From Planctomycetota bacterium (GTDB lineage: Bacteria; Planctomycetota; UBA8108; SXIK01), in assembly GCA_965223265.1 (NCBI GenBank), contig OZ244999.1, forward strand, positions 3,712,001-3,776,000: a stretch of DNA of 64,000 nt. Reading direction: 5' to 3'. Below are positions 1 through 64,000 of this stretch, in pieces (position 1 is the stretch's first letter; each line of letters starts with the position of its first letter). The notes under the pieces are model-generated. The model was not told the origin of the DNA. It saw nothing but the letters and a program-made list of their open reading frames with translations, and did not search any database. The translations under genes and the position numbers were made by a program.

Positions 1-1
1 C

Positions 2-1969
2 TCCAAAGAAGCCATTTTTGTTGTTGAATCAGCTGACGCGCCGCTCGCCGCACGCATGCGTCCGCGGGATCTCAGTGAGTTCGTCGGTCAAGAGCATATC
101 CTTGGCGAGGGGCGCCTGCTGCGACGAGCTATTCAAGCCGATCAACTCGGTTCGCTCATTTTCTCTGGCCCACCCGGGTCCGGGAAGACGACGCTCGCCC
201 AGGTGATCGCCCAGACCACTCGCGCGGAGTTCGTAACGATGAACGCGGTCTTCGCTGGCGTCAAAGATATCCGCGCGGCGGTCGAACAAGCTCGCCAGCA
301 CCGCGCCGCGAGCGCAGAAGTAGACGCAGACGCCGCCTCGAACGATTCGGGTACTCGGAGTGTAGCCAACAAGACGATTCTGTTTGTCGACGAAGTCCAT
401 CGTTTCAACAAATCCCAGCAAGACGCACTGCTACCGCACGTCGAGAACGGCACGCTGACATTCATCGGAGCGACAACTGAAAACCCGTATTTCGAAGTCA
501 TCAAAGCCCTCGTCAGTCGCTCCCGCGTGTTCGAGCTCAAGCCACTGACGGACGAAGACGTCGTGAAGATCCTCAGCACCGCCGTGGATGACGTCGAGCG
601 TGGCCTTGGCACACAGGACATACATCTGGAAGACGAGGCGGCGGAGCATCTGGCGAAGATCGCACAGGGCGACGCGCGTAACGCTCTGAACGCGCTCGAG
701 CTCGCGGCCAAAACGACGGCACCCGACGACGCAGGTCGCGTGACGATTGACCTCGCGGTCGCGGCCGAATCCATCCAGCGACGGGCACTGCTCTACGACA
801 AAGATGGCGACGCTCACTACGACACGATCAGCGCCTTCATCAAGAGTCTGCGCGGCTCCGACCCCGACGCTGCGCTCTACTGGATGGCGCGCATGATTCA
901 AGCCGGCGAGGATCCGCGCTTTGTCGCCCGGCGGATGGTCATCTTCGCCAGCGAAGATGTCGGTCTGGCGGACCCCTTGGCGCTCCAGGTCGCAACGGCG
1001 GCCGCACACGCCGTGGAATATGTCGGCTTGCCGGAGTGCCAGTTCAACCTGACGCAAGCTTGCCTGCATTTGGCGCTCGCACCTAAGTCAAATAGTACTC
1101 TCGGCTACTTCGCAGCGCTCAAGCATCTCTCCGAGGGCGCTCCGGACGCAGTGCCAAACCACTTGAAGGATCCGAGCCGCGATAAGAAGGGGCTCGGACA
1201 CGGCGCTGGCTACAAATACCCGCATGCCTTTCGCGAGCACTGGACCACGCAGCAGTATCTGCCTGACGGCATGCAAGGAGCGTCGTTCTACACTCCCGGC
1301 TGGCTCGGGTTCGAACGACAACTCGCCGCCGCGCACCGTGAACGCGCCGGCCGGCAAGAGCGCGCGCTTCTCGATTTCGAACACAGTCGCAAAGAACGCT
1401 CCCGAATCGACGCCTTTCGGACCCGGCTCGAAGACGACTACGGCGAACGCGCTGTGACGCTGCGCGACGAGGTGCTGCGCCTCGTCGGTCTCGATAGAGT
1501 CAAACGCGCCTTGGTGGTCGGACGTCCACGCCTCCTCAGCCAAGGCATTCTCTGCGAACAACCGATGGTAAAGATTTGTGCCGCGTATTCCGATGAAAGG
1601 GAGGCCCGCACGGAGTTAGCGGAACTGAAGAAGTGGTCGCTCGATCGCCTCGTGCACGCCTGGGTTGCGTCGCTGGGGGACCTGCCGGTCGCCGACGCGC
1701 TGTTCGAAGCCGCCGTGATCTGGCGCACCATCGCTCAGACCGCCTCTCCGGCTGCTTTCGTCGCTGAGATCTGGCGCGTCCTCCGCCCTGGGGGCGAAGT
1801 TGCTATCGGCGAACGCGCCGAAGAGAAGTCGGACGTCGAAAATCACCTACGGCGGGCCGGGTTCGCGCAGATAGAATCATCGATCAAGGGCGGAGCCGTT
1901 TTGGTTTGGGCAAAGAAGACGGAGAGCGAGGCCGCCGGCGCCGACCTTTTCGAGCGTTCGATAGAGTGA
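2..1969 (+). CDS. rarA: Replication-associated recombination ATPase RarA/MgsA with a C-terminal degenerate SAM-methyltransferase-like domain (5'-partial)
   Basis: Frame is open from base 2 (..APLAARMRP); Walker A GPPGSGKTT, Walker B FVDEVHRF, YDKDGDAHYDTISAFIKSLRGSDPDA; tail has 'EIWRVLRPGG' methyltransferase-type motif. Confidence 0.93.
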   Translation, partial: SKEAIFVVESADAPLAARMRPRDLSEFVGQEHILGEGRLLRRAIQADQLGSLIFSGPPGSGKTTLAQVIAQTTRAEFVTMNAVFAGVKDIRAAVEQARQHRAASAEVDADAASNDSGTRSVANKTILFVDEVHRFNKSQQDALLPHVENGTLTFIGATTENPYFEVIKALVSRSRVFELKPLTDEDVVKILSTAVDDVERGLGTQDIHLEDEAAEHLAKIAQGDARNALNALELAAKTTAPDDAGRVTIDLAVAAESIQRRALLYDKDGDAHYDTISAFIKSLRGSDPDAALYWMARMIQAGEDPRFVARRMVIFASEDVGLADPLALQVATAAAHAVEYVGLPECQFNLTQACLHLALAPKSNSTLGYFAALKHLSEGAPDAVPNHLKDPSRDKKGLGHGAGYKYPHAFREHWTTQQYLPDGMQGASFYTPGWLGFERQLAAAHRERAGRQERALLDFEHSRKERSRIDAFRTRLEDDYGERAVTLRDEVLRLVGLDRVKRALVVGRPRLLSQGILCEQPMVKICAAYSDEREARTELAELKKWSLDRLVHAWVASLGDLPVADALFEAAVIWRTIAQTASPAAFVAEIWRVLRPGGEVAIGERAEEKSDVENHLRRAGFAQIESSIKGGAVLVWAKKTESEAAGADLFERSIE

Positions 1970-1982
1970 CGGGAGAAGTCGG

Positions 1983-4367
1983 ATGATCAAGAAAGCTGCA
2001 GTGATCGGAGCTGGGACAATGGGCGCCGGGATCGCCGCGCAACTCGCAAACGCGGGAGTGCCTTGTCTCCTGCTGGACATCGTGCCACCGGACCTTTCAG
2101 GCGCCGACGCAAACGCTCCGGCGACCCGTTCGCGCTTCGCCATCGAGGCGATCCAGCGCATGGCGAAGGGCCGACCCGCTGGGTTCATGGACCCAGCCGA
2201 CGCAACACTTGTGACGCCTGGCAACATCGACGACGACCTCGCCAAGATCAAAGACTGTGATTGGATCGTCGAGGCGGTGACCGAACGTCTCGACGTGAAA
2301 CGCAGTCTCTACGAAAAGATCGCCAGCTGCCGCAGTCCAAAGAGCATCGTCTCGTCGAACACCTCCGGACTTTCGCTGAGCCTTCTCACCGAAGGACTCG
2401 ACGATAGTTTTCGCCGCAACTTTCTGATCACGCATTTCTTCAACCCGCCACGCTACATGTATCTCCTCGAGATCGTCCCCGGCCCAGAGACGAGTCCGGA
2501 GGCCCTCGATCGCATCGAAACGTTCTGCGACGTTCGCCTTGGCAAAGGTCTGGTGCGTTGTAAGGACACAGTGAATTTCATCGCCAATCGAATCGGCGTC
2601 TACGTCATGGGCATCGGCGCGCAGCTCATGGTGGAAGAAGGCCTCAACATCGAGGAAGTCGACGCGATCACCGGACCGGCGCTGGGAAGACCTAAGACGG
2701 CCTCGTTCCGCCTGCAGGACCTCGTCGGCATCGATGTCTCCGTGATGGTGATGGAGAACGCGCAAAAGCTGCTGCCGGATGACGAAAGCTTGGCAAAGTT
2801 TTCACCGCCAGAACTCCTCACACGCCTCGTGAAAGAAGGCCGCTTGGGCCGCAAGAGTGGCGAGGGGTTCTACAAGAAAGTTGGCAAGGAGATCCACGTT
2901 CTCGATCTGGAGACGTTCGAATACCGCGCGCCGCGCGAGGTTCAGTTCTCCAGTCTCGAAGCAGCGCGCAAAGCCGGTGGCGCGGCCGAACGCATCAAGA
3001 CGCTGATCTCGGGCGACGACGCGGCCGCCCGCTATGCTTGGCGCCTGCTCGCTGAAACCCTCCTCTATTCCGGTCGGCGCATTCCCGAAATCTCCGATGA
3101 TATTGTCAGCGTCGATCGCGCACTGCGCTGGGGTTTCAGCTGGGATCTCGGACCTTTCGAGGTTTGGGACGCGATCGGTGTCAAAGAATCGACTGCGCGC
3201 ATGAAAGCCGACGGAGACGAGATTCCCACCGCCGTCCAGACGCTGCTTGACTCGGGCCACGACAGTTTCTACGGCTATCTGGAAGAAGGCGGTGGCAAGC
3301 GACGCGCCTACTTTGACCTCCCGAGTAAGTCGTACCAGGTCATCACACCGCGCCCGGGCGTACTTCTTCTCGACGACGTCCGTGAGCGTACGCGACCACT
3401 CCACACGACCTCGGATGCGAGCGTTTGGGATCTCGGCGATCGTGTCCTCGGAGTCGAGTTCCACTCGAAAATGAATGCCATCTCCGGCGAGACCCTCGAG
3501 ACGATCGAGCGCGCCATTGACACCGCGGAGGAGGGTGAGTGGGCCGGCGTAGTCGTCGGTAACCAAGCCGCGCACTTCTCGGTCGGAGCCAACCTGAAGA
3601 AAGTCTCACAAGCGCTCGACGAGAAAAAGTGGGAAGACGTCGAAGCGATGATTCGACGCTTTCATGCCACTGTCCTTCGTATGCGCTACGCTGCTAAACC
3701 GGTCGTTGTCGCCGCGCAAGGCATGGCGCTCGGCGGCGGTTGCGAGATCATCCTTGCCGGTTGTCGTGCCCAAGTCGCCGCCGAGAGCTACATCGGCCTC
3801 GTCGAGCTTGGAGTCGGCTTGATTCCCGGTGGGGGTGGTACGCGCGAGCTCGCCTGTCGCGCCCACGAAAGGACGCCAGCGAGCGCTTCGACGGTGCTGT
3901 TCCCGTTCGTCAAGGAGTACTTCGAGACGGTCGCTCAGGCGACGACGTCCGGCAGCGCGGCCCAGGCGCGCGCGCTCGGGTTTCTGCAGCCGCAAGACGG
4001 CGTCAGCATGAACAAGGATCGCGTCCTCGCGGACGCTAAGGCCAACGTTCTCCTCCTCGCAGCGGCAGGCTACCAGCCACCTCGGCGTCGAACAAACGTG
4101 CGCGTCGCAGGCCTCACTGGTTGGGCGGAGTTGAAAGTGCTGCTCCGCCAATATCAAGCGGGTGGGTTCATCAGCGACTATGATGCTCATCTGGGAAGAC
4201 AGTTCGGTTATGCCCTCTGTGGTGGCGACGTCGACCCAGGCTCGACTGTCACTGAAGAGTATCTCCTTGGTCTGGAGCGTGAGGTGTTCATGAGCCTCCT
4301 GGGCGAGGAAAAGACCCGCGCCCGAATCGAGCACACGCTGCGCACTGGTAAACCGCTGCGCAACTAG
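1983..4367 (+). CDS. fadN: 3-hydroxyacyl-CoA dehydrogenase/enoyl-CoA hydratase (FadN type)
   Basis: GAGTMGAGIA Rossmann motif, SNTSGL, HFFNPPRYM, C-terminal crotonase ALGGGCE...GLVELGVGLIPGGGG, ends TGKPLRN. Confidence 0.93.
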   Translation: MIKKAAVIGAGTMGAGIAAQLANAGVPCLLLDIVPPDLSGADANAPATRSRFAIEAIQRMAKGRPAGFMDPADATLVTPGNIDDDLAKIKDCDWIVEAVTERLDVKRSLYEKIASCRSPKSIVSSNTSGLSLSLLTEGLDDSFRRNFLITHFFNPPRYMYLLEIVPGPETSPEALDRIETFCDVRLGKGLVRCKDTVNFIANRIGVYVMGIGAQLMVEEGLNIEEVDAITGPALGRPKTASFRLQDLVGIDVSVMVMENAQKLLPDDESLAKFSPPELLTRLVKEGRLGRKSGEGFYKKVGKEIHVLDLETFEYRAPREVQFSSLEAARKAGGAAERIKTLISGDDAAARYAWRLLAETLLYSGRRIPEISDDIVSVDRALRWGFSWDLGPFEVWDAIGVKESTARMKADGDEIPTAVQTLLDSGHDSFYGYLEEGGGKRRAYFDLPSKSYQVITPRPGVLLLDDVRERTRPLHTTSDASVWDLGDRVLGVEFHSKMNAISGETLETIERAIDTAEEGEWAGVVVGNQAAHFSVGANLKKVSQALDEKKWEDVEAMIRRFHATVLRMRYAAKPVVVAAQGMALGGGCEIILAGCRAQVAAESYIGLVELGVGLIPGGGGTRELACRAHERTPASASTVLFPFVKEYFETVAQATTSGSAAQARALGFLQPQDGVSMNKDRVLADAKANVLLLAAAGYQPPRRRTNVRVAGLTGWAELKVLLRQYQAGGFISDYDAHLGRQFGYALCGGDVDPGSTVTEEYLLGLEREVFMSLLGEEKTRARIEHTLRTGKPLRN

Positions 4368-4429
4368 GACACACCGATGCCAAGAGCTCAGGATGCATCA
4401 GCGATAGAAAAACACTCGGAGAAAGAGTC

Positions 4430-5608
4430 ATGAAAGAGGCTGTGATCGTCAGCGGAGCCCGTACACCACTCGGCAAAGGGCGCAAGGGAAGCCTACGCAC
4501 GGTTCGACCGGACGACCTAGCCGCGGCGACGATTCGCGCCGCGCTCGAGCGCACTCCAGGTCTCAAGGCCGACGAGATCGAAGACGTGATCATGGGCTGC
4601 GCCATTCCCGAGCAAGAGCAAGGCATGAACGTCGCGCGCATCGCCAGCCTGAAAGCAGGGCTACCGGTGACCGTGCCGGCAGTGACCGTCAATCGATTCT
4701 GCGCCTCCGGACTGCAGACGATCGCCATGGCCGCCGAAGCGATTCAGTGCGGTCGCGCCGACGTCATCGTTGCCGGCGGCACCGAAAGCATGAGCCTGAT
4801 TGGCATGTTCTCGCGGGCCTACCCGAATCCAGAATTCGCCGAGACGAATCCTGACGTCTACCTAGGCATGGGACTGACGGCAGAAAACCTCGCTCAGAAG
4901 TACGGCATCTCCCGCGAAGCATCGGATCAGTTTTCACTCGAGAGCCATCAAAAGGCATCGAAAGCGATCGCCGACGGGAAATTCGCCGGCGAGATCGTCC
5001 CGATCGAGGTCGAACATCGTCGACCGAAGCCTGGCGGCGGCATTGACGTTGGCTCGGTATCGATTGACACGGACGAATGCCCTCGACCTGACACGTCGCT
5101 CGAAGGCTTGAGCAAACTGCGGCCCGTGTTTCACAGCCGCGGCACGGTGACGGCGGGAAACGCCTCACAAATGAGTGACGGCGCCGCCGCCGTCGTCGTC
5201 ATGTCGAAAGAGCGTGCCGACAGCATGGGGCTGAAGCCACTGGTGACATTCCGCAGCTTCGCGGTGGCTGGCGTTGAGCCAGAGATCATGGGCATCGGTC
5301 CCGTCAAGGCTGTGCCAAAAGCCCTGGAAAGTGCGGGACTCAAACTCGATGACATCGACCTGATCGAACTCAATGAAGCTTTCGCGGTGCAGGCGCTGAG
5401 TGTCATGCAAGAGCTCGAGTTGCCAGCAGAGAAGGTGAATGTCAATGGCGGCGCGGTCGCGCTCGGCCACCCACTCGGCTGCACAGGTGCGCGGCTGAGT
5501 CTGTCGGCTTTTCATGAGCTCGAGCGACAAAAGAAGCGTTTCGCGCTCGTCACGATGTGTATCGGCGGCGGCATGGGCGCCGCGGGGATCTTCGAGCGAG
5601 CCTCGTGA
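4430..5608 (+). CDS. fadA: Acetyl-CoA C-acyltransferase (thiolase)
   Basis: NRFCASG catalytic Cys, NEAFA, GHPLGCTG, MCIGGGMG. Confidence 0.95.
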   Translation: MKEAVIVSGARTPLGKGRKGSLRTVRPDDLAAATIRAALERTPGLKADEIEDVIMGCAIPEQEQGMNVARIASLKAGLPVTVPAVTVNRFCASGLQTIAMAAEAIQCGRADVIVAGGTESMSLIGMFSRAYPNPEFAETNPDVYLGMGLTAENLAQKYGISREASDQFSLESHQKASKAIADGKFAGEIVPIEVEHRRPKPGGGIDVGSVSIDTDECPRPDTSLEGLSKLRPVFHSRGTVTAGNASQMSDGAAAVVVMSKERADSMGLKPLVTFRSFAVAGVEPEIMGIGPVKAVPKALESAGLKLDDIDLIELNEAFAVQALSVMQELELPAEKVNVNGGAVALGHPLGCTGARLSLSAFHELERQKKRFALVTMCIGGGMGAAGIFERAS

Positions 5609-5744
5609 GGCCCGTGCGTTCGCTGGAATTCTTGGCCCTTGGTTCGACGCGGTCGATCCGACCCAACATGGTTCCGCGCGGCGTACTCCACAACGATCAC
5701 GACGACGAGTGAGCCCGTGGTTTTCTGGCGCTCTTTTTCTGCGA

Positions 5745-5766
5745 CGGTGAGGTAGAATCGTCACCG
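5745..5766 (+). promoter_or_regulatory. Candidate -10 box (TAGAAT, 5753-5758) inside the inverted repeat CGGTGA-N10-TCACCG, upstream of cluster A
   Basis: Sequence cggtga ggtagaatcg tcaccg in the fadA / CoA-ligase intergenic region. Confidence 0.3.
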
Positions 5767-5855
5767 CCAAACACGAACGACAGCCGCGGGCGACGTGAAG
5801 GTCTCGCCAACCGGCGGCGAATGCATCTTCGAGCGCGAATTAGACGCCAGACGCC

Positions 5856-7298
5856 GTGCAGCGAGACGAAATCCGAAAGCGCCAACGCGAAAAACTCCGC
5901 CAGCTGCTCGAAACCATTGAAGCGAGCCATCCATTCTATCGCGCCAAGTTGAGTGGCAGCGCGTGGCGCAAGGTCGGATCCGCGGACTCGCGGGCGCCAT
6001 TGACATCGCTTCTCGACGCGCTGCCGCTCACGACGAAAGACGAACTCGAAGCGTCCCAGGCGCACTCGCCACCCTACGGCGACCTGCTCACGTATCCTCT
6101 GGAGCGCTACACGCGGCTTCACCAGACCTCTGGTACTACTACGGGCTCACCTCTCGCTTGGCTGGACACGCAGGAGAGCTGGAGCTGGATTCTCGACTGT
6201 TGGGACCAGATCTTCGCAGCTGTAGGAATCGAGACACACGACCGGTTCTTCTTTCCGTTTTCGTTCGGCCCCTTCATCGGATTCTGGGCTGGATTTGAGG
6301 CTGCGACCCGCGCTGGACACTTCGTGCTGCCCGCTGGCGGCATCCGCACTGCGCTGCGCCTTCAATTGCTAGAACGTCACGGGGCGACCGTCGTCGTCTG
6401 CACACCGACCTATGCCCTTCACATGGCGGAGGTGGCGAGAGCGGAAAGCTGTGACCTGCGGAACTCCCGTGTGCGAGCGCTCATCGTCGCGGGCGAACCA
6501 GGGGGCTGCATCGGCCCAACGCGTGAAAAGATCGAAACTGCGTGGGGCGCACGGTGCTTCGATCACTGCGGCATGACGGAAATCGGTTCGTTTGGGATCG
6601 AGCCTGAGCACCACCGCGGCGCACTGCACGTGCTTGAGTCAGACTTCATCGTCGAGGTTCTGCACCCGGATACGGACCGGAGGAAAGCGAGCGGCGAACG
6701 CGGCGAGCTCGTCATCACCAATCTTGGGCGAACCGCAAGCCCTCTGATTCGGTACCGGACAGGCGACCTGGTGGAGTGGGTTGACGAGCCTTATGATGAC
6801 GCTATGCCCTATGGATGGCTCGAAGGCGGAATCCTCTCCCGACTGGACGACATGGTCATCGTCCGCGGTAACAACATCTACCCCGCAGCGGTCGAACGCG
6901 TGCTCCGCGGAATCGATGGCATCGCTGAGTATCGCGTACGGGTTTTGAAGCGCGGAGAGCTGACGCACCTCGTCGTTGAGATCGAACCGGACGACGTCTG
7001 CAGTACTCCTGATAGCAGAGAAAATCCGGGGAAAGATGCTGCGATCCCGCGAGCCATCGAGGAAGATGCTGAGCTGCAGAAAGCTCCGCACGACACGTCG
7101 TTGCCGGCTACGCCGCAAGAACTCGACGCCGAAGACCGTGCTCACTCCGATGCGGCGATGCGGTTGTCGAATCGTGTCCAGCGCGAGCTCGAGAGGAAAC
7201 TATCGTTCCGCGCTGAGATCAAGACGGTGCCGCGCGGCAGCTTGCCGCGTTTTGAGCTCAAGGGTAGACGTTGGATCCGAGAAGACACCGAATCTTGA
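5856..7298 (+). CDS. Phenylacetate-CoA ligase (PaaK)-family aryl-CoA ligase
   Basis: HQTSGTTTG P-loop, CTPTYA, AGEPG, GMTEIG, PLIRYRTGD, RLDDMVIVRGNNIYP; about 55-aa low-complexity insert near the C-terminus. Confidence 0.85.
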   Translation: MQRDEIRKRQREKLRQLLETIEASHPFYRAKLSGSAWRKVGSADSRAPLTSLLDALPLTTKDELEASQAHSPPYGDLLTYPLERYTRLHQTSGTTTGSPLAWLDTQESWSWILDCWDQIFAAVGIETHDRFFFPFSFGPFIGFWAGFEAATRAGHFVLPAGGIRTALRLQLLERHGATVVVCTPTYALHMAEVARAESCDLRNSRVRALIVAGEPGGCIGPTREKIETAWGARCFDHCGMTEIGSFGIEPEHHRGALHVLESDFIVEVLHPDTDRRKASGERGELVITNLGRTASPLIRYRTGDLVEWVDEPYDDAMPYGWLEGGILSRLDDMVIVRGNNIYPAAVERVLRGIDGIAEYRVRVLKRGELTHLVVEIEPDDVCSTPDSRENPGKDAAIPRAIEEDAELQKAPHDTSLPATPQELDAEDRAHSDAAMRLSNRVQRELERKLSFRAEIKTVPRGSLPRFELKGRRWIREDTES

Positions 7299-7487
7299 AC
7301 CCACAAGCGAAAAGACGTTCGCACATGACGATTGAACACATGATTTCGCTGACGCTCGATGATGACTGATGACACGGAGGAGAAAGACGTGACCAAGAAG
7401 ACTCGACGCTGCCGCTCGCCCCATCGTTGTTTGCGGCACGATCGTGATGGCCTGCGCGGTGGAGCGCTGCCGAGGTCAGGGCGCCGG

Positions 7488-9728
7488 ATGATGCGCAAGC
7501 TCACCGCGTGGCTGGTCGGCGGCGCGTTTCTTGTCAGCGCTGTCGAAGCAGGCGATTGGCCGAGCTGGCGCGGCCCTGAACATAACGGCGTCTCTCGTGA
7601 GTCTTCACTGCCTGAGCACTGGCAAGTGCTGTGGAAAACGAGTCACGGCGGCCGCTCGACGCCGGTAGTCTTCGGCGACCACGTCTACATCCTCAACAGC
7701 GCCGGTCGCGGCATCGAAGAAAGCGAGCGACTTCTCTGCTTGCACCGCGAAACCGGTGACGTCATTTGGGAACATCGATTCAACGTCTTTCTGACCGACA
7801 TCCCGTCACCTCGGATCGGTTGGTCAAGCCCAGTAGTCGACCCCGAAACCGGTCATGTCTATGCCCACGGCGTGCAGAACACCATCCTCTGCGTTTCGAA
7901 GGACGGCAAGCTGCTCTGGCAGCGACAGATGCACGAGGAGTATGGCACGATCAACGGCTATGGCGGACGCACGCACACGCCGATCATTGACGAAGACCGT
8001 GTCATCATTAGCTTTCTCAACTCCAGTTGGGGTCCTCATGCGCGTGGACGCCATCGATACGTGGCTTTCGACAAGCGCAACGGCTCGGTCATCTGGTGGT
8101 CAGAGCCAGGAGGGGCACCTCTTGACACCACGTACTCGACGCCCGTCGTCGCTGTCATCGGTGGTGTTCGACTGCTCATCGGAGGCAATGCCGACGGCGC
8201 AGTCTACGCTCTGCAGGCACGTACCGGAAAGTCGGTGTGGAAGTTCTCCCTTTCGAAGCGCGGGATCAATGTCTCCGTAATCGTCTGGAAGGAAAAGGTC
8301 TACGCTTGCCACAGCGAAGAGAACGTCGACCAAGCGATCATGGGCCGCGTCGTTTGCATTGACGCGACCGGCAGCGGTGACGTCACGAAGACACATGAGG
8401 TTTGGCGCCGCGACGGCATCCTCGCCGGCTACTCCTCACCAGCGCTGAAGGATGGCAAGTTGTACGTTTGCGACAACTCGTCGAACCTCTACTGCCTCGA
8501 CGCGCTCAGCGGCGACGAGCTGTGGGAAGAGAATATCGGCACCGTCATGAAGGGCTCACCTGTCGTCGGTGACGGGAAGATTTACGTCGGTGAAGTCAAT
8601 GCCCGGTTCTACCTCCTCGATGAGGCGGAGATCGAGCAGCGAGCCGCGGCGCGCAAGCGAGGCAATAGCGAGCTCGAACCGCTCGAACCGCTGCAGACAT
8701 TCGCGGCGAAGGAGGCGGTGGTCGAAGTCTTCGGCTCCCCGGCGATCGCTAACGGACGCGTCTACTTCACCACGCGTGATGAGGTGTACTGCCTGGGTGA
8801 CAAGGAATGGAAGGGCACCTCCGGCGAAACGGCTAAGCTAGCCGAGGAGAAGCCTGCGGCCGCCGATGCCAAAGGAGCACAACTGCAAATCCTGCCGGCC
8901 GACGTGTTAGCGCAACCGGGCGACCAAGTGACGTTCCGCGCTCGCGTCTTCGATGCCGATGGACGCCTCCTCAAGGAATCGGTGCGGCCGCAGTGGGGCC
9001 TCGCCATGGGGCTCGTGGGTGACGTCAACGCGGAAGGGAAATTGGCGCTCAACGCCGCCGAGCAGTACCGTCAAGGGGTCGTCGTGGGGCGCCACGGCGA
9101 CCTGGAGCAACGCGCCCGCGTACGCGTCGTGCCGCGACTACCTCTCGGATTCGATTTCGATGACCTGGCCGACGGTAAGCCGCCGCCAGCGTGGGTCGGA
9201 GCCGGCATCAAGTTCGTCGGCAAGACACACGGCGGTCACAAGGTCCTCCATAAGACAGCGACGAACTCCAAGTTCATCGACGCAGAGACATTTATCGGCA
9301 TGCCCGGCTGGAAGGACTACACGATCGAGGCGGATGTGCTGGGCACGGAGAAGCGGCGCAATCTGCCGAACATCGGCGTCATCAACAGTCGCTATACATT
9401 CGTACTCATGGGAAATCACCAGCGGCTGAGAATCGTGTCATGGATTCCACAGCCGCGTCTCAGCGAACAGATCAAATTCGAGTGGAAGAAAGACACGTGG
9501 TACCGCATGAAGTTCAGCGTCGAGAATCGTGACGGAATTGCAGTCGCCCGCGGCAAAGTGTGGCCGCGTGATGAAACTGAGCCCGCCGAATGGATGGTCT
9601 CAGTCGAAGACCCCAACCCCAATGGCGAGGGAAGTCCCGGTCTCCATGGCTACTCCGCCGGCACGACGAGCCGATCATCCGGCACCGAGATCTACTACGA
9701 CAACGTCAAAGTATACCCAAACAAGTAG
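7488..9728 (+). CDS. Secreted PQQ-like/BamB-type beta-propeller protein with C-terminal Ig-like and lectin-like domains
   Basis: Signal peptide then GDWPSWRGP; repeated SSPVV/STPVV...W blades; beta-sandwich-like C-terminus; start moved to ATG 7488. Confidence 0.75.
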   Translation: MMRKLTAWLVGGAFLVSAVEAGDWPSWRGPEHNGVSRESSLPEHWQVLWKTSHGGRSTPVVFGDHVYILNSAGRGIEESERLLCLHRETGDVIWEHRFNVFLTDIPSPRIGWSSPVVDPETGHVYAHGVQNTILCVSKDGKLLWQRQMHEEYGTINGYGGRTHTPIIDEDRVIISFLNSSWGPHARGRHRYVAFDKRNGSVIWWSEPGGAPLDTTYSTPVVAVIGGVRLLIGGNADGAVYALQARTGKSVWKFSLSKRGINVSVIVWKEKVYACHSEENVDQAIMGRVVCIDATGSGDVTKTHEVWRRDGILAGYSSPALKDGKLYVCDNSSNLYCLDALSGDELWEENIGTVMKGSPVVGDGKIYVGEVNARFYLLDEAEIEQRAAARKRGNSELEPLEPLQTFAAKEAVVEVFGSPAIANGRVYFTTRDEVYCLGDKEWKGTSGETAKLAEEKPAAADAKGAQLQILPADVLAQPGDQVTFRARVFDADGRLLKESVRPQWGLAMGLVGDVNAEGKLALNAAEQYRQGVVVGRHGDLEQRARVRVVPRLPLGFDFDDLADGKPPPAWVGAGIKFVGKTHGGHKVLHKTATNSKFIDAETFIGMPGWKDYTIEADVLGTEKRRNLPNIGVINSRYTFVLMGNHQRLRIVSWIPQPRLSEQIKFEWKKDTWYRMKFSVENRDGIAVARGKVWPRDETEPAEWMVSVEDPNPNGEGSPGLHGYSAGTTSRSSGTEIYYDNVKVYPNK

Positions 9729-9833
9729 CGGGCCTCGCCTCGCGCTGCGGCGAAGGCACCGCGAGCCAGCGGCTCTCTTGGTGACCGCAGCAGGGTCGAA
9801 GTTCAGAGCGACGAAACCGGAAAGAAACGACGC

Positions 9834-11363
9834 ATGGGAGAGCAGAAAAAGATGTCGATCCAATTGAGGAGTGCGATCGCGGTTGGAGCGATCGCGGCTT
9901 TGATGGGAGCACTTGTTGTTGGCGGCTTAGAGCGTTCACACGCGGGCGCTGGCGAAAAGGCGTCGAGCGCCAAAGAGACGTTTAAGATCAAACCGGGTGA
10001 ATGGCCCATGTGGGGCGGGACGCCAGAGCGCAACATGGTCAACTTCGTCGACAAAGGGATTCCGCATGAGTGGGACGTCGAGAAGAAAACCAACGTCAAA
10101 TGGGTCGCAAAACTGGGTTCGCAGTCCTACGGCAACCCGGTGATCGCGGGAGGCAAGATCTTCGTCGGCACGAACAACGAAGCCCACGTCAACTCGAAAA
10201 TCAAAGGCGACAAAGGCGTCATGATGTGTTTCGAGGAGGGTAGCGGCAAGTTCCTCTGGCAGATGGTGCACGACAAACTCGAAGCAGGCCGCGTCAATGA
10301 TTGGCCGGAACAGGGGATCTGCTCGTCGCCGGTCGCGGAGGACGGGCGCATCTACTACGTGAGCAATCGGTGCGAAGTCGTCTGCGCTGACGTCGATGGG
10401 TTCTTGGACGGCGAGAACGACGGCCCCTTCAAGGACGAAAAGTACAAGGACCCCATCGACGGCGACATCATCTGGTCGTACGACATGATGGAGGAACTTG
10501 GTGTCTTCCCACACAACCTCGCGACCTGTTCACCGCTCGTCATCGACGACATTATCTTCGTGATCACGTCGAACGGAGTTGAGCGCGATCACATCACGAT
10601 CCCCAACCCGCGCGCACCAAGCTTCATGGCCCTCGACAAGAAGACCGGCGATCTCATCTGGGACAACGCCGACCCTGGCGAGGGCATCCTCCATGGCCAG
10701 TGGGCGGCGCCGTCTTACATCCATGCTGGTGGTCGACCGCAGATCATCTTCCCCGGAGGCGATGGATGGGTCCGAAGCTATGCGCCCAAGACCGGCCAAA
10801 AAATCTGGGAGTTCGACTGCAACCCCAAGGACTCCAAGTGGGAACTTGGCGGTCGAGGAACGCGCAACAACATTATCTCCACCGCCGCGTGCGTCAATGG
10901 CATCGTCTACATCGCTGTCGGACAAGACCCGGAGCACGGCGAGGGGATCGGCCATCTGTACGCTATTGACGCGTCGCAGACCGGCGATATAACCAAGACC
11001 GGCGCCAAGTGGCACTTCGGTGGCGAAGAGTTTAAACGCACGATCTCCTCCTTTGCCGTGGCGGACGGCTTAGTCTACGCCGCCGACTTGAGCGGTTTCT
11101 TGCACTGCCTTGATGCCGAGTCGGGTCGGTCGAACTGGGTACACGACACCTTCGCCGCGGTCTGGGGTTCGCCCACCGTGATCGATGGTAAAGTGTTCCT
11201 CGGCGACGAGGACGGAGACGTAGTGATTCTCGAACATGGCAAGACACTCAAAGTACTCGCCGAGCACAATATGGACGCCTCCGTCTACACGACACCTGTT
11301 GCAGCCGGTGGCGTGCTCTACATCGCAACGCGAACTCACCTCTACGCCATCGAAGAGAAGTGA
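9834..11363 (+). CDS. Secreted PQQ-like/BamB-type beta-propeller protein
   Basis: N-terminal hydrophobic helix, WPMWGGTPERN, repeated SSPV/GSPTV blades with D..TG...W. Confidence 0.8.
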   Translation: MGEQKKMSIQLRSAIAVGAIAALMGALVVGGLERSHAGAGEKASSAKETFKIKPGEWPMWGGTPERNMVNFVDKGIPHEWDVEKKTNVKWVAKLGSQSYGNPVIAGGKIFVGTNNEAHVNSKIKGDKGVMMCFEEGSGKFLWQMVHDKLEAGRVNDWPEQGICSSPVAEDGRIYYVSNRCEVVCADVDGFLDGENDGPFKDEKYKDPIDGDIIWSYDMMEELGVFPHNLATCSPLVIDDIIFVITSNGVERDHITIPNPRAPSFMALDKKTGDLIWDNADPGEGILHGQWAAPSYIHAGGRPQIIFPGGDGWVRSYAPKTGQKIWEFDCNPKDSKWELGGRGTRNNIISTAACVNGIVYIAVGQDPEHGEGIGHLYAIDASQTGDITKTGAKWHFGGEEFKRTISSFAVADGLVYAADLSGFLHCLDAESGRSNWVHDTFAAVWGSPTVIDGKVFLGDEDGDVVILEHGKTLKVLAEHNMDASVYTTPVAAGGVLYIATRTHLYAIEEK

Positions 11364-11441
11364 ATCCGGCGCGGCGAGTTGCAGACGGGACGAACGTCGC
11401 GTCACGCACGGGTCGGACCAGCGACATGAAGAAGGCTTTGT

Positions 11442-12545
11442 ATGACAAGCGAACGACATCCTGGCACCGCGCCGGCCACAACGAATGAAGTGAGCCAGGC
11501 TCGCGCCAAACTTGACGCCTGGGTCGCGGAAGTTGTCGAATTCCACTTCAACCCAGCGACCGGTTGTCCGTTTTGGCTCGACTATGCGAGTCGACTCGAC
11601 TGGGACCCGCGACAGGAAGTGAAATCGTTCGACGACCTCAAGAAGTTTGATCTTTTCGAGGACGAGTGGCTCCGCGGCGGCCCTGTAGAGCGTTGGGTTC
11701 CCAAGGGCTGCGCTGGCAAGCCCGTCTATGTGTTTGAAACCGGCGGCACGACGGGCGTACCGAAGTCGCGTGTCAACGTCGAAGATTTTCGTATCGACTA
11801 CGAGCTGTTTTCTGAGACGCTCTCCGACACCGGCTTTCCACGCGGCGCCGATTGGCTGTCGATCGGCCCGACGGGCCCACGCCGACTGCGCTTGGCTGTC
11901 GAACATTTAGCCCAATACCGTGGCGGCATTTGCTTCTGCGTCGACATGGATCCACGCTGGTTCACCAAGTGCCTGAAGAAGGGGTGGACGCAGGCGGCTC
12001 TGGCTTACAAGGACCATGTCATCGACCAAGCCTTGACGGTCTTACGCGCGCAGCCAGGTGTCCACTGCCTGTTCACAACACCAAAGCTGCTGGAAGCGCT
12101 ATGCGAAAAGGTGTCGCTAGAACAAGTTGGAATCACTGGCATCTTCTGCGGCGGCACACAGATGGACGCAGCGTTTCACAAGCGTGCTCGGGAGGAATTG
12201 GCTCCGAACGCCGAATTCGTGCCGACCTACGGCAACACGCTCATGGGGTTAGCGTGCCATAAACCGTACGTGCCCGAAGACGACTATGCGGTGATCTATC
12301 ATCCGCCACACCCACGTGCTGTCCTCGAGGTCGTCGATCCGGACGTGCCAGAGCGCGTGGTCGACTACGGCGAGTCCGGCCGCGTCAAGCTGACGACGCT
12401 GACCAAGGAGTTTTTCGTGCCTGGTTTCCTCGAGCGCGATGAAGGGGTGAGATCACCCCCGATCTCCATGTACCCCTGGGACGGCGTCCGCGACGTCCAA
12501 CCTTTCTCGCGCTCCAAGACACCGCTCGTCGTCGGCGTCTACTGA
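11442..12545 (+). CDS. EhpF-like truncated adenylate-forming (ANL) protein
   Basis: HFNPATGCPFWL, FETGGTTGVPK, PTGP, DMDPRW, TTPKLL, GGT, YGNT, ERD and C-terminal GVY match the motif order I recall for Pantoea EhpF; similar length (367 aa). Confidence 0.75.
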   Translation: MTSERHPGTAPATTNEVSQARAKLDAWVAEVVEFHFNPATGCPFWLDYASRLDWDPRQEVKSFDDLKKFDLFEDEWLRGGPVERWVPKGCAGKPVYVFETGGTTGVPKSRVNVEDFRIDYELFSETLSDTGFPRGADWLSIGPTGPRRLRLAVEHLAQYRGGICFCVDMDPRWFTKCLKKGWTQAALAYKDHVIDQALTVLRAQPGVHCLFTTPKLLEALCEKVSLEQVGITGIFCGGTQMDAAFHKRAREELAPNAEFVPTYGNTLMGLACHKPYVPEDDYAVIYHPPHPRAVLEVVDPDVPERVVDYGESGRVKLTTLTKEFFVPGFLERDEGVRSPPISMYPWDGVRDVQPFSRSKTPLVVGVY

Positions 12546-12572
12546 CGGCTCCACGGTAGGAAACCAAAAGAC

Positions 12573-13793
12573 ATGAGCTCGCGCACGAGCCCAGACACGA
12601 CCCAATCGCACCTTTTGGCGACACGGACGACGCCGTTGACCTCCTTTGACTACCGTCCGCGAACGCGGCTGAAATACGGCGTCGGAGTGTTGGACGAACT
12701 CGGCAAGCTCGCCGCGGCGGAGGGTGCGACACGCGTTCTTCTCGTGACCGATCCCGGCATCGAGCGAGCTGGCCACGCGCAGCGCGCCGTCGAGTCGCTG
12801 CGTCGCTGCGGTCTCGAGGTTGCGGTGTTCGATGGCGTGGAAGAAAACCCTACCTCCCTTCACGTCAGCGCTGGCGTTGAGGTAGCGCGCACCGAAGGCA
12901 TCGATTTCCTCGTCGGCATCGGCGGTGGCAGCTCGATGGATTGTGCCAAGGGAATCAACTTTGTTTACTCGTGCGGTGGACAAATTCGCGACTATTGGGG
13001 CATCGGCAAGGCGACTCGCGACCTTCTGCCAATGATCGCGGTACCGACGACCGCCGGAACGGGAAGCGAAACTCAATCGTTCGCTCTTATCTCAGATCCT
13101 GTGACGCATCAAAAGATGGCATGTGGAGACGCGCGCGCCGCATGCCGGTTGGCGCTTCTCGATCCATCGCTCACGTTGTCGCAGCCGCAACCCGTGACCG
13201 AAGCAACCGGAACTGACGCGATCGCCCACGCCGTGGAGACCTACGTCACGAAGCGCCGCACACCTCTCTCGATGATGTTCGCGCGAGAGGCGTGGTGCCT
13301 ACTTCGCAGCAGCTTCCCGCGCGTGCTTGAAGCACCTAACGACGTCGAGGCCAGAGGGCGCATGCTCATCGGCGCAGCGTACGCCGGCATCGCGATCGAA
13401 AACTCGATGCTCGGCGTCGCACATGCCGCGGCGAATCCGCTCACCGCGATGAAGGGAACCGTACATGGTGCCGCTGTCGGCATCTTTCTCCCGCATGTTG
13501 TTCGCCTCAATGCCACGAGCGTTGGTGACGACTACGATGCACTCGCTGCAGCGTCGCACCTTGACGCTCCCGACACACTGGCGCTCGATGGACCCCCAGG
13601 CGAGCCCCTCGCACAACAACTCGAATCGATTTTTTCGAAAACAGAGCTGCCGCGCGCGCTGCGGCAGTGTGGCGTCACTGCAGGCGACATCCCCGCACTC
13701 ACTCAGGGAGCGCAGAAGCAATGGACCGCAGAGTTCAATCCACGACGTTTCGATCGAGACGACTTCGAAGAGCTGTATCGCTTGGCCTATTGA
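12573..13793 (+). CDS. Iron-containing alcohol dehydrogenase
   Basis: GGGSSMDCAK, PTTAGTGSE, DAIAHAVE, GVAHAAANPL, HGAAV metal-binding His residues. Confidence 0.9.
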   Translation: MSSRTSPDTTQSHLLATRTTPLTSFDYRPRTRLKYGVGVLDELGKLAAAEGATRVLLVTDPGIERAGHAQRAVESLRRCGLEVAVFDGVEENPTSLHVSAGVEVARTEGIDFLVGIGGGSSMDCAKGINFVYSCGGQIRDYWGIGKATRDLLPMIAVPTTAGTGSETQSFALISDPVTHQKMACGDARAACRLALLDPSLTLSQPQPVTEATGTDAIAHAVETYVTKRRTPLSMMFAREAWCLLRSSFPRVLEAPNDVEARGRMLIGAAYAGIAIENSMLGVAHAAANPLTAMKGTVHGAAVGIFLPHVVRLNATSVGDDYDALAAASHLDAPDTLALDGPPGEPLAQQLESIFSKTELPRALRQCGVTAGDIPALTQGAQKQWTAEFNPRRFDRDDFEELYRLAY

Positions 13794-15196
13794 CCCTTCT
13801 CCTCACAGCAGCAGTCGCCTGGTTGCTCATCCCACAACAAGCGAGCGGCCGGTCGCAGACTGACGCGCGCGAGGATCAGCAATCAGCAGAGTCAACGTCG
13901 AGTGCTCCAGCCCTCGAACCTTCGGAACCTACACCGAAGATAGACGTGTCGTCTGAGGCGCCCCTCGAAATGAGCGCACCATGGACGACGTTCCGTGGCG
14001 GCTCGCTTCAGCGTGGTTGGCGGCGCGGAAGCGTCGCCGCGACGCCGCGCCTGGTGTGGGTCTACGACGCAGAGAGCGCTGTCGAGTCGACGGCAGCGAT
14101 CGATGCTGGGCGAGTCTTCATCGGTAGCGACGAGAAAGGCATCCTCGCCCTGGCGCTCGACGCCAAGAGCGACATAGGGGAACTCCTCTGGACTTTTCCG
14201 AATGAGTTCGGAGTGCAGGCGTCGCCGGCTGTCAAAGGAGATCGCGTTTACTTTGGCGACATTCTCGGCGTCTTCTGGTGCATCAGCGCGACGACAGGAA
14301 AAGAGCTCTGGAAGCTCGAGACCGAAAGCGGTGCCGAGATCTTGTCATCTGTGAGCTTCGATCGCGACCGAGTCCTCTTCGGATCATACGACGCCACACT
14401 CTACTGCCTGCGCGCTGACGACGGCAAGCCCGTCTGGACTTTCACGACGGAGGGGCCGGTACACGGTTCTCCCGCGGTGGCGGCCGGCCACACGTTCGTC
14501 GCTGGCTGCGATGAGCAGCTAAGGATCGTGTCGCTGACCGATGGCAAGGAGGTCGGCGCTGTCCCCATGGGCGGCAACAACGCCGGCTCACCTGCGATCG
14601 TCGGAGAGCGACTCTTCGTCGGCACGCTCGCCGAAGAAGTTCTGTGCGTGAACTGGCGAGAGATCGTCGCGCAGAGCGCGGCACGCGCAGCGGCGGTGAC
14701 GCCCTTAGCCTCTGGGTCCGAGGCAGCCACCGACTCGACGACCAGCGAGCGGGAAACACCGTCGGGCGAGCGAGCAAGCCCGGGCGTGATCTGGCGATAC
14801 AATCCGCCGCGCAGTTTTCAGTTCTACGCCTCACCTGCAGTGGGTCGCGCCAAGGTCAAAGGCAAGGAGTCGTGGGTCGTAGTGATTGGTGGGCGCGACA
14901 AGCTCGTGCACGCAATCGACGCGGACAGCGGCGAGGCCATCTGGACTTTCCCCACAAAGGCGAAAGTCGACTCGTCGCCCGTGATCATCGGGGATCGCGT
15001 TGCGGTCGGCGGGCTCGATGGGAACGTTTATTTGTTAGATCTCGAGAGCGGAAAAGAGATTTGGAGCTACGCGGCGGGTTCCAAATTCCAGGCCTCGCCG
15101 GCAGTTGCCGACGGTCGGCTTGTTATCACGTCGAGTGAGGGACTTGTCCACTGTTTCGACCTCAGGCCGCAGACATCTGGGAATGAGTCGCGCTGA
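13721..15196 (+). CDS. Membrane-anchored PQQ-like/BamB-type beta-propeller protein
   Basis: N-terminal TM helix, WTTFRGG, repeated ASPAV/GSPAV/SSPVI blades; start ATG 13721 overlaps the ADH end. Confidence 0.75.
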   Translation: MDRRVQSTTFRSRRLRRAVSLGLLTLLLTAAVAWLLIPQQASGRSQTDAREDQQSAESTSSAPALEPSEPTPKIDVSSEAPLEMSAPWTTFRGGSLQRGWRRGSVAATPRLVWVYDAESAVESTAAIDAGRVFIGSDEKGILALALDAKSDIGELLWTFPNEFGVQASPAVKGDRVYFGDILGVFWCISATTGKELWKLETESGAEILSSVSFDRDRVLFGSYDATLYCLRADDGKPVWTFTTEGPVHGSPAVAAGHTFVAGCDEQLRIVSLTDGKEVGAVPMGGNNAGSPAIVGERLFVGTLAEEVLCVNWREIVAQSAARAAAVTPLASGSEAATDSTTSERETPSGERASPGVIWRYNPPRSFQFYASPAVGRAKVKGKESWVVVIGGRDKLVHAIDADSGEAIWTFPTKAKVDSSPVIIGDRVAVGGLDGNVYLLDLESGKEIWSYAAGSKFQASPAVADGRLVITSSEGLVHCFDLRPQTSGNESR

Positions 15197-15239
15197 TGGG
15201 AGAGATAGCAGGAGCGCCAGCATCGCGGAGTGCGATCTC

Positions 15240-16586
15240 ATGAAGATCGCTGTCGTCGCCACCGGGGCCGCCGGCATGTACTGCGGCAGCTGTTTGCGAG
15301 ACAACGCGCTTGCTGTCGCGCTGCAGAAGCTCGGGCACGAAGTAACCTTCATTCCGACGTACACGCCGCTGCGACTCGACGAGTCGAGCGTCAAGCACGA
15401 ATCGGTGCTCCTCAACGGTGTGCGCGTGTATGCCGAACAGAAACTCTCGTTCGTACGCAGGCCGACGAGCTTCGTACGGCGCCTATTAGGCTCCCAGGCG
15501 CTTCTACGCTGGGTGTCGAACTTGGCGCTCGGAAACGAACCTAAGAAACTCGGCGCGTTGACCGTGTCGATGCTCCAGGGCGTCGACGGCAACCAGAGGA
15601 CGTCGATGGAAGAGCTGATCGAGTGGCTCCACGCCCATGCCCCGTTCGACGTGGTCCACCTCAGCAACAGCCTTCTGAGCGGCGTAGCGCCGGCGCTCAA
15701 GCGCGCCATGGACGTACCCATCACGTGTGGACTGACCGGCGAAGACTACTTTGTCGACGGTCTCGAGCCTCCGTATCGTGACCTCGCCCGAGAACTGGTG
15801 CGTCAGAACAGCCGCTCGATCGACCGCTTCATCGCGCCAACGGATTGCTACCGAGACCTTATCGTCGAGACGTTCACAATCGATCCGAACGCCATTGCAG
15901 TGGTCAATCCCGGCATTTCGCTGCAGGACTACCAGGGCGAGCTCGAAACGCCACCACGCTCCGACGAAACGTTGAAGCTCGGTTACTTCGCCCGCATTGC
16001 GCCGGAGAAGGGTGGACACCTGCTTGTCGAGGCGTTCCGCCAACTCGCCGCTGAGTTTCCACAACTGGAATTGCACATGGCAGGCTCGCTGGGCGGACAG
16101 GGGATTCCCTACGCACGCGGTCTGCGCGCACGGCTAGCGGCGGCTGGATTGAGTCGGCGATTTCACCTCGTCGGGACTCTTGACCGCCAGCAGAAAGTCG
16201 CGTTCCTCCGTTCGCTCGACGTGTTCGCGATGCCATCAATTTACGAGGAGTCCAAGGCGCTGCCGGCCATTGAGGCGCTCGCGAGCGGTGTTCCGATCGT
16301 CGTCCCCGATGCCGGAGCCTTCCGCGAAATCGTCGAACGTTCGGGGGGAGGCGTGCTGCATGAGCCTCGCAGTGCGTCCGACCTCGCCGCCAAGCTCGCT
16401 CTCCTGCTCAAAGACTCCGCGCTGCGCACTCAACATGCGTCGGCGGGCCGCGCCGCTGCACACGAGTGGTTCTCGAGCGCACGCATGGCAGAAGAGACCG
16501 CAGCTGTCTTCGCGGTGGCGGCTTCTGCGGCGAAGGCTTCGCGAACCGAGCGCGACGAAGACAGTCGCTGCGCCGGGCGGCACTGA
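15240..16586 (+). CDS. Glycosyltransferase family 4 with N-terminal GMYCGSCLRD motif
   Basis: FARIAPEKG, PSIYEESKALPAIEALASGVP (E-x7-E GT-B motif). Confidence 0.85.
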   Translation: MKIAVVATGAAGMYCGSCLRDNALAVALQKLGHEVTFIPTYTPLRLDESSVKHESVLLNGVRVYAEQKLSFVRRPTSFVRRLLGSQALLRWVSNLALGNEPKKLGALTVSMLQGVDGNQRTSMEELIEWLHAHAPFDVVHLSNSLLSGVAPALKRAMDVPITCGLTGEDYFVDGLEPPYRDLARELVRQNSRSIDRFIAPTDCYRDLIVETFTIDPNAIAVVNPGISLQDYQGELETPPRSDETLKLGYFARIAPEKGGHLLVEAFRQLAAEFPQLELHMAGSLGGQGIPYARGLRARLAAAGLSRRFHLVGTLDRQQKVAFLRSLDVFAMPSIYEESKALPAIEALASGVPIVVPDAGAFREIVERSGGGVLHEPRSASDLAAKLALLLKDSALRTQHASAGRAAAHEWFSSARMAEETAAVFAVAASAAKASRTERDEDSRCAGRH

Positions 16587-16670
16587 ACAACTCCGTGCAA
16601 CGCTGCACAAAAACTGAACGGAAACGATCTGCCGCACAGACGATCGCTCAAGAGACTATCGGAGTACCGC

Positions 16671-17402
16671 ATGACTGGAAAGGAACGGACCGTCGTCGTC
16701 ACTGGCGGCGGCACTGGCATTGGGGCGGCATGCGCTCTGACGCTGGCACGGGAAGGATTCCGCGTCGCGATCTCAGGCCGCCGCGAAGAAAAGCTGCGCG
16801 AAGTTGCTGCACGTGTTGAGGGCGCGGGGGAAATCCTCACGCGCGCCGCAGACGTTGGTGATCGCGACAGTGCGCATGCGCTCATCGACTGGGCTGAGCG
16901 TGAGCTGGGACAAGTCGACATTTTGATCCAAAGCGCCGGCGTCAACGTTCCGAAACGATCCATGGAGGATCTCTCGCCAGCTGATTGGGACCATTTGCTC
17001 CGCATCAATGCCACCGGAGCGTACAACTGCATGCACGCGGTCCTGCCCGGCATGCGCGAACGTCATGACGGCCTCATCGTCAACATCTCCTCAGTCGCAG
17101 GAATCAGGGCGAGCGTTCTGGGCGGCGTCGCGTACTCCGCGTCGAAATTCGCCATGTCGGCGCTCGGCCTCACGGTCGGCATCGAGGTCAAGGATCTCGG
17201 GATTCGCGTCACCAACGTTTACCCCGGCGAAGTGGAAACCCCGCTCCTCGACGACAGGCCAACGCCCGTCAGCGCCGAACACCGCGCGCGGATTCTGCAG
17301 CCCGAAGACGTTGCAGCGCTGGTTCTCACCATCGCCAACCTGCCACCGCGCGCTCACGTGCCCGAAATTCTTATCAAACCAACGCAACAGGCATTCGCTT
17401 AG
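16671..17402 (+). CDS. SDR-family oxidoreductase
   Basis: TGGGTGIG, NISSVAG, YSASK. Confidence 0.92.
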   Translation: MTGKERTVVVTGGGTGIGAACALTLAREGFRVAISGRREEKLREVAARVEGAGEILTRAADVGDRDSAHALIDWAERELGQVDILIQSAGVNVPKRSMEDLSPADWDHLLRINATGAYNCMHAVLPGMRERHDGLIVNISSVAGIRASVLGGVAYSASKFAMSALGLTVGIEVKDLGIRVTNVYPGEVETPLLDDRPTPVSAEHRARILQPEDVAALVLTIANLPPRAHVPEILIKPTQQAFA

Positions 17403-17523
17403 CCTCGAATTAGGAGCCTTTTCGTGGCCGCCCCCTGGCCGTTTCACACTGAGCTGCGACAGCCCGGACGCATCTCGGTCGACCGCGCGGAGCCGCGGCA
17501 GCTCGTTACAGCACCGAAGAACT

Positions 17524-17961
17524 ATGTCTCACGTCGCCTTCGTCCACAAACGTCGCGTCGAGTTTGCAGACACCGATGTCGCCGGCATCGCTCACTTTTC
17601 GCGTTTCTTCTGCTATGCGGAGGAAGCTGAGCACGCTTTCCTCCGCTCGATCGGCCTCAGCGTTCACAGCGAGCAGAAAGATGGCATCATAGGTTTTCCA
17701 CGCCTGAGAACTCAGTTCGAGTTCGAGCGCGCGCTGCGTTTCGAGGACGAAGTCGAGATTCGGCTCGAAGTCAGGCGTGAAGGGACAAAGAGACTCGTCT
17801 ACAAGTTTTCCTTTTTTCACGATGCAGCGCAGGTCGCGACGGGTGAGTTCATAGTAGTCTGTTGCCTGTGCCACGCGGATGGGCGCATCGAATCTGTGGC
17901 ACTGCCACCGGAGTTTGCCAAACGCATCGACGCGGCCGCGTCCGCCTCGCCACACCATTGA
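17524..17961 (+). CDS. Hotdog-fold acyl-CoA thioesterase (4-hydroxybenzoyl-CoA thioesterase/YbgC family)
   Basis: RVEFADTDVAGIAHFSRFF motif; start moved to ATG 17524. Confidence 0.85.
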   Translation: MSHVAFVHKRRVEFADTDVAGIAHFSRFFCYAEEAEHAFLRSIGLSVHSEQKDGIIGFPRLRTQFEFERALRFEDEVEIRLEVRREGTKRLVYKFSFFHDAAQVATGEFIVVCCLCHADGRIESVALPPEFAKRIDAAASASPHH

Positions 17962-17977
17962 AGGACCGGACGATAGC

Positions 17978-18691
17978 ATGATCAGCCGCAGCCAGCTCGA
18001 AGTCGTTGGACTCACCAAAGCGTACACGACTCCGACCGAGCCGCTCAGCGTTCTCGAAGCACTCGAACTATCGATGCAGCCCGGCGATTCCGTCGCCATC
18101 ACCGGGCCGTCGGGGTGCGGTAAGAGCACGCTCCTTCACATCCTCGGAACGCTCGATCGGCCAACCGCAGGAAGCGTCCGCCTCGGTGAGACGGACCCGT
18201 TCGAGCTCGGCGAAAAGGAGCTGGCCCGCTTCCGTGGTGAGAAGATCGGCTTCGTTTTCCAAGATCACCACCTGCTTCCACAGTGCACCGCAGTCGAAAA
18301 CGTCCTCGTGCCCCTTCTCGCCGCGGGTGGTGTCGACGACGCCGGTCGCCAACGCGGCGCGCAGCTACTCAAGCGTGTCGGGCTGGCCGACCGCGCGACC
18401 CATCGCCCGGCGGAGCTGTCGGGTGGTGAACGCCAGCGGGTTGCCATCGCGCGCGCTCTGATCCGCGATCCCGATCTCGTTCTTTGCGACGAACCGACGG
18501 GAAATCTCGACCCAAGCTCCGCCGCCGCGGTTGCAGACCTTTTTCTTGACCTCCATGCCGAAGGCGATGGCCTCCTCATCGTTGTGACGCATAGCCTAGA
18601 GCTCGCAGCCCGGTTTGGACGTCACTTGGAGCTGGACGACGGTAAGTTGGTGGACGCTGCCAGCAGCAACAAAACGGAGCCAACTCGCTAG
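17978..18691 (+). CDS. ABC transporter ATP-binding protein (LolD/MacB type)
   Basis: GPSGCGKST, GFVFQDHHLL, LSGGERQR, DEPTGNLD, VTH. Confidence 0.93.
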   Translation: MISRSQLEVVGLTKAYTTPTEPLSVLEALELSMQPGDSVAITGPSGCGKSTLLHILGTLDRPTAGSVRLGETDPFELGEKELARFRGEKIGFVFQDHHLLPQCTAVENVLVPLLAAGGVDDAGRQRGAQLLKRVGLADRATHRPAELSGGERQRVAIARALIRDPDLVLCDEPTGNLDPSSAAAVADLFLDLHAEGDGLLIVVTHSLELAARFGRHLELDDGKLVDAASSNKTEPTR

Positions 18692-18713
18692 GCGCTTTTC
18701 TTAGGCAGGCGCG

Positions 18714-21700
18714 ATGTCAACACGCAAGCGATTTGATCTCAGCAATCTCGCCTGGCGCGGCTTAAGCCATCATCGACGCGCGTATGTAGCAGCAGTGCTG
18801 GCGGCGGCGACGGCGACAGCGATCATCTGCGGTGCATTCTTCGTTGGCGATTCTGTGCGCGGCAGCCTCGAAGCACGCGTCCTCGATCGCCTGGGTCGCA
18901 TCGATCAACTCGTCGAAACGACGGGGTGGGTGCGCCGCGAGCTAGCGACCGAGCTCGAGTCCGACCCGTCGAACGAATCCAACGAGCGAGCAACAGGCGG
19001 CGTCACGGCCGTACCACTGATCATTCAGCGAGCGACGGTGATTCACGCTGACAGTCAGGCGCGTTCGAATACAGTGACGATCTACGGCGTACCGGCGCGC
19101 TTCTGGAGCCTCTGGCCGCACGGTGAGAGAAACGAGACTGAGTTCGCCGACCTTGGGCGCCGTCGTCATGGCTGGCTCAACGCCGAGCTGGCAGATGCCG
19201 TGGGTGCCAAAGCAGAAGAGTCAGTGCTGGTCCACTTGGAGAAACCCAGCGACATTGCGGCTGAGCACCCACTTGGAGAGCGAACGGAACGGCTCCGCCC
19301 GCTGCGTCTGAAAGTGCGCCGGCTCGTTCCGAACGAGGGCGCCGGGCTGTTTCGGCTCGACCAAGGTCAAGGTCCGGTGCACAACCTTTACGTGCCGCTC
19401 GAGATGCTGGGTCGGGCGCTCGAGCGTGAAACCGAGGCCAACGCCATCGTTGTGGCTGCCGGAGAGTTGTCCCCGGAGGCGACGACGACCCGTCTCCACA
19501 CCGCGTGGCATTTGGAAGACGCGGGACTGCGCTTCGAGGTCGACGGCGAACGCGGCTACGCCCGCCTCGAGAGCCGGGAGCTTCTTCTCAGCCCAGCCGT
19601 CCTCGAAGCGGCGAGCAAAACGGCGTTTGATTTGGATGGCCTGACGCTCGAGTCACTGACCTACCTCGCCAACACGATGCGAGTCGGCGAGCGTGAAATT
19701 CCCTACTCCACGGTCACAGCGCTCGGCGTTTGGGAGTCGCAAAGCGGAGCGGTTGCGCCAGCGCTCGCGGCGTTGGCACCTGGTGCCCTCAAAACCGACA
19801 CGATCAACACTGGCGCGCCGCCTCCGTCGATCGTTCTCAACGACTGGGCTGCGGAGGATGCGCAAGCGCAAATTGGCGACACGGTCCGCCTGACCTATTA
19901 CGTCGTCGACGAGCAGCACCAGCTAACGGACGCAGATGTCGATTTTCGCCTCAGCAGCGTCGTAGCGCTGAGCGGTGACGCTGCCGATCCGCATTGGACG
20001 CCGACGTTTCCTGGCGTCTCCGATGCTGACACGCTGCAGTCGTGGGACCCGAGCTTTCCGGTGGACCTCTCGCGCGTGCGGGACAAAGACGACGACTACT
20101 GGGAAGAACACCGAACGACACCAAAGGCGTTCGTCGCACTGGCGAGCGGCAAGGAACTTTGGGCGAGCCGCTTCGGCGTTGCCACGTCGCTGCGTGTACG
20201 ACCCATGCCGCAGCCGGAGGGGGAGAAGGACGGGGACGGGGATGACGCAGAAAGCGACGACTCGCAGCGCCTCGACTCCTGGGCCGCAAAGTTCAAGAGC
20301 ACCCTCCTCCGTGAACTCTCGCCGTCTCAGGTTGGTCTCAGCGTCCAACCGATCCGAGCGATGGGACTCGAATCGGCGCGCGGCGCCACGGACTTCACCC
20401 TCCTTTTCGTCTCGTTCAGCTTTCTCCTCATCGTCGCCGCAGTCGTTCTGCTGACACTCGTTTTTCGGCTCGCCTGCGAGCTCCGATTCGCGGAATTCGG
20501 CACGCTGATGGCGGTCGGCTTCGAACGCCAGAAGGTGCAGTCGCTCCTACTTCGTGAAGGGCTGGGACTGCTCGTCTTCGGCGCGCTCCTCGGTGCCGTC
20601 GCGGGGGTTGCCTACGCGTCTGTTCTCGTCACCGGACTCAAAACGCTGTGGCAAGGCGCGGTCAACGCGCCGTTCCTTCAGCTGCACGTCAGACCGCTGA
20701 GCGTCCTCGCGGGCGCTGGGATCACATGCGTTCTCTCGTTCGTCATGATCTGGCTGGTAGCGCGCCGCGCCAGTCGCCTCGCGCCGGCAAGGCTCTTGGC
20801 AGGCGACACGACAGATCCCGGCGATGGCCAGAGGCGCGCCACCAGATTCGCCGCGCGTTGGCAGTGGTTTGTCGCTCTCGCGCTCGGCGTTGGCGCGGCT
20901 GCGCTTGTGATCTACGGCGCAGCCGTCACCGTGTCTCGACCGGAAGCGATTTTTTTCACTGCTGGGGCGATGAGTCTGGCCTCGGGGCTTCTGACTTTTT
21001 GGATTCTGATCCGCGGCCGCAAGGACTCCGTGCTTCCAGGGCGAGGCCGTGCCGCGCTGTTTTTGTTGGCGGCGCGCAATGCTGGGCGCTCCCCAGGGCG
21101 TAGTCTTTTGACAGTTACCGTGTTGGCAGCGGCGGCGTTTCTCGTCGTTGCCGTCGCGGCTCAGCGTCGCGACGTCAGCCAGTCCACGCCCGACCCTGCG
21201 TCCGGTGATGGCGGTTACGCTCTCATGGCGCGCTCCTCAGTGCCGCTGACGCAGTCGCTCGCAACTGATGCTGGGCGGGAGTCCTTGCAGATCGGCGACG
21301 AGACGCGCCGGCTGCTCGATGCAGCATCCGGGCTGCACGCCTTCCGGGTGCGCCCAGGAGACGACGCCAGCTGCCTCAACCTCTATCGACCCCAATCACC
21401 CCGGATCCTGGGCGCCCCAGCTGGCTTCGTCGCGCAAGGCGGATTTCGCTGGGCGCAGTCGCTGGCAGAAAGCGAGGCGGAGAAGGAAAACCCGTGGCGT
21501 CTCCTCGACCGGGAGTTCCCCGACGGCGCACTCGCCGCAGTCGGCGACCTGAACACCGTCATGTGGATCCTCCACGCCGGCCTTGGTGACACGGTCGAAG
21601 TCGTGGACGATCACGGCCGCACGGTGAAGCTGAGGCTCGTCGGACTGCTGTCACACAGCATCTTTCAGAGCGAACTTGTCATCAGCGCGCAAGCTTTTGT

Positions 21701-22244
21701 TGGCGCGTTCCCACAACTGACGGGCGAGAGCTTTTTCCTCGTCGGCAGCGGACAAGAAGACTCGCCCCAGCTGGCCACCGCTCTTGAAGCCGATTTATCC
21801 GACTGGGGATTCGACGTCACGTCGACAGGCGAGCAGCTGGCGGCGTTCAAACGCGTCGAGAATACCTATCTATCGACGTTTCAAATCCTCGGCGGGCTGG
21901 GCCTCCTCCTGGGGACGCTCGGACTCGCGGTCGTCCTCTACCGCAACGTCACGGAACGGCGCGGCGAGCTGGCGCTTTTGCGTGCGGTCGGCTTTGCCAG
22001 CCGTTCGATTGCCTGGCTGGTCTTCAGCGAAACGATTCTTCTTCTCGGCGTCGGCGTCGTCATCGGCGGTGGCTCCGCTCTGTTAGCGGTCGCCCCGCAG
22101 CTCGCCTCCGCGGCGAGCGAAGTCGACACCCTCGGGCTTGTAGTGACGCTCGTGGTGATCCTAGCCAGCGGCCTTCTTGCGGCGGTGGGAGCGCTGCGCG
22201 CTGCGCTCAAGGCGCCGCTCTTGCCGGCGCTTAGGGCGGGGTGA
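18714..22244 (+). CDS. ABC transporter permease with tandem FtsX/MacB-type units
   Basis: Two repeats of TM - large periplasmic domain - TM bundle; ERRGELALLRAVGF motif. Confidence 0.85.
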   Translation: MSTRKRFDLSNLAWRGLSHHRRAYVAAVLAAATATAIICGAFFVGDSVRGSLEARVLDRLGRIDQLVETTGWVRRELATELESDPSNESNERATGGVTAVPLIIQRATVIHADSQARSNTVTIYGVPARFWSLWPHGERNETEFADLGRRRHGWLNAELADAVGAKAEESVLVHLEKPSDIAAEHPLGERTERLRPLRLKVRRLVPNEGAGLFRLDQGQGPVHNLYVPLEMLGRALERETEANAIVVAAGELSPEATTTRLHTAWHLEDAGLRFEVDGERGYARLESRELLLSPAVLEAASKTAFDLDGLTLESLTYLANTMRVGEREIPYSTVTALGVWESQSGAVAPALAALAPGALKTDTINTGAPPPSIVLNDWAAEDAQAQIGDTVRLTYYVVDEQHQLTDADVDFRLSSVVALSGDAADPHWTPTFPGVSDADTLQSWDPSFPVDLSRVRDKDDDYWEEHRTTPKAFVALASGKELWASRFGVATSLRVRPMPQPEGEKDGDGDDAESDDSQRLDSWAAKFKSTLLRELSPSQVGLSVQPIRAMGLESARGATDFTLLFVSFSFLLIVAAVVLLTLVFRLACELRFAEFGTLMAVGFERQKVQSLLLREGLGLLVFGALLGAVAGVAYASVLVTGLKTLWQGAVNAPFLQLHVRPLSVLAGAGITCVLSFVMIWLVARRASRLAPARLLAGDTTDPGDGQRRATRFAARWQWFVALALGVGAAALVIYGAAVTVSRPEAIFFTAGAMSLASGLLTFWILIRGRKDSVLPGRGRAALFLLAARNAGRSPGRSLLTVTVLAAAAFLVVAVAAQRRDVSQSTPDPASGDGGYALMARSSVPLTQSLATDAGRESLQIGDETRRLLDAASGLHAFRVRPGDDASCLNLYRPQSPRILGAPAGFVAQGGFRWAQSLAESEAEKENPWRLLDREFPDGALAAVGDLNTVMWILHAGLGDTVEVVDDHGRTVKLRLVGLLSHSIFQSELVISAQAFVGAFPQLTGESFFLVGSGQEDSPQLATALEADLSDWGFDVTSTGEQLAAFKRVENTYLSTFQILGGLGLLLGTLGLAVVLYRNVTERRGELALLRAVGFASRSIAWLVFSETILLLGVGVVIGGGSALLAVAPQLASAASEVDTLGLVVTLVVILASGLLAAVGALRAALKAPLLPALRAG

Positions 22245-22323
22245 GGCGCGACAAAGATTTCCACCGGAGTTTTCGCCTCAAGGCACGCGCGACCCGGCCG
22301 TTTGAAACCGCAAAGGGCAACGC

Positions 22324-22988
22324 ATGTGGACCAACATCTTTCCTCTGGCCGGCATGGCTGTCGGGACATACCTTGTTTACGCTTTGGCAGAATCTGGGCT
22401 TGAGATGGAGAACTGGGTTCGAGTTTTGGCAAGCGCTGCCATCCCGGTGGCTCACACTTGTTTCGGATTCTACATCGGTGCCCGCATCGATCGCATGCGA
22501 GTCAACCGCTTCATCGGTCGACACACCGAAAAAAACGATCCCGGCGCTACAAAGCGCGGTCGTGTTGCCCGTCTCGTCGAGCTCTGGTGGGTGGTACTGA
22601 GGCTAACGCTTCCGGTGTCGTGCATTTTGGCCAGTCTCTTTCTTCCTCAGTGGCTACGGCAGAACTTCCCTGATGCGACCTTCGTAGCATGGTTGTTAAT
22701 AGCGTTGCAGATTGTTCTCATCCGGCACATCACTCTGGTGGTGCGGGAAGAGCTCGCAGTCCGTCAAACCCACCGCGACCTCAAGGCTCTCTCGAGCCGC
22801 TGGGCATGGTTCGATTGGAATGTGATCGAAGCGCGTGTCCAGAAAATAGCGCCGGCGCTCAGCCGCCTACGAAGCGGAGACCCGATAGAAGACGCGGCTG
22901 ACTTGTTCGATCCTGACTTTTTGCATATGGAGCAGCAGATCCTCGAGAAGGCCGCCAACGAAGAAATAACGAGTGTTTCTGACGTCTC
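22324..22988 (+). pseudogene. 5' half of a membrane-anchored Tim44-like domain protein, cut at the left inversion junction
   Basis: Four hydrophobic helices, then ..FDWNVIEARVQKI..FDPDFLHMEQQILEK..SVSDVS; stops at the junction; continues in frame into 25696-25292 (minus strand) if the segment is re-inverted. Confidence 0.7.
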
Positions 22989-23305
22989 TTGAGAGATCGC
23001 AGAAGTACTTTGAGGATGTCTTCAACTTTCGGTGCACTCCACATCCGAGCGACGGCGGCACTGTGTGTGTCGAATCGCCACATGTTCACCTCTTTCTCCA
23101 ACAGGCTCGAGGCGCCGCAGAGTTCCTTCGTCAGCAACACCTGTCGTTCGAGGTTGCAGACCTTGAGTGCGTCATCGAGTCGCTCCAGCTTCGAGGCGAG
23201 ACGTATGAAGTGGGTCTCTTCGACGCCTTCGAACATCGAAACTATCGCTGGTGCGAATGGCGTGGTCCAGACGAGATCCGGCTGGAGTGTGTCCAAGTCC
23301 TCTAA
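22988..23305 (+). pseudogene. 3' part of a VOC/glyoxalase-family gene lacking its first beta-strand and His
   Basis: LERSQKYFEDVF...QHLSFEVADL...GPDEIRLECV; an in-frame TAA lies just upstream; the missing N-terminus is at 25749-25699 (minus strand). Confidence 0.75.
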
Positions 23306-23317
23306 TCGTGCGGTTTC

Positions 23318-25222
23318 TCACCTCGGAGTGAACTTTCGCCTCTCCTTCGTCTGGCGCCACGTGACGACGACACTCCGAGGCGGCACGTCGACGGCTTGAG
23401 TTTGAAATCTTTGAGATCCAAAATTCGCGACGATGTCGATTTGATCTCCGAAGACCGTCTTCTGAACGGATCGATCCGGCGATAGCCAGACGAAGTCAGT
23501 CAGTGGAAGGAGTGTGAGCTCACGATGGAGCGGCGAGAAGAACTTGTAGTGCGCGCTTATGCGTGCTCGGTGTTTTTCAAGTTCCTTCATGTTCAGATGG
23601 TAGAGCGGCGGCACGTTGTAGAGCAGCTCCCACAGCTCTGTCGTTTGCACCTGGTCACGGAACTTCAGGCTGGCACGCCCCCAGTGGTGTGTGACGACGA
23701 CTGAGTCGTTGAACACCACTTGATAGAGCGGCAGCAAGAAACGAGGGTCGCGAAAGTAGCGGTAGCTCGGCTTCAGCGGCACCTGCATCATGAAGACTCT
23801 CGGGGCATTTGGAGGCCAATAGCCGCCGAGCCAGTATTCGGAGTCCCTATTCTTGAGGTCAGGGTCGCCCCACCCTAGCGTTGGGGCCGTGACTCCATGC
23901 GCGAAGTGGATGTTTCGCGCGACAAGATAAGCCCCACCTTCCGAACCGATGACCGCGCCGTGGGTGCGGTTGATCCACGCCAGTCGGTCGATCCGGGCGC
24001 GCAGATCGTCGAGCTGTGAAGCGGGGCGGATTTCAGAATAGTCATCGAACCATTGGCCGAACGCATCGCAATCGACGAAACACGAATTGAAAGCGTGTGT
24101 CGCCATGATCCCATTGACTCGCTTCTCGACGTAGGGACGGGCAGCGATCGGGCTCAGTACGTAGCCTTTGCCTCGAAAGCCTTGCCGCTTCGTTCCGTCC
24201 ATGTTCATGATCGGGCCGGTTTCGTAGAGTTCCAAGTCGAACTGGGCCGTCACCCAAGTATCCTTCTCCTCCGGATGGTGAATGCTGTGGTATGAGTCGT
24301 ATGGCCCCATGAGGAAGCCCAAGTCGGCAGCTCGGGTTGGTAGTTCTGGTTGGTCCGCCGCGACGTCCAAATCGTTCAGTGTCAGACACATGCGATCGAG
24401 GCCATACGATTTGAGTCGCTCGAGCATTTGCATGGAAACGCCATCTCCCCAAAGGTATGCGTGAGCGGCACCCAGGAGTCGTTCGGCGCGAGGCGTTTGT
24501 CGCAATTTGGCATCGATTCCGACGAATTCTCTCCGACTCGTGAGCCAGCGGCGGAATTGCCTGGCCGGCTCCACCGGCGATGGAGGTCCGAACCGTACGA
24601 CGACGCCGAACTCCTTCCGTTTTCGATTTCTTGTGAATCGATGCGTCGCCTGAAGCGCGAGCGTGTCGCCCTCTGACCGATAGAGCAGATCGGTGTTGAA
24701 CGGATTCGTGAGGATGAAGGTCAGCGAGCGAGTCTTGAGGTGTAGCCCCCAAAACGGCATGGACAACTCCGTCACTCTGAACGACTGATCCGCGAGATAC
24801 TCCCGCCAGACAGTATCGTGCGGCGGGATATACCAGCCGCACGAGTGAGGGACAACGTACCCTTCGACTTCTGGCGCCGCCTTGACGACCGGCCACGTCA
24901 GGTCTTGTTCGCGCTCAGAGATAAAGTTGACGACGAGTTCGTCGGCTCTCAGCCGACACTGTACGTTCAATGCCAGTTCCGGAAGATGCCACGATGCGGT
25001 GTTGCCGTGGACTTTGAGACGAGCAACTGCAGATGCAGTCTTCCGCGGTTCAGAGAGGTTGAGCCGTTCGCCTCCCGGGAAGACGATCTCGATTTTTATG
25101 TTGGACGGATCGATGACAGCTGTCTGCCCGGAATGCGAGAGGCGCACCGCGTCGCCTGCAGTTGCGATCGCACTCCATCCAACAACCATCCAGACGATCA
25201 CTCTAACGTTTGGCGGCTGCAT
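23318..25222 (-). CDS. Secreted glycoside hydrolase, GH129/GH101-related family
   Basis: Signal peptide after an AAGGAG RBS (start 25222); RLLGAAHAYLWG, GFLMGPYDSYH, FVDCDA, VIGSEGG, PLYQVVFNDSVVVTHHW. Confidence 0.65.
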   Translation of the reverse strand: MQPPNVRVIVWMVVGWSAIATAGDAVRLSHSGQTAVIDPSNIKIEIVFPGGERLNLSEPRKTASAVARLKVHGNTASWHLPELALNVQCRLRADELVVNFISEREQDLTWPVVKAAPEVEGYVVPHSCGWYIPPHDTVWREYLADQSFRVTELSMPFWGLHLKTRSLTFILTNPFNTDLLYRSEGDTLALQATHRFTRNRKRKEFGVVVRFGPPSPVEPARQFRRWLTSRREFVGIDAKLRQTPRAERLLGAAHAYLWGDGVSMQMLERLKSYGLDRMCLTLNDLDVAADQPELPTRAADLGFLMGPYDSYHSIHHPEEKDTWVTAQFDLELYETGPIMNMDGTKRQGFRGKGYVLSPIAARPYVEKRVNGIMATHAFNSCFVDCDAFGQWFDDYSEIRPASQLDDLRARIDRLAWINRTHGAVIGSEGGAYLVARNIHFAHGVTAPTLGWGDPDLKNRDSEYWLGGYWPPNAPRVFMMQVPLKPSYRYFRDPRFLLPLYQVVFNDSVVVTHHWGRASLKFRDQVQTTELWELLYNVPPLYHLNMKELEKHRARISAHYKFFSPLHRELTLLPLTDFVWLSPDRSVQKTVFGDQIDIVANFGSQRFQTQAVDVPPRSVVVTWRQTKERRKFTPR

Positions 25223-25291
25223 GCTCTTCGCTCCTTTCGTGCGCCGTGTGTCTGCGTCGGCGAGGAGCACTCGGGGCTTGAAATCAGAGGC

Positions 25292-25696
25292 TCAAACGCT
25301 TGGTTTGTGATCAGCTTGATCGCCCGCTTGTGATCCTCGCTCTGCTTCGCTCCTACCCCGAAGTTCCTTCGCACTCTCTTCCGACCCACTCCCTGATTGC
25401 GCGTGCCGTCGGTGTGACTCTGTGCGTCTCTCCAGGTGCACAGTCGACGTCTGGTTGTTCTCGCGGACAAGACTGTACCCCGCGGAACCTTCCGCAACGC
25501 CGCACAGCTGCCAGTTCACGCCCGTGTGGACCAACCACCAGATGAAGCAGTGGTTCTGCTCTGCGTGTCGCCCCTCGAGAAGTGTCCCTGAGTCATCCTC
25601 GATGAAATCGATGAGCCTCAGGCGAACCTCAACGCTCACCAATGTCTCCCGGTCTTCTGTCTCCGCGAAGACGGAAACTGGACGTATGCGTTTGAT
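25292..25696 (-). pseudogene. 3' half of the Tim44-like domain protein
   Basis: IKRIRPVSV..VSVEVRLRLIDFIEDDSGTLLEG..FIWWLVHTGVNWQLCGV resembles the Tim44/NTF2-like C-terminal strands; no convincing start of its own. Confidence 0.7.
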
Positions 25697-25698
25697 CG

Positions 25699-25749
25699 AG
25701 ATGAGCAGACCAGAAGGCACACATGGTCGATCGACCGCGGGAGAATCAC
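25699..25749 (-). pseudogene. 5' end of the VOC gene (MILPRSIDHVCLLVCSS)
   Basis: GTG start with upstream GAGG, 32 nt after the NUDIX stop; IDHVCLLV is the VOC first strand with its metal-binding His. Confidence 0.75.
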
Positions 25750-25781
25750 TGTCACCTCACTATCAGGCTGCTATAATTGGC

Positions 25782-26240
25782 TCACACTTCGTCCTGCTGC
25801 ACGGCCCAGCAGTGACTCTCGTGTGTCAGTAGACTAAGCGCCTCCACCGTGGAAACCCAGATCAGCTCGTGTCCCGGCGCAGCCGTGGTCGCTGCGGAAT
25901 CGATCAGAGCCGCGCTGAAGAAGGTGCTACGCTTGTCGAAGTACGCGCCTTCGCTCTCGGCATGAACAAGCTGGCTAGCGACGCCGAGCGGCGAGATGAC
26001 CTCGGCCGTGAAGCCGCACTCCTCTCTCACTTCGCGCAGCACAGTGTCCTCAAGCGACTCGGCAGGTTCCTGGCCGCCGCCCGGAAGAAAGACTCCTTCG
26101 ACGGTCCTGACGAGAGCGACACGGTGATGCGCGTCGCGAACGACTCCGTATGCACTCGGGCGCAGCGTATACTCGTGGCCTGGCTCACGCTCACCAAACT
26201 GCGGCGGATCGCTGAAAGTTGGGGCGTTTCCTGATGACAT
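25782..26240 (-). CDS. NUDIX hydrolase
   Basis: Nudix box GGGQEPAESLEDTVLREVREECG. Confidence 0.9.
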   Translation of the reverse strand: MSSGNAPTFSDPPQFGEREPGHEYTLRPSAYGVVRDAHHRVALVRTVEGVFLPGGGQEPAESLEDTVLREVREECGFTAEVISPLGVASQLVHAESEGAYFDKRSTFFSAALIDSAATTAAPGHELIWVSTVEALSLLTHESHCWAVQQDEV

Positions 26241-26372
26241 GAACTGATCGGATCTCGGTGCCCTTCAAGAGTTTCCTTGCAGCCAGCCGCGCGGCGACCA
26301 CGGCGCCCTACGGTTCGTGGACGCTGTGGTTTTGATTCAACTCGCGATCTTTCCCGTCTTCTTCAGAGACAC

Positions 26373-27056
26373 TCACCGGGTATCCCGTTGCAGCTGGTAG
26401 ACCGCCCGGATGCGGCGGACGTCTTCTTCGTACGGATCCACGAACTCGTCGACGCTCTGCAGACAGAGCTCGGCGGCAGAGCAGAAGCTTTCGCATTCCG
26501 CCCGCGTCAGCGGCCAGGGCATCTCGCCGCGGTCTTCTCCCTTTTCCCGTGCTCGACAGATCACCAGCAAGACCCCTCGCGGAGCCAAGCACGACGCCAG
26601 ACAGACGATCGCCTGGCCGCGGAGCGCTTCTGGGAGCACCTGCAGCGTGTACACTTCGACCACCAGATCAAACTTTCCAAGCCACGACGGCCTCGGCTCG
26701 AACAGGTCAGCCGCGACGTAGTCGACCTTCGATCCAGCGAATCTCCTCCGGCACCAATCGATCGCCGTCGGCGCGATGTCGAACGCCGTCGTCTCGAAGC
26801 CGGCAGTGGCGAGCGCCTCGGCGTCATCCCCGAGACCGCAGCCGACGACGAGACAGGCTCTCCCCGACTCGCCCGGAGGCTGCCCGCGCAGCCAGTCGCG
26901 TAGGTGCGGATTCGGCCGCAGGTCCGCCCACGGAATGGTCGACGCCTCCCCGCCGCTGGCGCGGTAGAAAGGCTCAAACCACCCCAGCGCGTCGCCCTGC
27001 GCCAAATACGAATTGGCAAGCTCTCGCGCCAAACGTCGCGTGTCGGGATCTTTCAT
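26373..27056 (-). CDS. Class I SAM-dependent methyltransferase (thiopurine methyltransferase-like)
   Basis: GWFEPFY, IPWADLRPNP, LVVGCGLGDDAE, FDIAPTAI, PWPLTRAE; start moved to ATG 27056. Confidence 0.85.
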   Translation of the reverse strand: MKDPDTRRLARELANSYLAQGDALGWFEPFYRASGGEASTIPWADLRPNPHLRDWLRGQPPGESGRACLVVGCGLGDDAEALATAGFETTAFDIAPTAIDWCRRRFAGSKVDYVAADLFEPRPSWLGKFDLVVEVYTLQVLPEALRGQAIVCLASCLAPRGVLLVICRAREKGEDRGEMPWPLTRAECESFCSAAELCLQSVDEFVDPYEEDVRRIRAVYQLQRDTR

Positions 27057-27154
27057 GAGACTCACCATACAATGGCTCGGACCACAATGCTTGCCGCTTC
27101 CCTGCTGCCGTCGACGTTGACTCGTCACGCTTCTGTGCGTAAAAGGAGCTCCAA

Positions 27155-27991
27155 TTGACCGCACTTCGCCACTTCGCATTTACACTCGGCATCCTCAGCG
27201 GCTGCGCGACACAGCACGGCGCCGTCGAGGTGTTTCAGTTCTTCGAGCCCATCCGCCCACCGCGTGCTGTGCAAGTGGTAGCACACCGCGGAGCTGCCGC
27301 GCGAGCACCTGAGAACACTCGCCCCTCGATTACGCACGCGATCGAGGCCGGTGTCGAGTGGGCCGAGCTCGACGTGCGCCGGACGCGCGACGGCCATCAC
27401 GTTCTCTTTCACGACCGCACGCTCGATGCGAAGACAAACGGCAAAGGTCGCCTTGAGGATCACACTCTCGCCGAGCTCAAGGAACTCGACGCCGGTTCGT
27501 GGTTCGCGCCGCGCTTCGCTGGCGAAAAGCTGCTGACGCTTGCTGAGGCGCTTCGCTTGACGAAAGGGAAAATCAATCTCAATCTCGACCTCAAGGCAGT
27601 GAATCACCGGCAGCTCGTAGAGGAGATCCACGCTGCGAAGATGGAACGCCAAGTGATCGTCTACGATAGCGTCGAAGACCTGAAGCGCTTGCAGAAGATC
27701 TCTGCAGGCAAGATCGCCATCATGGCGAAGTGGGAACCGAAGTTGGGCTTCGACGCCTGGATCGCCGAGCTCAAACCGCATTCGGTTGAAGTCGACGCGG
27801 ACGACATCACTGCAGATGTCTGTCGTCGCTTCCGCGCCAAAGGAATCATTGTCGAGGCCAAGATGCTCGGAGAGGCGTGGGATCACGCGGACTACTGGGA
27901 AGAGATGATCGTGGCGGGCGTCCAGCAGCTGCAGACGGACTTTCCCACGCAGGTCCGCGATCACATTCTCGCGCGCCGACCGACGAAGTGA
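27155..27991 (+). CDS. Glycerophosphodiester phosphodiesterase family protein, probable lipoprotein
   Basis: LSGC lipobox, VAHRGA, PENT, ELDVRRTRDG, HD, QTDFP. Confidence 0.88.
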   Translation: MTALRHFAFTLGILSGCATQHGAVEVFQFFEPIRPPRAVQVVAHRGAAARAPENTRPSITHAIEAGVEWAELDVRRTRDGHHVLFHDRTLDAKTNGKGRLEDHTLAELKELDAGSWFAPRFAGEKLLTLAEALRLTKGKINLNLDLKAVNHRQLVEEIHAAKMERQVIVYDSVEDLKRLQKISAGKIAIMAKWEPKLGFDAWIAELKPHSVEVDADDITADVCRRFRAKGIIVEAKMLGEAWDHADYWEEMIVAGVQQLQTDFPTQVRDHILARRPTK

Positions 27992-28267
27992 CGCGAGGCC
28001 TTGCTTGAAAATCGAGCAGAGCACCATCGCTGCCGTGCGCGTCGTCACGATCCATGAGCAGCAGTGCCGAATTCGCCAACGTGCAGTTTCACGCCAGCAA
28101 TCGAAAGTGAACGGTGAGCGGCGGGCACGCATTATCGGCCACGCGCCTAACAGCACCCCAACGGTGGGATTTTCGGCCCTGCTTCTACGCTCAAACTGCA
28201 GCTTCCATTTCCACGCTTCATGGCGTACAAATTGGATAGCTGTTTTCGGTTACGTCAGGGCAGACGC

Positions 28268-28312
28268 GGACCGAGCGAAAGGACCGAGCGAAAGGACCGA
28301 CCGAAAGGAGCG
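28268..28312 (+). repeat. 13-bp tandem repeat GGACCGA(G/C)CGAAA x3 plus a partial copy
   Basis: ggaccgagcgaaa ggaccgagcgaaa ggaccgaccgaaa ggagcg, intergenic. Confidence 0.8.
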
Positions 28313-28573
28313 GCATAGACGACAGCGGGTGTCGATTCGCTGTCGCTCAGATGAGAGGTGGTTGCACTCTCATCGGCGGCGGCGCGCTTAAGGAAGAATC
28401 GGAGAGAACGAATTCCATCACGTCGCCATTGAAACGTGGCGACATCAACCCGCGAGATCGCAGAGGAATCGGCACTGGCTAGGGCCCGCGTCAGGCGGTG
28501 CATATGCCCGGTCGAAACCTTACTCTTCCATGCGATTCTTCCCCGCCAGGTACCCGAGGCGAAACTGACCCGC

Positions 28574-29692
28574 ATGAAAGTCTTGATGATTCCAGATTTC
28601 TCGGCGGGGAATCCTTACCAGGTGCTCCTCAAACGTGCACTCGAGCAGCACGGGTCGGAAGTCGCCTTCGGTCAGTTCGACAGGTTCGCCGGTGCCGTTT
28701 TACGCCCAGCTCTACGCCACGGGTGGCCGAAGGTGCTCCACTTGCACTGGATCCACACCCTGATCATGGGGCGACGCCCATGGATTCGACGCGTCAAAGC
28801 CATCGAAACGATCGCCGAACTTCTGCTGGCAAGACTCCTCGGACGTAAGGTCGTCTGGACGGTTCACAACGTTACCGGACACGAGACAGACCACGCCGAC
28901 GAGCTCGAATTGACGTTCTATCGCTGGGTTGTTCGCGTCGCCAGCGGAGTCATCGTCCACACCCAACACGCCAAGGCAGCTGTGTCGACGGCCTACGGCC
29001 TAAGCCGCCGCTGCACGGACAAGATCCAAGTTGTCCCTCACGGTCACTACGCCGACTGGTACTCAAAAACCGTCTCCCGTGCGGACGCCCGCGCACAGCT
29101 CGGCCTCGCTGAAGACGAACGCGTTGTACTCATCTTCGGCGCGGTCCGCCGCTACAAGGGCATCGCCCGATTCATCGAGCGATTGGGACCGAATCGAAAG
29201 ACGCAGATTCGAATCGTTCTCGCGGGGAATCCTGGTGACGAAGAGATCGCCAAGCAGATGCATCAACTAGCGGCGAGTGAAGAGCGCGTAGTGTTGCGGC
29301 TCGGATTCATCCCTGACGATGAAGTCCAGGTACTGTTTCGCGCCGCGGACATTGTCACTCTGCCGCAGTCTAGATACTTGACTTCCGGAAGCCTGCTCCT
29401 AGCGATGTCATTCGGGTGCCCGCTCCTCCTCTACGATCATGCATTCGCTCGCGAAGTCGTGGGCGACTACGGCGCTATCTACCTTGACGAGGATTCTCAG
29501 AGCACGATCTGCGAGGAGCTCGACAAAGTGAGCGCCGCCGAGCTCGCCAGAATGGGGGAGGCCAACCTGGCAGCGATCGACAGTTTCGGTTGGGACGCCA
29601 TCGGCGCCAAGACTCTCGCGGTTTACGGCAAGAGCGTGCCCGCAGCCGTAAAGCCGAAGCGCTCTCCGCAGGAGTCGTCGTCGCCGACGTAG
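28574..29692 (+). CDS. Glycosyltransferase family 4
   Basis: GNPYQ, LHLHW, VWTVHN, VPHGHY, FGAVRRYKG, TSGSLLLAMSFG; start ATG 28574. Confidence 0.88.
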   Translation: MKVLMIPDFSAGNPYQVLLKRALEQHGSEVAFGQFDRFAGAVLRPALRHGWPKVLHLHWIHTLIMGRRPWIRRVKAIETIAELLLARLLGRKVVWTVHNVTGHETDHADELELTFYRWVVRVASGVIVHTQHAKAAVSTAYGLSRRCTDKIQVVPHGHYADWYSKTVSRADARAQLGLAEDERVVLIFGAVRRYKGIARFIERLGPNRKTQIRIVLAGNPGDEEIAKQMHQLAASEERVVLRLGFIPDDEVQVLFRAADIVTLPQSRYLTSGSLLLAMSFGCPLLLYDHAFAREVVGDYGAIYLDEDSQSTICEELDKVSAAELARMGEANLAAIDSFGWDAIGAKTLAVYGKSVPAAVKPKRSPQESSSPT

Positions 29693-29943
29693 GTCGGTGG
29701 TGGGGCAGGGGCGAACGTCTTTTAGACGCAAGCACGAACAGCGTGGTCGATCCTTTTGTGTGGCACCTATGAGGGGGAGGTGTGAGTTGTGGGGTGACAC
29801 TGTGAAAACTTTCTCGCTCGGCGAAGAATCTCGCTCTCGTCGCTGGGTGATTGTTGTGAAACACCAACGCAGGTGCGCGTCAGCACGAGGAACGCGATTT
29901 GCTTGTTCGTCTGCACAACTTTAAGAATGAGAGGACGGCAATC

Positions 29944-30090
29944 ATGATGCACGTTGACGAACCGAGTACGCCGCCCCAGCAAACCCCCGCCCCAGACACG
30001 GCGACAGCTCGGCTCCTCGTTGACGAGTACGAGGAGCCGAAGCTGGAGCCGCAAAACAAGGAAGAAGAAGGGGATTTCTGGTGTGACTAA
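29944..30090 (+). CDS. Putative RiPP precursor peptide, 48 aa (MMHVDEPSTPPQQTPAPDTATARLLVDEYEEPKLEPQNKEEEGDFWCD)
   Basis: GAGG RBS; YxxPxL motif (YEEPKL); its stop overlaps the start of the PqqD/RRE gene. Confidence 0.65.
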   Translation: MMHVDEPSTPPQQTPAPDTATARLLVDEYEEPKLEPQNKEEEGDFWCD

Positions 30091-30409
30091 CGGCGAGGCT
30101 GTGACCTATCAACTCTGCCCTAACGCCATCGTTTGGCGCCTCGAGGCGCCGGGAGTCTTGGTCTACGACATTTCCAGGGACCGCGTTTTCAATGGCAATC
30201 GCACGGCGCAGATGATTCTCGAAGGTTGTGAGAGCGAAACGCCAATCACGGAAATCGCTGCCCAACTCAGTCGCCGCTTTCAAATCCCCGTCGCGCGCGC
30301 TGACACCGACGTCTGTCGTTTCATGCAGCAGCTTGCCCGCTTCAATCTCGTTCAACCGGTGGAGCGAAGTCATGGAGCCGCTGAATGCCCCGGTCAAGGT
30401 CAGTATTGA
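30083..30409 (+). CDS. PqqD-family RiPP recognition element (RRE)
   Basis: GVLVYDISRDRVFNGNRTAQMILEGC...EIAAQLSRRFQI..ADTDVCRFMQQLARFNLV fits the three-strand, three-helix PqqD pattern; GTG start after AAGGGG. Confidence 0.8.
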   Translation: MTNGEAVTYQLCPNAIVWRLEAPGVLVYDISRDRVFNGNRTAQMILEGCESETPITEIAAQLSRRFQIPVARADTDVCRFMQQLARFNLVQPVERSHGAAECPGQGQY

Positions 30410-30740
30410 TCTGACCTACCGCTGCCCTCTCCGTTGCAGGCACCGCCGCGCCGACACTGGAATGGCTCCCAACTCCTCCGGGGACGAATTGCGACTCGAC
30501 GACATCCGTGCCGTTCTGGAGGATTTGGGACGTATGGGCGTCTTCCGGGTCGCGTTCAGCGGCGGAGAGCCTTTTCTTCGTCCCGACATTGTGAAAATTC
30601 TAGGCCATGCGGCGAACGTCGGGGTCGGGAGAGCGTTCGTCTCAACTTCCGGCATGGCGCTGGACGATCGCAAAGGGCACGCGCTTCGGTCGCTTCGGTG
30701 CGGCTCGCACGCCCGAGCCGTTTTTGCAGTCTTAGCCTAA
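30372..30740 (+). pseudogene. Truncated radical SAM maturase (PqqE/MftC-like N-terminus)
   Basis: APVKVSIDLTYRCPLRCRHR (third Cys codon reads CGC at 30444), FSGGEPFLRPD, VSTSG; stops after about 120 aa with no SPASM domain. Confidence 0.8.
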
Positions 30741-30757
30741 CAGCCCGTACTGTTAGG
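30736..30757. repeat. Perfect 8-bp inverted repeat CCTAACAG-N6-CTGTTAGG at the radical SAM truncation point
   Basis: Read directly from the sequence. Confidence 0.7.
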
Positions 30758-30864
30758 GAACCGATTCTGGAATTCAATCGAAGGGTTCTCGGCGCGAAGT
30801 CGGGTATTTTTGAGACGAACGATTCACTCCACGAGCCTCGAAACCCAGGGATACGGATCTTGCC

Positions 30865-32151
30865 ATGAAGGAACTTCTTTCGAGGGGGCAGTTCCTGTTC
30901 CCGGTCTGCTGCAGCGTCGTTCTCTCCTCTTTCGCGCCCACGATCGCGGATGACCGTGCGAGCCCACGCGGCGTCATCAGACCTTCGCTCGTCCGCCTTC
31001 AACCCGGTGAGACACGAGCCTTCAAGGTGGTGACCCTCGCCACGCGTCTGATGGCGGCGCGCTTGGTCGAAAACGTCGAGTGGTCCGTCAACCACATCGC
31101 TGGCGGTAACGACGAGATCGGTAGAATCGACGGCGCCGGGGTGTACACGGCACCAGGAAAAGTCCCAACGCCGCACGAGGTGCATATCGGCGCGAAGACG
31201 AGTGACACCGCCAACCGCTACCTCTTTGCCACCGTCCTCCTCGGCAAACCGCAACCTGCCTACAAGCTTCTGTGGAGCTGGTCCGAAGTGCCTGAGCGCG
31301 ATGGCCGTCTCGACAAGCCCCACGGCATCGCGTTGGACGTGGACGGCAATCTCCTCATCGCCGACGAGCATGCTTCGCGCGTTATTCGCTACACTCCGAG
31401 AGGCGAGTACCTCAGCGATCTCGGTGGGGGCGAAGGCAGCGAGCGTGGACAGTTCACGAACCCCCGCGAGGTCAAGATCGACGCGGAAGGACGCATCTTC
31501 GTCACCGACAGCAAGGGCGACCGTCCACGCATACAAGTTTTCAGCCGCGACGGTGAGTTCCTGCGCATTTTCGCGGCGAAGGGCACGCGACCTGGCATGA
31601 TTCTTCGCGCCCATGGGATGGCCTTCGATCAAACGCAGCGACTCTTCGTCGTCGACGTGGATAACATGCGCGTGAACGTCTACAGCCACGCGGGCGAGTT
31701 TCTCTACGACTGGGGAAAAGACGGCCCAGACGTCGGCGATTTCAACGCACCGCACGGGCTCGTGGTGGACCCAAGCGGCGACGTCTTTGTCAGCGGCTAC
31801 TACGGCCCGACGCAGAAATTCGATGCTGAAGGAAAGTTCCTCTTCGCTTTTGGCCACGGAGACCCGCCCGATGGCCCCGTCTACTTTCACTCCATGGCTG
31901 GCGACCAGTGGGGGAACGTCTATCTCGCGGTTCGCAACAAGCGTGGCTACGGTGGAGCCGTGCAAACGGATGGCGGTCAACCAGCGTTAAGCATCGTCAA
32001 GTACAACAACAACGGCGACTACGTGACGGGTTGGAGTCTTGAGAATCGCGAACACAGAGAAAACGCTGCCGCCATCGACGACGACGGCAAAGTCTACGCC
32101 CTCTTCGGTGGGCAGGAAGAGGTCGGGGTTCAAGTCTTCGAACCGCAGTAG
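30865..32151 (+). CDS. Secreted NHL-repeat beta-propeller protein with N-terminal Ig-like domain
   Basis: Signal peptide; GVYTAP; repeats LDKPHGIALD, FTNPREVKID, FNAPHGLVVD. Confidence 0.8.
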   Translation: MKELLSRGQFLFPVCCSVVLSSFAPTIADDRASPRGVIRPSLVRLQPGETRAFKVVTLATRLMAARLVENVEWSVNHIAGGNDEIGRIDGAGVYTAPGKVPTPHEVHIGAKTSDTANRYLFATVLLGKPQPAYKLLWSWSEVPERDGRLDKPHGIALDVDGNLLIADEHASRVIRYTPRGEYLSDLGGGEGSERGQFTNPREVKIDAEGRIFVTDSKGDRPRIQVFSRDGEFLRIFAAKGTRPGMILRAHGMAFDQTQRLFVVDVDNMRVNVYSHAGEFLYDWGKDGPDVGDFNAPHGLVVDPSGDVFVSGYYGPTQKFDAEGKFLFAFGHGDPPDGPVYFHSMAGDQWGNVYLAVRNKRGYGGAVQTDGGQPALSIVKYNNNGDYVTGWSLENREHRENAAAIDDDGKVYALFGGQEEVGVQVFEPQ

Positions 32152-32164
32152 GCGCCGCCTGATT

Positions 32165-34228
32165 TCACTGCGACGAGCCCTCGGCTCGCCCTGCCTTAGC
32201 GCAGAGGCGGTTCAGCGCCGATGCAGAAAAGATCAGCGGATAAAGCTTCTCGTAGTACCATAGGTTCGCGAAATAAAAACCGATAGGTGTCGGCCGCTCG
32301 AGGCAGCCGGATGCAACCGCGCTCAGGAGCCACTCCGCGCCGCGCTCGATCCGTGCACTGTGCCGCCCCAAAGCGCCATCCGACTCCGTGAGTGCGCTGA
32401 GGGCCATCGCGGTCTCTTCCACCGACGAAATCATCGGCGCGGGCGCGGGAGCACGCCCACAGGCTGAGGCCGCGACGCCGTCGCCACCCCAGCCTCCATC
32501 GCGCTGCTGGACGCCCGCGAGCCAATCGCTCCCACGCTTGACCATCGCCGCGATCGTGCCCGCATCAGCCCAGCCATGACAAGCGCGCTCCCTCGGAGAC
32601 CCCGGTGTCACAAGTCGCGCCAGCGCATCGAGAACACGGGACGTTCCGTAGACAGGATTCTCGAATCCCTCGGCAACTTCATTGCCGAACCAAAGCGGCA
32701 CCCACGCCCCGTCACCACGCTGCGCCCGTTCGAGGTAGGCGACCAAACGGCGAGCGGCACGGTCGACACGCGCGCCGAGCGCCGGCTCCAACTCGTGGCG
32801 CCAAACAGAAAACGCCGCCAGAACGTGCGCCGAGAGATCAGCGCCGCTGCGATCGAACGGCAAGTTTCCCCAGCCGCGGCAAAACGTCGGGATGCCGCCG
32901 TCGCGATTCTGCACTCCCAGGAGCCAGTGGACGCCACGCGCAGCAGCCTCGCGCACGCGTGAGTGTTCGCGTGAGTGCTCGCGCGGCAGAGCGTTGAGCG
33001 CGAGAAGCGCCCCGGCGGTGTCGTCCGCGTCGGGCACTCCACCGCTCAGATCCGTCCACGCCCAACCGCCCGGTGGTGACATCGTGTAGAAGTGAACGTC
33101 GCGGTACTGCTGCTCAAGCAGCCAGCTCCGCACCGACGCCGCGTCCAGCGCTTCAATTTGATGCTGTGGCCCCGCAGCCAAAGCGTTCACACTGAGCGTC
33201 GTCACCCACGTTGCCAGGTTGGTGTCAATCGGCCAGCTTCCATCATCCCGCACCGAGGACTCGAGAAACCGGATCGCCGACCTCGTCACCGGATGCTCGC
33301 TCTGGCCGCAGCCCGCCAGGCTCATGGCGACGAACGACGTCAGTGGCACGGCCTCGAGAAAGCCGCCGCTTTCGGGTTGAATCGTCTGCAGTAGCCTGAG
33401 CGTTCGCCGTCGCGTCTTGTTGCGAACCGCGCGTGAGAACGGATTCGACGTCGGCAAATGGTGATGCCGCACTTGTCCGATCGCGATGAGCGCTGGAAGC
33501 GCATAACTCACGACGGGCAAACCGAGAAATCTGAACCACGAGCGAGGCAGCGATGCGAGCTCGAAGGGAAGCTGCTTCACGAGATGCCAAGCTTCCTTCT
33601 CCGAACCGAGCGCACCGGCAAGCGCACAGTGGGTCAGAATCGGAACGGAAAACGTGCGATCTTCGCCATAGGACGAGGTGATCGCCGCTGCCAGCGAGCT
33701 CACATCGTCACCACCCACCGCCGCGTCGATCCACGCTCGTGCCCGATCGATCGCGATGCGCTCTGCGTCGCCCGACTTCCCAGCGCACACGAGCGCGGCC
33801 CAGCATAGGGTCGTTGTGCTCAGGTTGCTCCGACTGCGCACCGTATCTCCCCAACCGCCGTCGTCGTTTGCATGTTCGACGAGCCAAGAGAGGCCTCGCT
33901 CGACGAGTCGTGCGTGCGAAGCAGCACCCGAAGGCACTTCTTCAGGCGTCACCCGCTCGGCGTCAAACATCGTCAGTGCCAGAGACGCAGTGGCAGTTGA
34001 CAGCGCGCTCGTCGAGAGTTCACCACTCCAGTGGGAGTGGTCTTGACGCGCAAGAAGCAGATCGACAACCTCGTCACGTGCTTTTTCTAACCGAGCAATC
34101 AACTGCGGCGAAAAACTAATGTTGGAGGTCACAGGTGTGTCGTCAAGTAGCTGTTTCGTGAACCGAGCGGACCGATTTGCGCCAAAAGGCGAGTGCACAC
34201 GAGGTGAAGAACGTGAAACATCATCCAA
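32165..34228 (-). CDS. Squalene-hopene cyclase-like class II terpene cyclase (true start may lie about 30 codons downstream)
   Basis: Catalytic VPDADDTA (DxDD); QW-type repeats NDDGGWG, QPESGGF, RDDGSWP, QNRDGG, QRGDGAW, QQRDGGWG; PIGFYFANLWYYEKLYP. Confidence 0.85.
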   Translation of the reverse strand: MDDVSRSSPRVHSPFGANRSARFTKQLLDDTPVTSNISFSPQLIARLEKARDEVVDLLLARQDHSHWSGELSTSALSTATASLALTMFDAERVTPEEVPSGAASHARLVERGLSWLVEHANDDGGWGDTVRSRSNLSTTTLCWAALVCAGKSGDAERIAIDRARAWIDAAVGGDDVSSLAAAITSSYGEDRTFSVPILTHCALAGALGSEKEAWHLVKQLPFELASLPRSWFRFLGLPVVSYALPALIAIGQVRHHHLPTSNPFSRAVRNKTRRRTLRLLQTIQPESGGFLEAVPLTSFVAMSLAGCGQSEHPVTRSAIRFLESSVRDDGSWPIDTNLATWVTTLSVNALAAGPQHQIEALDAASVRSWLLEQQYRDVHFYTMSPPGGWAWTDLSGGVPDADDTAGALLALNALPREHSREHSRVREAAARGVHWLLGVQNRDGGIPTFCRGWGNLPFDRSGADLSAHVLAAFSVWRHELEPALGARVDRAARRLVAYLERAQRGDGAWVPLWFGNEVAEGFENPVYGTSRVLDALARLVTPGSPRERACHGWADAGTIAAMVKRGSDWLAGVQQRDGGWGGDGVAASACGRAPAPAPMISSVEETAMALSALTESDGALGRHSARIERGAEWLLSAVASGCLERPTPIGFYFANLWYYEKLYPLIFSASALNRLCAKAGRAEGSSQ

Positions 34229-34270
34229 CAGCTCGCTGACTGGCCAGCCTGAAGTTGTGGGCGAGAGGCA

Positions 34271-35230
34271 TCACTCGACGAGCGCCAAATGACCCAAGGC
34301 GAGGAGACCGTAGTACGTGTATTCGCAATCTAGGACATCGTCAGCCCAATGGCCGAGAAAGCCGCCACGGTTTGTCCACAATGAGTCGACGAAGTCGAGA
34401 CACGGCTCTCTGAGGTGGTCGAACGATCGCTGCTGGCCGGCAAGAGCGTGCAGCGCCGTTGCCGTCGACAAGAGATCAGGTAACGGTGTCGCCGGCGCGG
34501 CGCGAAAGCCGCCCTCCACATAGCACGCGTCCAGGAGCCACTTGCCGACGTCGTGCTCCAGAGTGAACTCGAGGTGCCGAGCGATCGTCGCGGCGGCGGC
34601 GGCGGCCGGCGTCGTGCCGCTGAGCGCTGCTGGCTGATTGCCGTACGATCCGTCCGCGGTTTCCATCGCCTGCACAGTCGCGGCAGCGCGTTCTCTGTCG
34701 AGGAGCCCAGGAGCGGAGTCAAAGGGTGCGTCCTGTTCGATCCCAAGCATCAAAAACACATCGTAAACGGTTTCGAACTCGCGCTCGGTTTCGAAACGAG
34801 GACTCGGAGCGGCGCCGGAGCCTGACGCCGTGGTGGCATCACGCTCGGACGGCTCTCCTTCAGCGCCGCCGCGACGCAGCCGACGCGCGTGATCACGAAG
34901 GCGTAGACACTTGTCGGCCTCGAGCGACGCGTCCGGAAGACTCGCCCAAGCACGCGCCAGGCACGCCAGGTGGACGAGATCGAGTCCCTCTCCGTCGCCG
35001 AACTCCTGCAGGTACGCAGCGATCTGCTTGCTCGGAATGTCTGCCTGAAGCGCCAGAAGACACTCGATGCCGAAAACCGTGTAGTAAAGATCGGCCTTCT
35101 CTTCCCGATCCGCGAAACCACCCTCGGGGAGCAGACGGCTCAGGACAAAGTCGCGAACGAGTTCGCTCGAGTCATGCAGAAGCCGTGGCGCCAGCCTGGC
35201 TACCTGCAGCATTTCGAGCCTCAAACTCAT
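34271..35230 (-). CDS. Prenyltransferase/squalene-oxidase-repeat (alpha/alpha-barrel) protein
   Basis: PEGGF..ADLYYT, ADGSYG, EGGF..PDLLSTATA, RGGF..DCEYTYYGLLALG repeats; no DxDD motif. Confidence 0.75.
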   Translation of the reverse strand: MSLRLEMLQVARLAPRLLHDSSELVRDFVLSRLLPEGGFADREEKADLYYTVFGIECLLALQADIPSKQIAAYLQEFGDGEGLDLVHLACLARAWASLPDASLEADKCLRLRDHARRLRRGGAEGEPSERDATTASGSGAAPSPRFETEREFETVYDVFLMLGIEQDAPFDSAPGLLDRERAAATVQAMETADGSYGNQPAALSGTTPAAAAAATIARHLEFTLEHDVGKWLLDACYVEGGFRAAPATPLPDLLSTATALHALAGQQRSFDHLREPCLDFVDSLWTNRGGFLGHWADDVLDCEYTYYGLLALGHLALVE

Positions 35231-36911
35231 TGCACCAACCTTTGATCTCGAGGTCGCCGAACACCTTGCCGAGGACGCGCCGCAGAAGCCCTTTCACGCT
35301 GGCATGCTCCACCCCCCAAAGTGTGCGTGTCGCTTCGTCCTTGTACGCCTCGAAGAGCTCTCGGCAACGCTCCTCGACGCCCAAGCGTGCCATCCTCTCA
35401 AGGATCTCCTGTGCATCAACACGATCGATCTCGCGTCGCCACAGCTTGCCGAAAAACTCACGATCTCGGCCTTTGGCACGGTCGTACGCCACCGCCAACG
35501 GCAACGTCGGCCGCAGCGCGACAAGATCGCTCGCTTCACTCGTGTCCGCAAGATCGTTCAGGTCATCCTGGATCTGATAAGCGATGCCCAGCGCGCGACT
35601 GAAATCCTCAATCGATGCGTCAAGACCCGTCTGGCCAGCAAGAACAGCGCCGAGCTTGAGCGCCACCTCGAAAGCTGGCGCTGTTTTCTCACGGAAAATA
35701 TTGACAACTTCGAGGGGAGCGAGCGGTCGCGGATCACGCGCCCAACAGAGCTCCGCCCCTTGGCCGCGGCAGAGCGTTCGATGTCCCACGGAGGCGACGC
35801 GTACGAGCTCCGCTATGGTCGCTCCGTCGGCTCCCGTGAGTGCGAGTTGACGGTAGCCCTCGCCGATCAAAAAGTCGCCAACATTAAGCGCCACAGCGAC
35901 CCCATACTCTGCGTGGAGGGTCTGCTCGCCGTAGCGGAGTGCATCCTCGTCCTCGATGTCGTCGTGAATCAGACTCGCCTTGTGAAAACACTCCACCGCG
36001 ATCGACACCCGCTTGAGGGCCTCGGAAGGCTCAGCTTGTGAATCGTCGTGCAGCGCCTGAAACACCGCTGCGGTGAGAAAGGGGCGCCATCGTTTGCCGC
36101 TGCGCGCCAGCCACTCGAGGGCGATCGATTCCGTCTCCCCTGCAGGTGCACCGAGATGCTTCTCTATAGTTTCAGAGTCGAACCAGCCACGCACTTCGTC
36201 GCGTAGTGCTGTCAGGTTGAGGCGTCGCGTCTTGTCTTCGCTGGTCAACTGAATCACGTCCCAGATCCACTCGAGATCCACGGATGTATCCACGCAGTCG
36301 TCTTGCAGTAGCGGAATGGCGACACCAGGAATTGCCGCAGCCTCCATGAAAGGAAAAGCACGCTCGAGAACACTGAGGCAACTGACGCCGACGATCGCAT
36401 CGATCTTACCCGTCTCGATGATCGCCATAACGATCGGCGAGCCCTCCGCCACCAAGACGGCGTAGCCAAGTCTCTCAGCTTCCGTCTGCAAGTCCTGAAT
36501 CGAACACATGCCGCACTTCTTGCACAGAAGGCCGAACTCGTCAAACGGCGCCGGGCAGTGCGCCTCGACGCGAAGACACTTGGGCAGCAGAAGCAGCCGT
36601 CGCTCGTACGGAATTGAAGCGAGGGTTTCGCGCCAGAGCTCGTTATTGATGAGTACAGCAGCGAAATCGAGGAACTTCGCGTCAACGTTTTCGACGGCGA
36701 CAAACTCTTGAGCCGCCTCCCTCAGGCCGGTCATCGGAATCGGCGGGACCAGTTCGCGACGCGCGACAAAAGACGCGACTTTGCGACGGACCCACTCCCG
36801 CTGCTCACGCGTGGCGGGAATGTTTTCTTGAGGCGCACGAGTGGGCGGCTGTGCAGCAAGAGTCGGCAGGATCTTGAGCGGGCTCGACAACGTGTTTCTC
36901 CAGTTCGACAA
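35172..36911 (-). CDS. DUF116-like Cys-rich domain fused to a polyprenyl diphosphate synthase
   Basis: N-half LLLLPKCLR..CPA..CKKCGMC..AEGS..VGVSC..DC; C-half GKRWRP, FARM DDIED, KT, SARM QIQDDLND. Confidence 0.85.
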   Translation of the reverse strand: MSNWRNTLSSPLKILPTLAAQPPTRAPQENIPATREQREWVRRKVASFVARRELVPPIPMTGLREAAQEFVAVENVDAKFLDFAAVLINNELWRETLASIPYERRLLLLPKCLRVEAHCPAPFDEFGLLCKKCGMCSIQDLQTEAERLGYAVLVAEGSPIVMAIIETGKIDAIVGVSCLSVLERAFPFMEAAAIPGVAIPLLQDDCVDTSVDLEWIWDVIQLTSEDKTRRLNLTALRDEVRGWFDSETIEKHLGAPAGETESIALEWLARSGKRWRPFLTAAVFQALHDDSQAEPSEALKRVSIAVECFHKASLIHDDIEDEDALRYGEQTLHAEYGVAVALNVGDFLIGEGYRQLALTGADGATIAELVRVASVGHRTLCRGQGAELCWARDPRPLAPLEVVNIFREKTAPAFEVALKLGAVLAGQTGLDASIEDFSRALGIAYQIQDDLNDLADTSEASDLVALRPTLPLAVAYDRAKGRDREFFGKLWRREIDRVDAQEILERMARLGVEERCRELFEAYKDEATRTLWGVEHASVKGLLRRVLGKVFGDLEIKGWCNEFEARNAAGSQAGATASA

Positions 36912-37105
36912 TCAGTCCCGTCGCCGCGGCGCCATGAACCAGTTCATGACAGGTTCTGAAGACGCCATCGAGCAGCCACACGCGTAAAATCGGGCGACCG
37001 ACTCAGGACATGGCATAAAGGAAGTATTGTAATCAAAGAGATGAGAGGCGGGAACGATTTTTCGTCTCGTGCGGCCCACATGTGCGACCTCGAGAGCGCA
37101 CCCGC

Positions 37106-37978
37106 TCAGTCGGTCGTACCCGGCGGAGGCATTTCGCCCGCGCTTCTCTCCGCCGCGGCCTCCGCCTTCTGCTTGATTTGATCAAGCGACGGCAGCGACA
37201 TCAGAACTTCCTGCGGGATGTCGAGATCGCCCTGGAGTTTCTTAAGACAGCGCATGCGCTCCTTGAGCGCCTTCGTCTCGTCGCGCTCTTTGCTGAAGCG
37301 GGATGCAGCGCGCTCGTGGCGTTCGCGCAGCATGCTGTAGATGTCACCGCCGAGAAGAGCTGACACGTCGACCTTCATCTTCTCGCGCTCGACATCGGCT
37401 TCCTTCACCTCGTCGCCGTTGATCGGCCCGGCGTTGTACTTCGGGAAAAGGATCGCCACCTCAGGGCAGACGCGAGAACATGCCGGACAGTTGGTCTTAC
37501 ACTTGTCAGGGTTGCGCACCTCGATTTCGCTGTCTGCATCAACGCCGTAGACGTCGAAGAGACAAAAACTGAGGCACTGCATGCAGTTCGTGCAGCGCTG
37601 ATAATCGATCACGGGAAACCACGGCTTCCACTCGCCTGGGACGTAGGCGCCAAGCTCCGCTCGAGTCTGTTCGACAGCTGCCACGATCGCTTCCGGCGCT
37701 AGACCGCGGATCTCTAGGACACGCACATCGACATTCGCCCCAGCGGCAGTCTCGCCGACAAGCTTGCCCGGCGCTGCGTCTGACACTCCCTCGCCGAGCA
37801 GCACCAGATGACTCGCATCGGCTGCGGCAACCTGTCCGGTGCCGCGTGTCGACGTCACCGAAAACCCTGCCACGAGGAGCGCTTCAATCACTTCAGCGCG
37901 GCGAGCGTCGTCGAGCTCCTGCCCCTCAGTTCCTTCTTGAAGTAGCAACCGAAGAGGCGCACTTGTCGCTGTGCTCAT
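37106..37978 (-). CDS. 2x[4Fe-4S] ferredoxin-domain protein
   Basis: WFPVIDYQRCTNCMQCLSFC and CKTNCPACSRVCP; start ATG 37978 overlaps the upstream stop (ATGA). Confidence 0.85.
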   Translation of the reverse strand: MSTATSAPLRLLLQEGTEGQELDDARRAEVIEALLVAGFSVTSTRGTGQVAAADASHLVLLGEGVSDAAPGKLVGETAAGANVDVRVLEIRGLAPEAIVAAVEQTRAELGAYVPGEWKPWFPVIDYQRCTNCMQCLSFCLFDVYGVDADSEIEVRNPDKCKTNCPACSRVCPEVAILFPKYNAGPINGDEVKEADVEREKMKVDVSALLGGDIYSMLRERHERAASRFSKERDETKALKERMRCLKKLQGDLDIPQEVLMSLPSLDQIKQKAEAAAERSAGEMPPPGTTD

Positions 37979-38403
37979 GGGGTCTCCTGATCTTCCGTCG
38001 ACGCGGCCGCTCCTGAGGTGGCTCCGGACGTGGCGTCTGAGTTGCCTGCTACCGTGCCGCCACTCGCCGTCGCGCGCGCCTCGCCCAGCAAACCCGCGAC
38101 GACGTCGCTCGCATCGCTCGTCCGCATATTCTCGATGCAGACGTCGCTCGCGAGGGGCGCACCCGCGGCTTTGAAAAGCCATTTGACCGAACGCGGAAAA
38201 CAGGCCGCGATCCGCACCTCCTGGTCTCCCTCGGCGAGTCGGCGTAGCGATGGATCTCGACGGGCGGACAGTTCACAGAGGTCAGGCACAGCGTCGAACG
38301 CTCGCCCCGAAGCGGCAAGGCGAGCCAAGACCTCGCGTTTGACGGACTCTGGAATAATCTTGGCGTAAGCGCAGTGGCAGTAAAGAATCCGGTGTGAAGC
38401 CAT
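37975..38403 (-). CDS. Small Cys-motif protein resembling the N-terminal Fe-S domain of HdrA
   Basis: ILYCHCA...DLC...IAACFPR...NMR parallels the HdrA pattern CHCG...C...AACxPR...NIRE. Confidence 0.55.
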   Translation of the reverse strand: MASHRILYCHCAYAKIIPESVKREVLARLAASGRAFDAVPDLCELSARRDPSLRRLAEGDQEVRIAACFPRSVKWLFKAAGAPLASDVCIENMRTSDASDVVAGLLGEARATASGGTVAGNSDATSGATSGAAASTEDQETP

Positions 38404-38498
38404 ACGGTGTCAAGGGTGCTTTCGTAGCGCCGATCGCGAGGTGCGAAGCAAGGTATGTGTAGACCGTTTGTATACAGTCACACGACGGGATGCAACGT

Positions 38499-39611
38499 TT
38501 ATGCGGCGTCCGTGTCGCGGTGCGTCGGCTCCGGACGGCCAGGACGAAAACACTCTACGTGGTCAACTTCGATTGAAACGGCACCACCCAGGTGATCGGA
38601 GTGAATGGCGCTTTCGAAGGCGGAGCGCAGGGCCTCGGGCGGAGCTTCGGCGCGCAGGTTGACGACCAGTTCAGCACTGGTCATCAGATCGGAAAGGCGC
38701 TGCCCAAACTCCGGTGTCCCGTCATCCCGCACCAGGTTGATCAACGCGATCTCCCCAAGCACGCTCTCCGGCGACAGCGTCATCTTGAGATGCGCGATGT
38801 CGTGAACAGTTCCCGACAGCGACGATTGAAACTGCCGCATCAGGCTCTCCAAAAAGACGTTGCCATCGATTGGATTCACCGCCTCAATCGCGACTGTCGC
38901 ATTGAGCCAGCCAAGTTTCGACTCGCCTTCGGCGTACACATCGTAGTCAACAGACATCGTGCGGGCATGCCCCATCTCGCGCGCCAACACCCAATCGAAC
39001 CAAGCGTCAAGACCCGCGCCGCTCTTCGCCGAAACCTCGAACAGCACCTTGCTTCCATAACGACGCTCGAGTTCGGCCATCAGCGCTTGCCGATCCGCCG
39101 CCTCTAGCGTGTCGATTTTGTTGACAACAATCGCCTCAGCTTCCTCCAGCTGCTTGAGGTAGATGTACTCCACCTTCTCGGAGAATCGCCGCCCCTCGAC
39201 AAGACCCAACATGCGTCGGGCGCGCGTCGGGTCGACGAGCACGCTGAGAGGAGCGATGCGGAAGCTCTCTCCGTACATCCTACGTAGAGGATAGGTGACC
39301 GAAGCGACCAGGTCCGTGCAACTACCGACGGGCTCAGCGAGAAACGCCTGCGGTCGTGCCTCCGCGGTCAACCGCTCGGCTGCTTCAACGAGAGATCGAA
39401 AACGACAACAAAAGCAGCCGCCTGGAATCTCTGCGACGCGATATCCCTGCTGCCGAAGCGTCTCTGTGTCGACGAGACCGGCCCCCTGGTCGTTGGTGAT
39501 GAGCCCGACCCTGTCGCCGCGGGCGGTCAGGCGGCGCGCCAAGCGGCCGATCGCGGTGGACTTCCCGGCGCCAAGGAACCCGCCGATCATGATGTAGAGA
39601 GCTTTGGTCAT
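38499..39611 (-). CDS. CobW/COG0523-family metallochaperone GTPase
   Basis: GGFLGAGKST, ITNDQG, GGCFCC, EPVGS, NKID; start 39611 coupled to the upstream stop. Confidence 0.88.
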   Translation of the reverse strand: MTKALYIMIGGFLGAGKSTAIGRLARRLTARGDRVGLITNDQGAGLVDTETLRQQGYRVAEIPGGCFCCRFRSLVEAAERLTAEARPQAFLAEPVGSCTDLVASVTYPLRRMYGESFRIAPLSVLVDPTRARRMLGLVEGRRFSEKVEYIYLKQLEEAEAIVVNKIDTLEAADRQALMAELERRYGSKVLFEVSAKSGAGLDAWFDWVLAREMGHARTMSVDYDVYAEGESKLGWLNATVAIEAVNPIDGNVFLESLMRQFQSSLSGTVHDIAHLKMTLSPESVLGEIALINLVRDDGTPEFGQRLSDLMTSAELVVNLRAEAPPEALRSAFESAIHSDHLGGAVSIEVDHVECFRPGRPEPTHRDTDAA

Positions 39612-40177
39612 GCGCTTCCTGAATCTTCGCTTGAGTTGAGATCGCCGGACTTCCACGGCTGCTCGAGCATCTTATCGATCGTCCGATTGAGGTGCTCGAT
39701 ATAACCGTCCACGTCGACAACCGCAGGGTCGGGCCTCCCCGAGATCTCGTACAACCAACCGTCGCCGTACGGGTCGCGGCAGATCGACTCGAAATCCGCG
39801 GGCGTCTGTGTGTTGGCGCCGAGAAAGCTCCCGTCGCCGACGCAATAGATGTCCGAAACCGCCTTGAAACCTTCGATCCAGCCGATCGTGTTGCCGGCAG
39901 ATACCGCGCCGCCCGGCGCGACTTCCAACTCGAACTCGACGATCTCGCCAAGCATGCGCGTTGCGAATGAGGTCAGTCCGATCCGCCACGTGCCTGGCGT
40001 TCGCTCAGACAGCCAGTAATGAGATAAGCTGTACGTATAAGCTCGCGGCAGCCGCGTGGAAAAGTGGTTGCGCTTGAACCGCACGAGCTCCTGCGAGCCG
40101 TCGCCTCCTGAACGTTCTGTCAATCCGCACTCCAAGTCGCTTTTCATGCCAGCGTCGTCGATGGCGCCATCCGCCAT
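39608..40177 (-). CDS. Glycine cleavage H-like lipoyl-carrier protein (orphan)
   Basis: YSLSHYWL, RIGLTSFATRMLGEIV, IEGFKAVSDIY (lipoyl-Lys position kept), DPYGDGWL. Confidence 0.8.
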   Translation of the reverse strand: MADGAIDDAGMKSDLECGLTERSGGDGSQELVRFKRNHFSTRLPRAYTYSLSHYWLSERTPGTWRIGLTSFATRMLGEIVEFELEVAPGGAVSAGNTIGWIEGFKAVSDIYCVGDGSFLGANTQTPADFESICRDPYGDGWLYEISGRPDPAVVDVDGYIEHLNRTIDKMLEQPWKSGDLNSSEDSGSA

Positions 40178-40282
40178 GTCGTCAAAGCGAAGGCCATCTC
40201 CTCTTATAGTTACTCAAAGCAAACTCGGTCAAGGAAAAGGGCACGTGTGGCCCGCGTGGTCGTCACGGCAGCACGAGTCGCG

Positions 40283-41536
40283 TCAACCACACGATCCGGA
40301 CGCCGGCAAACAACTCGCGTCCATCGGTGTCGAGCCACCTTGGGATGCGGCTGCGCGCACTCGCTTGACAGCGTCGACGATCCGTGCAGCAGCCAGTTTG
40401 ATCTCGCGAGACGTGGTCGGACGCCCGAGGCTGAGACGCACCGACGAACGCGCCCTTACATCGTCGCCAAAGAGGGCCTTGAGGACGTAAGACCCGTCAC
40501 TCGACGCTGACGAGCAGGCGGCCCCGGACGAGGCCGCAACACAATCGAGTGCGCCCAAAAGCGCCTGCGCGTCGACGCCGGCGAACGAAACATTTAGGTT
40601 ATTGGGCAGGCGCTGCTCGAGCGATCCGTTCAGCACCACACCGTCAAGGGCGCCCTGCAGCGCAGCGAGCAGTTCGTCGCGCAGCCGCTGTGCCTGCTGG
40701 GCGTCCGCTTGACGCTGCGCGGAAGCGATTTCACATGCCTTCCCCAACCCCACGATGCCGGAGACGTTCAGCGTCCCCGATCGCATGCCGCGCTCATGTC
40801 CACCGCCGTCGATCAGCGGCTCCAAGCGCACTCGTGGTCGACGGCGCCTGACATAGAGCGCGCCAACTCCTTTGGGTCCGTACATCTTGTGCCCGGAAAG
40901 CGACAAAAGGTCGACGCTCAATCGTTCGACGCTGACATCGATGTACGTGGCAGCTTGAGCAGCATCGGTGTGCAACGGCACGCCCCGCTGGCGACAAAGC
41001 AGACCGACCTCGGCGATCGGATTGAGAGTACCGATCTCGTTGTTGGCCAGCATGAGCGTCACCAGCGCCGTACGTTCGTTCATTGCATTCGCTACGGCTT
41101 CGACGTCGATGCGTCCGTCGGATTCGGGCTTCAAATACGTCACCTCGCAGCCCTGACGTTCGAGTCTACCGCATGCATCCAAGACCGCCTTGTGCTCGAG
41201 CGCAGACGTCACCACGTGCGGCCGCCGGTGTGGCGATCGAGCAACGACACCCCGAACGGCCAAGTTATCGGACTCTGTCGCCCCCGACGTGAACACCACT
41301 TCGCGCGGGTCGCACTCGAGTAGTTGGGCGACACTCCGGCGGGCCGCAGCGACCAGCTCGGCGGCTTCGGCGCCGAAAGCATGCTGCTGGCTGGCGGCAT
41401 TGCCAAACACGTGCGTGAACGTCGGCTGCATCGCCTCGACGACCCGCGCATCACAAGGCGTGGTCGCGTGGTAGTCCAGATAGATGTGGTCTGCGGATTT
41501 CACAGGCGCATTCAAATGCAATCGTCGTGCCGTCAC
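40283..41536 (-). CDS. iscS: Cysteine desulfurase (IscS/NifS type)
   Basis: YLDYHATTP, SGATESDN, EHKAVL, SGHKMYGPKG (PLP Lys), RSGTLN, SSGAACSS (catalytic Cys). Confidence 0.9.
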   Translation of the reverse strand: MTARRLHLNAPVKSADHIYLDYHATTPCDARVVEAMQPTFTHVFGNAASQQHAFGAEAAELVAAARRSVAQLLECDPREVVFTSGATESDNLAVRGVVARSPHRRPHVVTSALEHKAVLDACGRLERQGCEVTYLKPESDGRIDVEAVANAMNERTALVTLMLANNEIGTLNPIAEVGLLCRQRGVPLHTDAAQAATYIDVSVERLSVDLLSLSGHKMYGPKGVGALYVRRRRPRVRLEPLIDGGGHERGMRSGTLNVSGIVGLGKACEIASAQRQADAQQAQRLRDELLAALQGALDGVVLNGSLEQRLPNNLNVSFAGVDAQALLGALDCVAASSGAACSSASSDGSYVLKALFGDDVRARSSVRLSLGRPTTSREIKLAAARIVDAVKRVRAAASQGGSTPMDASCLPASGSCG

Positions 41537-41879
41537 AAAGGATCTCTGGGCGCATCGTTCCCAGGAAGCAGTATACTACGCTGAGAGACCATATGAATGC
41601 TCGGCGCAGCGCGGAACGAGTGCCCACACGCCCCAAACGTTCACTCCCATCGAGGCCGCGAGCGTGAACTGCGGAGGTTCTGGGCCTGTCAGGGTGGATC
41701 GATCGATTCTCCTTTCCCAGTTTTTGCGCCACGGATATGATGCGGCTGGCCGGATGATCAGAAGCCACGACAAGTCCTAGATTCTGCCATCGACACTGCC
41801 TCCGGCTGCGCCTGAGAGTTCTCGTCGCGGCTCGCACACCGAACCCGCGCCTCTCTGAATTCGCCGACTGAAAGCTGCG

Positions 41880-43196
41880 ATGACTACACCTCTCTCGAAG
41901 GAAAAGACGGAAGTTGGAAGTTACTTCATCTCCAACTACCCGCCTTTCAGTTTCTGGAACGCCGAGTCCATTCAAGACGCTCGGGATGCACTGCATAACC
42001 CGGCGCCGTCTGGTGTGCCTTTGGGACTCTACTTGCACGTGCCGTTCTGTCGCAAGCGCTGCAAATTCTGCTACTTTCGCGTTTATACAGACAAGAACAG
42101 CAAGGAGATCGAGCGTTACCTCGCCGCGCTGACGCGGGAGATCGAGATCTACAGCCGCCTGCCCGTCATGCAGAATCGTTCGCTTGGATTTGCTTACTTC
42201 GGCGGCGGCACCCCGTCGTTCTTGAGTGAAAAGCAGCTGCTTTCGCTCGTCGAGCGCCTGCGCCAGCTCGTCAGCTGGGATGACGCCGAGGAGGTAACGT
42301 TCGAGTGCGAGCCCGGCACCCTGACGGAAAGCAAGCTCAGCGCCATCCGTGACATCGGCGTCACCCGCCTCAGCCTCGGCGTCGAGAATCTCAGCGACGA
42401 GGTGCTCGAGGAAAACGGACGCGCGCACCGCAGCCCAGAAGTGTTTCGCACCTACGAATGGGCACGCGCGACAGGGTTTCGTCAGATCAACGTTGACCTC
42501 ATCGCCGGTATGGTCGGCGAGACGGAGGCTAATTGGGAAAGCTGTGTCCGTAAGACGATCGAGCTGGCGCCGGACTCCGTAACGATCTACCAGATGGAGT
42601 TGCCGTTCAATGCCGTCTACTCCTCCGAGCTGAAGGAAGGGCGTTTGGCTGTTGCCGATTGGGCGACCAAGAGGCGCTGGGTGAGCGAAGCGTTCGACGC
42701 CTTCGCGGCAGCGGGTTACTCGGTTTCAAGCGCGTACACGCTGGTGAAGGACCCGCATGTCCGGTTCGTCTACCGCGACTCACTATGGCACGGCGCCGAC
42801 ATGATCGGCAGCGGTGTCGCGTCGTTCTCACACGTCGGCGGCGTTCACTACCAAAACCTCGACGGCATCGACGCGTATTCTGAGCAGCTCGAGCGCGGCG
42901 AACTGCCGCTCTCACGCGCGCTCAAGGTCACCGAGCGACAGCTACTGATTCGCGAGCTCATCCTGCAGCTCAAACTCGGCTGGCTCGACCGAGAGTACTT
43001 CCTGAACAAGTACGAGATTGACATCGCAGCTGCATTCCGACCGACGTGGGAGAAGTTACAGGCGGAAGGTTTTCTCGCCAGCGAAATCGAAGCGCCCGAC
43101 AAGAAACTACGCCTCACACGCACCGGATTGTTGCGCGTTGACGCCCTTCTTCCGTCGTTTTTCGAACCCGAGCATCGCGGTGCTCGTTATACGTAA
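41880..43196 (+). CDS. HemN-like (class C) radical SAM enzyme
   Basis: YLHVPFCRKRCKFCYF, YFGGGTPS, RLSLGVE, NVDLIAG. Confidence 0.88.
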   Translation: MTTPLSKEKTEVGSYFISNYPPFSFWNAESIQDARDALHNPAPSGVPLGLYLHVPFCRKRCKFCYFRVYTDKNSKEIERYLAALTREIEIYSRLPVMQNRSLGFAYFGGGTPSFLSEKQLLSLVERLRQLVSWDDAEEVTFECEPGTLTESKLSAIRDIGVTRLSLGVENLSDEVLEENGRAHRSPEVFRTYEWARATGFRQINVDLIAGMVGETEANWESCVRKTIELAPDSVTIYQMELPFNAVYSSELKEGRLAVADWATKRRWVSEAFDAFAAAGYSVSSAYTLVKDPHVRFVYRDSLWHGADMIGSGVASFSHVGGVHYQNLDGIDAYSEQLERGELPLSRALKVTERQLLIRELILQLKLGWLDREYFLNKYEIDIAAAFRPTWEKLQAEGFLASEIEAPDKKLRLTRTGLLRVDALLPSFFEPEHRGARYT

Positions 43197-43213
43197 ATCA
43201 CCCGACACTCTCT

Positions 43214-43792
43214 ATGCCACCTGAAACGACCGACCTGACGCTGGACGCGCTTCTGAAACTGTTCCCCGCGAGCGCGCTCGAGCACCTGAGTGCCGAGCTC
43301 GTCAGCGCCGACGACGTGCCCCAGCCGTTTCGACGCTTGCTTGTCCACCATCAGCACATGACGGTGACACTCGAGGACGAGTACCAGAGCACACTGGAGC
43401 TCCAGATCCTGGCGCGAAAGCACAATGGTACGAAGTACGCGCGCCTGCTGAGACTCACCGCCGGCAGCGACGGACCGGTCGTCCTCGTCGGTATCATGCG
43501 CTTTCACTTGGAATACTGCAGCTCCCAGGTCGCAGCGGAAATCGTCCGCGGCACGGCGCCCTTGGGACGGATTCTGATCGATCACGACGTCATGCGCTCG
43601 ATCGAATGTCATGCATACTTGCGCTTCAAACTCGACGACGAGCTGCGTTCGCTCTTCGCGCTGCCAGCGGACGCGTCCGCGTCAGAGACGTACGGCCGCA
43701 TCGCTCGCATCATATGTGACGGCGAACCCGCTGTGGAGCTCCTGGAGATCGTTGCTCCAGCGGTGACGTCGGAGTCTTCTTCACTCCTCTGA
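43214..43792 (+). CDS. Chorismate pyruvate-lyase-like protein (UbiC/Rv2949c fold)
   Basis: HMTVTLE, YARLLRL, APLGRIL, TYGR..I..GEPAVELLE. Confidence 0.6.
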   Translation: MPPETTDLTLDALLKLFPASALEHLSAELVSADDVPQPFRRLLVHHQHMTVTLEDEYQSTLELQILARKHNGTKYARLLRLTAGSDGPVVLVGIMRFHLEYCSSQVAAEIVRGTAPLGRILIDHDVMRSIECHAYLRFKLDDELRSLFALPADASASETYGRIARIICDGEPAVELLEIVAPAVTSESSSLL

Positions 43793-43883
43793 TGGCTCGT
43801 CATCCGATCGCTCATCGTTCATCGCTACGTCTCGACGACACGACAGAAGTCTTCACTCTTTACCACACTACGACGAAACGGAC

Positions 43884-45149
43884 ATGACCAGCAAGAAGCT
43901 CGACTTCGCCGACGTCGTCGTGATCGGCGGCGGCCCCGCCGGCTCCACCACGGCGGCGATCCTGGCCCAGAGCGGCGTCAACGTTGTCGTCTTAGAGAAG
44001 GAAACATTCCCTCGCTTCCACGTCGGCGAATCGTTGATTACGGAGACCTATTGGACGTTCGAGCGCATTGGTATGCTGAAACGTCTCCAGGACTCTCCTT
44101 TCCCTCGGAAATACAGCGTCCAGTTCATTTCTGAGAGCGGCAAGGCGTCGCGACCATTTTACTTCTTCGAGCGCGACGACCATGAAAGTTCGGTGACGTG
44201 GCAGGTGGACAGGGCTGAGTTCGATCAGATGATGCTCGACAACGCCCGTGAGCGAGGTGCGACAATTGTCACCGGAGCCACCGTCGAACAAGTGCTCTTC
44301 GAGAACGGTACCGCGACCGGCGTCAAGTGGCACGACGAGACCGGACGCGAGGCAACGCTGAATGCGCGCGTCGTGGTCGATGCCAGCGGCCTCCACTCGG
44401 TCATGGCGCGGCAGCTGCGGATTCTGAAAAAAGACCCGAAGCTCGTCAAAGCGGCAGTGTACGGCCATTTTCGTGGCGCTCGTCGCGACAGCGGCATCGA
44501 CGAAGGCGCCACGCTGATCATCCACACGCAGGGCAACCGAGGCTGGTTCTGGTACATTCCTCTCAGCCACGACCGCGTCAGCGTCGGCGTCGTCGGAGCG
44601 GCCCGCGAGCTCATGCGCGGCGGAGAAAAGCCACAGCAGATCCTCGAGCGTGAAATCGCTGCCTGTCCTTCCGTCCAAGACCGCCTGAAGAGCGCGACGA
44701 TTTGTACGGACGTCCACGCCACAAGCGACTACACGTACCGCGCCTCGCGCTGCGCCGGGCCCGGCTACATGCTCGTCGGTGACGCGTTTGGATTCCTCGA
44801 TCCGATCTACTCCTCGGGAGTACTGTTAGCGCTCAAGAGCGGCGAGCTCGCGGCCGACACCCTCATCGAAGCGCTGGCCGACGGCGACGTCTCGGCTGAT
44901 CGCCTCTCCACCTATGGCACTCAGCTGAGTCTCGGCCTGGAGACGTTCCGTAAGATGGTTTACGCGTTCTACACCCCGGGGTTCAGCTTTGCGAACTTCG
45001 TCTCGCAGCACCCGGAACACCGCGACAGCCTCGTCCGCATTCTCATCGGCGACGTCTTCAAGGACGACACGGACGACATCTTCGCCGCCATGAGCACAAT
45101 GTGCGATCTCCCGAAGCCGCTCCCGGCACTGGGGTCGGATGCGTCGTAG
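43884..45149 (+). CDS. FAD-dependent halogenase/geranylgeranyl-reductase-family oxidoreductase
   Basis: GGGPAG, FPRFHVGESL, FPRKY (Lys), QVDRAEFD, GWFWYIPL (WxWxIP), GDAFGFLDPIYSSGV. Confidence 0.85.
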   Translation: MTSKKLDFADVVVIGGGPAGSTTAAILAQSGVNVVVLEKETFPRFHVGESLITETYWTFERIGMLKRLQDSPFPRKYSVQFISESGKASRPFYFFERDDHESSVTWQVDRAEFDQMMLDNARERGATIVTGATVEQVLFENGTATGVKWHDETGREATLNARVVVDASGLHSVMARQLRILKKDPKLVKAAVYGHFRGARRDSGIDEGATLIIHTQGNRGWFWYIPLSHDRVSVGVVGAARELMRGGEKPQQILEREIAACPSVQDRLKSATICTDVHATSDYTYRASRCAGPGYMLVGDAFGFLDPIYSSGVLLALKSGELAADTLIEALADGDVSADRLSTYGTQLSLGLETFRKMVYAFYTPGFSFANFVSQHPEHRDSLVRILIGDVFKDDTDDIFAAMSTMCDLPKPLPALGSDAS

Positions 45150-45231
45150 CGTGACCGTTCACGCTACAGAGCTACCTACAGGACAGAAACACCTATGCTG
45201 TTCTCAGGTCGCGAAGATTCGACCCCACCTC

Positions 45232-45660
45232 TCACGCCAGCGGGTTCGTCCAGCGCACCGCGCCGAAGCGTCCGAAGTCGGCATCGCAGGAGCACAGCTC
45301 CGCTCCATACTCGATCGCAACGGCAGCGAGGTGTGCGTCGGTGGTCAAGTTGCCGGCGGTGCCAAGCGGAACGAGGAGATCTCTCATGATCCGCACGTGG
45401 TTGTCTGTCGGTTCGAGCACCACAGCGCACGGCTGCGACAGCCACGACTCGACGAGGCGGAGCGCTTCGGCGACCTCTAACGGTTCGGGAAAAATCACCG
45501 CCCGCGTGCTCAAGCGAAGAAACGCGAGGATCACGACCCAAGTGAACGCCACCGTCTCACTGCCCGAGAGCACCGCCTCGAGCCACCTCTTGGCACCTTC
45601 ATGGCCCGGCGCGTCCTCGTTGACCGCGTAGAGCAGAAGATTGACGTCGACGAGCTTCAC
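45232..45660 (-). CDS. vapC: VapC PIN-domain toxin
   Basis: VDVNLLLYA, FLRLST, GNLTTDAHLAAVAIE, DADF. Confidence 0.9.
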   Translation of the reverse strand: MKLVDVNLLLYAVNEDAPGHEGAKRWLEAVLSGSETVAFTWVVILAFLRLSTRAVIFPEPLEVAEALRLVESWLSQPCAVVLEPTDNHVRIMRDLLVPLGTAGNLTTDAHLAAVAIEYGAELCSCDADFGRFGAVRWTNPLA

Positions 45661-45917
45661 TTGCGCAGACTCAGCTTGCGCGCGATCTCCTCGTCTTCCA
45701 TCGCGGCTGCGAGCGCCAACGCCTTGTCGAGCGCCTGCTCCGGCCTGAATCCCATCCGAAAAGTCGGCAGACGGTACGGCTTGGAGACACCGCCCTTGCG
45801 AGAAAGCCCCTCTCTCAATGCTTGATTGAGCGCCTCTTTGAACGTTATGTCACGCTCACGCATGACCTTACGCAAAAGGGCTTCGACATCTGGTTCGAGG
45901 GTCACGGTGGTTCTCAT
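45657..45917 (-). CDS. vapB: VapB ribbon-helix-helix antitoxin
   Basis: MRTTVTLEPDV..FKEALNQALREGL; GTGA overlap with vapC. Confidence 0.88.
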   Translation of the reverse strand: MRTTVTLEPDVEALLRKVMRERDITFKEALNQALREGLSRKGGVSKPYRLPTFRMGFRPEQALDKALALAAAMEDEEIARKLSLRK

Positions 45918-45923
45918 AGAGGA

Positions 45924-45971
45924 ATCATAGCACCAAATGAGTTGCTGTCAAGCTGTCAAGCTGTCAAGCTG
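45924..45971 (-). promoter_or_regulatory. vapBC promoter TTGACA-16-TATGAT (extended TG), probably leaderless, with the -35 inside (TTGACAGC)x3
   Basis: -10 at 45929-45924, -35 at 45951-45946, ATG 6 nt after the -10; GCTGTCAA repeats at 45944-45967 on the plus strand. Confidence 0.7.
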
Positions 45972-46057
45972 CAGTGGTCTCCTTGGATTAGTTGGCGTCC
46001 GAGTCTATACACACCTATACCGGCTTTCCCCGACAGGCTCGAAACTTTAGGAGAGAC

Positions 46058-46258
46058 ATGCCGAGCAAGAACGTCGACGAACTCTGCGAGCAACTCGGCC
46101 ACGAATCGGTTTTGCGCGGACGGATCTTACCGTTGCTTCTGGGAATGATTGGAATGATCGCGGTTTCGGCGGGAGGTCCACTCATGTTCGTGGGTCAGCC
46201 AACGGCCTGGCAAATCGCCTGCGGTTACTTAGCGATGGTGGTGGGAATAGGGGTCTGA
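46058..46258 (+). CDS. Small two-TM hypothetical protein or gene fragment
   Basis: AGGAGA RBS, ATG 46058, two hydrophobic segments. Confidence 0.35.
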   Translation: MPSKNVDELCEQLGHESVLRGRILPLLLGMIGMIAVSAGGPLMFVGQPTAWQIACGYLAMVVGIGV

Positions 46259-46420
46259 CAATCATCCGGACGAATATCTTGAGCTCAGGTTCAACAGATT
46301 TTATCAACGCTCGTCAAAGAGTGGTGGGGGCGTCTCCACCTTGATGGTCGTGTCCCATAGACGTTACCCTGACCTCCGACCCGAAGCGCGTATCCAGCTG
46401 TGACCCACCGGAGTAGCACC

Positions 46421-48391
46421 ATGACGAATGTTCGACCTGAATCCTCAACAGAGGATAAGGGCAAGCGCGATACCTTCATGGCCGCGCTGACCGCGACGTT
46501 GTCACCGCGCCTTGAGCCGGAGATCATTGTTCCAGGCGAAGACGCAGAGGTCCATGCCCCGTGTCAGGAGCGGCCAGAGAAACTCGTGGAGTGCTCCCGT
46601 CCTGAGCCTACGGCCGGGCCAACCTATACCCTCCCCTTCGTGCAGCCGATCGGTCTGCAGGAACTCGAACTTCGACCTGCGCCTTCCCTGGCTTGTGTTT
46701 CGTTGGCCGATTCACCGGACAGGAGACTCCGCGCCGTATTGTCGCTCGACATGATTCTTGAGCAGCGCTGGTTCTTTCAGTCTCTTACCATCGCGGACCT
46801 TAGCTCCACGCTCAGCCTCGCACCAAACGAGACCATCTCGTTTCAGTCCAAATCAACGCAACGCAAACACTTTGAGCAGTCTGCCGTTGATTCGGTAGAA
46901 GGGCTGGAGTCATCCGAAGCAACTACGATCGATAAAGACGTTCTCAACGTTCTTCGTTCTTCGAGTACAACCAAAAACTGGACCGTCGGCACTAACGCCA
47001 CAGTGAGCGTTGGGTACGCCAGCGCAAGCGTCAGCACGAGCAAATCAAAAACAGTCAATAGTTTGGCCCGCAACGCGAGCGAGTCGCTAAACGAGACGAC
47101 CAGAAAGTCCTCGAACAACCTAAAGACTCTTCGCAAAACGGAGATCACTCAGGCGACGGATGAGACCCTCGAGGAGGGCATCTCCCGAACTGTAAGCAAT
47201 CCATACAAAGACCGTTCTTTGCTAATTAAGATCTACGAGTTAACGAAAGAATATTGCGTAGAGACAGCGCTTGTAGACTATCAGCTTTCTTTAGTTTTGG
47301 AGGTCGGTGGATTCGTATTCGACGCACAGTTCATCTTGGAGAATGGCGACTTCCTTTCGGAAGCCTTGCTCGACACCGTAATGCAGGCGGAACTTGCGAC
47401 AGCCTTAGAGACAGCCTCCGCTGTCGACACCCGGGGAAGAGATCGTGAGCGTCGCGCCCAAGAGATTGCGAGCACAGCGCTCCGATACCTGTTCGATGTC
47501 CCTAACGTGTTCGGCCTTCCCGCCGACAACGACCCGGCCACTTCCTTTACAACGGGAAACACCGCTCTCGCAAGCGGAAACTCCGCGCTCGGAGATGCGA
47601 TTCAACTCGATATCGCCGGCACAGATACCGGGGACCTCGGGAAGATATTCACGGCACTAAACGTTCACTACAAGCTATATGAAGCGATCGAGCGCCCGCC
47701 CGCGCAGCCCATTGAGCGCGTAGAAGGAATTGACCGAGTTGATTTGGCGCTCGCGATCGAGTCGTACGTAGCGCCGCTCTGGTCAGCAGTTTCGGGAGGT
47801 CGGCTGGGCAACATCCTCGACGATGTACACACGACCGAGGTGTTTCGACGTCTTTCGGGATTCCTCAGCTTGGTTTCCCCTCTCCTGAAGCCTCTTGTGG
47901 AGCCTGCATCTGATCGTTTCGAGGCGCAGAGCGCCGAACGTCGAGCAGCTTTCGTTGTGGATCGCGTCGTTCGACACCTTGATTGTCATCATGACTATTA
48001 TGCGGAAAGGTTCCTCGATTACGCTGCCCGGACCACACGAATGGTCTCGGTTAAGAGTTTCGCGGAGCGAGCCGCGCGTACCTTGGGCTCTATCGCACCT
48101 CAATACTTCGACATAGAGGCAACGTACGTTCGCGGCAAGAACGTGGTCGTCCCTCTAAAATTCGGTAGAAAATCGATCCTGAATCTACTTAGGCAGAACG
48201 ACGAAGACGACTACGAGGAAATCAAACTGGGCCGACAAGGAAGCGTGAAGGTCGCCGTGCCGTGCGAAGGCATCCACATCGAAGTCGTACCGGGAGAATG
48301 CGAGCTTCCCGACGTGCCTAACAGCTTTGAAGTCCGCGGAAATATCTCGTTCGGAGGGGCCAGCTCGGAAGCAACCGCCGACAGGGAGTAG
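46421..48391 (+). CDS. Hypothetical protein with a Ser/Thr-rich alternating beta segment (possible beta-pore-forming protein)
   Basis: GGAG RBS before ATG 46421; TLSLAPNE, SSSTTKNWTVGTNATVSVGYASASVSTSKSKT, RTVSNPY..IYEL..Y.V; AT-richer codons. Confidence 0.6.
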   Translation: MTNVRPESSTEDKGKRDTFMAALTATLSPRLEPEIIVPGEDAEVHAPCQERPEKLVECSRPEPTAGPTYTLPFVQPIGLQELELRPAPSLACVSLADSPDRRLRAVLSLDMILEQRWFFQSLTIADLSSTLSLAPNETISFQSKSTQRKHFEQSAVDSVEGLESSEATTIDKDVLNVLRSSSTTKNWTVGTNATVSVGYASASVSTSKSKTVNSLARNASESLNETTRKSSNNLKTLRKTEITQATDETLEEGISRTVSNPYKDRSLLIKIYELTKEYCVETALVDYQLSLVLEVGGFVFDAQFILENGDFLSEALLDTVMQAELATALETASAVDTRGRDRERRAQEIASTALRYLFDVPNVFGLPADNDPATSFTTGNTALASGNSALGDAIQLDIAGTDTGDLGKIFTALNVHYKLYEAIERPPAQPIERVEGIDRVDLALAIESYVAPLWSAVSGGRLGNILDDVHTTEVFRRLSGFLSLVSPLLKPLVEPASDRFEAQSAERRAAFVVDRVVRHLDCHHDYYAERFLDYAARTTRMVSVKSFAERAARTLGSIAPQYFDIEATYVRGKNVVVPLKFGRKSILNLLRQNDEDDYEEIKLGRQGSVKVAVPCEGIHIEVVPGECELPDVPNSFEVRGNISFGGASSEATADRE

Positions 48392-48395
48392 GAAC

Positions 48396-49262
48396 ATGCC
48401 CCCACCGAGAAGGGTTGCACCGCCAAAAAGGGGCCTACAGAATTACCAACGGGTTCGCAAAAAACTGCAGACTGCACAGCAAGCGACCGACGACCGAACG
48501 AAGAAGAAGGCTTTTGACTCAATCCGAAGATTGCTGCTACGGAATCGCAAAGGAATTCCTGGTCTGGAGAAGGCCTACAACCATAACCATCACAATGGCG
48601 AACCGTGGGGGCTGCGCGACGATATCAAGAGGGCGTTCGCTGAGAAGCGAGCGGCGCAACTAGTGGAACTGCTTAAGTCCACAAACCCGATTCGGGAACG
48701 GCCGTCGAGAGATTCAGTTAGGCGCCGAAACTTCCAACAGACCGTCTCCGAACTCGAGAGCGCCTGGCCCGCGAAGCTCCGAGAGATCTCGCGAAAAAGA
48801 GCTGAAAAGGACGAGTGGGCCGTTTTTTACCATGAGAACTTCATACAGATATACTTGCATCGAGGCGACCTCAACAAACTAGGTTGGTACGTCGATGAAA
48901 TTCCGTCTCGAGTACCGAAGTCCATGAAAGACCCCATTCGTACGGACTTTCAACTATATGGAAGAATGAGGAGGGTTTGGGGCGGTCGATATGGAAAACT
49001 GCACCAGAACGCGGTGGAATTCCGAGCGACGCGCGGGATCCTCTCCCGACTGTCACGTGACGACGTCAGGAAGAAAGTGGAAGACTTTCTCTCTCGAGAA
49101 CTTCGAAAGCACGACGAGGTCTTGAAGCGCCTTCGCCCCACTGCGGGACCTCCGGGAGGCATACTTCAGTCCGTGGGTTTTTGGCGCAAGGTGTTCGAAC
49201 GCGCCCTGAGAGACCTCAGGGAGGGGAAGGAACCTAAGTTCCCATTCCCCCCCATTTTCTGA
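48396..49262 (+). CDS. Highly basic hypothetical protein
   Basis: ATG 4 nt after the upstream stop; K/R-rich, 288 aa, no motif recognised. Confidence 0.6.
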   Translation: MPPPRRVAPPKRGLQNYQRVRKKLQTAQQATDDRTKKKAFDSIRRLLLRNRKGIPGLEKAYNHNHHNGEPWGLRDDIKRAFAEKRAAQLVELLKSTNPIRERPSRDSVRRRNFQQTVSELESAWPAKLREISRKRAEKDEWAVFYHENFIQIYLHRGDLNKLGWYVDEIPSRVPKSMKDPIRTDFQLYGRMRRVWGGRYGKLHQNAVEFRATRGILSRLSRDDVRKKVEDFLSRELRKHDEVLKRLRPTAGPPGGILQSVGFWRKVFERALRDLREGKEPKFPFPPIF

Positions 49263-49517
49263 TTTCGAGACTCTCATTTCGCGTGATTGCGAAAAACTCC
49301 ACGCCGAATTCGTCCGTCATGTTGAACTTCGCTCGGCCCTCGGCGCGCGCTCGAACTTCGCAACTTCGACCGCTCCGAGACGAGGAGGGCTACATAGAGG
49401 CGGCTCCGGTGTATCCCGCTGAGTCAAGCCGCGTCGGCATTGGTGTCGGCGGTGAGGCGCCAGAGCTCACGCGCGATGGAGAGGAGCCTCAGCGATGTGC
49501 GGCGGGTACGCCCTGAA

Positions 49518-49844
49518 TCAGTGGTCGAACACGCCGCGCTCGAGTTCTGTGCCGCAGAAAACGCACGACTCACGGCTCCGCGCTTGCTTCCGACCGCACT
49601 TCGGACAATCTCGAGTTTCGGGAGCAGCACGTCCGTCACGCCTGCCATCAGCGAGATCGAGTTCCTCGATCCTCAGCATCAGCTCTTCGTCGCTGTAGTG
49701 ATGCTCTTCCTTCAAGAGCGTCCAGAGTGCCTGGGTGATCAGGTAGAGGCGTTCGAGATCGTCTCTGAGTTCCAGGGAGGCTTTCTCTCCGCGCTCGCCC
49801 GTGCGCTGCGCACGCCATATCTGAGGGTAGTAATCCGCCATCAA
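49518..49844 (-). CDS. Hypothetical protein with a C-terminal zinc ribbon
   Basis: LERLYLITQALWTLL..DLADGRRDG..CPKC..CVFCG. Confidence 0.7.
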   Translation of the reverse strand: MMADYYPQIWRAQRTGERGEKASLELRDDLERLYLITQALWTLLKEEHHYSDEELMLRIEELDLADGRRDGRAAPETRDCPKCGRKQARSRESCVFCGTELERGVFDH

Positions 49845-50044
49845 AACCTCTCGAATCTGTCATTACGAAGCTGGCACGTTGGATTGCCCGTTCCGACACG
49901 GTTCGATTTGGACTGGCGAGAGAGCACATGCGGAGGCGATAAAGTCCAAGCCACAGTAATCGCCAGAAACGCGCATCGGACGTAATTCCGACGGCCAAAC
50001 TTACCACTGGGCCAAGACGACCTACCAAAGGGCACCTTCGCCAT

Positions 50045-51334
50045 ATGAAGAACAGCCAGGACCTGAAGCACGTGGTCATTGTCGGCGGCGGTTTCGCCGG
50101 CTTGAACGCAGCGAAAAAGCTCGGAGGTGCACCGGGACTCAAGGTAACGCTCGTCGACAAGCAGAACCACCACCTTTTCCAGCCTCTTCTCTACCAAGTC
50201 GCCACCGCTGGACTATCGCCCGCGGATATCGCCGCCCCCATCCGCAGTCTCCTCTCGCGCCACAAGAACGTCTCTGTTCTTCAGGGAACGGTAGGCGGCG
50301 TTGACCTTGAGAGAAGAAGCGTTGTCGCCGACTTCGGCGAGCTGCAATTCGATTATCTGCTTTTGTGTTGCGGCGCGGTGCCGTTCTACTTCGGCCACTC
50401 CGAATGGGAGGAGCACGCCCCGAGCCTGAAAACGATTCCGCAAGCCACCGAGATTCGCCGAAGATTGCTGAGTTCCTTTGAAGCTGCTGAGCTCACCGAT
50501 AATCTCGAGAAAAGACGCCAACTTCTGACGAGCGTCATCATCGGCGGTGGTCCCACGGGAGTTGAGCTTGCGGGGGCGATCGGCGAGCTGAGCCGTTTCA
50601 CGCTTGCGAAGGACTTCCGCAGGATCGACGCCAAGCTCACCCGCATCATCCTCATTGAGGCGGGCCCTCGCATTCTCCCATCGTTCGGCGCGGATCACTC
50701 CTCGAGGGCGACTCGGGACCTGGAGACTCTCGGTGTCCAGATATGGACGAACAGCCTGGTGAGCTCGATCGACGCCGATGGCGTCGCGGTTGGATCGGAG
50801 CGCATCGCCGCCGCAACGGTGCTCTGGGCCGCGGGCGTGCGCGCCGTCGACTTCGAGCAAAGCGATGGAATGCAGCGAGATCAAAGTGGGAGGATCGCGG
50901 TGACGGACGACCTGAGCGTTGCCGGACATCCGAATGTGTTCGTCGCTGGCGACCAAGCGAGTGTCGACCCAGCGCTTCCCGGCACGGCTCCCGTCGCGAT
51001 GCAGCAGGGGCGATTCGTCGCCAAGACGATCCTGAGGGACATTGCAGGCGAGCCGCGGGAAAACTTTCAGTTCGTCGACCGAGGTCAGATGGCAACGATC
51101 GGCCGCAGTCGCGCAGTCGTCGAAATCCGCAAGCTGAAATTCTCCGGCTTGTTCGCGTGGATCACTTGGCTGACGGTCCACATCTATTTCCTCACGGGAT
51201 TCAAGAACCGGCTTTTCGTTGTGCTCAGCTGGGCCTGGTCTTACCTGACATTTCGTCGCGGAGCACGCTTGGTGGTTGGGCGTGAGTGGCGCCTCAACAG
51301 AGGAGACCTGAAAAAGCGGCAAGAATCCGCCTGA
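50045..51334 (+). CDS. ndh: Type II NADH dehydrogenase
   Basis: GGGFAG, HLFQPLLYQVATA, GGGPTGVELAG, WAAGV, APVAMQQG, MATIGR. Confidence 0.92.
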   Translation: MKNSQDLKHVVIVGGGFAGLNAAKKLGGAPGLKVTLVDKQNHHLFQPLLYQVATAGLSPADIAAPIRSLLSRHKNVSVLQGTVGGVDLERRSVVADFGELQFDYLLLCCGAVPFYFGHSEWEEHAPSLKTIPQATEIRRRLLSSFEAAELTDNLEKRRQLLTSVIIGGGPTGVELAGAIGELSRFTLAKDFRRIDAKLTRIILIEAGPRILPSFGADHSSRATRDLETLGVQIWTNSLVSSIDADGVAVGSERIAAATVLWAAGVRAVDFEQSDGMQRDQSGRIAVTDDLSVAGHPNVFVAGDQASVDPALPGTAPVAMQQGRFVAKTILRDIAGEPRENFQFVDRGQMATIGRSRAVVEIRKLKFSGLFAWITWLTVHIYFLTGFKNRLFVVLSWAWSYLTFRRGARLVVGREWRLNRGDLKKRQESA

Positions 51335-51430
51335 GATAACGTCGAGCTCTGTGAATTTCGGACCGCGGGTCGACTCGGCATCGGATATGCTGCCTGCTGG
51401 TCTATCAAACTCACCATCCGCCGCGGAGCT

Positions 51431-53602
51431 TTGGTCGTGCCTTACCATCCCTTTTTCATCTACCGTCTATTGGTTGCCACCTCATGGGCGGTGCTCCTCG
51501 CCGCCCCCCATCTCAAGGCGCAGAATCCGAGCTACGCCAAGCAACCGACCATCGTGGAGTACGATGTAGATCCGGCCTGGCCTCAACGACCCGACCATAT
51601 CGTCCGCAAAGGCTGGGTTTCGGGACTTGCCATCGACAGCCAGGACCAGATTTGGCTCTTCGGCAAACGCCCGGATCCAGTGCAGGTCTACACCGCCGAT
51701 GGGAAATTCGTCCGCACCTGGGGACAAGGCCTTTTCAGCAACCCACACCACCTGCGGATCGGTCCGGACGGAAACATTTGGGTGGCCGATTTTGGCCTGC
51801 ATATCGTGCAGAAATTCACGCCGGAGGGAAAGCTCCTGCAGACCCTTGGAGTCAGAGGCGAGAAGGGCGACGACGAAACGCATTTCAACATGCCGACGGA
51901 CATGGCCATCACTCCCGCCGGTGACATCTTCGTCACCGACGGCTACGGCAACCGCCGGATCGTCCATCTCGACAAACACGGAAAGTTTATTAAGGCGTGG
52001 GGGCGGTACGGCTCACGCCCGGGGGAATTCATCCTGCCGCACGCGATCGTTGTTGACGCTGAGGGTCTACTGTACGTGGCCGACCGCAACAGCGCCCGCA
52101 TCCAGGTCTTTGACCAAGAGGGAACGTTTCTCGATCAGTGGTCAAACGTCATCATGCCTTGGGGCCTCTCCATTTCCGGTGATGACATCTGGGTCTGTGG
52201 ATCCTCGCCTCACTGGTGGCTCCGGAGCGAGAAATACCCCGAGTATAAGGATCAGATGTTCGTTCGTTTCGATCGCAGTGGACGCGTTCTTCAGCTCTGG
52301 ACGATCCCCCTCGGCGACATCGGCGAGGATAAGAACAACCCGGATGTCTCGCTACTGCACTCTGGCGAGGCTGTCGGGGTGCACTGCATCGCGGAAGACT
52401 CGAACGGCAACATTTACCTCGGAGAAATCTACAGCGAACGGGCGCAGAAGTTCGTGCCCGTGACGAGTCGTGCGACGCCGCACCAGCGCCGCTTCATTTA
52501 CAACTCGGACGGCACCAACATGTTCTACCAGCAAGTGCCGCCCATGGCTGCGTCCGACGTACATCGATATATCGACGAGGTCGCAGACAAAGGTGTGACG
52601 ACGTTCTTCTACAGCCCGAACGTCGGCATGCTAGCGAACTACCCAAGCAGACACCCGGGGATGGTGGGGGCAGGAGTTTCGCAGGAAAAAGAGCGCCGCA
52701 TCCACGAGGTCGCCATCGAAAAAGAGTCGACCGAGCGTGCGATCGTCAATCTCCGCGCTCTACTTTCCGCCGGGCATGATCCGGTCGGGCTCATCCTCGA
52801 ACGAGCCCAAGCGAAAGGCCTCGAGGCGTTCATCAGCTATCGACTCAACGAGATTCACGATGTGCAGAACCCTGATACGAGCCTGATTGTTTCGCCCTTT
52901 TGGCGCGAACATCCCGAGTGGCGTGTCGGCCAGCACGGCGACGAAGTGAGCCCGCTCTTCAAGGAGATCATCGGCGGTCGCCCTGACTACAAAGTGCACC
53001 CGATCGTCTCGTCTTGGTTTCCCGGCGCTCTCAACTTCGCGGTTCCAGAGGTTCGCGCCGAGCGCCTCGCTGAGCTGCGCGAGTGCTGCGAGCGCTACCC
53101 CATCGACGGACTCGATCTCGATTTTCAGCGCTTTCCCATCTATTTCCCTCAGGACGAAGGACACAAGCACGTCGAGACCATGACCGAGTGGGTGCGCCAG
53201 GTGCGGGCGATGACGCGCGAGGTCGCGCGCAAGCGAGGCAGGCCGATTCTTCTCTCGGCGCGCATCCTCGCCAAGCCCGAGCAGTGCCTCGCCATCGGCC
53301 TCGATCCCGTCACGTGGGCCAAGGAGGGTCTTCTGGACTTCGTGATCGTCTCTCACTACCTGCGGAACGATTTCCCGCTACCGATCGCGGAGTACAAGAA
53401 GCTGATCACGAAGATTCCCGTTTACGCCTGCATCGAAGTCGAGCGCGACGCTGAGAACTACCGTCGCATCGCGCGCGAGCTTTGGGACGGCGGCGCCGAT
53501 GGGCTCGCCATGTTCAACTTTTTCACGTGGCGCGAAGGAGCCAAGAAGGAACCGGAGTTCGAACTTTTCCGCGAGCTTTCCGACCCGGAGAAATTGAAGT
53601 AG
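51431..53602 (+). CDS. Secreted fusion: NHL beta-propeller (peptidyl-alpha-hydroxyglycine lyase-like) plus putative glycoside hydrolase TIM barrel (GHL10-like)
   Basis: Signal peptide; FSNPHHLRI, FNMPTDMAI, FILPHAIVVD; second domain from RRFIYNSDG with RLNEIHD, LNFAVPEVR, YPIDGLDLDFQR, GADGLAMFNF. Confidence 0.7.
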   Translation: MVVPYHPFFIYRLLVATSWAVLLAAPHLKAQNPSYAKQPTIVEYDVDPAWPQRPDHIVRKGWVSGLAIDSQDQIWLFGKRPDPVQVYTADGKFVRTWGQGLFSNPHHLRIGPDGNIWVADFGLHIVQKFTPEGKLLQTLGVRGEKGDDETHFNMPTDMAITPAGDIFVTDGYGNRRIVHLDKHGKFIKAWGRYGSRPGEFILPHAIVVDAEGLLYVADRNSARIQVFDQEGTFLDQWSNVIMPWGLSISGDDIWVCGSSPHWWLRSEKYPEYKDQMFVRFDRSGRVLQLWTIPLGDIGEDKNNPDVSLLHSGEAVGVHCIAEDSNGNIYLGEIYSERAQKFVPVTSRATPHQRRFIYNSDGTNMFYQQVPPMAASDVHRYIDEVADKGVTTFFYSPNVGMLANYPSRHPGMVGAGVSQEKERRIHEVAIEKESTERAIVNLRALLSAGHDPVGLILERAQAKGLEAFISYRLNEIHDVQNPDTSLIVSPFWREHPEWRVGQHGDEVSPLFKEIIGGRPDYKVHPIVSSWFPGALNFAVPEVRAERLAELRECCERYPIDGLDLDFQRFPIYFPQDEGHKHVETMTEWVRQVRAMTREVARKRGRPILLSARILAKPEQCLAIGLDPVTWAKEGLLDFVIVSHYLRNDFPLPIAEYKKLITKIPVYACIEVERDAENYRRIARELWDGGADGLAMFNFFTWREGAKKEPEFELFRELSDPEKLK

Positions 53603-53796
53603 CGATAGTTTCTCAGGGGATGGTCGCGATGTAGGCGGGACTGGCTTGGCCGAATACTCACTGAAGTGCGCGAACTTACTCGAACGTCCAAGGGTCAGAC
53701 AGCACTCATGGTACCTTTGGCCGCACTGGACCGTGCTGTTCGCAGGCACTCGGTGACCCAGCGAGTCTGCGCCGAAGTCTAAGATGGGATAGGCGA

Positions 53797-54717
53797 ATGC
53801 GAGGCGACGTTGTCTATCGAGTGTATGGGCTACACGAAGGAAGAGAGCAGGACCAGTATTTCGATTGCTATCGAACAGCTCAAGAAGCGGAGGCTCGGAT
53901 CGCTGAGCTGAAGTCGAAACCCGATCATTGGAGCGAAAAATATCACAACAAGGGATTCGTTATCCGAGAAGCTGTGGTCGATACGGATTTTGAGATCCCG
54001 TCCCTACCAAAACCTCGTGACAACTATGCTGTCAGAATCTCTACGAAACCTAGCGATCCAGGGACCTGGGACTCAACCCTCGTCCAGGTATTCCGGCGAG
54101 ACCCATCCGGCGACCATTTGATCTGTGAATACGAACGCAACTACTCGATGTTTCAAACCTTTGAGCCGTTCCGGCAGGGGCAACGGGAATTTGCTCTCGT
54201 CTCCCGCGACTACACCAAGAGTGCGGTTCTCGATTTGGCCTCGGGAGAAGTCATTGCTGAGGAGGCAGAAGAGTACTATGGAGAAGATGCTCAACGTCCC
54301 GGCGCTGGATTCTGCCCAGTTGGGTTTTTCGTCCCTGATTGGTGGGACGTGCATGATGATTCCGTTATCCCTGGGAGCGAATTCTGGGATGAGGACGATG
54401 AATGGCCGACAGGGGGTTTTGGATTTGTCTGGGGGTGTCACTGGGGAGACGATAGTTCGTGGAAGGTGCAGCACCTTGATCTTTCGTGTGTCCGGGACGG
54501 CGTGATCAAGCGCGATGATCGATTTGGATACATAGAGTTGGCTACGATCGGCTACACTTCGCCAGTTTTTCGATCCTCAGCCGCGAGGACGACCCCCTCA
54601 CGCCCTCCAGAGTTCATTCGGCTCTGGAGCGAGAAAGGAGTTCCTCGAGTTACATTCGCGGTTGAATTGGAATTCGATCTTCGCACCGGAAAAAAGTTCG
54701 ACTCAGACGTCTCGTGA
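53797..54717 (+). CDS. Hypothetical protein
   Basis: 306-aa open frame, Trp/Asp-rich (GFCPVGFFVPDWWD, GFVWGCHWGDDSSWK), AT-richer codons. Confidence 0.65.
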   Translation: MRGDVVYRVYGLHEGREQDQYFDCYRTAQEAEARIAELKSKPDHWSEKYHNKGFVIREAVVDTDFEIPSLPKPRDNYAVRISTKPSDPGTWDSTLVQVFRRDPSGDHLICEYERNYSMFQTFEPFRQGQREFALVSRDYTKSAVLDLASGEVIAEEAEEYYGEDAQRPGAGFCPVGFFVPDWWDVHDDSVIPGSEFWDEDDEWPTGGFGFVWGCHWGDDSSWKVQHLDLSCVRDGVIKRDDRFGYIELATIGYTSPVFRSSAARTTPSRPPEFIRLWSEKGVPRVTFAVELEFDLRTGKKFDSDVS

Positions 54718-54801
54718 TCTCTCGCAAGTGACAGAATAGATGGCACCCGGCAACTGAAGGGTTGTTCGTCGACCTGCCAGCACTTACGCGTTCTTCTACG
54801 C

Positions 54802-56364
54802 TCAGAGCGTCGGCCCAATGTTCCACGGGCTGAACTCCTCCTCGCCGACGCCCTGGAGCTCGCTCTTGGTGTGCTCGCCGCTGGCAACGCGCAGCACCAG
54901 CTCAAAGAGATCCTCGCCAACCGTCTCGACTGGAACACCGTCAAGAATAACGCCAGCGTTGACGTCCATGTCGGCCTCCATGCGCTCGAACATCTCGGTG
55001 TTCGTCGCCACCTTGATGCAGGGGCTCGGCTTGCACCCATAGACCGATCCGCGGCCGGTGGTGAAGACGCAAACGTTCGCGCCGCCGGCGACGATTCCTG
55101 TCATCGACACCGGGTCGTAACCCGGAGTGTCCATGACGACGAACCCTGGCTCGGTGATCGGGTCGGCGTAGCGGTACACAGCGCGCAGCGCCGTCGAGCC
55201 GCCCTTGGCGATGGCGCCGAGCGACTTCTCGTAGATCGTCGTCAGGCCGCCTTCCTTGTTTCCAGGTGAGGGGTTGTTGTTGATCTCGGCGCCGAAGACG
55301 CTCGTATACCACTCCCACCATTTGATGCGCTCGACGAGGCGTTCCCCAACCTCCCGCGACACGGCCCGCCGCGTCAACAGATGCTCGGCGCCATAGATCT
55401 CAGGAGTTTCGCCGAGGACTGCCGAGCCGCCGCACGCGACGATGCGGTCAGCGGCGACACCAACCGCCGGGTTCGCCGTGACGCCGCTGTTGCCATCCGA
55501 ACCACCGCACTGCATGCCGAAAACGAGTTTCGACGCCGGCACCTCCTCGCGCCGGACGTCATTGGCACGCGGCAACACTTCGAGGAGTGACCTGACGCCC
55601 GCCTCAACCGTTCGCGCGATGCCCCCGGCCTCTTGAATGGTCACCACTGGGGGAGCCACCGCCTGCGACGAGCTCGCGACTTCACTCTTCAGGCCTTCAA
55701 TCTGGACGAGTTTCTGACTCTCGATCAGGTGCGACGTTTGGCCGATCTCGCATCCGAGACCGACAAGCAGGTAGGCACCGATGTTCGGGTGACGCGCAAA
55801 CCCACCCAGCGTCCGCGCCAGTTGCAAGTGATCCTCGCCATCGTACGCCATCCCACATCCCGTCTTGTGCGTGATGGGCAGCACGCCGTCGACGTTCGGA
55901 AACTGCTGCAGCACGTCGCCCGAGACTCTCTGAGCGATGTACTTGCTGGTCGACGCCGAGCAATTCACCGTACTGATGATGGCCACGTAGTTGCGCGTGC
56001 CCACGCGACCGTCAGCGCGCACGTAGCCGCGAAAACTCCGGTCCGAAATCGGCTCAAGCGGCGGCGGCACGTCGGCAGCGAAGCAGTAGTCGCGATCGAA
56101 GGCTTGGGCCGAGCAGTTGTGCACATGGACTTGCTCGCCGGGTGCGATGTCAGCAGCGGCAAAGCCGATCGTGTGCCCATACTTGCGGACTGCATCGCCC
56201 TCGAGGATTCGTTCCAGCGCTACCTTATGCCCCATCGGGATCGGCACTTTGGTCGTGATACTAACGCCATCGACTTCGAGCGTCTCGCCCGCCTGAACGT
56301 GCACGCAGGCCACGGCCACGTTGTCGTCCATTCGGAGCCGGAGGACGCTACGCTTCGAATTCAC
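54802..56364 (-). CDS. uxaA: Altronate dehydratase (UxaA family)
   Basis: SAF domain DNVAVA..GHKVAL..KYG; GRVGTRNY, GLGCE, QCGGSDG, NNPSPGNKEGGLTTIYEKSLG, FTTGRG; GTG start 56364. Confidence 0.9.
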   Translation of the reverse strand: MNSKRSVLRLRMDDNVAVACVHVQAGETLEVDGVSITTKVPIPMGHKVALERILEGDAVRKYGHTIGFAAADIAPGEQVHVHNCSAQAFDRDYCFAADVPPPLEPISDRSFRGYVRADGRVGTRNYVAIISTVNCSASTSKYIAQRVSGDVLQQFPNVDGVLPITHKTGCGMAYDGEDHLQLARTLGGFARHPNIGAYLLVGLGCEIGQTSHLIESQKLVQIEGLKSEVASSSQAVAPPVVTIQEAGGIARTVEAGVRSLLEVLPRANDVRREEVPASKLVFGMQCGGSDGNSGVTANPAVGVAADRIVACGGSAVLGETPEIYGAEHLLTRRAVSREVGERLVERIKWWEWYTSVFGAEINNNPSPGNKEGGLTTIYEKSLGAIAKGGSTALRAVYRYADPITEPGFVVMDTPGYDPVSMTGIVAGGANVCVFTTGRGSVYGCKPSPCIKVATNTEMFERMEADMDVNAGVILDGVPVETVGEDLFELVLRVASGEHTKSELQGVGEEEFSPWNIGPTL

Positions 56365-56550
56365 TGTTCCCTCTGGTTCTGCTTGACTGTTTGTTCTGTG
56401 GGACTGTTTGGCGCTAAGAATGACCTGCCCGATGAGTCCAAAAGTCTGCCACACCGAGACGACTTGGAAAAGGATTTAACTAGGCAGGAAAATGTCTATA
56501 GTGAGGCGTTCGAACCACACCTGGCGCAAACGTCCTCTATCCAACTCGAC

Positions 56551-57759
56551 ATGAAAACGATCGAACTTCCCCCATCGCTCACACCGGTTCTCTGGGACAC
56601 TCTCGAATTCGCTGCGTCGCAACTCGAGCGCAGTGCTGCGGCGTGGCCTCCCGACAGGCCAGCCCCGATCCATACACGCGATGGCAAATGGTACCGAGCC
56701 AAGGACCTCTGGACCGATTGGACACCAGGCTTCTTCGCCGGACAGATGTGGATCATCGCTAAGCTACTCGAAAGCGCCGCTTGGCAGTCGCGAGCGATCG
56801 CCTACACCGAAAAGCTCCACCATCGCTGTTACGACCGCGACGTACACGATCTCGGCTTCGTGTTTTTGTCTTCGTACGGCCGTTGGCGTGACCGCTTGTC
56901 CAGCGGCGATCCACAGCGTCGACTGATCGAAGAAATCATGATCACCGCGGCCACCGTGCAGTCGTTTCGCTGGAACGGCATGACCGAGAGGCAAGGATTC
57001 ATTTACTCATTCAACGGTCCGCAGTCGCTCTTCATCGACATCATGATGAACGTTCGGCTGCTTTTCTGGGCATCGCGGCACGGCGCTCCCTCAGAGGTTC
57101 TTCAGCGTGCCACCGAGCATTCGAAGACGTCGGCTCACTACCTCGTCAGGCGAGATGGACCGCGGCTCGGGGACGAGGACGGTCGAACGGCCCACGAAGC
57201 GATCTTTAACACCGACGCGGGACGAGGGGAGTTCCGCTGTCTGTCAACGCAACAAGGCTACTCGCCTTTCACGTGTTGGTCGCGCGGCCTCGCCTGGGCG
57301 ATGTACGGTTTCTCTGAGGCCTATCGCTACACGGGTGAAAGAGAGTTCCTCGAAACGGCGCAGCGCTGCGCGACGTTCTATTTGAAACACACACCGCAGC
57401 ACGGTGTACCGTACTGGGACTACGGTGCTCCAGACATTCCGAATGAGCCCTACGATAGTTCCGCAGCGGCCGTCATCGGCTGCGCGCTCCTGTTGCTCGC
57501 AGACCATGTCGACGGCGATCAAAGCCGCGGGTACGTCGAAGCGGCACTACGCGTCGCGGAGACTCTGACAAGCGGTGAGTTCCTCGCCAAGGAAAAATCG
57601 CGCGAAGAAGGCATCTTGCTGCAGGGCGTCTACCACCGACCGAACGACTGGGGCGTGAACGCCTCAGTGATGTGGGGGGAGTACTTTTTCCTCGAATTCG
57701 TCGAGAGACTCCTGATCCTCGGCGGAGAGGCGGCCGCCGATCTCCCAGGAATCGACTGA
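56551..57759 (+). CDS. GH88 unsaturated glucuronyl hydrolase family
   Basis: WTPGFFAG, HDLGF, IDIMMN, WSRGLAWAMYGF, YWDY, DSSAAA, WGEYFFLE; start ATG 56551. Confidence 0.88.
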   Translation: MKTIELPPSLTPVLWDTLEFAASQLERSAAAWPPDRPAPIHTRDGKWYRAKDLWTDWTPGFFAGQMWIIAKLLESAAWQSRAIAYTEKLHHRCYDRDVHDLGFVFLSSYGRWRDRLSSGDPQRRLIEEIMITAATVQSFRWNGMTERQGFIYSFNGPQSLFIDIMMNVRLLFWASRHGAPSEVLQRATEHSKTSAHYLVRRDGPRLGDEDGRTAHEAIFNTDAGRGEFRCLSTQQGYSPFTCWSRGLAWAMYGFSEAYRYTGEREFLETAQRCATFYLKHTPQHGVPYWDYGAPDIPNEPYDSSAAAVIGCALLLLADHVDGDQSRGYVEAALRVAETLTSGEFLAKEKSREEGILLQGVYHRPNDWGVNASVMWGEYFFLEFVERLLILGGEAAADLPGID

Positions 57760-57774
57760 GCGACGACAAGCGTT

Positions 57775-58353
57775 ATGAAACAATGGCTGAGTTTTGCTCG
57801 ACGGTTCGCCTCCCGGCCGCGAACCGTGGGCGCCATCGCGCCGAGCTCGCGCTTCCTCGCTCGCGCCATGCTTGAAGATGCGGGCGTCAGCCAAGCGAAC
57901 TGCGTCGCAGAGTTGGGACCGGGAACCGGAGCTTTCACTGCTGAGATTCTGCCACGACTCGGCGAGCAGACGACGTTCTTCGCCCTCGAGATCGACCCGG
58001 AGTTTGCAGGCGCTCTACGGGACAAATTCCCTCGACTGACGGTTTACAACGCGTCCGCGGAGAGATTGCCCGACTATGCGGCGCAGCACGGACACGATCA
58101 TGTCGACACCGTGCTCTCCGGGCTTCCCTGGGCGAGCCTGCCGCTCGAGGTTCAGGACGGGGTCCTCGAGGCCATCACCAACACACTACGACCAGGCGGA
58201 CATTTCGCTACCTTCGCCTACATTCACGCCAAGAATCTCCCGAACGCGCGGATCTTTCGCGACCGACTGCGATCTCACTTTTCGAAACTCGAGGTGAGTC
58301 CGGTCGTCTGGCGCAATCTGCCGCCGGCCTTTGTTTATCGGTGCAAGAAGTGA
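57775..58353 (+). CDS. Phospholipid/ornithine-lipid N-methyltransferase (PmtA/OlsG-like)
   Basis: GAIAPSSRFLA, ELGPGTGAFT, VLSGLPW, WRNLPPAFVY. Confidence 0.8.
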   Translation: MKQWLSFARRFASRPRTVGAIAPSSRFLARAMLEDAGVSQANCVAELGPGTGAFTAEILPRLGEQTTFFALEIDPEFAGALRDKFPRLTVYNASAERLPDYAAQHGHDHVDTVLSGLPWASLPLEVQDGVLEAITNTLRPGGHFATFAYIHAKNLPNARIFRDRLRSHFSKLEVSPVVWRNLPPAFVYRCKK

Positions 58354-58472
58354 ACATGAGAAGTTTTCGGAACGTCTACTCCGCAGTGAACACCCGCTAC
58401 CCCAGCTCGAGTTCCGAGAAGATGGGTTATGATGACAAAATGGGGCTACGAACCAAGAGTGTGAAGAACGAG

Positions 58473-59492
58473 ATGCAGGAGCGCAGGACATTACCGGAAG
58501 CCAGATGTTTATCGGGCCATGGAGGCGCAAACAGATGGAGACGCTGCTTGGGTTTCGCTGCAGCGGCGACACTGAGCTTCGGCGTGGGGTGCACGTCGGC
58601 ACCGGAGAATCAAGTCAGCAAAGAAGCGCGCCTCGATCATGGCCTGGAACTCATGATGGCAGGAGACTATCCGCGTGCCGTGGAGACATTCAACGAAGCG
58701 CTTGAGCTCGATCCCGAGCTGACCCGAGCCTGGGTCCACCGCAGCGAGGCCGAACTTCGCCTACGTCTTCCAGCCGCGGCTCTGGAGTCCGCTCGGCGCG
58801 GCATCCGGATCGACCCTGCCTATACTCAGGCTTGGATCCACCAGGGCGCGGCGCTGCTGGCTCTCGGACGCTCGAAAGACGCTCTCGTGTCGTATCAAAA
58901 AGCAGCCGAGCTCGAGCCAACACTGAGCGCGGGCCACTTCGGGCAAGGCAAAGCGCTCGAAGCTCTCGATCGCTACGCCGACGCCGTCATCGCATACGAC
59001 AAAGCAACGGAGCTGGACGAAGAGGACGCAGCGATCTGGTTTCGCAAGGGCGTCGCGGAACTCACGATCCGCTCCAACGCGGCGGCCCTCGCCAGCTTCA
59101 ACCGCGCCATCACGCTCGACCCGGGCAACCTGCGCGCCTGGTTCAACCGTGGACTCGTGCTTGCGCGACTGAAATTGCCGGAGGACGCTCTCGAGGCGTA
59201 CGAGCATGTCCTTGACCAGGATTCGAGTCACGGCGGCGCCTGGGTCGGCAAGGGGACCGCACTCAACCAGGCGGGCAAGTACGACGAAGCGCTCCTCGCC
59301 TACGATCGCGCGCTCAAGCTGAATCCAAACGACGCTGCAGCCTGGTACAACCGAGGTGTGGCGCTCTTTCATCTGAATCGCTTCGAGGAGCAGCGCCAAG
59401 CGTTCGAGCGCGCGGCAGAGCTCGGCAGCGCGCCGGCGCGCGCGCGGCTCAAAAAGCTTGACTCGCCGGAGGCGGCGCCGTCGAAGAGCTGA
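58473..59492 (+). CDS. TPR-repeat protein, probable lipoprotein (start uncertain)
   Basis: Lipobox-like FGVGC; serial TPRs (AWxxRG..L..LG..A...Y.KA..LDP). Confidence 0.8.
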   Translation: MQERRTLPEARCLSGHGGANRWRRCLGFAAAATLSFGVGCTSAPENQVSKEARLDHGLELMMAGDYPRAVETFNEALELDPELTRAWVHRSEAELRLRLPAAALESARRGIRIDPAYTQAWIHQGAALLALGRSKDALVSYQKAAELEPTLSAGHFGQGKALEALDRYADAVIAYDKATELDEEDAAIWFRKGVAELTIRSNAAALASFNRAITLDPGNLRAWFNRGLVLARLKLPEDALEAYEHVLDQDSSHGGAWVGKGTALNQAGKYDEALLAYDRALKLNPNDAAAWYNRGVALFHLNRFEEQRQAFERAAELGSAPARARLKKLDSPEAAPSKS

Positions 59493-59759
59493 GCGGATCG
59501 ACGCTCTTCGCGACTGTTCGCGCCCGGACTTCCCACCAAAACGCGGAAGTCCTTTAGGCGTCACCAGTCGCCGCCTTTGACGCACTGAGCCGGAGCGTGT
59601 CGATGTCAACCTGAGGCTTCGCTACAATCCAAGGCACCGGAGAAGCTTTCAGGCGGGAGTCCTGATCAAGAGCATCGAACTCTCTACAGTCCGCGCATCG
59701 CGTCACAAGTGAGCCGCACACGTTCACCGTGTCCTTTCTCAACATCCGAGGAAGCCATC

Positions 59760-60347
59760 ATGAATGCGACCGTAGCGTCCACGGTGCCGAGCTTTGTCAG
59801 GCGATGGCGGCTTCCGAGCAGTTTCCTGGTTGAGGTCACGAACCGGTTGACAGGTTACACCACCCTGTTGTTGCTGACGGCCAGCCTGTGTGCTGGCTGC
59901 GCCTATATTCCACGAGGAACCACGGAGGAAGTCATCATGCCGGGTCACGATGAAGAAGACAGCGTGAGGCGATGGTTCGAGGAGTGGACCGTGGCGACTG
60001 ATAGTGGCGACCTTGCTCGCGCGCATAGCCTCGTCGCCGATGACGCGGTTTTCTTGGTTCCAGGTTTTGGTCGTATGGACCCAAAAGACTTCATCGAGGG
60101 AGCATCCAGTTCGCCAGAAAAGCTTGAGCAGTACGAATTCAGCGGTGGTGCAGAAGTTGAGGAGATTCGTGTCTCTGGTTCGCTTGCCTACATATTGACC
60201 AAATCCGATTTCGCGATCACCGACAAGGCAAGCGGTGAAGAGACGAAATACAGCGGCCACTCCCTCTCGGTGCTCGAAAAAGGGCCAAGCGGAACTTGGC
60301 TGCTCATTCGAGACGCGAACACGGTGCTGCCGCTGGGCCAAGAGTGA
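59760..60347 (+). CDS. SnoaL/NTF2-like (DUF4440/YybH) protein; alternative start 59937
   Basis: GDLARAHSLVADDAVFLVPG..EEIRVSGSLAY..LSVLEK..GTWLLIRDAN. Confidence 0.75.
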   Translation: MNATVASTVPSFVRRWRLPSSFLVEVTNRLTGYTTLLLLTASLCAGCAYIPRGTTEEVIMPGHDEEDSVRRWFEEWTVATDSGDLARAHSLVADDAVFLVPGFGRMDPKDFIEGASSSPEKLEQYEFSGGAEVEEIRVSGSLAYILTKSDFAITDKASGEETKYSGHSLSVLEKGPSGTWLLIRDANTVLPLGQE

Positions 60348-60562
60348 TCCGCGCTCCTGGACAGCCAGGAGCCAACGCATGAATGCGAGCTTCCACGAAA
60401 CGGTGCTCAGAAGACCTGGTCTCGATCGTCGGAAGAGTGGATCGCGGAGCAGCTCGATCCCCCGGCGTGCGTGCGAGAAGTGAAGTTTGCTGCCATAATG
60501 TGACTGCTGGATCGTTCACCGATCGATCGTACTCACTCCGGAAAGAGTTTGAAAGGTCTCGC

Positions 60563-61882
60563 ATGCGCCCTCACTTCACGTTCATCCCGCTTTTCATCGC
60601 AGCGGTGCTGACGTCACCATCCCCGTGCGCTGATTGGCCGCAATTCCGCGGCCCAGGCGGTCAGGGGCACTCCGACGCCAAGGACTTGCCGACGTCGTGG
60701 AGCGAGACGAAAAACATCGTCTGGAAAGTACCGATCCCCGGCAGCGGGCATTCGTCGCCCGTGATTGCCGATGACCAGATCTGGCTGACGACGGCGACCG
60801 CTGACGGCAAAGTGATGCACGCTCTTTGCGTGGCGTTCGACGACGGTGCGCTGCGGCATGACGTCAAGCTGTTTGAGGTCGACGCTGCGCCGAAGGCTCA
60901 TGGCAAAAACAGCCACGCCACCCCGACTCCCGTGGTCGACGGTGATCACGTCTACGTTCACTTTGGCGCCACCGGCACGGCGAGCCTGGCGCGAAAGAGC
61001 GGCGATGTCGTCTGGAAGGTCAACGATCTCACGTACAAGCAGCCCTATGCCGCGGCGAGCTCGCCGATGGTCTATGGCGACTTTCTCATTCTCAACTGCG
61101 ACGGCACCGACGCGCAGTTCGTCGTCGCGCTCGAGAAAGCGACCGGCGACGTGGCGTGGAAAACACCGCGCGCTCACCTCGAGGCGCTCCGAGCCGACCC
61201 TGACCAGCGTTTCCCCGATGGGTTCACGCTCATGGCGTACGCGACGCCGCTCGTGATCGACGTCGCTGGAGTACCGCAACTGATCAGCCCGGCAGCGGAG
61301 CACGTCGCGGCATATGATGCACGCACGGGAGAGGAGATTTGGTGGCTCGGCTACAGCGGCTTCTCTGAAGTCGCGCGGCCGGTGTACGCGCATGGAACCT
61401 TGATTATTCTCGGCTTCGAGGAAGTCAGTCAACGCACACTTTTCGCCGTACGTCCGGGTGGACGCGGCGACGTCGGTTCTTCGCACCTGGCGTGGAAGCG
61501 ACGCAAGAGCGTGCCGCACGTACCGTCTCCGCTCGTTGTGGGGGACGAGCTTTACCTGATCGGCGACGGTGGGGTCGCGACGTGTCTCGACGTGCGCACA
61601 GGTGACGAGCACTGGCAAGCACGGATCGGCGGCAACTTCTCAGCTTCGCCGGTCTATGCCGATGGCAAGATCTATCTCTGCAGCGAAGAAGGCAAGACGT
61701 CCGTTCTCACGCCAGGAAAGACGCACAGGACGCTGGCGGTGAACGAGCTCGAAGGCCGCCTAATGGCGTCGCCGGCGGTGGTGGGGGGTTCGCTCATCCT
61801 TCGCACGGAGACTCACCTCTACCGGATCGAAAAACGACTCTCTACGTCCGTACCTCGCGAGGAAAAAACGCCGGGATCATGA
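60563..61882 (+). CDS. Secreted PQQ-like/BamB-type beta-propeller protein
   Basis: Signal peptide, ADWPQFRGPGGQG, GHSSPVI, NSHATPTPV, FSASPV, MASPAV. Confidence 0.85.
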   Translation: MRPHFTFIPLFIAAVLTSPSPCADWPQFRGPGGQGHSDAKDLPTSWSETKNIVWKVPIPGSGHSSPVIADDQIWLTTATADGKVMHALCVAFDDGALRHDVKLFEVDAAPKAHGKNSHATPTPVVDGDHVYVHFGATGTASLARKSGDVVWKVNDLTYKQPYAAASSPMVYGDFLILNCDGTDAQFVVALEKATGDVAWKTPRAHLEALRADPDQRFPDGFTLMAYATPLVIDVAGVPQLISPAAEHVAAYDARTGEEIWWLGYSGFSEVARPVYAHGTLIILGFEEVSQRTLFAVRPGGRGDVGSSHLAWKRRKSVPHVPSPLVVGDELYLIGDGGVATCLDVRTGDEHWQARIGGNFSASPVYADGKIYLCSEEGKTSVLTPGKTHRTLAVNELEGRLMASPAVVGGSLILRTETHLYRIEKRLSTSVPREEKTPGS

Positions 61883-62490
61883 GCTTCGAGAACTGGCTCA
61901 CGTTCTGCGCGATCGAGACACTGCTGTGCTTCACTCCAGGACCTGCGGTTTTGGTCGTGGTGTCAGTGACGATCGCCCGCGGGGCTGGTCCTGGTGTCTC
62001 AGCGGCGATGGGTGTTCTTGCCGCCAACACGCTCTACTTCGCGATCTCCGCTCTGGGTGTGGTTGGAGTGCTTCTTGCCTCGTCACAGTTTTTCGCCGTC
62101 CTTAAGTGCGTTGGCGCAGCGTACCTCGTGGTCGTCGGACTGCGAATGCTCCTCTCACAACACCACCCCACGCTTGAGAACGGGGACGACGGTCTGCGAG
62201 GGCCGTTCTTGCGTGGTCTTGTGGTGCAGGGAGCGAACCCGAAAGCCCTCATGTTCTTTGTGGCGATTCTCCCGCAGTTCGTCAATCCCGCTGAGCCGGT
62301 CGCGCAGCAGATCCTCATTCTTGGCGCAAGTTCAGTCGTGATCGAATTCGTCGCCTTGAACGTCTTCGCACTCGCGGCGGCGAGCACTCGAAAGCTGGTC
62401 GGCGAAAGGCTATCGAGTTCGCTGCAGCGACTCGGGGGCGGCCTCCTCGTCGCTGCGGGGGTACGACTCGCCTTTGACAGGTCCAACTAG
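61879..62490 (+). CDS. LysE/RhtB-family efflux protein
   Basis: TPGPAV, GAAYL, FLRGLVVQGANPKA..FFVAILPQF. Confidence 0.9.
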   Translation: MSFENWLTFCAIETLLCFTPGPAVLVVVSVTIARGAGPGVSAAMGVLAANTLYFAISALGVVGVLLASSQFFAVLKCVGAAYLVVVGLRMLLSQHHPTLENGDDGLRGPFLRGLVVQGANPKALMFFVAILPQFVNPAEPVAQQILILGASSVVIEFVALNVFALAAASTRKLVGERLSSSLQRLGGGLLVAAGVRLAFDRSN

Positions 62491-62584
62491 GCGTTGGCCG
62501 ACTCAAAGCCAGTCGCGACACGGCGGAGCATCCATGCCCCGATAGGTCGACAGGGTTCGCCTTGCCGTATGGATTCGCCAAGGG

Positions 62585-63427
62585 TCATTCCCGCCGACGC
62601 CACCAACCGATGCTCCAGGGCACCACTAGGAGCAGTCCGAGCGCCGCGACGGTCAATTGCCCTGGCGGGTAACCAAAGCGGTCAGCGATCACAAAACTCA
62701 CCGCAGTGGCAGCAACGGCTACCACGGGTGCGACGATGAGCATGGGACGAATCTCGCGCAGAACGTTCTTGGCGACGAGGGCAGGAAGGACCAGGCAACC
62801 GAAGGTAAAGAGGAGGCCCGAGGAGCTAATCGCCAGGCCGACGGAGACTCCCAACCAAGCTGCGGTCACGAGTGACCAAATCGAAGAACGCATCCCGACA
62901 GCCGTCGCCATCGCCGGGTCGATTGTGAAAAGAACCAAACGGTTTCGACACCAAAAGACGACCGCGGTAGTTCCAAAGGCGAGGACACCGAAGAGCCACA
63001 CTTCAGTGCGCTGAGCCACGACGATGCTTGAGAAGAGGAGGTTATGGACCTCCTCCTGCCCGTGAGGACTGCCCGTAACGATGAGGATCGCCAGACTCCC
63101 AGCGACCAGAAAAACCCAGCCGGTCACCGCCTCGTGACTCTCCCGGCTACCGACGCCTGATGTTATGAGCGCTGCCATGACGGAAAAAACCACTGCGACG
63201 GCGGTGGAGAATTGAGCCGAGCGCAGCCACGACTCCTCGCCAACGACTATGCCAAGCGCTAACACGATTGCAATTCCGAGCGTTGAAGCTTGAGAGACAG
63301 CGGCGCCAAGAAAGATTTGGTCACGAGCGACGACCAAGACGCCGACCTGGGCGAGCAGCCATGCAACGAAACATCCCGTGAGAAAGCTATCTGCGAAGAG
63401 CTCCCAGTAGAGAAGGAGGTGCTCCAT
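62585..63427 (-). CDS. Metal (Zn/Mn) ABC transporter permease
   Basis: FLGAAVSQASTLG, EAVTGWVF, LLFSSI, DPAMA, LVLPA; multiple TM helices. Confidence 0.85.
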   Translation of the reverse strand: MEHLLLYWELFADSFLTGCFVAWLLAQVGVLVVARDQIFLGAAVSQASTLGIAIVLALGIVVGEESWLRSAQFSTAVAVVFSVMAALITSGVGSRESHEAVTGWVFLVAGSLAILIVTGSPHGQEEVHNLLFSSIVVAQRTEVWLFGVLAFGTTAVVFWCRNRLVLFTIDPAMATAVGMRSSIWSLVTAAWLGVSVGLAISSSGLLFTFGCLVLPALVAKNVLREIRPMLIVAPVVAVAATAVSFVIADRFGYPPGQLTVAALGLLLVVPWSIGWWRRRE

Positions 63428-63999
63428 CAAGAGGTTTCCCCCTTCGTCTTGACTTCCACACTATGGCGGCCACGGTCGGAACTTACCGAAAAGGGAACTC
63501 CGTACGCACGTTCAAGATGGTCCGAGCGGAGCGTTGTCGCCGCGTCGCCGCAGAGGACTCGCCCGTCGCCGCAAAGCGCGAACCGGGTGCAGTGGCGCAG
63601 GGCAAGCGTCAGTTCGTGGGTGACGAAAACGATCGTGGGGCGCTCCTGCGAATGATGAAGCTCAACGAGGCACTGGAGAAGGTCTTCTGTAGCACGCACG
63701 TCGAGGCTAGCCGTAGGTTCGTCAAGCAGAAGTAGAACAGGACGCCGCACGAGCGCGCGCGCGACGAGCACGCGCTGGCGTTGCCCTCCGGAGAGTGACC
63801 AGTAGTCTCTCCCTTCGCAGCCCGAAAGTCCTGCACGACTGAGTGCCCATTCGAGACGTTCCCGACGATCATGACGGTCTACGCTGATTCCGACCAAACC
63901 GAGGCTGACGAATTCACGGACAGTCGTTGGCAGCGTTCTCTTTATTTCACAACGTTGAGGCACGAATCCGATGCGCCGGCGCCCGTCGAGATCGTGCGA
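63427..63999 (-). CDS. Metal ABC transporter ATP-binding protein (5'-partial)
   Basis: IGFVPQR, LSGGQRQRVLVARAL, LLDEPT, VTHE; frame open to the window edge. Confidence 0.88.
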   Translation of the reverse strand, partial: SHDLDGRRRIGFVPQRCEIKRTLPTTVREFVSLGLVGISVDRHDRRERLEWALSRAGLSGCEGRDYWSLSGGQRQRVLVARALVRRPVLLLLDEPTASLDVRATEDLLQCLVELHHSQERPTIVFVTHELTLALRHCTRFALCGDGRVLCGDAATTLRSDHLERAYGVPFSVSSDRGRHSVEVKTKGETS

Positions 64000-64000
64000 C

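Follow-up and report, generated by a model that had tools for sequence, protein, structure and literature searches.

Within the window, the 64-kb stretch of Planctomycetota DNA that was analysed, four gene pieces around positions 22324-25749 represent the complementary halves of two genes that lie on opposite strands. One of the genes encodes a Tim44-like membrane protein and the other a small enzyme of the VOC superfamily. An intact GH129-like gene lies between the pieces, and a NUDIX and a methyltransferase gene lie beyond them:

22324-22984, plus strand: 5′ part of the Tim44-like gene, with the transmembrane N-terminus and the first part of the Tim44-like domain
22324-22992, plus strand: open reading frame of this 5′ part as it stands, 222 aa, running into TGA at 22990-22992
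22985-22988: left junction, TCTC; refined 2-bp overlap (TC) at 22985-22986
22985-25704: inverted segment with refined, most likely breakpoints, ~2.72 kb, from a breakpoint scan and indel counts
22973-23305, plus strand: open reading frame holding the VOC C-part as it stands
22988-23305, plus strand: 3′ part of the VOC gene (glyoxalase/bleomycin-resistance/dioxygenase superfamily), 105 codons and stop
23318-25270, minus strand: GH129-like glycoside hydrolase gene, intact, within the inverted segment, 650 codons
25292-25704, minus strand: 3′ part of the Tim44-like gene, with the remainder of the Tim44-like domain, tail and stop codon
25292-25720, minus strand: open reading frame holding the Tim44-like 3′ part as it stands
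25698-25701: right junction, GAGA on the plus strand; refined 2-bp overlap (GA) at 25703-25704
25705-25749, minus strand: 5′ part of the VOC gene, beginning with the GTG at 25749 and left beside the NUDIX gene
25782-26240, minus strand: NUDIX gene (PF00293, 46.1 bits), same orientation as the VOC start
26373-27179, minus strand: methyltransferase gene (PF13649, 45.4 bits), same orientation as the VOC start

The 4-bp junction motifs and the open reading frames are located as the earlier note on this DNA had described them. From the GTG at 25749 (minus strand), a 17-codon open stretch can be read that now continues as a 37-codon chimeric frame. In gene calls, the products of the rearrangement appear as orphan 'proteins', of which there are three: P0001, P0002 and P0006, with 222, 80 and 115 residues. 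The GH129-like gene matched PF11308 with 345.5 bits over profile positions 1-323 of 324.

The two Tim44-like pieces were compared by means of a profile (A2, length 288) that had been built solely from homologs of the C-half, with the 144-residue fragment P0011 left out. Searching the genome with A2 yielded two matches on opposite strands and in complementary profile ranges: the N-half (window 22693-22968, plus strand) covered profile positions 50-142 (E = 1.3e-14), and the C-half (25340-25699, minus strand) covered positions 150-272 (E = 7.6e-20). Judged by these alignments, the match of two halves to adjoining parts of one profile is far beyond chance. With the C-half alone as query, eight full-length homologs of 259-318 aa were retrieved and matched in their C-terminal parts. 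The window's own fragment (P0006) and a repeat protein of 1592 residues that was taken to be unrelated (P0009) were left out of this set, while P0011 was used in the script alignments and the breakpoint-scan profile but stayed outside the eight counted homologs. The N-half (residues 124-222), which was absent from that query, aligned directly before the C-half match in 8/8 homologs. For instance, the N-half fell on residues 58-157 and the C-half on 159-252 of P0016, and the corresponding ranges in P0010 were 13-112 and 114-244. When both halves were joined by script, each of the eight homologs gave a single junction-spanning alignment of approximately doubled score, as the earlier note had anticipated for the rebuilt protein. 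The homologs are distant (24-37% identity). Six of the eight passed the cut-off of the Pfam Tim44 family (PF04280, 29.6 bits), and the ortholog in genome G107 reached 38.1 bits; homology to these members suggests that the split gene is of the same kind.

The VOC gene showed an equivalent split. Homologs of its C-part are 123-126 aa long, share 50-59% identity and cover 97-99% of the piece, and most of them carry PF00903, so that the gene probably belongs to this superfamily. The C-part is devoid of the N-terminal strand and its His, a residue present in 120/120 homologs. This conserved His is encoded by the 17-codon piece that became detached, and it aligned with the His of all 120 homologs. 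Moreover, the 17-codon start beside the NUDIX gene matched the N-termini of homologs that had been found with the other piece (3/3 close homologs), and the re-inverted protein aligned across the junction from residue 1 to 121/122 in each of these three comparisons. In contrast to members of PF04280 and PF00903, the fragments at this locus lie below the Pfam cut-off when taken singly: the Tim44-like halves, each tested unjoined, gave no match even at E = 10, and the VOC C-part gave a weak match to Ble-like_N alone (E = 0.1, profile positions 12-39 of 41). A word-indexed protein search with the Tim44-like N-half returned the fragment itself and nothing else.

A scripted flip of 22989-25697, the segment proposed in the earlier note, produced uninterrupted reading frames of 356 and 122 codons. 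The proposal of a hidden inversion that splits two genes, both of which are restored by flipping, was thus borne out by homology that spans the junctions. We assume, with a probability of roughly 80%, that the 2.7-kb segment is a real chromosomal inversion that split two unrelated genes in a one-off, non-programmed and recent end-joining event, most likely at 22985-25704. The exact reconstruction in the earlier note restored the frames, but its breakpoints left opposite errors of +1 residue (VOC) and -1 residue (Tim44-like). If the flip is made at the 4-bp TCTC/GAGA, the VOC protein has 14 residues at the junction versus 13 in 120/120 homologs, so the extra residue already suspected from the usual spacing is real, and the Tim44-like protein is one residue short at the junction compared to 8/8 homologs. 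Both length anomalies vanish upon a flip of 22985-25704 with a 2-bp TC/GA overlap. In a scan of 55 breakpoint variants, all nine in which the Tim44-like gene gains a codon at the expense of the VOC gene outranked the other 46 (315.7-320.3 bits versus 308.4 bits for 22989-25697, a flip that is equivalent up to 22985-25701). As TC at 22985-22986 mirrors GA at 25703-25704, flips of 22986-25703 and 22987-25702 are equivalent to 22985-25704, and as scores within the favoured variant class differ by 3.7 bits or less, a single cut within it cannot be fixed. The breakpoints proposed earlier are therefore probably off by 3 bp, and the ancestral genes would have comprised ~357 codons (Tim44-like, plus strand) and ~121 codons (VOC, minus strand). 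This ancestral state was deduced from distant homologs, since the un-inverted allele is absent from the relatives and metagenome contigs searched.

Alternatively, the same inversion might have arisen by exchange within the 4-bp TCTC/GAGA, in which case the ancestral proteins would have measured 356 and 122 residues. Inverted identity of this length is present at the junctions, both frames are restored, and a priori 4 bp of microhomology would serve as a substrate more readily than 2 bp. Type II topoisomerases cut with a 4-bp stagger, and a gyrase-type exchange would suit. We nevertheless regard this version as unlikely: it ranked 14th of the 55 variants and requires two independent coincidences of opposite sign, both of them at the junctions, namely a VOC insertion found in 0/120 homologs and a Tim44-like deletion found in 0/8. 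Indel parsimony in loop regions thus argues for the 2-bp overlap. A further variant, raised in the earlier note, adds to the inversion a duplication of the 3-bp TCT at a staggered cut (ancestral VOC 121 codons, Tim44-like 356). This duplication removes the VOC anomaly but mends that length alone, with the Tim44-like protein still lacking a residue that 8/8 homologs have at the junction, and it demands an extra step, whereas the plain flip of 22985-25704 accounts for both lengths without gain or loss; we grant it a slight chance. Where both ends of an inversion fall into conserved genes, length errors of opposite sign may thus be a better guide to the breakpoints than the longest microhomology.

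The inverted order was recovered from four public runs (X1-X4; two samples of one study). In each run, both junctions are contained in one independently assembled contig, which showed 0 differences, and alternative joints were not seen. The runs are possibly the assembly's own source, so that their independence is not full. According to another suggestion of the earlier note, the inverted order could be an assembly or amplification chimera and the organism truly un-inverted. Like chimeric joints, the junctions show almost no homology. However, both were reproduced identically in four separate assemblies from two samples, and a chimera would yield one bad joint rather than two balanced ones with all bases retained. 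Given that one contig per run spans both junctions in 4/4 runs, an artefact of this type is very unlikely, and we leave it the faintest of chances.

We also considered a programmed or recurrent reversible switch, as the earlier note had done, which would turn off the Tim44-like and VOC genes together and re-wire the GH129 gene behind the methyltransferase-NUDIX pair. The exchange is exact, balanced and in principle reversible. The inverted order alone was seen in 4/4 runs, without alternative joints, although this evidence consists of assembled contigs with a k-mer depth of 5.6-10.2, from which rare variants drop out, so that an un-inverted minority orientation would be invisible. Against a switch, no inverted repeats beyond 4 bp occur at the junctions: 97 inverted pairs were detected in 22700-26000, and none of the 25 longest is located at 22985/25700, in accordance with the 4 bp of inverted identity noticed before. 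Likewise, the earlier statement that the window holds no recombinase or IS stands at the Pfam level, where no recombinase, resolvase, invertase, integrase or transposase family was detected in 51 long ORFs (6 + 45, with 11 of the second set lacking any family). The partners that would be 'on' together are, moreover, unrelated and have no conserved neighbourhood. Taken together, the switch lacks support and appears highly improbable. The small hairpin (ATCTCT-TG-AGAGAT) pointed out at the restored VOC junction is not statistically notable: the left junction as it stands folds with -6.6 kcal/mol (z = -1.78), 13/200 shuffles fold as well, and the right junction is inconspicuous (z = -0.58).

In invertons, as described in one report (10.1101/2023.03.11.532203), site-specific recombinases flip DNA at paired inverted repeats and both orientations coexist. 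As in invertons (invertible promoters, 'partial intergenic' invertons/shufflons and intragenic ones), the flipped segment ends inside coding sequence and changes which proteins can be made. Unlike in invertons, whose inverted repeats typically measure 10 bp or more, no repeats longer than 4 bp are present here, no recombinase was found in the window and one orientation was seen. Recurrent reversible exchange that needs no more than the 2-4 bp of inverted identity also seems hardly probable to us, whether driven by an enzyme that escaped recognition or by the small quasi-palindrome of the VOC junction; if true, two genes would be switched on and off, and GH129 would alternate between two upstream gene sets.

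In the favoured one-off inversion, the ends of two breaks would have been joined the wrong way round, sharing 2-4 bp at most, which left four fragments and an intact GH129 gene that now faces the opposite way. Illegitimate inversions, non-homologous or based on microhomology, arise when double-strand breaks are mis-joined, either by Ku/LigD end joining in bacteria or by exchange through type II topoisomerases. Like these, the present rearrangement is balanced, every base being retained and none added, has no repeats or mobile elements, and ends at arbitrary places within genes. The genome encodes Ku (PF02735, 154.3 bits) and a LigD polymerase domain (TIGR02778, 240.2 bits), both over the cut-off, and an ATP ligase adjoining Ku that scored just below it (TIGR02779, 216.2 bits; cut-off 227.75). 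With these NHEJ-type genes, a junction overlap of 2-4 bp, within the 0-4 bp expected of end joining, and no long homology, the signature would fit end joining, and it would look the same after illegitimate exchange of the topoisomerase type; NHEJ, topoisomerase action and template switching would agree with the results alike. Of the three explanations put forward in the earlier note, a recent microhomology inversion is the one that fits. All fragments are free of further stops or frameshifts, suggesting that the inversion is recent. Both split genes are presumably dead, the VOC gene because its piece is without the first strand and the conserved His, and the Tim44-like gene because its domain is cut mid-way. 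Among the records listed by literature searches, no bacterial case of such an illegitimate inversion was found; the examples were mostly eukaryotic, including a human gene-disrupting inversion (PMC4591017).

The inversion opens no new mechanism. It represents a clean natural case, resolved to the base pair, of a balanced inversion in which neither repeats nor mobile elements are involved, and may be a footprint of end joining in the wild. The genome that carries it is large, at 9.18 Mb, and comes from an apparently uncultured bacterium. Hidden inversions of this type are rarely noticed and create false orphans and pseudogenes.

The gene neighbourhood was compared with other genomes. None of 40 related genomes carries the Tim44-like N-half, the C-half or the VOC gene, so the un-inverted synteny is not readable from kin, and a scan of metagenome contigs with a 25-base word from the left flank gave 0 matches. 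At 7/7 VOC loci from genome contigs, relatives of NUDIX, methyltransferase or GH129 were absent within 4 kb, and neither a Tim44-like/GH129 nor a methyltransferase/NUDIX/VOC neighbourhood occurred among the other loci examined. The proposed operons (GH129 behind the Tim44-like gene, VOC behind methyltransferase/NUDIX) would follow from gene geometry, and a promoter/terminator scan remained at chance level (1 promoter-like site versus 0.9 expected). The Tim44-like ortholog of G107 is flanked by a protein kinase gene and a redoxin-domain gene. GH129 relatives were found in 6/40 related genomes, and the ortholog in G005 (56% identity) is located behind a DUF4382 gene.

The window (G000:C1:3712001-3776000) lies within a single 9,179,496-bp contig. 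Around the segment the following features were assigned (positions in the window):

22324-22992, plus strand: N-half frame of the Tim44-like membrane protein gene, 222 codons (ORF listing)
22973-23305, plus strand: frame of the 105-codon VOC piece (ORF listing)
22985-22988: TCTC at the left junction (sequence)
23318-25270, minus strand: GH129 gene, 650 codons (PF11308, 345.5 bits, full-length domain)
25292-25720, minus strand: C-half frame of the Tim44-like gene, 142 codons (ORF listing)
25698-25701: GAGA at the right junction (sequence)
25749, minus strand: VOC start piece, a 17-codon open stretch from GTG (translation)
25782-26240, minus strand: NUDIX gene (long ORF)
26373-27179, minus strand: methyltransferase gene (long ORF)

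The earlier note had read this arrangement as an inversion splitting two genes. This core was confirmed: we observe a genuine, non-programmed inversion that breaks both genes and is apparently fixed. Of the accompanying ideas, a switch gained no support, a chimera is very unlikely, and the exact breakpoints are probably slightly off.

Three homologs of the 105-codon VOC piece were found (123–126 residues, 50–59% identity), and their N-termini matched the 17-codon piece adjoining the NUDIX gene. As had been anticipated, the rejoined VOC protein aligned across the junction with all three, from residue 1 to 121/122, raising the scores from 114–124 to 132–137 bits. Since neither Pfam (no match for either Tim44-like piece alone, even at E 10) nor 40 related genomes (no homologs of either piece) matched the second gene, an exhaustive HMMER search was conducted with the C-half only. 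It returned 11 proteins at E ≤ 0.001, of which eight were counted as full-length after leaving out the window's own fragment, a 1592-residue repeat protein and a 144-residue fragment. In each of these eight (259–318 residues, 24–37% identity) the C-half match started at about residue 114–177, while six exceeded the Pfam Tim44 cut-off with a domain crossing the point equivalent to the junction. The N-half, which had played no part in finding the homologs, aligned with 8/8 and always directly before the C-half match (e.g., 58–157 and 159–252 in homolog P0016; 13–112 and 114–244 in P0010). The script-rejoined protein gave one junction-crossing alignment in all eight at about twice the score, as predicted. 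As a check without any joining, 401 genomes of the phylum were screened with a profile of the eight homologs. The genome under study yielded two matches, at 22693-22968 on the plus strand (profile 50–142, E 1.3e-14) and at 25340-25699 on the minus strand (profile 150–272, E 7.6e-20). Elsewhere only genome G107 contained a full-length match; some match occurred in 39 of the 400 other genomes, mostly as Tim44-like domains within larger ORFs.

Re-inverting 22989-25697 by script indeed opened frames of 356 and 122 codons, in agreement with the earlier note. Any frame-preserving shift of both flip ends fits the present sequence, and the homologs must therefore decide. With that 4-bp TCTC/GAGA exchange the VOC protein is one residue too long, a discrepancy already suspected and found to be real: 14 residues separate the conserved His from the conserved aromatic residue, versus 13 in 120/120 homologs (those listed of 145 matches), and the length gap sits two residues from the junction. 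The Tim44-like protein, conversely, is one residue too short against 8/8 homologs, with the gap at the junction, a stretch in which these homologs show no length variation among themselves. Opposite-sign indels at both ends of one event are the expected product of a 3-bp error in one breakpoint. A 3-bp TCT duplication, as also proposed, would mend the VOC length only and is hardly credible. Among 55 distinct breakpoint variants scored against homolog-only profiles, all nine with 357 + 121 codons ranked first (315.7–320.3 bits summed), while the 356 + 122 geometry came 14th (308.4 bits) and is improbable although it leaves both frames open. The 120-member VOC profile alone gave 157.2–161.8 bits for 121-codon and 153.8–156.2 bits for 122-codon variants. 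We thus place the breakpoints in the one-codon-shift class with a probability of roughly 0.8, so that the original ones are probably 3 bp off. Because scores within this class differ by ≤3.7 bits, the exact cut is left open; most overlap is offered by flip 22985-25704 (equivalent to 22986-25703 and 22987-25702), with 2-bp TC/GA.

Four public sequencing runs (two samples, one study) contain the stretch, and in each of them one separately assembled contig carried the inverted order across both junctions with 0 differences. In run X4 the full 5.5-kb stretch takes two contigs, one of which (22769-27000) spans both junctions. No joints were reported in the run contigs, and the 18 loose ends listed of 24 all arose from 17–26-base chance matches, none at the junctions. 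This evidence consists of contigs at depth 5.6–10.2, which are blind to a minority orientation, from runs that may be the assembly's own source. Since one contig bridged both junctions in every run, an assembler chimera or amplification artefact is very unlikely.

A reversible switch, the other option raised, showed no sign of a programmed system. Invertons are defined by the action of recombinases on pairs of inverted repeats (10.1101/2023.03.11.532203). In contrast, this segment has no inverted repeats above 4 bp at its ends, none of the 51 long ORFs scanned across the window matched a recombinase, integrase or transposase family, as the earlier note had remarked, and only the inverted orientation was seen in the contigs of the four runs. 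The exchange is base-balanced with an overlap of 2–4 bp, a pattern characteristic of two breaks whose ends were rejoined in the wrong orientation. The genome is equipped for such rejoining: it encodes Ku (PF02735, 154.3 bits), an adjoining ATP-dependent DNA ligase (TIGR02779, 216.2 bits, just below the family cut-off of 227.75) and a LigD polymerase domain (240.2 bits), which looks like a two-locus end-joining kit. The Ku and ligase genes (L034, L036) lie at G000:C1:3639547-3641339, outside the window, preceding the left junction by about 93 kb; a LigD polymerase domain and a ligase domain share a separate 711-codon frame at C1:8893943-8895292. Exchange by a type II topoisomerase or two template switches would produce an identical scar, and the three routes are inseparable here. 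We give end joining a little under an even chance. The hairpin proposed at the restored VOC junction did not exceed shuffled controls, nor did a 41-nt hairpin possible at the present left junction (22970-23010; z −1.78, 13/200 shuffles folding equally well), which is thus probably due to chance. The VOC side mirrors the word TTCTG...TCTC of the Tim44 side, and the pre-flip direct similarity between the sites (about 9/13 bases) is probably fortuitous as well.

As a consequence, the Tim44-like gene would now stop at a TGA one codon beyond the junction, its domain severed mid-way, and the VOC start piece would run into a 37-codon chimeric frame, leaving a VOC body presumably devoid of the first strand with its conserved His. 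The intact GH129 gene would have moved from behind the Tim44-like gene to a position downstream of methyltransferase-NUDIX. The event looks recent, since all fragments are free of new stops and frameshifts. At the other loci examined, neither a Tim44-like/GH129 nor a methyltransferase/NUDIX/VOC neighbourhood proved to be conserved; the putative operons are therefore read from gene geometry.

The inversion adds a case to a mutation type that is already known and introduces no new mechanism; its value is that of a clean example and an annotation warning, since in the protein collections the fragments are entered as three singletons (P0001, 222 aa, 22324-22992; P0002, 80 aa, 23065-23305; P0006, 115 aa, 25292-25639), and public gene calls thus take each piece for an orphan gene of its own.

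G+C amounts to 0.557–0.59 at 22500-26000 versus 0.63–0.665 at 18000-22000. A GH129 relative is present in only 6/40 related genomes and the Tim44-like and VOC genes in 0/40; the three genes may form a small acquired patch. The NUDIX-VOC spacer contains a sigma-70-like site (25749-25777, plus strand, 10/12, extended −10 TG) directed away from the VOC start; one such match in 21800-27600 against 0.9 expected is at chance level. At 32168-36911 on the minus strand, a squalene-hopene cyclase-like gene, a prenyltransferase-repeat gene and a DUF116-polyprenyl synthase fusion stand in a row, a terpenoid/hopanoid-type cluster that is unrelated to the inversion.
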